Part shown: one piece after another, positions 1 to 64,000 of the stretch
Layout of the letters: every line of letters starts with the position of its first letter
Numbering within the stretch: the first letter of the stretch is position 1
From: Piromyces finnis finn
Lineage: Eukaryota > Fungi > Neocallimastigomycota
Direction: 5' to 3'
DNA: 64,000 bases
NCBI GenBank assembly: GCA_002104945.1
Contig: MCFH01000051.1
Coordinates: forward strand, 62,001-126,000
Position numbers and translations under genes: made by a program
Notes under the pieces: model-generated
The model's database searches: none
Told to the model about the DNA's origin: nothing
The model's input: the letters and a program-made list of their open reading frames with translations, nothing else

Positions 1-321
1 TTTTGTATTACATATAAATAAAAAGACAATTTAAAACTGAATGGCTATATAATATAAATTAATATATTAATCTATTATTTAATTGATGTTCTGCCATACT
101 CTCTTTATATTATTATGTGTGAAATAATTAGATAATATCTATATATATAAAAAAATGAATTAAGTTTTATTTAATATATTAATAATAAAATTAACATCAT
201 ATAATAATTATAATAATTATAAAAATTAATGTAAATTAATATGAATAATATGTTAATAGTTGACCAACAAAAAATGTTGAAGACATTTTTAAAGCTTTTC
301 TTATTATTATTAATTTTATAT

Positions 322-481
322 CATAATAAACATAATAAACATAATAAACATAATAAACATAATAAACATAATAAACATAATAAACATAATAATAATAATA
401 ATAATAATAAACATAATAAACATAATAAACATAATAATAATAATAATAATAAACATAATAATAATAATAATAATAATAAAC

Positions 482-531
<50 letters not shown>
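322..531. repeat. Compound microsatellite (CATAATAAA)n interleaved with (AAT)n
   Basis: Seen directly: about 7 tandem CATAATAAA units, then AAT runs punctuated by AAACAT. It explains the spurious HNK/poly-N and poly-I/MFI ORFs in the track. Confidence 0.95.
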
Positions 532-532
<1 letters not shown>

Positions 533-3247
533 GAAAGTGGTTTAATTGAATTAATATAATTAATATACATAATTTTTCTTATAAAAGTTTTTTTTAATTC
601 TAAATAGTACAAGTATTCAACATTAATATATAAAAAATAATAAACTAAGTTCGTTGTAAAATAAATTAATAGTTTAGCACTTAAAACTTTAAACTTTTTA
701 TACTTTAGTATAAAATAGGAAATTTTTTTTTTTATGTTTCAGGTAGATATTAAATAATATCAGTTAAAGAAATAGATGCCAAATTTAGTAACAATAAAGA
801 AAACTAATTAAAGGATATTAGTATACTTTAGAAAAAATTAGAAAAAGAGTAGTGGACTCTTTTCTTCTTCTATATCTTATTAGTATTGATTAATGCTTAA
901 TTTACAAAAATTTAAAATATAATTATATGTGAATAATATTACTAGTAGTTCGTAAATAATTTTTAATATATCTTTTTAGTTAATTTTATTATAATGGATA
1001 AATGACAACATACAAATAATAATAAACATCACTTTTATGTCTTTCATATAATATATTATAGTTTTATATATTATAATGATGGCTAAATCAATAATACTAA
1101 ATTGAAAATATAAAAAATGATATATATTTAAATATTAAATTTTATTTTTATTGTATATATTGAAAAACAAGTTAATATAATATCATAACAATTTAAGTCT
1201 TTTCATTTTGATAAATTCATAAGTAACTATTATTTACATGTGGTCATATATATATTATCATTATCTAGAAGGCTTTTTTCATAGTATTTATATTTGTCTT
1301 TATCCTATGTTTTCCTTTTTTAACTCCATTTTTTTTGGCGTATAAACCATGGTATCTTAATTAACTATTTATATAATCTTGTGATATAAATAATATAAAT
1401 ATTATAATTACTGATATATATATATTGACATGAACAAAGAAGGTAATAATTGTTTTAACAATTGTTATAATTTTTTTATTAAAAATTGTATTATTCTTTT
1501 AAATTTAAAAAAAATTTAATAATAAATTGTATTTTATATTAATTTTTTCCTTTTTTCCTTTATTTATTTCTTTTTTTTTATTGGCCAAAGCAAATTAACC
1601 TCCATATATTATTTTAATTTTAATATATTTTACAAATTGAAAAATGCATTTATCAATAATTTTTTGTTTATATCAACAGAAAAAGAAAAGTAAAATTTAA
1701 TAATTATAAAATTGAATTTATTAAAAAAGAATAAAATGTATATGAAAAAGGGGAAATTATAATGATCTTTTATGGCAATGTAATAAACAAAATATAGAAA
1801 GTAAATAATTAATATTATCATTGCCATAATTATATAAAAATAATTTTAAAATATTAATGTTTATTATTAATAATGAAGTTTATTGAAGTATACTATTATT
1901 CTTTTTATTATTATTTTATTAATATTTATTGATATATAAATTTTTAATATATATATTAATAAAAACAGTCAACAAAATAAAGTAAAATAAATACAAAAAG
2001 GTATATAGAATATCATTCATATAAGCAATTAGATGGCAATAAAACTTTATCAATAATTATTTATAATTTTAATAAAATATTTTCAAAGTTTATTTTTACA
2101 TTTATTTTTATAATAGCCTTTAACCTATCGGTCTAACATTAAAATAATATAAAACTGTTAAAAAATAATATTAAATAAAAAATATAGTATTTATATAATA
2201 AAGTTTTGTTAAAATAAAATTATATGTCTATTTTGAAAAGTAAATATTATAAATAAACTTTAAATAATTTAATATATAACAAGCTTTTTATTTTATTTGA
2301 AAAAGGAAAAACTTTAAAATTTTGGTGTCACAAGTTTTTTTTTTTTTTTTTTTTTTAAAATTATTAATAGCAAATTTAATAAAAGGAAAAATATTATTAA
2401 AGAAAGCCTTTTCAATACTAACAAATTATTACTTATTTATTATTATATTGAAAAAGTTTTTTTAACAAGTGGTATATTATTCGTAGGCAAAATCTTTTAT
2501 AGGATTTGATGATATAAAAGATAACTTTTATAGATTATTATATAAAATTACTTTTAATTGTGATAATAATATTATTAATTTGTACATCAATAACTAATTA
2601 TAGTAGTAAAAAAAAAACCTTAATGAGAAGAAATACTGTTATTATCCTGTTATTAGTAGTGATAGTATGTGGTGAAAAAAATAAAGATATTTTGAATAGT
2701 TTTAATGGCCATTTTTTTATGAAAGTGAGGAATGATTTTTTTTTTTTTTGAAATATATTAATTTCACTAATATACAAAATTCTATATAAAATATAAAAAA
2801 TTATCATATACTTATTATATTTTTAAATTAATTTCAGTGTATATTAACTTTAATACATTTCATCTCTATTGAATGATTCCAAATATGGTATTTTTATAAT
2901 AATATTATTATTTGAGTTTCTATTTTAAATAAAAGTAAAATATATTATAAATAATTGAAATATAGTTAATACATATAATATAATAAAAGACTTTTATATA
3001 TTAAAATAAAATAGATCGAATTATTTACCCAATTAATATTTTTTAAACATTTAAAAAAGGAAAAATATATTCAAATTATTTTGATATATAAATAATATAT
3101 TATTAATAACGTTTTAATATATACATGTTTTTAATTTTTAATTTATAATAATTTTATATTTTTCAAACTTTTTTATATTAATGAAATTAATTTAATATCA
3201 AATAATAAATGTATATTATATTATATCTTAATAAATTATAATAAATA

Positions 3248-3285
<38 letters not shown>

Positions 3286-4188
3286 CATAATTTTATATCT
3301 TCAAAAAGGGTTTATTATTATTATTATTTTTTTTTGTTTTATAGTAATATTCATATTATTTTAAACTTTTTTATATAAAAATTGATTTTATAAGAAAAAA
3401 AAGATTTTGTAATTATTACTATTTATTTAAATAAATATTATTATTATTATATATATTATGAAGCTTTGAATAAAATAACAATAATAGCATTTTAAACGAA
3501 TATATGAAACATCTGACATAGTGCAAAGATCTATTCACAAATTTTAAACCTTTTAAAAATGAACTAAAAAAAATTAGTAAATTTTGTAATTGTCTGATGA
3601 AAAAAAAAAGTATAATTATTTATCATTCTAATTAGCAACAAAGAAGTTATTAAAGAATTTATTATTTTTGAAAGAAAGGAAGAAAGAAAGAAAAAATAAC
3701 AGTATTTCATTTAATTATTATTAAATTTAAAGTATATTAAATAAATTTGAGCATTATTTTTCTAAATATATAAATATATATATATAAATATGTATATACT
3801 TTTTAATATGCTAAATTATAATTAAATAAATTCTAAGTAGATATCTATTATATAATTAATAATAGTGCAAAGAAATATTTTAATATTACTATTCAAAAAA
3901 GTAATAATTATGAAAAAGAAAGTTGAATATTTTTTTTAGTTATATTTTTACCAATTTTATACTTTAACATAAAGACTTATATTTTTAATATTTATTAAAA
4001 AAAAAAAAAAAAGAATCTTCATAAAATAAAATAATTAAATAAAAATTAAATAATATTATTATCATTAATAAAGGAACAGTAAAAAGCAAATATATATACG
4101 TAATTATAAATAAAGAATAAGAATATACTTATATTATTATTATCTTTATCAACAAGTAATTTATAAATTTATTATATAGTACAGTAAA

Positions 4189-10831
<6,643 letters not shown>

Positions 10832-11866
10832 TTTTTTTTTTTTTATTTTAAAAAAAGAAAAAATAAAAATTATCTTAATATTAAATATTTATTATTTAAA
10901 ATATTTTATAAATTCATAGTTATTTTAATATAATATATTAATACTATCAATAATTATTTTATATTTTTAAAGTAATTAATATTATAATATAATTGATAAT
11001 TATTTAAAGTAATCAATAATATATGTATATATTTTTATTTTTTTAAAATAATAAATAATTATATTTCATCAAACCTTTTTTTTTTTTTAAATAAAAATAT
11101 ATATATTTGAAGTATTTTTTTATATAATTTTTTTTTATTTATATATTAGTTTTTATTTTTAATATTTTTTATTTTAAATTTTGATATTTCTGAATAATTT
11201 TAAATCCAGGGTACTTTTTTTCAATTTCTTTTCTTTGAAAAGAGCATATTAAAATTTAATTTGATTAAATAAAATACAGTCTTTATTTTCTGAAGGGATG
11301 GTTAAATTATGGACCATACATAATTAATTTTTTAATATCAAAACTAAATGATTAATCAATAAAGGTAATATATTACAATATAGTTTAATATATTAATCAT
11401 TTTTAATTGACCAAGATTTTTAAATTATACTTAAAATTTTAATTAAACATTAATTATATGTAAATTTAGAATTAAAATTTTAAAATTTTAATATAAAATT
11501 TGGTTTTAAAAAAAAAATTAAATAGTTATATTTATTATTAATTTTTTTTTAATTCAGTTACTTTTTTTTTTTTTACTTTTTTAAAATATTTTTATAATAT
11601 TATTTCAATTACAGGAAAAAAGGTATAATTAACCTTATTATTCAATAAAGATAAAATACATATTATTAACAATAATATAATAACATAATTTTTTTTAATA
11701 TCTTTGGTTTATATAATGCTTTATTTTATATAATAAAATAACCGTAGTAGTCCTATATAATATTTATATATTTTGAAAAAAAAATATCTGAATAATTGTA
11801 ATTTTTTTATTATACACATCCAAATAATAACTAAACAAGTACTTTAAGCTTTCACAATATACTAAC

Positions 11867-13067
11867 ATGAGTGAGTCAAGAACTGAACTTATAGCTTGGT
11901 TGAATGATTTATTAAAATTAAATTATACCAAGGTTGAACAATGTGGAACAGGTAATAATTTAAACGAAAAGAGAAATAGAAACATATATATAATGAAAGC
12001 GAAAAGAGCATAATGATAACAGCAGCAACAATAATTCTTTAAAGCCAATTAAATATTAATAAAATACTAAAATTAAATTAATTACATATATATTTATAGG
12101 TGCAGCTCATTGTCAAATTATTGATTCAATTTATCGTAACTATTTTTTTTCTATTTATAAATAATATATAAATTGTAAATAAAAATAATAACAATAATAA
12201 ATTTTAATAAATCTATTAAAAAAAAAAAAAAAATTAAATAGCTGGTACTGTTCATTTATCAAAAGTTAAATTTAACGCAAATCAAGAATTTGAATATATT
12301 CAAAATTTTAAAATTTTACAAGCAGCTTTCCAAAAGAATTCAATTGATAAGGTAAATAAAATAAATGTCATATTCATTATGTTAATTTATTTATAAGTGC
12401 TATTATTAATATGTAAAATAAAATTATTCAAATTAAATAAATAAAAAAAAATAGATAAAAGGATTTTGAATATATTATTATATTATTATTTGACTAATTA
12501 GTTTTTTATTATATATTATATATAAAGACTATTCCAGTTGAGAGACTTGTTAAATGTAGATTTCAAGATAATTTAGAATTTTTACAGTGGATTAAAAGAT
12601 ATTGGGATACTTATTTCAGTGGTGAAGATTATGATGCTTTGTCTAGAAGAAATAATAATTCTCCAATGACCAGAAGAGGAAGTAATATTAAGCATTAAAG
12701 TTTTATGATATATATTAATAATATTTAGTAATAAGTTTATTTATATTCTGATGTTGTTATATAAAAAATAAATTACTATTATTAATTAAATAATTCTAAA
12801 CTATATATATACATTTCCCTTTTTATTAAAATATTATAACTTTTTATTCATAATGAATTATTTATATAAATAATAAACCATTGTAATAGCAAAGGATAGT
12901 ATTACTTCAAATATAAGAAAATCTTCAGTAAATAGTAATAAAAAAACTGTTGATAATAAGAAAAAAATGGTAGATTCATCATTAAGGTATATACATAGTA
13001 TAGAATATAAATTAAAATAAGATTACTATATATTGATTAGATTTTAAAGTTAATTAAAAAAATAAAT

Positions 13068-13114
<47 letters not shown>

Positions 13115-13786
13115 TATATAAAATGAATAATGTATTTAAATTTATTTTTTTCTTTAATTTTTTACATATAATTGGTTAATTTAGTAAACAAAATAGTAAG
13201 ATTGATGAATATGAAAAAGTTATTTTAGGATTAAATGAAGAAATTGATGAATTAAAGATGAATATAGATGGTTTAGAAAAAGAAAGAAACTTTTACTTTG
13301 GAAAACTTCGGGAAATTGAAATTCTAGTTCAAACACAAATTGAAGTAAAAATATATATATTCATTTATATACATTTATAATAAATAATAAAAAAATTTTT
13401 TATGCTCTAAATAGAAATATTAAGAAAAGAAACAATTAAAAAGCAAGTGTATTAAAAAACCTTTTATTATTATTATTTTTATATATATTTTATAACTATG
13501 TTATTATTATATGTAATTAGAGTGAACCAATAAATCCAGAACATTCATCAATATTAAAGGATATTCAAACTATTTTATATAGTACTGAGGTAAATTATTG
13601 TTATTGATTATAACAAAATAACAATATATTATATAAATAAAATACATTATATATTTATTAGTTTAATAAATATTATTATTTCTAAATTAACATTTTGATT
13701 TAAATTTAATTTTGTATTTTTTGTAGGAGGGATTTGAAATACCTGATAATGGGGAAACTGGAGAAAATGAAGAAGAAATGTTTTAA
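11867..13786 (+). CDS. BIM1: EB1/Bim1 microtubule plus-end tracking protein (RP/EB family), ~256 aa, 8 exons
   Basis: Exons 11867-11951, 12100-12135, 12242-12351, 12528-12681, 12890-12986, 13185-13344, 13521-13589, 13727-13786. CH domain [52 protein letters not shown]; EBH domain [30 protein letters not shown]; acidic-aromatic tail EEEMF. Missed by the ORF track because the exons are short. Confidence 0.95.
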
Positions 13787-14373
13787 ATTGAAAATTATAT
13801 ATATTATTTGAATAAATATTCTATAAATATTTCTCTACTACTTTAAATAATCAATTTTATTATTAAATAAATAATAATAAATTTGTTGTTTTATATAACT
13901 TATATCCATATATATTAATATATATGAAATGAAAAAAAAAGTAATATAGCTTATTACCTTTTTTTTTTTTTTCAATTTTTTTTATAAGATAATGAATATA
14001 TCTTTTTGTAATATAATGTAACATAATAAAAACAAAACAATAATAACAATAATAATTATTAATAAACATGCTTATAAAATTACATTTATTATTATTTTCA
14101 AACAGTTTGATCTTTTTATTAAGACATAAAAATAATTTATAATATTTTAATTGAGTAGATAAAATAAAGAGGAAAATTTATGATATAAATATTTATTTAT
14201 TTAAATTATCTATTTATAAAATAAAATAATATAATATTAATAATAATTATATACAAACAATTTAAGTAAAAATCAGATGAAAAATATAGAAAAGAATGAA
14301 TAGATTTCAAAATTGTTCTTATTTTTTTTTTCTATTGAAAAAAAAAGAAAGAAAAAACTAATTTTATTATAAT

Positions 14374-17300
14374 TTAATTAAAAATAAAAAATAAAATTGT
14401 GAAAGTTAAAATAAATAATGTGTTTACTCTATACATATACTGTGATTGTATTGGGAGTGCTAAAGAAGTGCCATTATTTTCTTTATTATTCGGATCTTGA
14501 TTAGTATTGTCATCATTAGAATTTAAATTATTATCTGAAATACTAGATTGACAGTATAAAGAATATGTGTCATCATCTTTATTTATTGGTACTAGAGTAT
14601 ATAATGTTGAATTATAATTGTTTTCAGCAATAACTTTTATCAAAATCCTATTTCCTTGAGCTTCTGAAGAAATCGATGCGGTACCAAGATCCTTAATAGA
14701 AATATTATCTAATATATTATTAGTATCATATGAAGTTTTGGGGTTACAATATATAAAGATATATGAGTTATCACTATATTCTACTACTGGTTTTTTATTA
14801 ACATAGAACATTGAAACTGTAGATCGATCTGCATTATTATCACTAGAAATGTATTGAATAGTATAGGATACATATTCATTATTCGGTGCAAAGAAAGTAA
14901 TATATATTTCTTTATTCAAAATAAAATATGAAATATTGTAGATAGTGTATGGACTTTCTGTTTTAATTGAAATTGTTTTTTCAGTAATGTCATTTTTATC
15001 GTTAATCACAGCATAATATAGATAGCGATTTTCAATGATATCTAATTTATAATCATTTATAATAATATATTCAACTTTAAGATTATTGCTAGCAAATTCA
15101 ATAGAGATTTTAATGTCTGATGATGGCATAACAAATCGATAAGATTGATTAATACTAATACATTCAATCATTTTTTTATCTTTCAAATTAGTATAGATGA
15201 TTTCTCCTGTATTTTTATTCATGATTGTTATTTCTTTTACTCCATAACCTTCTGGTGGAGAAACTGAAAGATAAACTAATGTAGATTCTAGTGCGCTTTC
15301 TGGTACATTAACTTCAATATCAGTAACTTTTGATGAAGATATTATTGTATCACCATTTTCAAGGCTATATAAAAATTCTCTTTTATTATTTTTGGCTTTT
15401 TCAATTTTACTACTTTTAATAGTGGGTTTCATTTTTTTTGCTTTTTTCTTTTTTCCTGATTTTTTTGCTTTATCTAAATATTTACATCCACCATTTTTAA
15501 AAGTATAAACTTCATTTGTCTCTATATTATTACAATGATACTTAAACTTTGTATTCAAGTTAAAGTAACAATTATACTTATTATCAATAATAACTTTTTC
15601 TGTAGGTTGATTCATGGTATTAAGTTTATTTTGATAAATAATATCTAATGTTTTGCAAATATTATTTTCATTATTGTGATAAACTCCGTCACGATCAAAG
15701 TTGATAACATTAGAGAAATTATCAGTTATATTTAAATTATTATTATAAGCATTATCTTCTTTAAGTTTTGTATTACTTGTGTTCACTTCAGAATTTTCTT
15801 TTAATATATTCATATAAGTATTGAATTGAATGCTATATTTTTTTTGAGATACTTGATTGTTTAATTCAGATTTATAGGAAATTATCCATAGGTATTGAGA
15901 AGAACGAATTTTTGTGATGATACCATGAGAATAGAATTTAAGATTACAGCTACTTAAGTTTTTTGGATTTCCTTCATTATCTTTACTAATTAAATAACAT
16001 TTATAAGTATTGAAATTGTATTGTTTAAAATCGTTTGTCCATGGAATTAATATTTCTAATTGTGATGTTGCCTTAAGAGTAGTTCCAGTCATTGATTTAA
16101 TGGAAATATCTGTTAAATACTCTGTGTTAATTTCTGTATTATTGTAATTAATATCTTTTTTCATTAATATTTCACTTATATTATTATATATTTCCTTTTT
16201 AACTTGTCTTGATTGAATTATGATATCATTTTTATAAAATATATTATTATATTCATCATAAAACATTATATTATTATTAATACTGTCTGGAATAGAATAA
16301 GATAGTTTTGATGAAGGTGATTTACCATTATAAGAATATTGATAATATATAGTTCTTTGATGATCATAATCGTGTTCAGAAGAAATAATATAGCTAAAAC
16401 CAACAGGAGAAATATTATTTTCGTTTTTTAAGCCATTTATCTTAAAGTGATATACAATATTAGAAATACTTAAATCTGGGGTAAATATAAAATCAATACA
16501 ATTTGTTTTTTCATTAAATTTAATATTATTAATTGAAAAGTTTACATCCTTTTCTTCATCTTTAAGTATTGAATTAATTAAAGTATACTTTACTTCTATT
16601 GATATTTCTTTCTCCCTTTTTATTAATTGTTGATTATAACAGATGGATACACTGGTGGATTTTAAATTAATATAGTAATTCGGAAGAGGAGAGCTCTTTT
16701 TATAATCGATTGTGACACCATTTTGAGTTAAGGGTGGTGAAGCATCATAATATTTATATTTAGTTGTATATAAAATTTCAAATTTATCTTTATATGCTTT
16801 TAAGAAGTTTGTCCAATCTTTATGTTCTTTTGTGATTATTTTTCCATTTTCAATGACTTCTTCAATCCCTTCTTTACCAATTGAGAAATTTTCACCAAAA
16901 ATTTCATACCAATAAGATATAGGGACAGAAGTTATATAGAATTTAATGTATTGATTAGAAGCATATTTATTATTAATATTAATGAAGGAATGTCCAGGAA
17001 TGAACTGATAGGAGGTATAATTTCTAGTTATCGGTATATAGGTATATTCTTCAGAATTAAATATGTCATCAATTGATAAACTGTTCATTGTATTATTTTT
17101 ATTTTGATTTGTATAGCTATTAGTATTTGTGTAATTTTCTTTAGTTATATTAACATCTACCTCTGCATTTAGAGTCATATTAGTATAAAAGACAGGCATT
17201 TTTTCAGTTTCTTCATATACTCCAATTATATCTGATCTTTTTGAGATAATAAAACGATCGTTGTAATTTTCATAAAATATGTTATTTTTGTTCTTATTAT

Positions 17301-18993
17301 TAATACTACTAAACAAAAGTTCATCTTCAATAGGTTCGGAATCAACATTACCAAAATCTTCATATCTTTTATAAGAATCTACAATTTGCCCATTATAATA
17401 CATTTTCACATAACTAGTTTCTTGTATTTCTTTAACTAATAAATATGACATTGTATTTACATCAAACATTTCAGAAAACAAGTCATATGATAAAACTATG
17501 TTTTCAATTAAATCTTTATTATTTATTTTAAAATCAATTGATTTTACATTTATGTTAATAAATATTTTGTCTTTTTCTGAATTTATAATATCTCTTTTTT
17601 CAATAGTACTTTTTTCTCCTTTTTCATTGGCAATAGCATGAACTTTTAAATTTTTATATGAATTAGAAAATATCATTTCATTTAATACAGTAACATTATA
17701 ATTACTATATGAAGTTTTAACATCCATATAAAATTCATAATTTTGTTGAGTGAGTTTTGGAAATAAAAAATATGTATCTCTAGAAGCGAAAAGTGAACTA
17801 TCTTCTAATAAATAATTATTTGTAACTTCTGATCCAAACGCTGTGTATGGAATATAGTCATTTTTATTAACTTCATCATTTGTCATTGTTAATTCATTAT
17901 CATTTTCGTGGTTAACAAAATTATTTTGTCTTAGTTTTTCTATTGTCTTTGTATCCATTTTATATACTTTATAATAATTTAATGCCAAATCAATACTATA
18001 CCATTCATCATATATATTTATGACATTCCACATTTCGTTATTATTAATATTATTATTTTTTATATTGTCTGTGGTTTTCCCCCACACTAATATGCATTTG
18101 ATTCCAATATAATCCATAGCTAATTTAAATGTCTTTGCTAAATTAACAGATGTTGCAAATCCCGATTTAAATAGTCCATAAACCTCTTCTGCATTACGAT
18201 CTTTATATATAGTGTCCGTAATATTTTTTTTACCAAATGTCACATTATTACTGTCAAAAGATTCTACTTTACTGTAGATATTATTGATTACATTATTAAT
18301 AATTGTATTAATACCTTTACTAAAACTCGATACAGTCCAATAATAATCTTTATTGACAACTACTGGTACATCAACAAAAGTATTTTTAATAATCTCGTAA
18401 TATATAAATTTAATTTGCTCATTAATATAATCTTTTATTATATCTTTAGAATTTTTATTTTTTCTTGAATTATTTGTTAGACCTTTGTATAGATAGGAAT
18501 AGGTATTTTCATACATACCAGCATTTATTGTTTCATTGATATAAACCGTATTTTCAGGTGTTATAAATTCATTATGAACTAATATCAATTTTCCATTTTT
18601 ATGATATTCAATGTCTAAAGCATCCCAATCAATAAAACTTAATTCAGGGTAATCATAACGTGCAGCATATTTTGCGTTATTAAAATAATTTTTAAAATCA
18701 CTTAACTGTTTTTCAAAAATAAGATAGACATTTTGAGGGGTGCTATATTCGGTTGAATGACTATTTTTAAAAGATTGTATTAATGTTGTGGTGTTTAAAT
18801 GAACATATTCATTTTCTGAAATGATATTATCTAAATTATTTATAAGTAAATCATAAATATTTTTCTCCACATTATTTAACTGGTTATAATAATACTGATA
18901 ATTATTTTTATTTAAAAAGAAAGTAAAACTTGAGGTTTTTTTAAAACTTCCGAAAATGGAAAGTAAGTATATTAATATGTAGGTATATCGCAT
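14374..18993 (-). CDS. Large intronless secreted/cell-surface protein (1539 aa): signal peptide, transglutaminase-like (cysteine-proteinase fold) domain with apparently replaced catalytic residues, Ig-like/bacterial surface repeat modules, C-terminal hydrophobic (GPI-type) anchor signal
   Basis: Single 4.6-kb ORF. N-terminus MRYTYILIYLLSIFGSF. Motifs YYYNQL..EKNIYDLL, DYPELSFID, VYGLFKSGFATSVNLAKTFKLAMDYIGIKCILVWG, EMWNVINIYDEWYSID, VYLSVSPPEGYGVKEI..YRFVMPSSDIKISIEF, IKVIAENNYNSTLYTL. C-terminus NNGTS..LFILTFTILFFIFN. The ORF is certain; domain names are from motif recall. Confidence 0.8.
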   Translation of the reverse strand: MRYTYILIYLLSIFGSFKKTSSFTFFLNKNNYQYYYNQLNNVEKNIYDLLINNLDNIISENEYVHLNTTTLIQSFKNSHSTEYSTPQNVYLIFEKQLSDFKNYFNNAKYAARYDYPELSFIDWDALDIEYHKNGKLILVHNEFITPENTVYINETINAGMYENTYSYLYKGLTNNSRKNKNSKDIIKDYINEQIKFIYYEIIKNTFVDVPVVVNKDYYWTVSSFSKGINTIINNVINNIYSKVESFDSNNVTFGKKNITDTIYKDRNAEEVYGLFKSGFATSVNLAKTFKLAMDYIGIKCILVWGKTTDNIKNNNINNNEMWNVINIYDEWYSIDLALNYYKVYKMDTKTIEKLRQNNFVNHENDNELTMTNDEVNKNDYIPYTAFGSEVTNNYLLEDSSLFASRDTYFLFPKLTQQNYEFYMDVKTSYSNYNVTVLNEMIFSNSYKNLKVHAIANEKGEKSTIEKRDIINSEKDKIFININVKSIDFKINNKDLIENIVLSYDLFSEMFDVNTMSYLLVKEIQETSYVKMYYNGQIVDSYKRYEDFGNVDSEPIEDELLFSSINNKNKNNIFYENYNDRFIISKRSDIIGVYEETEKMPVFYTNMTLNAEVDVNITKENYTNTNSYTNQNKNNTMNSLSIDDIFNSEEYTYIPITRNYTSYQFIPGHSFININNKYASNQYIKFYITSVPISYWYEIFGENFSIGKEGIEEVIENGKIITKEHKDWTNFLKAYKDKFEILYTTKYKYYDASPPLTQNGVTIDYKKSSPLPNYYINLKSTSVSICYNQQLIKREKEISIEVKYTLINSILKDEEKDVNFSINNIKFNEKTNCIDFIFTPDLSISNIVYHFKINGLKNENNISPVGFSYIISSEHDYDHQRTIYYQYSYNGKSPSSKLSYSIPDSINNNIMFYDEYNNIFYKNDIIIQSRQVKKEIYNNISEILMKKDINYNNTEINTEYLTDISIKSMTGTTLKATSQLEILIPWTNDFKQYNFNTYKCYLISKDNEGNPKNLSSCNLKFYSHGIITKIRSSQYLWIISYKSELNNQVSQKKYSIQFNTYMNILKENSEVNTSNTKLKEDNAYNNNLNITDNFSNVINFDRDGVYHNNENNICKTLDIIYQNKLNTMNQPTEKVIIDNKYNCYFNLNTKFKYHCNNIETNEVYTFKNGGCKYLDKAKKSGKKKKAKKMKPTIKSSKIEKAKNNKREFLYSLENGDTIISSSKVTDIEVNVPESALESTLVYLSVSPPEGYGVKEITIMNKNTGEIIYTNLKDKKMIECISINQSYRFVMPSSDIKISIEFASNNLKVEYIIINDYKLDIIENRYLYYAVINDKNDITEKTISIKTESPYTIYNISYFILNKEIYITFFAPNNEYVSYTIQYISSDNNADRSTVSMFYVNKKPVVEYSDNSYIFIYCNPKTSYDTNNILDNISIKDLGTASISSEAQGNRILIKVIAENNYNSTLYTLVPINKDDDTYSLYCQSSISDNNLNSNDDNTNQDPNNKENNGTSLALPIQSQYMYRVNTLFILTFTILFFIFN

Positions 18994-20002
18994 TTTAATT
19001 ACTTTCCTCTTTTTATAGATATAATATTATAATAGTATCAAACTTTTTTTTTTTTTTTTTAAATATTAATTATTAAAAGATAGTAATTTAAATATTTATC
19101 ATTATTTTTATTATTTTTTTTAAATATTTTTAAATAATTATTAAATCAAAAACTATATTTATTTTTAAAATTCACATTAATAACATTTTTCCTAAAAATT
19201 ATAAAAATTATAAAACAAATTTAAATTTATAATAAAAATAAAATTTTTTTTTTGAAGTTTTAAATATTAAATTATTATCATTTTCAAATAAGTCTAATTA
19301 TTAAAAGTATTATAACTATTATATTACTGCAGCAGTAAAATAAGATAAAATATGATAAAGTTTATACTAGGCCAACATTATTAAAAATCAAAACAAAATG
19401 AATAGAATAATAATTACAGCAAATTAAAATAATGAGGAAAGAAAAAGAAATACTAATAAAATAAAATAAAGTATAAATCGTATTAATAGTGAAGTTATTC
19501 TATATTTTTTCTTAACAGATTAAAAATCATTAAAAGAATTATATTATTTTTTATATAAAACAAAAATAAATATATATAATATATACTTAAGGTATTGAAT
19601 AATATTTATTTAAATAATTTGTATAATAAAATTTATTAAATTTATTGAATATGTAAGGATTTTTTGGTAAGGAAAACAAAACTTTATAAAAGTAGTGTTT
19701 GTATTTTATAAAATTTGATAAATAAATAATAATAAAAAAAGAATGTTTGAAATAAGTGTTTACTAAATCTATATAAATAAAGCTATAATAAGTGAATCAA
19801 TTATAGTTAAATATTATTTTTTTAAGAATCACAATTTAATTTGATTTGTACAAATAAATCTAAACATCTGTTATTAATCATCTTTAAAGTTAATATTTCT
19901 CTAACTACTTTTAATAAATTAATTTTTTTTTTTTTTTATTTTTTCATTTTTTTTTTTATTTTTCTTGCATTGAAGAAATTTCTAATATCTTAATTAAAAT
20001 AT

Positions 20003-21252
20003 TTACTTTCTGAAAATAATTTTTTGTAAAATAGTTTTAACTGATGGACCCTTAATATTAGCTTGAATAATCTTTGGAATTTGCTTAGAGTTAGCAATTG
20101 CTCTACCTAAAACTGGACCAGAAATCTTTCTTACACCGAATCTTGGAGCCTTGAATACAGAATCACTTTTTAATTGTTTAGCTAATGCCTTTCCTTGTTC
20201 GCTACCGAGTTTGGTTTTGTTAACAACACTTACACGTAAATATTCTAATGGGGTGGTAAGGAAAATACTAGTCATACTAGCAGCTATACTTCCAATACCT
20301 GGAACATAAAATGGAATTGGTCTTTCTGGATGATTATTCTTGTTGTATTTAATAATAGCTCTTTGGTATAAGTCATCACAAGCAAAGAAAGTAACTAAAA
20401 ATGGCATATTACTGTAATAATGAAATTTTTATATAATTTAATTAACCATTAAATATAATTGTATATGTAATCTAAAAGAAAAAGGAAAAGCTCGCATTTA
20501 CTTACGCAAAGTAACTGTTCCAGTATCCTTTCCATAATTTGAATAATCCTTCTTTCTTAACAAAGTTGACACCAGATTTGAAGAAATTCATTTGCTTTTG
20601 ATTATTAAGTAAACGATATTGATGAATTCTTGAATATGGGAGCCAAATAGTATTTTCTAAAAGAACACCAAGAGAACCAGCACCATAAGCTAATTCAATT
20701 GGATTAATATTTGGAAAATGATTACGAGCTGGAACTTTCATAATTTCATAACTAGCTAATACAAAACCAGTAACTGGACAATTAAAGAAAACATTATTGA
20801 AAAAATCTTTTCCAACACCACTGATGTGAATATATTTTTTTAAATGTAATGGATTGTTCTTTGGAGCATCATATAAGTGAGGTTTGTATCTTTTTTCAAT
20901 TGGGTAATAAACAGTTTCTATTTTAATTTAATATACATATTTTTTTTAAATTATGAAAAATTAATGTTTTTAATTTAATTAAAGTATATAAATATAAAAA
21001 TAGGTATAATTTTATAAGTTAGATTGGTAAAATATTATTGAATATAAAATTATTTTTTTTACAAGAATAAAAAAAAATTTTAGAATATTTATATTATTTA
21101 TATTTTTTACCTGCACAAACACCCGAGAGTGTACCAATTAAAAATGAAGTAAAAATGTTACTTGGAACAATCTTATATTTCTTTTCATTTTTTGGTTTTT
21201 CAACTTCCTTTGGAGTTTCAATTTTTTGTGGTCTTAATGTTTTTCCTGACAT
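20003..21252 (-). CDS. Divergent mitochondrial/hydrogenosomal carrier family (SLC25) protein, ~320 aa, 3 exons
   Basis: Exons 21252-21111, 20917-20506, 20411-20003 join in frame. Three-repeat layout: GTLSGVCAETVYYPIEKRYK / GAGSLGVLLENTIWLPYSRIHQYR / GSIAASMTSIFLTTPLEYLRV, with KKEGLFKLWKG and FVLASYEIMK. Confidence 0.8.
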
Positions 21253-22907
21253 TTTTATTATATAACAATTCTATTTTGGTAAACGATTTAGATAAGTCGA
21301 TTTGAATAATTAATAAATTATAAATAAGTACAAACAAATATATTTTAATTTTATAATATTTAAATAAAGGGTATAGTTTTCATTTTTTTTAAGAAAAAAA
21401 AAATGATGGATTTTATGAAATTATAAGAAAATATTAATACATTTTATAATTTTATTACAATTTTTATTTTAATTTAAAAATTATTTTATAATAACAGTGG
21501 TAATAATAATAAACAAATATAATAAATAAAAATGATTTAAAGAATTTTAATTGATATTTAGTATAAGAAAGAATCAGGATTTTAAATCTCTTAAAAAAAT
21601 AATTCATTTTTTATTATAATTATAATAAAAAATTATATAAAATTTTTTATTACTTTTTATTTTATTTACCTTTTAATATACACACTAATAATAATAGATT
21701 ATACTAATTTTTGGTTTTTATCTTATTGATTTACATATGCCGTTTTACTGATTGATAAAGTAAAAAATTGACAAAAATCAATTTTAAATTTCTATTAAAT
21801 TATAGAATTTAATAGTTTAATAATTTTTGATATAAAAATTTTATTTACAATTTTAGCCTATTAATATTTTTTATTGCTTATAAATATGGGTAACAAATTT
21901 AATATTATTATATTTATTATTGTATGTATTTTGGTATATTTTTGAATATATAATGTAATAATATTAATAATATATACTAATATATATTAATAAATGGAAT
22001 TAAGTATTATTCCACTTTTTTATAATCATCTCAAAGTATATTTAATAATATTATTATTCTATATAATTCAAATATGAATATATATAATTTATACTCTTCT
22101 TTTAATTGGCTTATATTAATTAAATAGTCATAATTATAATAAAGAAATTCTTGCTTAGTACAAAAAAAAAAAAAATACATTACAATACATTTTACAATAA
22201 TAAATAATAAATAATATTAAATTATAATTTAAAAAGTTTTAATCTTGCTAAAAACTACTCTTTATTAAATAGACATTTAAATTAATTTTTAGCATATATT
22301 ACTATTAAATTTATAATGCAGTTTGTAATTATATATGAATAAACTATTTTTTTTTATTAAAGTTTAATATTTTTATTCCAAAATAACATTAAATATTATT
22401 ATTATTTTTTTTTAAATTAAATTTGTATTTTATAATTTTTATGCTTTATTGTAGTTAAACCATCAAAATTTTACTACACGATTTTTAGTAATGAAGTAGT
22501 TACAAATATATTAATTGAAATATTAATTAATATATAATATTATATAGATGAAATTAACAAATTTAATTTACCATAAAATTTTAATTATTAAAAAATGAAA
22601 TATTTAAATTTTGAATAAAAATATTTTTTTCTATGAAAAGTAAAAGATAATTAATACATTTACTTTATTGATATAACATAGAATTTAAAGTAAGACACAA
22701 AACAATCAAAATATAAATAAATAGTATTAAAAAATATATAAATAAATAATTTTACTTTTATAGAAATAAAAACAAGTATGTTTAATATATACTAATAAAC
22801 ATATTAATTTATTGTAACAAATTTATTCTGGAAATTACAAAAATATTCATTATAATTAACCAAAAAATAAACTTTTTTTTTAAAATAGATTAAAATAATA
22901 ATATAAG

Positions 22908-23834
22908 ATGCCAATTATTCATATTAAATCTGAAGTTGAATACAATAAATATGTTAGTCAAGGAAAATTGGTAATAATTTAAAAATATAATCAAAATTTC
23001 TTTTCAATAAATATATTGTTAATTATTTATTTATATTTGTAATAATGGATTAAAAATGAATAATTGAACGTAGACTGTTGTTGATTTCTTTGCTGAATGG
23101 TGTGGGTAAGATTTCTGTAATAATATTGATGATAATATAAAATAAATAATTGAAAGGAAATAAAATTATTCAGAAATATAATTTCTAATAATTATAAAAA
23201 TTAATTATTTTTTTTTTAATTTTTTTATATTTTATTTATTTTGCTTTTATAGACCATGTAAAGCAATTGCTCCACGCTTTGAGAATTTATCAAACATTTA
23301 CAGAAATGCTAATTTCTTAAAAGTTAATATTGATGAAATGAATGTATGTTGGTTAAGATTATTATATTTTTTTAAATAAATTAAACTTTTAAAAATCATA
23401 AGACATTATAAATATAATTTTTTTAGACAAAATTTTAAATATGAATATAATACTTTTAATATATTAATATAAAGTCTTTAGCTTCTGGTCTTTCAGTTGC
23501 TAGTATTCCAACATTCATTTTCTACAAATCGGGAAAGACTCTTCATCGTATTACTGGTGCAAACTATGGTGAAATAGAAAGTACTGTTAAGAAGTACTAC
23601 ACAGAAGGTGGTATGCCAACTACTGGTGGCCATGTCCTTGGTACTGGTAAAGCTCCAGCTCCAGGTCATCGTGCTACTGGATCTAATGCTCAAGGAGAAC
23701 CAGGATCATTCCAACAATTTCTCAATAACCCACCACAAACACTCATTCTTGGTCTTGTTATTGTTATTCTAATTTTCTGGTTCACTAAGGGTAAAGCTAG
23801 TGATGATGATTATGCCAGATGGTTAAAGAGTTAA
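22908..23834 (+). CDS. Thioredoxin (WCGPC) with C-terminal Gly/Pro linker and single transmembrane anchor, 4 exons
   Basis: Exons 22908-~22970, 23074-23105, 23253-23343, 23475-23834. VVDFFAEWCG|PCKAIAP (active site split by an intron), FLKVNIDE, SIPTFIFYKSG; C-terminal TLILGLVIVILIFWFT followed by a short tail. Confidence 0.9.
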
Positions 23835-24913
23835 TAACCCTAATATATTAATTAAATAGAAAATCATTCGATAGTTATAAGATAAATAATTATAATAAAA
23901 GCAATAATAGTAAAATATTAACAAATTTAAAAAAAAAAAAAAAAACAACTCTAATATAATAAATAAATAATAAAATAATAATTAACAACTCCATATAATG
24001 TAAAAGAAAGAGAACTAATAAAATAATTAATGAAATGCAAATAATAAATAATAAAATAAAATAAAATAGAACATGTTTATTATACAGTATGAAGGAATAA
24101 GTGTAGATTAAATTATTATAATTCAATGTAACAAAATTTTATGAATTTATACTTTTTTTTATTTATCCTTATTTATATTTTTAGTATAATAACAATATAT
24201 TTTTTATTATTAAATGTATAAGTTTTTTTTTTTTTTTTTAACACCTTTTTAAGGTAATTAATTGTATTATTGTATTGTTATTACTTATTTTCTTTGGATT
24301 TAATTTCGTATATTATCATTTTTTTTCTTAACATCTAAAAAAAAACTGATATTTTATAAAATTTATTTTTTTTATTTAAAATATATTACATTTAAAAGTA
24401 ATATATTAAAATATATTAATTTAATAATATAATATTTTAAAAATAAAAATAAATAAAAAAAAAGGTAAAATAATCAATTTTAAATTTATAAAAAAAAACC
24501 AAAAAATAAATATTTTTATTAAACAAGAATAATATACCAGTTTAATAATATAATAATCCAATCTTTTAGATTATATATAATATTCATTAATATTCATTAT
24601 TAACAAAAGAGTGAAAGAGTGAAAATTCAATTCGATATAAGAAGTAATTTTTATAAGATATATATATACATTTTTTTTTTAAATTCTTTTTTAAAATATT
24701 TAGAAATCATTTTGTAATATAAAATAAAACATTATTGATTAACATAATAAATCTATTTGTGTTTATATATAGTTTTACTTAACATTATTAGATTATATAA
24801 TTATTAATAATAAATAATGACTAATATTCTTTCCATCATTTTTTTTTTTTTTTTAATCATTAATTATTTAGTATTAAAAATATTAAAGTATAATTAAAAA
24901 GAATAAAGCAATA

Positions 24914-28284
<3,371 letters not shown>

Positions 28285-28999
28285 ACATTTTTCTTAGAAT
28301 AAAATTTATTATATTTTTAGGCATTTTTTTTTTTTTTATTAAAAAATTATATCATTTTATCTCTTTTTTTTTTTTTTTTTTTTTTTTTTCTACTTTTTAT
28401 TATTATTAGTTTTTATTATTATTTCAAAAAATATAAGGATAATAATTTTTATTTATGTTTTATTTTTATTATACACATGTTTACTAATATAATGAATATA
28501 ATGTAATATTTTATTAAATAAATATTAATTAAAAAAATAAGCATTCTTTACTTATTTATCAATATTATAGTACTTTTTAATTTTATATAATTTAATATTT
28601 TTTTATTTAATTATTTTTTTATATTTTTTTTTTATTTATTTTTTAATTCTATTGTATGGCTATTTTATTTTACTTACAATTTTATTATTATTCTAAAATA
28701 ATTTATTAATTTCTAATAATTTCTAGTCATTTTCTTTTAAAATCTATCTATTCTTCTTTCTTTCTTTTTTTTTTTTTTATTTTATTTTATTTTATTTTAT
28801 TTTATAAATTATTATGAGAAAATAAGGGAAAAAAAAAAAAAAAAGAAATAATCATTATACTCTCTTTTTTATCTTTTTTTTTTTTTCTCAAGTTAGAAAA
28901 ATCAAAAAATTACAAGATTTGACTATTTATAGATTATACTTATAATAATTACAATTAAATATCATTTTCTTTATGTACAATGGGATAATAATATAATAT

Positions 29000-31835
<2,836 letters not shown>

Positions 31836-32178
31836 TTTATTTTTTATTATATTCTTTTAATGATAAAAAAAAAGAAAAGAAAAGAAAAAAGGCGAGACCT
31901 TTAACTATTTTAAGTATTTATGTTTTCTAATATTATCAAAAATCTTATTATATTTAATATATATTAATTATATTTCAATTCTTAATATAATTGTAACTAT
32001 TTATTTGAACAAAATATAATTATTTTATTTAAATTTAAAAAAGAATAGATATATTTGAAAAAAAAAAAAAAAAAAAAACTAATAATATATAATATATATA
32101 TCTTAAATAAGAAATATGAGCCTTTATATGAAAAGAAATGCTCTCAAATTAATTTATACAAAAAAAATATTTAAAAAT

Positions 32179-32222
<44 letters not shown>

Positions 32223-33337
32223 CATTTTTATAATATATATATATATATATAAAGCTTGATTATTAATAATAAATTTTAATATAAGCTTTTCAAAAAGTTT
32301 TTATTTATATTTATGTATAAAAATACAAATTCTTTTAATATATAATACTGATTTAAATCAATATAATTTTTTAATTTAATTTTTCTAAATTATTATATGA
32401 ATTATTCAATTAAGCCATGATTTTATTATATAAAATCTAAAAAATAGTATTTTTACCGGAAAACTTTTTGAAATTAATTTTTCCTAATTCTTTTTATAAT
32501 TAATTAAAAAAAAAAAAAAAAAACTTTTAAGACAATGTAATAATATAATCATTATTGTTATTATAGAAAATTTATCACAACATGTTTATTAATTATATAT
32601 AGTTATTTATTTACAAAGTAAAGATATAAACATTAAAAATGTTGAAAATTATTAAAACATTTATTTATTTATATATAAAGCAATGAATAATATCATATAA
32701 AATTAAAATACAATATTAATTTTTATATAGAATATTTTCATATACAATATGAAATAATTATTCAGTTTTTATTATTTTGTCTTAAAAATATATATATATA
32801 TAACTAGGAGATAATTAATTAAAATAGATTATTTACATAAATAACAATTGCATATTCATTAATTCATTAATTAAAATTACTATTATATTAATTATTATTT
32901 TCTGAATTGTTTTCTTTTTAACTTTATTTCTATTTCATTATTTCCTTATATTTTAATTAACTTATTAAAAAAAATGGAATATGCTTAAAAAGTTTTTTAA
33001 CTTTGGTATAAATAATTTAGATACATATATTTAAGAAAATTTTGAGTAAACTTCAAATATATGTATATAAGATATAATTTAAAATAGAAATTATCTATTT
33101 TGAAATAATATTAAAAATAAATATATTTTCTTTTATTCTGTTGATATTGTTATTATTATTTTGAAAAGGAAAAAAAAAAGGAAGTGAAAATAAAAATATT
33201 GGCTTAAATACTATATGATTATAATTCTGATATGATAATTTTACATAAAAAAATTAAACATAACATTTTTAAATATTATTGTTAAAAGTTTAGGTATATA
33301 TGATGTTTACATATTAATAATGTTGAAAATTTCTATT

Positions 33338-34131
33338 TTAATATAAATCATAATCCCCAAATTCTTCAGAGAAACCTCTTTCAAGTAATATTTTTTGTTT
33401 TTGTAATTCACGGGCTTTTTTATCCTTTATCTCTTGTTCATGTAACTCTTTTATTTTTTCATATGAGACTTTATTTAAGTTTGGATAACCATCCTGTTCT
33501 TTATCTTTATCCTATTAAAATTAATAATTATTATTAAAAAGAAAAAATGAATACATATATTATTTATACGGTTTTCTATAATAACTACTAAGAACTATAA
33601 ATTATTATATATATTACTAAATATATTGTACTTTTTTTTTATTAATGAAACATACAATTTCTCCAAGTAAAACGACATTTTCTCCACGAATAATAAAAAC
33701 ACCTCTTTCTTTTTCACCGTAACAATCATTAACAATAATTCTTTCCAAGGTATTTTGAAGAACAAGATTGGCTACAAATAATATTTATTAAAATTTTTTA
33801 AAAATTATTTCATACATAAACAATTAAAAAATTGAAATACATTTTATAATACTAAAAATTCATCAAACTTTCAAAAAAAAAAAAATAGATGAATTACTAA
33901 ATCTGTTTATCTTGTTAATAAATTATAATTACCAAATTGATCATAAGAACGCAATATACCAATTAAATTTCTTCCATCTCTAAGAATTACAAGTAATTTC
34001 TCTACATGATATATTTTAATATTAATTAAAATAAACTTTGGAAATATATATGCATATAATTTACTAATTACTAAGTACATACTATCAACGGAATCAATTA
34101 AACTAGCAGTTCCTGGTAAAAAACTTTCCAT
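33338..34131 (-). CDS. LSM1: Sm-like protein Lsm1, 4 exons
   Basis: Spliced [68 protein letters not shown]; Sm1/Sm2 motifs with the Lsm1-specific PGTASL N-terminus and helical C-terminal extension. Confidence 0.94.
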
Positions 34132-35169
34132 TTTATAAGGTTATTCTATTATATAAGTATTATGGAATAATTTATTATTTTCTGTTAAAAATAAATGAAA
34201 TATTTTTATTTCTGTTTTAATTAAAGGAATTCATACAAAATGCTTTTAATATTGAATTAAAAAAAATATTATAATAACATTCAATACTTATGGTCTTCGT
34301 TATATATTCAATAATTTTATATATATTTTTTATGATTATCTTTTTACATTATTAAAAATTATTATAGATTATTAGATTTATAATCAATTCTATATTTGAT
34401 TTTATATATTCATATGTATGCTTATATAATTTAACATTATATATTTATTGTATAATGATTAATAAGAAAGCTGTATAATAAAAAAAAGAAAAAGAAAAAG
34501 TATTGTAATCAATAAATCCTATATATGTATGTATATGTATATATACTTTATATTTATTATTATATTCTTGTATATTTATAATGAATTTTAATTTCTTCCC
34601 GATTTATTAATCATTTATTTATATTATATCTTAAATTAATTTACTTTTATATTTTATAATATTTCAAATGTTTACCTATTTCTTTATTACTTGTTTATTC
34701 TTGGTTTTGGTGAAAAAGAAAATTTTGCTTTTTATTAATAAATAATTTACAAATTTTGTATAAGTAATTTTTTTTAATTTTTAATTTGAACCAATAAATA
34801 TTTAAGTTTAAATGTATCAACAACTTTTTAATTAAATTTATTTATGATTTTAATATAGTATATATAGAAATAGTAAAAAAAGATTTAAGAGAACTTTGAC
34901 AATATGAATTAAATTATATATATAGATATAATTAAAATAAAAATGAAAACAATAGAATATTCAATAAAGGAACATATATAAAAATAGCACCTAAACAATA
35001 GAAAGTAAAAAAATACAGAAAATATATTATAAATACTCAATTAATATTATAAAAAATAAGAAATAATAAAAAGAAATTTATAATAAATTAAATAATAAAA
35101 GGAATGAAAAAAATAGAATAAAGGGAAAATCGATAAAGAAATTAATAAATCACTTGAATTTTAAGGAAA

Positions 35170-38262
<3,093 letters not shown>

Positions 38263-39232
38263 AAATATTATGCATCTAACTAATCTAACTAATCTACTAA
38301 TCTAACATATTATTTTTTAAATTTTGCAACATTATTACTATTTTCAAAAATAAAATTATACTTATATATTATTTGTAAATAAATTAAAAAAATTTTTTCC
38401 TTAAATATTTTTTACATTATTTTTAATATTTACTTAATTTTAGCATATCTTTTAAAAAAAATATTATTACTTATAATAATATATCTTAAACTTCAATTAT
38501 ACCTTTGTATATTTCTTACAATATTTTTAAATGCAATCAAAAACAAATTTTTTATTTAATATAATTAAATAAATATTATAGAAAGTTGCAAAAAATAAAA
38601 GTAGAATAAAAAATAAAAATAATTTGTTTGTTACACAAAAAATTATATTATTTAAAATCAGTTTAGTAAAATTAATTTTCCATAATTTAAAACTATTTAT
38701 CATATCTTATAACACAGGTATAATATAAAAAATAAACTAATTAATAATATAATTAAAATTGTAATTTGAATAAATTTTCTCATCTCATAAAAATTAATCA
38801 TACATTATATGTAATATGCATTTTTAAATATTTAATATAATTAATTAATACAATAATAATAATAATAATAAATAAAAAACCTATGGTATTGATCATTTGT
38901 TTGTCTTTATTGTTATTTTTGTTGTTAAATTTTATTTTAAAAAAAAATATAAAATGTATGTTATGTATCTATATCTTTATTTTTATTAAAGATGGGTATT
39001 TTAAACATATAATTAATAGATCATGAATATTTATGATGTTAATATATGATGATATAAAAAAAAAAAAAAAAAAAAGAAAGAAAATAAATAGCATTTATAT
39101 TATAACTTTATGTATATGGTGGTATAGATATTAAAATTAAAACTTATTCAAAATAAAAAATTAAAAAAAGGAAAACCAACATTTTAATAATAATAATTTG
39201 TTTAAAAAAAATGGTACTCTAATATTTATATT

Positions 39233-42200
39233 CTAATATTCATCAATAATATTAGATAAAATTTGTGATTTTTTTATTATTAATCTGGCTTGAGATTGTC
39301 TAATAGCTTGTTGCTTTTCACGTTGATAAAGATTACGATCTGATAAACTCCTGTTTTCAACATCTGATGAAAATGAATCATTTTTCACTGTTTCTGGAAT
39401 AAATTCATGACTGTCCTTAAAATTTTTAGGTAAATCATAATTCTAATAAATCATTTTTTATAAATTTAGTATATATTAGTTAATTGCTTTTCTAATTTAT
39501 AATGTGTAATTATTCTATTTACCCAATAATTATCATTAACAAGTTCAAAAAATTCTTTAAATAAATAATTATCTTCCAAGGTTTTAATAGAACCTACAAC
39601 AATTAACTTTCTTTTTGCTCTTGTAAAAGTAACATTAATTCTTCTCCAATCCTTCAAAAGCATACCAATCTAATATTAAAAAAAATAATTTTGAAATATA
39701 TACATTAGATTATTTTCAATACCACTATTAAAACAACTTTTTTCTGGAATAAAGAAGATATTGAAGAATATTTAAAATTTTAACAATGATTAAATTATTA
39801 ATCTTACATTTCCTTTTTTATTAGATCTTACTAAAGATACAATAATACAATCTTTATCTTTTCCTTGGAATTTATCAACAGTGTGAATTTCCAATTCTTT
39901 TAACGATTTTAATTCTTTTTTAAAATGAGTGTGTAATTGTTTTACTTGTGCACGATATGGTGAAATTATACCAATAGAAGAGTTAGGTATACCACAAGTC
40001 TTCAAAGATTTTACAATTTGTAAAATAATTTCAGATTCTGTTTCATTATAAATTAAATTTGAATTACTATCTTCTGTAGTATCCAATTTATCAGTATTCA
40101 AGAAGATTACAGAATTACTATTTCATTAATAATATATAATTTATAAAACAATATAAATATATATAATAAATATTATTAGTAATTTAAACAACAGAAATAA
40201 TAAATAATCTACTATATAAATACATATAAAATACTCACTTTGGATTAAGAACATGTTTAATCCAACAATGATCATTACCGAGACATCTAGAACCTGAATT
40301 AACTTGAGATGAAAAACGATGAATTTCATCTAATTTTCCCGGTTCTGGAATTTCTAATAACAGATGGCGAGCTTCTTCTGTACCACACCTTAGTTTATAA
40401 TTGTAAATCAATTGATTAGAAATTTTCATAATCTCTTTGTTCATACGGTATTGGAATTTCAAATATGAAACAGCTTCAGGGTGAGCCTCAGATAAATGCT
40501 TAAAAAGACTTGATAAATCACTATTTCTTGCTTCAGATGATCTCATCTATTTGATTTAATATTGATATTTAAAGATATTAACAAACAATATATATAATAA
40601 AATATTTGTTTTATAATTGTAATATTCATAATAAAATTAATATCTTACCAAAGGTGGTAATTGATAATGATCACCAACTAAAACAAAAGTTTTGGCATAT
40701 TTTAATGGACCTATTGTAATTGGGAGAGTAATTTGTGAAGCCTCATCAACAATACAATAATCAAAATGAAATTTTTTAAATATGGCACTATTAATATAAA
40801 AAAGATAAAAATATAAATTATTAAAATATATATTTACTATTTAATTTAATATAAAAGAAAATTAAATAAATATAACAATTCCTACTTTGCTGAACCAAGA
40901 CATGTAGTGGCAAATATATTTTTTGATTTATAGAAAGTTTCTAATTTTTTTACTGTATCTATACTTTCATCAATAACTTTTTTATCTCTATGAATTGATG
41001 GATGGATCTGTTTATCAGTTTATATAAATTAGAAAAAAAAAAAAAGATTAATAATTCTTTTTTTCATTATTTATTAAATATTGAATTTTCATTTACATTT
41101 CGCAATTACCTTATCAATATTTCCTACTCTGAAAAAATCAATATTTTTTTCTTGAAGCTTTAATAAAATATTATCAACGGCAGTATTGGTATATGAAGTA
41201 ATTAAAACTTTCTTATTATTCTTTATTAAAATTTCAATTAACGCTGTTATGGTTGTAGTTTTTCCTGTTCCAGGCATACCAAGTATTAAACTATAATCGA
41301 TAGCTAAATTAAAAATTAAATGTAATAGAAAAAAAATAAATAAAATTATATTTATAATTATATCAATTTATTAAATGAGGAGTATATTATATTACTACAA
41401 TATATCTAATATATATAATATAATATTAGATTAATTACCAGATAAAGCTTTTTCGACAGCATTCTTTTGATAAGGATCCAACCTTTCAGCAATATTTTTG
41501 GGTATAGTCATTTCTTTTTTGTTAAATTTAGGGATTTCTAAATCAACAATAAGTTTTCTTAAATTATTATTATCCTGTGATCTAAATAAATCCAATAAAT
41601 TATTTCTTGTAATATTAATACCAGAACTCATTTCATCTTTATCAATTCGATATAATAACTTTTTCATTATTTTCTCACGAGAATCATCTTCTGTGATTTG
41701 ACTATTATGACGCTTTAAATTATTATCAGATAAAGACAACATTGGATATCTTTGAGAACACGAGTTTTGTGATGAAAAGAGGTTGTTAAAATAATCAGTT
41801 TTCTTATGCTTAGTGTCTTCCAAAAGTGTAAGATATTTGAAATTTTGATTTGAATCTTTATTAAAATCTTTCTCTTTAATAGGAATTCCTAATAAAGGTT
41901 TTCCTATACTTACTGCAACATAATTACTATTTAATTCAGTAATAAAACCAATACCAATTGCAAAATGATCTTCTTCACTAGAAATAACCACTGGATCACC
42001 AATATTTAACTGATAATTAAGTAAAGATTCTCCTTCTTCCGACTTATCTCTTTCAAAATAATATTTATAACATTCTTCTTTAATTATCTTCATATTAGAA
42101 AAGCATCTTTTAAATATTATAACCAAATTTATTTATATGATATATAATAAAATGCGTGTCAATAAATAATAATAATAATAATAACTATATTAAGTATATT

Positions 42201-45200
42201 TTAAAGGTCTGTATTTATATATATACCTTCCAATGGTTTGCCTTTCATCACTTTTCAAACACCAGATTTCTTTTTTAAATTGTTGCAAAATTTCATCTTC
42301 ATTAGTAATTAATTGTTCCCACTGTTTAAAGAATTCAGCATGTTTTTTGGTTAAAAAAAAAGTTTCTTTTTCTAATATTGAGTATACATTATTAGGATTA
42401 TCATCACTTTTATCATAAAGCTTTTTTAAAGGTATACAAATATATAAAATAAAAAATAATATTGAATAAAAATTAATATTAGCTATTATTTTTGATAAAT
42501 TAATTGAGATATTAAATTTAAATATAATTAAATTAATTATCTAAATTTATATTAATTATATAACTACCTTATGATATAATGAACAAGTTTGTAACTTATA
42601 ACAATTTCTACACTTATATTCCGAATTTTGAATTGGCGGCGGTAAAGAATCATTAATCATAACATGATAAGCTATTCTATTTCGATTCATAATAATTGAT
42701 CGAATTTCATTTCTTAATACTGGAATATAAATTAATCTTTCTTTCTTTAAATAATACAATAGTCCAGTAAGTACATTAATATCTAATAAAAATGTGATTT
42801 GTTAAAAAAAATAATAATAATAAAATACTATCATTAATAAATAATCATTAAATTAATTAAAAACCAATACTTATTACATTCTTAACTAAAGTATTTAATA
42901 TTTATTATATTTAAGTAATATTTTTTATTATTCTATACCATATCTATCAGACATTAATAAAGTATATATAATAGTTTGAGCACGATGATTTATATTATCA
43001 GAATTATGACCTGTTTTTAATTCTAAAGGAACAACATACGCTTTTTCATTACTATTATTATTGGTTACTTTAATTTGAACAGAGGCATCAATTTTTCCTT
43101 TTAATCCATACATTGGAGACCATATATTCTCTTCAATATCAAACAACTTATTTATACACATTCTTTTGGATGTACGTTCATTTGATGTTCGTAAAAATGC
43201 ATCAGACTAATATATTAAATAATTGTATTGGTAATAATAATGTTTTTTTAAAAATAAATAAAATATATTTTATCATTTAATTATAATTGCATATAAATTA
43301 TTAATCAATTAATAATTTATAATAATAGAATATAAAAAAGTTTTTATATTAATAAAATAAATAAATATATTATTATAAAGACTAAATATTTAATATTCTA
43401 CCTTTGGATGACTTGAAACATAGGTTGAAGCCCATGTTTGATATTTAGGTATCATTTCCTTCAAAGTAGTATATGCTGTATCCTCAGTTTCATCAATACA
43501 ATATAATTTCTCAATATTTTTAGAAATTAACTTTGTAACTGATTTATCTAAAAACTCAGTTGTAAAGTTATTATTTTGAAATGCAATTTGTAATAATTCA
43601 TGAAGAATAATACCATAAACAAGGTTACTGTTCATTTCATCTGAATGAACACGATTATCCAAAACAGGTTTTCTAATACATCTATATCCACTTGATGCAA
43701 TAGTTACAGATAGCAAAACATCTGGATTGACAATAATTATATTCTTATCATTCGTAATATAACAACGATGTGAGTTTTCATCAAATTCGCCAATAATATT
43801 TACATAATTTCCTTAATATTTTCAATATGCAATGAATAAAAAAATTTTTTAAGCTTAATAATAAATTCTATTTCATAATTATATATAAAGGTTATTTAAT
43901 ATTAAATTACCTGGGCTAACATTTGTATTATACCACTCATCACAAAGAATAGCATAACTTTCATAAGAATAATTATCTTTATCATATAATCTTAATTCCT
44001 ATTAAGTGATATTAATATAAATATTTAAATTATTAAAAAAAAACAAGTTAATTAAAATCTTTAAGTTAATTATTAGTTTTATATATTTTATATATTTATT
44101 TACCTTTCTATCGTTCTTAATTAAAACTTCAATAACTAAAAATCTAAAATATTTTTTCTATTGTTTTAAAATTGTATAATATATTAAATATTAATTTATA
44201 TTAATTTAAATATAATATTTTATTTAATTATTTATTAAAATTATTGATCTATATACCTTCTTAATATTTTCATCATCATCATCTTTATCGTTTAAGATAT
44301 TATTCTGAAGTAAATCACTCTTTGGATTTCCTGTTTGAGATAATGGATTATTAACATTATCATATTTTGAAACAATCTCACTTATTTCTTCATTAAAAAT
44401 ATTAATATCGAAGAATCCAAATTCATCATCAAAATCATCATTCTTTTTACAATAATTTTCCTGTTTTATATCAGTCTTCATATCATTATTAATTATATCA
44501 TCTTTATTACTATTCTTATTTATATTGTTTTCATTGCTTTTATTTTTATCTCCACTGCTAAATAAAATTGATGATCCTAATGATTCATTTTTATTTTCAC
44601 TTAATTCCACTTTTACTTTTTTATTGTTAAAAACATTTTTTATTGATGATGCTGATAATAATTCATTATTTACTCCTATAATATCATTATTTGCATTATG
44701 TTGTGATTTTATATTTTTATTATTTTCTTCTTCTTCATTTATATTAAATCCTTTATAATTTAATTTATTATTATACTCATAGGATTCATAGGATCTTTCT
44801 TTTCCTTTATTAACTTTATTAATTCTAGAAATATCCATTAAATTCTCATTATTCGTATTATTATTTATCTTACTATTTTCTTTATTACTTGAGTTAGAAA
44901 GTTCGTTATTATTGCTATTATTACTATTATTGATATTATTATTTGATTCTAATTTTAAAATATCAAGAACTTTATTTTCTTGATTTTTATATATCGTATA
45001 ATCAATCATATTTATATTTTTACCATCCTTTGTATCGTTTTTACTAGTATCAATATCTTTATATTTTCTTTTTCCAAGTATAGAATCATCAGAAAATATT
45101 GTATTATTTAATTGTTCAAAATTTATATTTGTTTTATTAAAAGGTATCTTTTCGAAATTTAATAATGTATTATATTTTGGTATCCTTATATTTTTTTTAT

Positions 45201-46060
45201 TTATTTCTGCCTCTGGACTATGATAAAGATTTGGTTCAGACTTAATTCTTTCTTTTTTCTGTATACTAGAATTCGAATTATGTAATAAATTATTATTACT
45301 TTCGGTATCATTATTATAAATAAAAATATTTTTATTTTTATCTATAAAATTATTGCTCCTGTCCTTTTTAAATAATAAAGAATTTTCGATATCTAGCATA
45401 CTCCCCTTTTTACTAAAAATGTCTTTTTTCAAATATTTTCCCTTAAATCCATTATTCCAATGATTTAATTTTGATTTTTTATTTATTGGTGAAAACAAAG
45501 AATCTAAACAATGAGAATGTTTGTGGAATGATGGAGAATTTAAATTTGAAGAATTACTATTTACTGAAATTTCATTTGTCCATATATTGGATATTGAATT
45601 TTGGCTTAAAATCTTTATTTTATAAATAAGATGATAATAAACACTGACATTTAATAAATTTAACATTAGAAAATTAGAAAATAATAAAGAAATTAACTTA
45701 ATACCTTTTCTCTCTGATTTTCATTGCTATCATTGTTATTGTTTAAACCTTCTGTTTTTCTTATTAATTTCACAATATTTGATATTTCTGTTTCAGGCTT
45801 TATAGTTGATTCTTTTTATAAAAATTTAAAACAGGAGGAGTAAATAAAATAAAATTTTATAAAATTAAATATATTATAACACACAAATATATAGTAAAAT
45901 ACATACTTCCAGAATTCAATTTTGCATATTTTAACTTTTCTATTGGAGGCGAAGTAAACCAAACTATTTTATCTTCTTCTGTTTTCTGAGGTGTTTTCTC
46001 ATTGCTTATTGGTGAAGATTTATTTGACTGTAAATTATCATTTTTTTTTATTCCATTCAT
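39233..46060 (-). CDS. DNA2: DNA replication ATP-dependent helicase/nuclease Dna2, about 17 exons
   Basis: Asn-rich N-terminus, then [18 protein letters not shown], Fe-S cysteines (RCIRKPVL; [11 protein letters not shown]), nuclease [31 protein letters not shown], and SF1 helicase [66 protein letters not shown]. All junctions I checked are GT-AG and in phase. Confidence 0.95.
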
Positions 46061-47813
46061 CTTTTTTTCTTCTTTTTCAATATAAATTTATAAAAAAAAA
46101 AAAAAAAATCACTATAATACTGTAATTTAAACTATTATTAAATAATTAAATGAAAACTAATAAATTTATATACATATATAAAAATATTAAAAACTTAAGA
46201 ATTTAAATAATTAATAATAATTATATTATTAATAATAACAATAAATTTTATAAAAAGAAGGGAAAAAGTTACAAATATACATTCAAATATCATTCAATAA
46301 TTTTAATTTCTAATTTAATTATAATACAAATATTTTATCTATTATTCAAATTAAAGCAATAAAAAAAAAATAAAAAAAAAAAGTATGTGTTACACAATTA
46401 TTCAAAAAAGAAAAACTAAAATATTGTCCATATTTAATTTAAAATCTTATAAAAAAAAAACTAATTTAATATTAAACTATTTCAATTATTAAAAAAAGGG
46501 ATATTAAATATTAAATAATAAGTAAAATTTCAACAATAAATATATAACCTAACCTTATATATAATTTTATTATTTTTGTATTTTTTAAGGATATTTTCAA
46601 AATATTAATTTGTGACAATACTATAATAAGCATCAATCATGTATTTCTTTTAAAATGTAATATTATTTTTTTCCTAAAACCAAAATATAATTTGAAAAAG
46701 ATATTTTAAGTTGTACAACATAGTTTATAATGTAATGATTATTGATATATATATTTTATTATAAAATAAAACAATTTAATATTTTTATATCGAAATATAT
46801 ATATATAATTAGTATATATAAAATTTATTAAATTAACAGAAATAGTCATCTTTTTAATATTCAAAAAAAAAAAAAAAAAATACAAATAAATAATACATTG
46901 ATGACACTATAAGTAAAAAAGGAATAAACATATTAAAATATATTAAAATACATATATGTATTAAAATATTAAGATAAAGAATTTCGAATTGAAATGTTTA
47001 TTTATTGTAATGAAATAAATTTCCTAAATAAAAGATTAATGAATTTATAATTATTTTATCCTTGAATACATAATTAAATTATAAATATTATGGTTTTATA
47101 TTTATTTTTTTTTTTTTTTTGCATATAAGAATTTACTATAATCCTATTTTATATTATATATTATAAATAATATCATATAATAATGTTTTATATTTTAAAA
47201 AGAAAAAAGTATTGTAATTTATTATAAATACCAATACTATTAAAAAAAACTTTATTTATATTTTATCAACAATAAACATTAAAAACAAAAAAAAATTTAA
47301 AGTTTTGTTTTTATAATTTTCCTTACTTAATTTTATTTATTATTTAGATATGAAAATTAACCTTTTTATAGTAAACATACTTATAAATAGTTTATCAATT
47401 TAGAAATAATAAAATAGAAAAAAGAAAAACATAAAAGTTTAAATAAAAAAATTATATTATATATTTGCTATAAATACTACATATAATTTGTACATTTCAT
47501 ATAATTACATAATCATATTTTTATCTTACACACTTTATTTATAGTTTATTTTATTTGTTTAAAAAAAAATTAGTTTAAACATTTTAGTAATATTTATTCT
47601 TATGCTTTTTTTTCCTACTAATAAATTTTATTTATATATAACTTAATATATATTGTTTATTTTATCGTTTATATTTTATTTCTTTTTTCCACTTTTTTTT
47701 TTTTTTTCTTTATTATTTAAATATCTTTTATATTTTTATATTATTAACATTTTTTTTATATAGTATTACTTTTTTTATTATTCAAAAAAGATATTTTAAA
47801 TATTTTATTTTAA

Positions 47814-50151
47814 ATGAAATTAATATTAATTACATCACTTTTATTAACTATAGCAAATGCTATGGTAATTAGTAAAAGAAAAAATGAAATTGAAATTGAA
47901 AATAAAGATAGCAATGAAATATTAGCAACTCCAACTATAGGTGTACCAACTAAAACTAAAGTTAAAAGAGCAAAGACTACTGAATATCATGAATTTCAAA
48001 ATATAACAATTTTTGAAGAAGGATGGACTGAATGGGACCAGGATTGGTTTGAATCATCATGGACAGTTCCAGAAGGAGAAAAGGTCTTTGACGGTGTAAT
48101 CAAGGTTGAATTAACAAATAACGCTGGTTTTTCATTACAAAGTAAAACATTACAATCACAATATGGTTTCCTTAGTTTTGATTATAAACTCTCAGCTAAT
48201 GATGGTCTAACTAGATTAAATTTCATTTCATTTGATGAAGGTGACTATGTTAATCAAGGAAACTATATTTATACAAGCAATGATTATGAACATGTTGTTC
48301 AAGAAATTAAGAATCACAATAAAAATACATTTATTTCAAGTATTAAAAGATTTGCCTGGCAAAATTATGGTAACGAAAAAGATTTCACATTATATTTAAA
48401 AAATATTGTCTATAGAGATATTAAAATTGAAATTAAGAAATATAATAAAGCTATTCCAATTATTGATAATGAAGTTTGTAATTTATCTCCTCATTGGACT
48501 GATATTTCAGAATCCCAAGATAGAACTTCATTTGAAGTAGTCGATGGTAAATGTGTTATGAAAATTACTTCATCATTAGAAAATCCAGCATTATTCGAAC
48601 TTAAAAATAGAAAATTTACTGGTGGTAAATTAGAAATTGAAGTTAGATCAGAAGTTGATGGTTCCATTTTAACTTGGTATGCTTTGAACTCTGAAAACTT
48701 TGATATTGATGAAATCGAGAACGCTTCCTATTCAATGACAGTAAGTAAGAAATAAATTGCCTCTTTTATAAACTAAACAAAAGTTATTAATTTTTTTTTT
48801 AAATTATTTAATATTAATCAATTAATTATCATAATATATTCATTAAATATTTTATAATTTAAAATATATTACACATTAAATTAAATATAATAATAATAAA
48901 TATTATTAAGAATGAATATCAATCTTTCGATAGTGAAGATTTTGAAACTGAAGATGAATATAATACTCTTAAGATTGCTTCAGTCGAAGGCGAAGTTACT
49001 TATGAAGTTATAAAATTCAATTTCTACCCAATTACCATTGATGAAAATATTCCATTATATGATGTTACTCCACTTGAAGAACCAGATGTTATTCTTGATA
49101 GCGAAGGTTTACATTGGCAAGATGCTAGTTGGGGTAGTACCTCCTGTGAATTCCAAACCCTTAGTAGTGCTATGGAATGTTCTTTTGAAGGTAAGCAAGG
49201 TTCATGGCCAGGTTTTGGTTTCTTAACTCAAAATGATTATAATGGTGGTACACTTCTTATTAATATGAAGGTTCAAAATCCAGACCAAAATATTAATATT
49301 TTATCTTTTGATCGTACTGAAAAGTATTACAACGTTAATTCTTTCAAGGCTACTACTGAATATGCTTATTATGCAATTGCAATTCCATCTGTTGAAACTT
49401 CTCCAACTTACAAGTTTGCTATTCAAGAAGCTTCTCAACAAGATAACACTTACTACATTAGAAGTATTGTTTACTACCCTCCAAACATCCCACTTCCAGG
49501 TGAAGATGAAGCTACAACTAAAAAAACTACTACTAAAACAAAAACTACAAAGACTTCTCAACCAACAATTACTGAACCAGTTTTACCTGAAAAGGTATTT
49601 ACTTTATATAAAATTTAATAAATTTAATAAATTCTAAATAAAAACTTTTAATGATTATAATAATAAATTTAAAAAATAATAATAGACTGAAGAAGAAAAC
49701 TTCGAGGATTTAGGTTACCAAGGTTGTCCACCATCTACCAAGATTGCTTATGCTGATAGCACTGGTATTTATGGTTTAGCTGAAAACAATGAATGGTGTG
49801 CTATACTTGAAAAAAATATTGATAAGGTATATATTTTATACATTGTTTTTCAATAATGAAATATATATATATTTATATACAAAAAATTAAATAAATATTA
49901 TTATACTTTAGTGTTGGTCTATTTTATATGGTTACAAATGTTGTTCTGAAAATGCCACTATCGATGGTGCTTGGGGAATGGAATCTGATGGTACTAAATG
50001 TGGTAATCCATCAACCGATGCTTGTTGGGCTAATGAAATTGATAGTTCCTATAAATGTTGTACCAGAAATCAATCTACAAAAGGTATTGTTCTTGTTGAT
50101 GAATCTGGTGCTTGGGGTGTAATGGATGACAACTGGTGTGGTATTATATAA
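47814..50151 (+). CDS. Secreted non-catalytic cellulosome-type protein: three CBM29-like modules, Thr/Lys linker, three fungal dockerins (CBM10-like), ~663 aa, 4 exons
   Basis: Exons 47814-48740, 48911-49594, 49686-49826, 49912-50151. Signal peptide MKLILITSLLLTIANA. Three ~140-aa modules with a Trp-rich start, GG.L..(N/E)(M/V)(K/R) and a terminal (L/I)(K/R).IVY. Dockerins CWSILYGYKCC..GAWG and CW..YKCC..VDESGAWGVMDDNWCGI. The dockerin call is strong; the CBM29 call is from recalled similarity. Confidence 0.82.
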
Positions 50152-50386
50152 GCTAAAGACTAGATAAAAATCATAACATATGATTTAAAAAACTTTATAG
50201 TAAGAAAAACAAAATCTTAACAAAAAAATAATGTAAATAATCTCTTTGTAAAAATGTTGTATATTATAAAATAAATTTATTCATTAAACATAATTTTATA
50301 AATGTATTTAATAAGTCATTAAATAAATAAACTTATTATAATAATAAATTATTAATAATATAATCTTTTATATTTAAATGTGTTTT

Positions 50387-50387
50387 T

Positions 50388-50458
<71 letters not shown>
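50387..50458. repeat. (TTTA)n microsatellite between convergent 3' ends
   Basis: About 18 perfect TTTA units, seen directly. Confidence 0.93.
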
Positions 50459-50488
50459 TAATCATTAATACAAAAAAAACATTAAATA

Positions 50489-50526
<38 letters not shown>

Positions 50527-50684
50527 AGTAAATAATAAAATCACTACTAAAATAATGAATATATATTTATTTCATAATATAATAAATTAAGGCTATAATA
50601 GTAATTAAAAAAAAAAAAAAAAAAAAAAAAAAGGAAAAAAAGAAAGAAAATAAATAATTATATAATTGACATTACACAAAATTA

Positions 50685-53600
50685 TTAGTTTATACTTTCT
50701 GGGAATAAAGTTAGTTTAATAATAGTATGTAAGTCATCCAAACCAACTCGAGCATTATATCTAATCAATTTATCTGTATCTACAGCTTCTATATAAGATA
50801 AAGTTGTTTCAATTCTTTTTAAAGTTTTTGTTGGTATTGTTTGAATGGTATTTGATGTTCCTAAACCACGTAAAAGAGAAACAATGATACCAACAGCACC
50901 TAAATAATATTAATTAGTATTATTATTATTATGTTTATTATTTAAATAATAAAATAAAATATAAATTGATAGCAAATAAATATATTACCTCTTCTTGATG
51001 TAGTTACTTTATCTAAAGCCAATAAATCAAGTACATACTCTGTAATTCTTGAAAAATATCTTGTTAAAGATAAAGGACAAGTTTCACATATCATAGATAA
51101 TAAAGAGAGTGCACTATTACGCATTTCTGGTGAATCATCATGTAATACGATAAATATATCTGGAACAATAATATCAACTATTATGATTGATATAGTATTT
51201 TTTTTTTTTTTTTTTTCATTTTTATCAATAAAAATTATTAATTCATATTTAATATAAAAATATTTCAATAATCTAATATTTAAAATTATTTATTTTTTAT
51301 CATTACCATATTTTCCAAATGTATCACCAGCTCTTTGAATAGTTTGTAATAACGCTTCACCAAGACGAAGTCTATAATCCATTTGATTTTGATTACCATT
51401 ATTTGGTTTTTTATATATCTTTAAAATTTCAGGTATAACTTTAAATGGGTGAATATCTGTCAAAGCAGATAAACCTTTAACAGCATTTAAATAAATAAAA
51501 CTATAATTACAGTGTAAATAAAGTATATGTAAATAAATTTTTATTAATATAATACATTTATCAAAAGAAAAAGAAAGAAAAAAAAAAAAAAAAAAAAAAA
51601 ACAATAATAATAATAATAATAATAATAATAAGATATATATTACCTATCCTGATCTTCAATTTGATTTAAAAATATTTTTATTATATCATCTAAATTTTCA
51701 TTAGCAACTTCATTCCTTTTTAGAATCATATTTCTTAATTGTGTCATACCATGTGCACGAACAGGTAATAATTCATCAGCCATATCTTTCATAGCTTGCT
51801 TAAATTGTTCTTCTGAATCTTTACGCTGTTTAGTCACTGTTTTGAATGTTTTGAAATTAAATGAACATTATTAGTTTTTTAAAACACTAAATTAGAGAAA
51901 ATAGGAAAATAAATAAATAAAAATAAAAAATAAAAATCTACCAGTTTTTCCATTATTCAAACTAGAATTAATTTTTTTTTGTGCAATAATCATAGTTCTT
52001 AAATCTTTTGAAACTTCTCTGATTTCTTTAACTTCATGGGTATTTAAAGTTTGTAAGATAGCCATTATTTCATCCAAAATATCTGGATTACTTAAAGTTG
52101 GACATTCTAAAATGATTTAATAAATATAAATAAACAGTCTTAAATATTTTTAATTTGAAATAATTATAACATTACCAACAAGTGTAGTTTCTAATAAACT
52201 AAGAGCAATTGTCAATGATTCAACATCATTCTCTTCACCAACTAGCATATTTTTAACAAAACTTAAAATATCATCAGGTTTTTTAATAATTGAATGGCCT
52301 ATTTTTTCAATAATTTTCATAATAACTTGAATTGTAGTCATTATTCTTTAATATATATATATATATATTAATAAAAAATTGTTTGCAAATGTTAATTATC
52401 TATATAAAATAATATATATGAGTTATATACTTCATATTTTCATTCGATGATGAGTCTTTATCAATATCGTCACGATTAAATTTCCATTCAAATAATAATT
52501 GCAAAAACAAACTACTAATTAAATCAGCATTATCAATTAATTTTAAAAATTCAACATATATATCTGGATTTATAGAAACCTTAATGCTGTATTTAAATAT
52601 TTAAATAAAAAATATTAATAAATAATTGCAGAGCTTTTGATAGAACTATTATAGTAAATGAAATATTTAAATTATATGATAGTTGAATATTTACTTTGGA
52701 TCGTCAATGGATTTTAAAACAATACCACCTGTTGGACCAGGTGCAAACATTTTATCTTGTAAAGTATTCTCATAGTAATATAATAATGTTTTCAAAAGAG
52801 TAATAGAAAGTTCAGGTTTGACAATTCGGAAATATACAGAAAGAATATCATAAACATCAGTTTTTAAATTTGATCCATTTTGACTAGCTAGTTCATAAAT
52901 GAAATATAATGGTATTACAGCTGATTTAAGTATAAATTATTATAACGATTATTAACAGTATTAATATATTCAAATATATATTGATTCAAAAGGGTAGAAA
53001 AAATAAATAAATATAAGACTTTAATAATAATAATATATATGAATTATACTAATAATTTAAGGAATTTAATTAATTATATATGATTATTTCATACCTCCAG
53101 AAAGCATATTCATTAATTCAATACAAGGTTCGTTACCAATTAATAATAAATGAATAGCCATAATAGCATTTTTTATTTCACTTTCAGACTTAATAATATT
53201 ACTATCAATATCATCTAAGCTTTATTATATTTAATAATTAAAATTAAAATTTCTTTCAATAACTCTAAATATATTTAATTAAGTATTAAAAAGTAATTAG
53301 ATAATAAGAATAATTACTTTTCCGAAATTTGTTTATTCATTTGTTTTTTAGCGTCAATACTAGAAAATTCTGTTAAAGGTATAATGATTTTATCAATTAA
53401 ATACTTCTTTATAAAAGAAGGATATTTTTGAATTAATTTAACAGATATAAATGCTGATGCTTTAACAATAGACGGATGAATGCTACTCTCATTTAACAGA
53501 ATTTCAAAAATTTGATTACTAATAACAGAACAATAATCCTTTATAATAAAAACAATAATTAAATAAAATTTACAACTTAATATACATATATTATAGTAAG

Positions 53601-55286
53601 AATATAACATAATACATATTGATATAAAAATTACTTCAACTGAACTAGCTTGCCATGGAACTGTTGTAACTAATCTTGCCATTTTTTCCAATGCATTGAT
53701 ACTTGGTAATTCTATTTAAAAAAATATATATATTATTAATGATGAAATTAAATAATCAAGAAATTTGATTTTATGTTAGTATTATGTCTAATAACAAATA
53801 CAAACCATCATCAACAGTAGTTGGTTGGATCATAAATTCTAATAACTTTCTTAAACCATTTGATCTCAATAAAGTTTTTGATAAATATCTTCCACAAATA
53901 ACTTTTAACCATAATGGAGATTGATTAATACTTGATCCTAAAAGAAGAGTTAATGCTTGAATTGAATAATATGGATCAATTCTTTTTTATGGGAATATAT
54001 TTATTATATAATATATTATATCAGATTTAATTATTCATTCACTTTAAAATATATAACTTTATAAAAAAAAAATTTAAAAAATAAAAATTAAACATATTAA
54101 AATATAAAGTGCTTACTTTATATATATATTATTAAACATTTGAATACTTTTTTCTTTATATATTATACGATCATTATTTTGATTAATAGAAAGTTTTTCC
54201 ATAGATGAAGCTAAATTTGCTGGAGTTATAGGATGGTTTAAATTTGAAGCTGAAATTTGACCCGGTGTGGTTGGTGTAATAACTGGACCTGAAATCTCAG
54301 GTTTTTGATTTATTTGCTCATTTTTATTTATAGGCTTTCCCAAAGGAGCATAACCTAATTGTAATAATCCGGAATACAAATCCGGAATATACTTTTGGAG
54401 AATTATAGATTGAACAGTAGTAGCATTAAGGTAACCAGTAAAATTCTCCATGATATCGTTAAAACATTGACAAATGTTATATATTTTTTTCCAATCTTTT
54501 TCTTGACTTTTATTAATAATTTCTTCTATAATGATTATATTATTTTATAAAAATAATAAGTTATATATCTTTTTCTAAAATAGCTTTCATTTAAATTAAA
54601 TATAGATATATAATACCTTGATTTTTTAAAATATTAGAATTAACTCTTTTTCCTAAAGAAATACCAACACCTTTCATTAATGATGGATATAAACCCCAAC
54701 ATATAATAGTTTCAATCAACATGTGGACATTTTTTAAATCTTTAACACCGAAAATTTCGTTTTCTAATTTATCTTTAAATTTAAAGATTATTTTTTAGTA
54801 ATTTTAAATTATCAACAAATATATAAAATGCATTCATTTATTTATTTTATGTCTTAATTACTTATAAAAAGAGCTAACCTTTGTGATATCTTTCATAAAA
54901 AGTAGTATGAATCAAATGAAGTACTTCTAATCCATATTTTACATATAACCAATAACAACTAGTATCTTTAACTTCTAATTTAGGAACAAATAATTGACCT
55001 TTAAAAGTTTCAGTTATTTTGTTATCTTCTCTGTATTTAAGAAACCCATTTATTCTATCTTGTAACTTTGTTGACAAGTCTCTTTTATCATTTTTATCTT
55101 TTTCTTTATGAATATTTAAAATAATAATAAAATATATATGTAATATAAGTAATTTTCAATACATTAATTATAAATTTTAAAAAAATAAAAATAAAAACTA
55201 TCAGTAATAAAACCTTCTGTTAAACCTAGGAGAACATTTAATTGACTAATAGCTAAGTCGATTTTAAGATCTAATTCTTTAGTCAT
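50685..55286 (-). CDS. RTP1: Rtp1/TANGO6-like HEAT/ARM-repeat RNA polymerase II assembly/import factor, more than a dozen exons
   Basis: Spliced motifs YPSLMKGVGISLGKR, MFAPGP, DELLPVRAHGMTQL, QIEDQD.FIYLNAVKGLSAL, DYRLRLGEALLQTIQRAG, LHDDSPEMRNSALSLL, RRAVGIIVSLLRG; these match the RTP1_C1/C2 region as I recall it. Stop at 50685-50687. Confidence 0.85.
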
Positions 55287-56363
55287 TATATAATTATTAT
55301 ATTATAATGTATTATTTATATTAATAAAAATTGAAAAAGGAAGAAAAAAATTGTACAATTATTTATGTTATATGAATTTGAATTTTCTATTTATAATTAA
55401 AAAAAAAATAAAAATGATAAAGGAAATAAAATAGATAAATATAAAAAAAAGGTTTCAGTTAGATTATAATTTTTAAATATAATATTTTATTTTTAAAATA
55501 ATTTCAAAAAATCATGGGATATAGAATTTATTATTTATATTTAATTTCAATTATGCACAATTAAATTAATAAATTAAAAAAAAAAAAAAAATGGAAAAAA
55601 GGAAAAAAGAAAGAAAAAGAAAGAAAGAAAAAAAGTAATAGTCATAATAATATGTTGAGTTTTAATAATCTCGAGAATTTATTAATGTTTTTTAATTTAA
55701 TTATTAATAAAATTCTTTAATATTTCAATCTTTTTATAATTATTATAATATAAGATGATACATACAATATATAATGTTATAATAATTTACAATTGTTTTT
55801 AATTAGTAATAACGCATTTGCTTTTAAAATTAGATAAGATTATATTTACAAATATACGATTTTTAAATAAGAAAATATATTTTTTATTGTTAAAACGAAG
55901 AACTTTAAGTTACACAAATAAAATTAATTTTTTCTTCACATTTTCCAATCATTCATAAATTATCTTTCATAATTTTTCCCTTTTTTATATATAAAGAAAT
56001 TAAAAAGATTTCTTTAAATTGAAGAAGTTTATCTTTTAAGCATAAAATAAGGTAAAAATATTAGTAGGTGAAATAATAGTAGTAGTAATAATAATAAACA
56101 ATATTTGAAAGTATTTATTTATGTATATATAATGATGAAATAGGAATAATATAAGCATTAAATTATTTTTAAAATTTTTTAAACGTTTTAAAAAAAAAAG
56201 ATTAGAAATTATAAAGTTTAAAATTATATAATTATTGTATTTATTGAAAACATCGATTTTTTTTTTTTTTTTTTTTTTTTTTTATACTATTATATATAAT
56301 AATAATTAATATATTAATATAAATATTAAAAATATATAAATAAATAAATAAGAAGTTATCCTT

Positions 56364-57503
56364 ATGGCAAGAAAAAGAAAAAGAAATACTAATAATAAAG
56401 GTAAAAGAAATTTTCCAGTTGAAGAAGAAGATGAATATATTGCCTTTGATGAAAATAGTAGAAAGTAATTAAAATAATTGAATAATATAATAAAATAATA
56501 TTAAAAATGTATATTGCTTTATTATGATAATAATATTAATAATAATAATTATAATTATATAATAATTTTAGAGAATTTTTAACCGGATTCCACAAAAGAA
56601 AACTTGAAAGAAAACAAAAAACTATTGATAAAATTAATAAAAGAATAAAATTAGAAGAACAGGAAGCTAAAAAAGAGGTATTGTTGAATTAATGATAATA
56701 AACAATTTTTAATTATTACAATCTAAAAATTACCCATTTAAACTATATAATAACACATAAAATATAAAAAATAAAACAAAAATTTATATTAAAATATATT
56801 ATATATTATTTATATTATTTATTATTTATATTATTTATATAATAAATTATACCTCTAATATTTGATTATTATCAATACTCAAAAAAAAAAAAAAAAAAAG
56901 AAAAGAAAGAGTGAAAGAAGTTCAAAATTAAAAGTTTTAGACACCTTAAAGCATATTGAAAAAGTACAAAAAGTAATAGAAGGAGCTCCAATAGATACAT
57001 TAAACTCTGATAATGAATCTGATAATGAATTTGAAAATACTTCTGAAATAGAACCAAAAGTCCCATTATCTTCAGACGATACCCATAAAAAGAATATTGA
57101 AAGTATATCTGAATACAAAAGTAATAAAACTCTTACTACAGTTACTACTGTATCAGGTATTGATCTTTCAAATCCATTAGAAGAATTTGAAAATGAAATT
57201 AATCAATTAAACGGTTCTAATGACAATAAAGACTATGAAAATAATTATGAAAGTGACAATGATGAAAAACCTAAACATAGAGAATATTTAATTAAATCTA
57301 TAAAACAAAAGAAGCATAATAATAACGTTAAGTAAGTTATTAATATTAAATAAACTATGGGGAAAAAACATTAATAATATTATACAAATAAAATATAACT
57401 AACTATTTTTATTAATATATTTTTATATATCTATACTTTTAGAAATAAAAATATTAAAGGAAAATTCAAAAATAATAAAAAGAATGGCAAAAAAAGAAAA
57501 TAA
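56364..57503 (+). CDS. RRP17: Nucleolar protein Rrp17/NOL12 (Nop25 family), 4 exons
   Basis: Exons 56364-56464, 56572-56677, ~56901-57331, 57443-57503. Diagnostic IAFDENSRKEFLTGFHKRKLERK, a later TTVTTV segment and a Lys-rich C-terminus. Confidence 0.88.
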
Positions 57504-57813
57504 TCTTTCTATTTTAATACCGTTAATACAATTTTTTTTATTATTATTTATTTAATAAGTTTAACTTTTTTCTATATAATCTCATATGTATTTCATTTAA
57601 ATATATTAAATAAAATAATCTAATTAAAAAAAAAAAAAATAAATAATATTATGTATTTAAAGATGAATATATACTCATTAATGCATCTATTATATATTTA
57701 TATTATATTCAAATTTGTTTTTATTGTATAATTATGGATAAACGAAGTTTTCTTTATTGTTACGTATTAATATGTAATTACAAGAAAAAAAATAATTTAT
57801 ATAATATTTTATA

Positions 57814-59507
57814 TTACAAAAATAAACCGGTATATGCTTCAGTTAGTGCTCTGTTAAATGTGAGCGACGGTACAAATCCACCAGCTCTAATACTACGATC
57901 TTTTTTAATTTGATTTGTTATACTATTTAAAATATATATATTATTTTTATAATTTATAATTTTAGATAAAAAATTAAGCATTTTAAATAATGGTAATAAT
58001 AATAATAAAATCTTACACATCATTATAAGGATACTTTAATTTTGAAGATATATCCATATCTAAATAAGTATAATCCATTGGATCAAACATTCCTTCTAAT
58101 TCTTCATCATCTTCTTCAGCAAACAGATCTTGATCATTTTTATTAATATCATCAAATTCAATAAATAAATTCTTCTTTTTGTTAGATTTTTTGGATTTCA
58201 AAATTTCATTAGCAGATTGATTCGATGAAGCCTTTAATAAATAAATATATATATATATAAAAATAATTTAAATATTTAATTTAAAAATAGTTGTAAAAAA
58301 AAAAAAAATAACTAACCAATATATTAATAATATCATTTTGTTCTTCTTCTTTTGCACGTTCTTCTTCTCTAGCAAGTTGTAAATAAGCCTCTTTTCTTCT
58401 TAATTTTTCTTCTTTCTCTTTTTCTAATCTATAAGCAATGGCTTTTTCTTCGTTTTTCTAATTTATTGATACATTCTTGATAAATAATATATATATAGCT
58501 TATATAAATATACTTTTACTATAAATAATTATAATTACTTGTTTAGCAGCATTTGTTGTAATTAATGCTTGATTCTCTATTCTCCATTTCTCAATTTTTT
58601 CATTTGTTTCTTTAACATCAATATTATTAGCTAAATTAAACACTTATATATATAATACAATCAAAATATTAATTATATTTATATTAATGCTAATGGATTA
58701 ACAAAATTGAAATTAAAAGAAATTATTATTACTAATTTCTTCCACAACTTCAAGATAGTCATTATACTTTCTTAAATCTCCACCAAAGTCTTCTAAACGC
58801 TTATTAAACCTATAATGTGATATGAACAATTTTGGATTTGAAATCAGATGAAATACAATTTGAAATTAAAAACTGAATTTTAAGAATTTTGAATATTTCA
58901 TTAATATTTCATTTCCATAATATTTAATCTTACAATTTTCCAACTTTTTTTCGAATTTGAACTTCTTTTTCAACATATAAATTTTCAAATGTTTGTGGAA
59001 CAAAATAAGTTTTACGTAAAATAGCTTTACAAATGGGACAAGGTGCAGCACCATGTGTATAAAGTCTATTAATACATGATTCACACCTATATTATAATAA
59101 TATGGTATTTTTTTTTTTTTTTTTTGATATATATATCGAATATTTAATGAATTTAAAACATTTATTTATGAAAAGAATTAGCAAAAACCTTTAATTAATA
59201 AATTTTATATTATTGGTGTAATGATTTTACATTTTATGAAAGCACGGACTAACAAGAATTTTCATATTTGGATTTAAATATTTCTGACTATTTTTTTAAA
59301 GAATAATAGGTTATTATTGTTGTTGTTGTTGTTATTGTTGTTGTTGTTGTTGTTGTTATAAATCGGAAAAAAAATATATCCCATTAATAAAGTAAAATAA
59401 ATATTAGTAAGTTTTAATATTGATTTCTCTTATAAATACCTTTTACAAATCGGGCATACAACATTCTCAAATGAAGGAATAGCTTGTTGAACATTCTCTT
59501 TGCTCAT
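57814..59507 (-). CDS. TFB3: CDK-activating kinase assembly factor MAT1/Tfb3 (TFIIH subunit), multi-exon
   Basis: RING domain CPICK.SQKYLNPNMKILVSPCFHKMCESCINRLYTHGAAPCPICK, then TFENLYVEKEVQIRK, FNKRLEDFGGDLRKYNDYLE and C-terminal RAGGFVPSLTFNRALTEAYTGLF. Confidence 0.94.
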
Positions 59508-62500
59508 CTTAAATATTCTATATTATTATTAAATACTTTATAAATATTCACTATTATTTTTAAAACGATAATATTCCCTTATTAACTTAATCTTAAATAA
59601 GATCTTATATTCAATACTCTAAATTTCTTAAATTATAAAGTCAATTATTACTATTGATAAAAAAGAAAAAGAAAATTTTAATTATATAAATTTTTAATAA
59701 AATTTTTCAATATAATCTAACCTGTAGAATTAAATAGGTTAGATTATTTTTAAAAATTACATAATTTTATAATTTATTAAAATAATTTACATAATTATGT
59801 CTAAATATTAATATATCTAAGTTTCTGTCAAAGTAAAATAATTCTTTAATTCTAACTTTCATACAATTTTTACGCTAAAATTAAAGTATTGTATGATAAA
59901 AATATATGTGTATTTATTTAATAATTAATAGTTGCTTTCTATTATTATAATTATTGTTATTATGATAAATAAAAAAAAAATTTTTATTATAAGAAATAGT
60001 TTTCAATTTTACTGTTAAGATTATTAATTTTACTTCATAGCAAGTTTTTTTAATAAAGAACAATATATAAAATTAGGTCATTTCAAAAAATATAGATATT
60101 TAAAGAATATATATGTAATGATAATAAATATTAATATAATTATAGTTAAAAAAAAAAAGCAATAAACATAATTAAAAATATGAAAATGATATTTTTTTTT
60201 TTTAAATATTATAAATTCTTAAATGGGTTATTTATTACATTATAATAATTTATAAAAATATAAATAATAAATAAACATTAGCATCTTTATTTTATATATA
60301 TTTATATGATTATTACTTTATATATAACATAAGTGCTTCTTATTTTCTTCATATATATATATAATAAAAAAATAAATATGAAATAATAACAACTATAAAT
60401 TTAATATAATTTTTATTTATAATTACATTAAAAACTAAATAAATCTTTTTTCATTTTTATAATAATTAGCTGTCCAATAGTCATTTTCTGTAATTTTTAT
60501 TTCTATTTCTATTTTTTTTTTCTATAAAGTATTATAATAGTAGTAAAAAAAAAAAAGAAATAAAATTCAATTTATTATATGTGGATAAAAAATTAAAAGA
60601 ATACTTTTATGAGATAAAAATTAAAAATATATTTAAATAAGTAATAGTATAAATGCTCTTTATTATCTTATTATATATATATATTTTTTTGAACTTTTAA
60701 ACTTTCTCATAAAATTTATATAAAATTTATGATATTAATTTTTCTTATGAAAATAAAATTTGTTAGGAAGTTTTCTTAAAGTAAAATTTAAAAAAAAAAA
60801 AAAAATCAATTTATATTAATATAAATATATATATAAATGAGTAAATAAAGAAAAATAATTTATATAAATATGCACTCTATATAAAAGAAATGAAGAAAAT
60901 AATACAATATAGATGTATGTAATGGGAATGATAAATATTGTATATATATTATTACTAAGAAGCATTTTACCAATTAATTGATTGTATTCAAAAATTTTAA
61001 CAAAGCTCTTTGAGAATATTATTTTTTATTATGGTTAGCAATTCTATTACTTTTTTATATCATGATAATTTTTTTAAATATTATTAATTATAATTAAATA
61101 TTTATTTACTTTTAATTTTTATGTTTTTTTTATAATGAACTTATTAATTACATTTTAATAGAGTTTTATAAAATGAAATCTATGTATTTTAAGAAAGTCT
61201 ATAAAATATATATAATTAATAAATATATGAGGATAGTGGTAAAATTAAATATAAATTATTATAAATAATATTAATAAATTTTAGTAAAAGTTTCTACCTG
61301 AATTAACAAATGATTATTAAAGTTTTTTTCCTTTAAAATTACAGTATTTTTTTATTTAAATATATTGATAATTTTTACTATTTATTTTATATTAGTTAAG
61401 TTATATATGTTTTACTTGGAAACTTTATTATTATTAAATTATAATCAATAAATTCATTTTATTTGTTAAAAATGTTTTGATTTATTAAAATCTACTGAAA
61501 ATAAATTAAATTTAATATATTGTTTTATTTTAATTTTATATTACAATCGACCATTGAATACAAATTATCCTATAATATAGTAATATATGTTATTATATAT
61601 TTTCACGATTTTTAATAACATTATTTATTATAAATATTACATTTTTATATAATACATTTTATAATAAACTATTAAGTATTAATATATTAAGTAATACAAG
61701 TGCATTTAATATTATTTATATTATAAATTATAAATCATTTTTATTATTAAAGTTTAATAATTATAGTAATTTAGTATTTCAAAAAAAAAAAAAATAAAAA
61801 ATTAAATTATTATATATTATAATGTATATTATAAATATAAAACATAATATATAACATTAATTAAATAATAATTAAATACCATTTTTATGTAAATTTAAAA
61901 AGATTAAAAGTTGAATAACCATAAATATCATACAAATAAGTTTTTTTTTTTTTTTTTTTTTTTTTTGAAAATAAAAGGGAAACCATTTTATTATAATGCT
62001 ATAAAGCCGAAAAAAAAATTAAATTAAAATTATTAAATAATCAAGTATATTAAAAAAACTAATTTACCTAATATATTTATAAAACTTTTAACATTATTAT
62101 TAAGATAATAATAATTATGTCATTTTTTAATATTTTTTTTTTAAAATGAGTAAAAGTATACATATAATGTAATATATTTTTTTATTTTTCATAAATTATA
62201 TAAAATTATAATTTATTATATCATTAAAAAAATATTTTTTAATACAGATTAATACAGATAATTTACAATTTACAATTATATTAATTATATATTAAATTTA
62301 ATTTATAATAATTAAGCTTTTTATTTATTATTATGTAGGATTAATAATATAATACCTTTTTTTTTTTATTTTTATTATTATTTTTTTAATTTTAAATATC
62401 TTAATTTTTTTTTTATTGTTCTTCATCTTTTAATTGAATTAGAAATGTTATTTTAATTTAATTGTTGTTGTGGTTTATATTTTTACTGATATTAAAATAT

Positions 62501-62721
62501 TAAATAATAAGTTGAAAAGAAATTATAATAAAGAAATAGTATAGAAACATATAAAGTAGAATTAAACCACAATTACAAAATAAAGTAAGGTTGATAAAAC
62601 ATCACATTTATTATTTTTAAATATATATAATTGTTAATAATATTAATACATATACATTTTATTTTACCATTACTTTTTAATTTTATTAGTATTTATATAT
62701 ATATTTAAAAGAAGAAAAAGT

Positions 62722-62762
<41 letters not shown>

Positions 62763-63487
62763 ATATTAATTATGTAATAAATAATAAATTAAATAGTGCT
62801 ATATAAAGAGAATTACTTTATAAAATATACAACAAAATAATATTATTATAATATAATAATATTATTATTTCTTCTTTTTCTTCTTATTTATATTTTATTT
62901 TTTTTCTTTTAAATTAAAATTACTTTATTTAAACTTTTTTTTTTTTTGATATTAATATAGATAATTATATGAAATGTTTTGAGCTGATAAAACTATATTT
63001 TATTTACTAAATTATTATTTATTTATTATATTATTAATTTTATATAGCGAAGATATAACAAAAATCTATTAAAATTAAGTAAGAAAAATTATCGAGAAAA
63101 AATTTTCTATATGAAAATGAGCTATATATAAAAGATCTGATAAAAACAAAATACAGAAAGCAAAATATATATAACAATAATAAAAATTTAGAAATAATTA
63201 TATATAATTTAAATATTATTCAAATATTAAAACAAACATTCGACATTTTTTCTTCTTTCTTTTACTTATAGATTATAGATTTTAATTAATACTCGAAGGT
63301 AACTCTATATATAAATGATATATAAAGTATTATTTAGAAATATATATATATTAAAATTTATATATTCTATTCTCAAATATAAGTTTATTTTAAAGTAAAG
63401 TAATTAGTAGAATTTAAAATAGCTTTATTTTAAATTATACGTTAAACAATTTGATATTGTTTATTAAAATATTATATATTTAAAAGA

Positions 63488-63649
63488 CCAAAACCAAAAC
63501 TAAAACCAAAACCAAAACCAAAACCAAAAAGACAAAAAAAAAAAACAAAAAAACAAAACAAAAAAATAAAAACAAACAAACAAACAAACAAACAAAACAA
63601 AACAAAACAAAACAAAAAAAAAAAACAAGCAATAATAACAACAAACAAA
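63488..63649 (+). repeat. A/C-rich compound repeat (CCAAAA)n-(AAAC)n-(AAAAC)n just upstream of the CDC24 start
   Basis: About 160 nt almost free of G and with very few T on the + strand, ending ~40 nt before the ATG at 63687. Confidence 0.9.
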
Positions 63650-63686
63650 TAAATTTTTTATATAGAATAATAGAAAATTAAAAATC

Positions 63687-64000
63687 ATGAATATTGAATT
63701 ACCAGTAGCAACAAACGTACGTGTCAATACTGATTCGTTATATCAACAATGTTTAAAGCTTATTGAAAAAATTTATCCTTTGGAAGGATTTGATACTATC
63801 TTATTTTCTGATGGTGACTACTCAAAAATTTCAGATCCTGTAAAAATAATATGGGATATGTGCCGTTTAGGTAGTCCACTTTGTTTATTATATAATTTAT
63901 TACAACCAACAACTCCATTAGAAGCGAAACAAGGTGATAATATTTCAAAAGCTAATGTATCAAAACGTTGTGTTTTCCTTTTTATTCAAGCATGTCGTTC
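63687..64000 (+). CDS. CDC24: Cdc24/Scd1 RhoGEF, N-terminal CDC24 calponin-homology domain (truncated by window end)
   Basis: Open frame to the window edge: MNIELPV..SLYQQCLKLIEKI..DPVKIIWDMCRLGSPLCLLYNLLQP..KRCVFLFIQACR, matching the fungal CDC24 CH pattern DPV..lw...r.G.pLc.l.N.l.P. Absent from the ORF track because it has no stop. Confidence 0.85.
   Translation, partial: MNIELPVATNVRVNTDSLYQQCLKLIEKIYPLEGFDTILFSDGDYSKISDPVKIIWDMCRLGSPLCLLYNLLQPTTPLEAKQGDNISKANVSKRCVFLFIQACR

Follow-up and report, generated by a model that had tools for sequence, protein, structure and literature searches.

A predicted surface protein of anaerobic gut fungi with relatives among transglutaminase-like proteins of gut Clostridia

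Introduction

Fungal GPI adhesins of the Als, Epa and Flo type share a common plan, in which a signal peptide is followed by an N-terminal globular ligand domain, a long low-complexity stalk and a GPI signal.

Genes gained by horizontal gene transfer (HGT) in anaerobic gut fungi have fewer introns and come mostly from Clostridiales; most of those catalogued encode metabolic enzymes or CAZymes, are clearly bacterial in affinity and have a slightly elevated GC content (10.1101/487215). On the bacterial side, Ruminococcus flavefaciens FD-1 has dockerin-bearing 'transglutaminase-like' cellulosomal proteins that are induced on cellulose (PMC2930009). Here, we describe a Piromyces finnis gene whose closest relatives outside the gut fungi belong to a clostridial family; this family is related to these cellulosomal proteins as well as to PDB 9crn, a TG-only protein. 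The word 'transglutaminase' is absent from the text and supplement of 10.1101/487215 and from the supplements of PMC11291939, and we found no literature reports on expression, localisation or binding of the protein. We consider it probable that Neocallimastigomycota acquired the gene long ago from a clostridial family of membrane- or cellulosome-anchored transglutaminase-like proteins, and that its product is now a GPI-anchored, non-enzymatic binding protein.

Results

A conserved single-copy gene of gut fungi

The ORF that the first-pass annotation had singled out lies exactly where it was reported in the window, by which we mean the whole 64,000-nucleotide stretch of P. finnis DNA that was analysed, and is uninterrupted (Table 1); public models place a small intron at its extreme 3′ end. 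The accompanying statement that other genes in the window have introns agrees with what we see, judged from ORF pieces: both neighbours are exon-split, and RasGEF, the DEAH helicase and Dna2 are also in pieces. The paralogue count that the annotation had proposed came to a single copy in P. finnis, by protein and by profile searches.

Table 1 Features of the locus, in window coordinates.
Feature	Residues (aa)	Position (nt)	Strand	Remarks
CDS, P. finnis BCR36DRAFT_415451	1,539 plus stop	14374..18993	−	Complete uninterrupted ORF, ATG to TAA, no internal stop
Signal peptide	1-22	18928..18993	−	MRYTYILIYLLSIFGSFKKTSS, then FTFF; by inspection; hydrophobic core kept in 7/7 orthologues
Transglutaminase-like unit	27-435	17689..18915	−	N-terminal helical part (YYYNQL..EKNIY, DYPELSFIDWD) and papain-like core
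Triad positions	S282; E320; D335	18148-18150; 18034-18036; 17989-17991	−
N/K-rich linker	436-654	17032..17688	−	Poorly conserved (mean identity 44%); one conserved island, aa ~478-526
Conserved beta-rich block	655-763	16705..17031	−	Mean identity 68% among orthologues
Middle region, two beta-sandwich domains	764-1041	15871..16704	−	Homologous to clostridial family
Small Cys-rich module	1105-1172	15478..15681	−	Four invariant Cys: C1113, C1142, C1154, C1170
Flg_new_2-like (divergent InlB B-repeat-like) beta module	1226-1303	15085..15318	−	Weak match
Two further beta-sandwich modules, resembling Cadherin-like	1304-1472	14578..15084	−	Weak match, mainly last strands, aa 1428-1472
N/D/S-rich stalk and GPI-type signal	1473-1509; 1510-1539	14377..14577	−	By inspection
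EB1/BIM1		11831-13377	+	Exon-split neighbour
Mitochondrial carrier		20006-20927	−	Exon-split neighbour
RasGEF		7528-10831		Two ORFs

Orthologues, all of them uninterrupted ORFs, were found in Piromyces (two species), Anaeromyces and Pecoramyces and in four metagenome lineages, with 50-63% identity and conservation over the whole length. No Neocallimastix protein was among the matches, and no full-length orthologue was found outside Neocallimastigomycota. The order EB1, ORF, carrier is the same in Anaeromyces, and on the metagenome contig L004, too, EB1 is found downstream. A bacterial-type architecture on an uninterrupted ORF could point to bacterial contamination or mis-assembly; this is effectively refuted by host-like composition (GC 0.23 and GC3 0.155, like the adjacent coding ORFs), by intron-bearing eukaryotic genes on both sides, in an order kept in a second genus, and by the presence of the ORF in four sequenced gut-fungal genomes. 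The ORF is shown to be a genuine fungal gene, chromosomal, conserved and present as a single copy.

Two collinear regions are shared with a family from gut Clostridia

The closest relatives outside the gut fungi are extracellular proteins from gut Clostridia, 900-1,400 aa long, that form a large family without a name (for example P0018, P0012, P0158 and P0160; loci L010-L089), and not the vertically inherited fungal proteins from outside the rumen that the first-pass annotation had named as the result that would undo its reading. The two-region architecture occurs at at least 568 loci in Clostridia genomes; the 80 loci listed include Lachnospiraceae, Oscillospiraceae, Christensenellaceae, Monoglobaceae and others. 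SpoIIE, TilS or CotJABC are encoded on three sampled contigs of the relatives. When 1.84 billion representatives were searched with a HMMER profile, only the fungal family scored below 1e-30 and the next matches stood at ~1e-10; compared with the fungal proteins, every one of the 154 non-fungal matches was nearer to named proteins from Clostridia.

Homology to this family is collinear over two separate regions, aa 27-435 and aa ~764-1041. In profile-profile comparison (hhalign), the transglutaminase-like unit matched at 98.7% (E 1.9e-16) and the middle region at 95% (E 4e-8). Bacterial HMMs of the two regions each hit 7/7 fungal proteins, the first with E 1e-19 to 1e-24 (HMMER; reversed controls negative), the second always at the same place with E 1e-12 to 5e-5 (reversed controls ≤2.7 bits). 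Fungal and clostridial proteins have in common a signal peptide, a YYYxQL helix, a D(Y/H)PE.F.iD motif, a papain-like core, a pair of beta-sandwich domains whose order is kept, and some C-terminal anchor, the fungal one being predicted. The fungal proteins differ in their ~20% identity, in the loss of the Cys and His, and in the addition of long low-complexity inserts, the Cys-rich module and extra beta-sandwich modules.

The tree speaks for a bacterial origin. In it the fungal proteins group together as one clade (support 100), which forms the sole non-bacterial branch and sits beside L075, L050, L054 and L069 (support 98); with ~20% identity over aligned columns, a fungal stem of 5.7 substitutions per site and skewed composition, this position may be a long-branch artefact. 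The sequence has taken on the host's composition entirely, and with so long a stem no donor can be named. To judge by these sequences the transfer is ancient, and the gene has the hallmarks of HGT, being chromosomal, confined in our searches to this one phylum of eukaryotes, closest to bacterial proteins and with few or no introns.

The same low identity and host-like composition would also suit an account without transfer into the fungi, in which an ancient eukaryotic or fungal gene was inherited vertically and lost elsewhere, passed from fungus to bacteria, or resembles the bacterial proteins only through the universal transglutaminase superfamily. Our large library carried no taxon labels, so that the absence of homologues in other eukaryotes is read from similarity patterns together with word-indexed searches in which every named protein was from a gut fungus. 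Against such an account stand the second, family-specific region, homologous in the same order beyond the superfamily core, the contrast between clostridial loci spread across families and one copy per genome in a single fungal phylum, and the lack of any other eukaryote among the matches of these searches; we regard it as highly improbable. HGT from the gut-Clostridia family into Neocallimastigomycota is the reading that these comparisons support, and with it the earlier proposal of an HGT-derived surface protein of bacterial architecture.

A transglutaminase-like unit that has lost the catalytic Cys and His

Membership of the fungal unit in the transglutaminase-like superfamily (PF01841) is indicated by the profile-profile match. 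When the window protein itself was scanned against Pfam, no PF01841 Transglut_core match was returned, and a Pecoramyces fragment reached 18.3 bits for this model against a cut-off of 23; the clostridial proteins aligned by hhalign themselves pass PF01841. The intact Cys-His-Asp triad of active transglutaminases is absent from 7/7 fungal proteins, where Ser282 stands in place of the Cys (Pro in Anaeromyces) and Glu320 in place of the His, with Asp335 kept, and the unit is predicted to be catalytically dead on the basis of these substitutions. Among 108 long-family sequences, of which all non-fungal members are of bacterial type, the triad is intact in 95, and several bacterial lineages also lack the Cys (replaced by Pro, Ala, Gly or Ser) and retain the fold.

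A protein of the same origin and location might still be an enzyme if Ser-Glu-Asp were a functional triad; it could, for instance, hydrolyse polymers of the wall or the substrate with Ser as the nucleophile. Such an activity would accord with the invariance of Asp335 and Glu320, with Ser in place of Cys in 6/7 orthologues, and with the standing of the unit as the best-conserved large domain among them (60% identity). The nucleophile position itself, however, counts as not conserved because of the Pro in Anaeromyces, and the Cys-less bacterial lineages that keep the fold suggest that variants of this kind serve some purpose other than catalysis. We know of no Ser-Glu-Asp enzyme with a transglutaminase fold, and consider continued catalysis very unlikely.

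Beta-sandwich modules of the middle and C-terminal regions

Neither the linker after the transglutaminase-like unit nor the beta-rich block that follows has a significant counterpart in our comparisons with the clostridial family (no HMM or profile match for the former; hhalign P 0.06 for the latter, modelled by AF2 at pLDDT ~70-83 over aa ~681-748). The middle region is modelled with pLDDT 80-95. Its first domain (aa ~760-876), which contains the segment FIFTPDLS...YHFKINGL, has a predicted Ig-like/E-set fold, with VIA Z 8.9 (rmsd 3.3, 94 aa) against the 3bc9 N-domain (E-set) and Z 8.2 against CopC-like 9c14; the S-layer proteins SbsC and Sap lie lower, at Z 5.8-5.9, along with many generic Ig-like folds, and Foldseek gave E>1e-3. 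The Ig-like segment quoted by the first-pass annotation, FIFTPDLSISNIVYHFKINGLKNE, is at aa 835-858 (nt ~16420-16491), and its assignment as an Ig-like beta-sandwich stands; the more specific SbsA/Big_5 label finds support only at the level of a generic Ig-like fold. The annotation would have been undermined by folds other than bacterial-type Ig or repeat folds; we find an Ig-like/E-set fold and homology extending beyond the transglutaminase core.

Two further segments were also found as quoted, namely 'PPEGY...YRFVMPSSDIKISIEF' at aa ~1239-1300 (nt ~15094-15279) and the end '...IKVIAENNYNSTLYTL' of the cadherin-like stretch at aa 1467 (nt ~14593). For the first, called InlB-B/Flg_new-like, independent comparison points weakly the same way: aa 1226-1303 matched 12 clostridial PF18998 domains over 64 columns (hhalign P 4e-4), and the Flg_new_2 profile gave the window protein 7.8 bits (controls ≤−1.4 bits). 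This module is also an Atlas lead (0.90). Pfam gave no PF18998 hit in 6 members at E≤5, and its sole signal was HYDIN/VesB Ig-like (E 3e-4). Among the clostridial long-family sequences, a Flg_new_2-type module after the beta-sandwiches is clear in 21 (E down to 7e-8), compared with the weak match in the fungus. The cadherin-like call fares similarly, with weak but independent agreement: for PF12733 and the C-terminal modules, hhalign gave P 9e-4, in an alignment confined to the C-terminal half of the domain, and P 0.07; in 6/7 proteins the top HMMER match fell at this position, with 3.3-9.7 bits (reversed controls ≤1.9 bits), and the modules are also an Atlas lead, with no hit in Pfam.

Predicted secretion and anchoring

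By inspection, 7/7 orthologues start with a stretch resembling a signal peptide and finish in a hydrophobic tail with nothing after it, the pattern that the first-pass annotation had read as a signal peptide and a GPI-like tail. In the window protein, the candidate omega site S1510, which is invariant, is followed by a spacer of ~14 aa and a 14-aa hydrophobic tail (T1525-F1538); the fungal proteins end in hydrophobic stretches of 14-17 aa that lack a charged tail. Clostridial members end in a TM helix with a basic (KKK) tail, or carry Dockerin_1/Cohesin modules. The fungal proteins contain no match to the bacterial C-terminal HMM and no dockerin was found in them. As to the annotation's contrast with LPXTG/SLH anchors, the fungal proteins carry the candidate GPI-type tail; the bacterial relatives use a TM anchor or dockerin, not LPXTG or SLH.

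The public P. finnis model (P0001, 1,524 aa) and that of A. robustus both remove the hydrophobic tail by a 3′ intron. Were they right, the protein would be secreted and not anchored, perhaps acting in the medium or on the substrate, and the gene would not be strictly intronless, its horizontal origin being unaffected. Both models stop two codons past a donor-like GTAAAC/GT just before the tail, as this account would have it. We favour the uninterrupted reading because in 7/7 lineages the tail is hydrophobic, remains in frame and runs directly into the stop, although intron-like DNA at this locus has a GC of ~13% and many stop codons; a terminal exon of two codons is, moreover, a typical prediction artefact, and the invariant small-residue patch at S1510 lies at the correct distance for an omega site. 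A soluble, secreted product is accordingly judged unlikely.

Discussion

The GPI anchor of the fungal protein being a prediction, its topology resembles that of the Als, Epa and Flo adhesins, to which it has no sequence relationship. Unlike in those adhesins, the N-terminal domain would be a dead transglutaminase fold of bacterial descent, and the stalk is built of Ig-like, Flg_new_2-like and Cadherin-like beta-sandwiches in place of Ser/Thr-rich tandem repeats. With the Clostridiales-derived genes catalogued by Murphy et al. (10.1101/487215) the gene shares the donor group, few or no introns and presence in several genera; it differs in being predicted non-enzymatic, extremely diverged and compositionally ameliorated.

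In the mechanism that we envisage, the signal peptide would direct the protein to the secretory pathway and the C-terminal signal to a GPI anchor, perhaps followed by cross-linking to the wall. The dead papain/transglutaminase-fold domain would be held off the cell by beta-sandwich modules and low-complexity linkers that serve as a stalk, and its ligand would probably bind in the old substrate cleft. The loss of catalytic residues, in a protein with a signal peptide of eukaryotic kind and a tail of GPI type, makes a non-enzymatic surface binding protein the most likely product, and display of a dead domain in a GPI-adhesin-like topology suggests an adhesin or receptor rather than an enzyme, an adhesin role that we infer from sequence. 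Since dockerin or cohesin modules occur in some of the bacterial relatives, our best guess is a plant-fibre-associated or microbe-surface ligand.

Transfer from Clostridia to gut fungi is already known, and the present gene would add a further case. More tentatively, and with clear odds against it, the protein may be an attachment device of the whole phylum: a bacterial surface or cellulosome protein of transglutaminase fold, captured before the genera diverged and now a GPI-anchored pseudoenzyme whose cleft would bind a ligand on plant fibre or on a partner microbe, methanogen or bacterial.

An uninterrupted gene in an ordinary fungal chromosomal setting

The putative gut-fungus TG surface protein is encoded at window positions 14374-18993 (-) by a single uninterrupted open reading frame of 1,539 codons lying amid pieces of multi-exon genes, which confirms the first-pass observation that the gene is intronless; the coordinates given there for quoted segments of the protein were also accurate on checking. 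The product is 100% identical to BCR36DRAFT_415451 of Piromyces finnis, named 'Transglutaminase-like domain-containing protein' in UniRef, and a protein search combined with N- and C-terminal profiles found the gene to be single-copy in the P. finnis assembly (56.46 Mb, 232 contigs).

The gene is a genuine fungal chromosomal gene. Contamination or mis-assembly was rejected on the grounds of synteny, host-like composition and presence in four genomes. The Anaeromyces robustus orthologue lies in the same gene order (Mito_carr, the gene, EB1), and EB1 also lies downstream of the orthologue on a metagenome contig. Within a window of approximately 18% GC, the gene has a GC of 0.231 and a GC3 of 0.155, compared with a GC3 of 0.13-0.19 in neighbouring coding ORFs.

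Features of the window around and within the gene (positions are those of the window unless a locus is named)
Feature	Position	Strand	Remarks
RasGEF gene, split over two ORFs	7528-10831	+	ordinary multi-exon eukaryotic gene
EB1/BIM1 exons	13180-13377 (PF03271 match)		downstream, convergent on the gene's 3' end; E 8e-12
Site of 3' predicted intron in the P. finnis and A. robustus models	14374-14440; L006 (locus of a relative):8960-9355	- (window)	immediately precedes the hydrophobic tail at the C-terminus
Small module with four invariant Cys, aa 1105-1172	15478-15681	-	between two low-complexity/basic linkers
Mitochondrial-carrier gene exons	20505-20927		upstream of the gene; weak Pfam match
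DEAH-box helicase exons (Helicase_C, HA2), overlapping frames	26725-28018	+	multi-exon eukaryotic gene
Dna2 exon	41431-42126	-	multi-exon eukaryotic gene
480-aa ATG-initiated ORF	44224-45666	-	no Pfam match; only one ATG-initiated open frame in the window is longer

Full-length relatives were found only in Neocallimastigomycota, where they are collinear, share 50-63% identity and are conserved from end to end. Orthologues occur in Piromyces sp. E2, A. robustus, Pecoramyces (a fragment, P0008, and the full-length P0157) and four metagenome lineages, and every one is a single open frame. Word-indexed searches returning source names gave no homologue from Neocallimastix californiae, a species with a public proteome; the gene could be missing there, left unannotated or wrongly modelled. 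The public models of P. finnis (P0001) and A. robustus (P0007) diverge from the open frame solely at the extreme 3' end, where a short predicted intron exchanges the final 15-17 codons for 2 codons. Because this intron precedes the tail, both models lack the GPI-type signal, which the uninterrupted ORF retains in 7/7 lineages. The Piromyces sp. E2 model P0003 is missing aa ~527-680 of the family (columns ~590-775 of the orthologue alignment A1), probably through a falsely predicted intron across the low-complexity linker.

Distant relatives form a widespread clostridial family

A profile of the N-terminal unit was used in a HMMER search of 1.84 billion representative proteins. Below 1e-30 this search recovered the fungal family alone, followed by 171 more Transglut_core-type matches beginning at about 1e-10. 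Many of the best non-fungal matches were long proteins or their fragments, and three placed on contigs were neighboured by SpoIIE, TilS and CotJA/B/C genes, pointing to spore-forming Clostridia as their hosts. Scanning prokaryotic genomes, one for each species, yielded at least 568 loci of this bacterial long family (extracellular transglutaminase-like proteins of 900-1,400 aa); the 80 loci listed all belong to Clostridia and close allies, many of them herbivore-gut MAGs, and include Lachnospiraceae, Ruminococcus, Ruminiclostridium, Monoglobus, Christensenellaceae, Roseburia, Eubacterium and others. All non-fungal HMMER matches compared (154/154) were clearly nearer to named Clostridia proteins than the fungal proteins are. 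Two word-indexed searches returning source names gave no eukaryotes other than gut fungi. The second of these searches used a mixed profile, took its words mainly from fungal rows and returned almost only the fungal family, so it says little about members in bacteria or other eukaryotes.

Some bacterial members carry additional domains: Cohesin in P0041, three Big_2 in P0100, and Dockerin_1 in P0160 and in P0164, the latter also with LRRs. The Cohesin and Dockerin_1 members indicate that the clostridial family, otherwise uncharacterised, is partly cellulosome-associated. Dockerin-bearing transglutaminase-like proteins of R. flavefaciens have been described as cellulosome components induced on cellulose (PMC2930009). 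PDB 9crn is a TG-only relative, for which a literature search found no publication.

Significant homology to the clostridial family covers two collinear regions

We next delimited the homologous regions by profile comparison. Against the bacterial family, fungal aa 30-425 aligned with an hhalign probability of 98.7% (E 1.9e-16) and aa ~776-1031 aligned collinearly at 95% (E 4e-8; E 0.0017 with a smaller alignment). HMMs built from bacterial sequences only matched 7/7 fungal proteins both in the TG unit (aa 27-435, E 1e-19 to 1e-24) and in the middle region of two beta-sandwich domains (aa ~764-1041, E 1e-12 to 5e-5), while reversed fungal sequences scored at most 2.7 bits. The linker, the block at aa 655-763 and the C-terminal 260 aa gave no significant match to bacterial family profiles; nor was anything found with HMMs of the bacterial linker and C-terminus, or when hhalign compared the fungal C-terminus with bacterial alignments. 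Pfam, NCBIfam and PDB sequence searches with the whole protein returned only one sub-threshold Ig-like match.

A quick tree search under a site-heterogeneous model was run on 599 columns from the TG and middle regions of 68 sequences. The fungal sequences grouped as a single clade (support 100), whose stem measures 5.66 substitutions per site and which joins the tree beside four clostridial MAG sequences with a support value of 98. We rejected naming a donor from this position, as the long branch and skewed composition make the placement unreliable. From the distribution we infer transfer from bacteria to fungi, since hundreds of diverse bacterial loci, the 80 listed spanning several clostridial families, stand against one copy in one fungal phylum.

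Folds of the middle region and candidate C-terminal modules

AlphaFold produced a usable model of aa 655-1045 from a 49-row mixed alignment (mean pLDDT 70, with blocks at 80-95); a model of aa 655-1475 from six fungal sequences alone was discarded (pLDDT 41.5). In the usable model, aa ~760-876, which hold 'FIFTPDLS...YHFKINGL', form an Ig-like/E-set sandwich resembling the 3bc9 N-domain (Z 8.9, rmsd 3.3, 94 residues aligned) and a CopC-like domain (Z 8.2), with lower scores to bacterial adhesins and S-layer domains (Z 5.7-6.5). Foldseek against PDB returned nothing beyond generic tandem-Ig matches. Thus, the earlier description of this segment as Ig-like is correct, and its finer assignment to SbsA/Big_5 finds no specific support.

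As a lead only, the ESM Atlas gave bacterial clusters with Flg_new_2 and Cadherin-like domains as the nearest neighbours of aa 1215-1475 (score 0.90, 180 shared features); Pfam made neither call in the fungal C-terminus. Using profiles built from genuine clostridial domains, we obtained an alignment of Flg_new_2 with aa 1226-1303 that spans 64 columns and contains both the 'P.eGY' and the 'F.MP..dv.v.a.F' signature (P 4e-4; 7.8 bits by HMMER, controls at most -1.4 bits). The Cadherin-like profile aligned with the final strands (aa 1428-1472, P 9e-4), where its top HMMER match also fell in 6/7 proteins (3.3-9.7 bits, controls at most 1.9 bits). The same Flg_new_2 profile matched 21 clostridial long-family sequences directly after the middle region, a module order that would agree with that of the fungal protein. 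On these profile matches, both assignments are plausible, weakly supported candidates. For the four-Cys module, no counterpart was detected in the bacterial family.

Catalytic residues and putative anchors differ between fungi and bacteria

The Cys-His-Asp triad is retained in 95 of 108 aligned family members. The corresponding positions in 7/7 fungal proteins are Ser (Pro in Anaeromyces), Glu and Asp (S282, E320 and D335 in the window protein), so the site of the nucleophile varies even among the fungi. Within the clostridial family, Cys was lost independently in P0018, P0163, P0101, P0151, P0067 and P0085 (to Pro, Ala, Ser or Gly), members that retain His (Arg in P0151) and Asp; the P0018 motif 'GYATPAGY' resembles 'GYATPMNL' of Anaeromyces.

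In bacterial members a signal peptide is combined with one of two C-terminal ends, a TM helix with a Lys/Arg-rich tail behind it or Dockerin_1. Fungal members begin with a putative signal peptide; towards the C-terminus they show an N/D/S-rich stalk, a small-residue patch that is invariant (S1510) and a spacer, and a hydrophobic stretch of 14-17 aa closes the protein.

Discussion

Our results support the view that a clostridial gene for a surface protein passed long ago into the lineage that gave rise to at least Piromyces, Anaeromyces and Pecoramyces. The first-pass reading of a horizontally acquired protein of bacterial architecture fitted with eukaryotic sorting signals is supported by the two-region collinear homology together with the putative signal peptide and GPI-type tail. 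After transfer, composition would have fully ameliorated, the TG unit would have lost its catalytic residues, linkers would have been inserted and further modules gained, and the prokaryotic anchor would have been exchanged for a GPI-type signal. Judged by its sequence features, the protein most likely functions as a non-catalytic, surface-displayed binding protein; we offer an adhesin role and the specific domain labels as hypotheses.

In gut fungi, most horizontally acquired genes trace back to Clostridiales, and such genes contain fewer introns (10.1101/487215). The literature searched, two surveys of gut-fungal HGT included, yielded nothing on this gene, and the word 'transglutaminase' did not turn up in either survey. 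Enzymes supply well-documented cases of transfer from rumen Clostridia to anaerobic gut fungi, surface proteins hardly any. The crown group of these fungi dates to roughly the Cretaceous-Paleogene boundary, and the present case shows an entire multidomain bacterial surface architecture retained for tens of millions of years, with its catalytic site apparently disabled and its prokaryotic anchor apparently swapped for a eukaryotic GPI-type signal. As the public models clip the putative anchor signal, secretome or GPI-ome surveys that rely on them would overlook it. The gene, present in one copy, offers a concrete candidate for work on how these fungi attach to fibre or syntrophic partners, a question that is poorly understood, and a handle on an uncharacterised and very widespread clostridial protein family.
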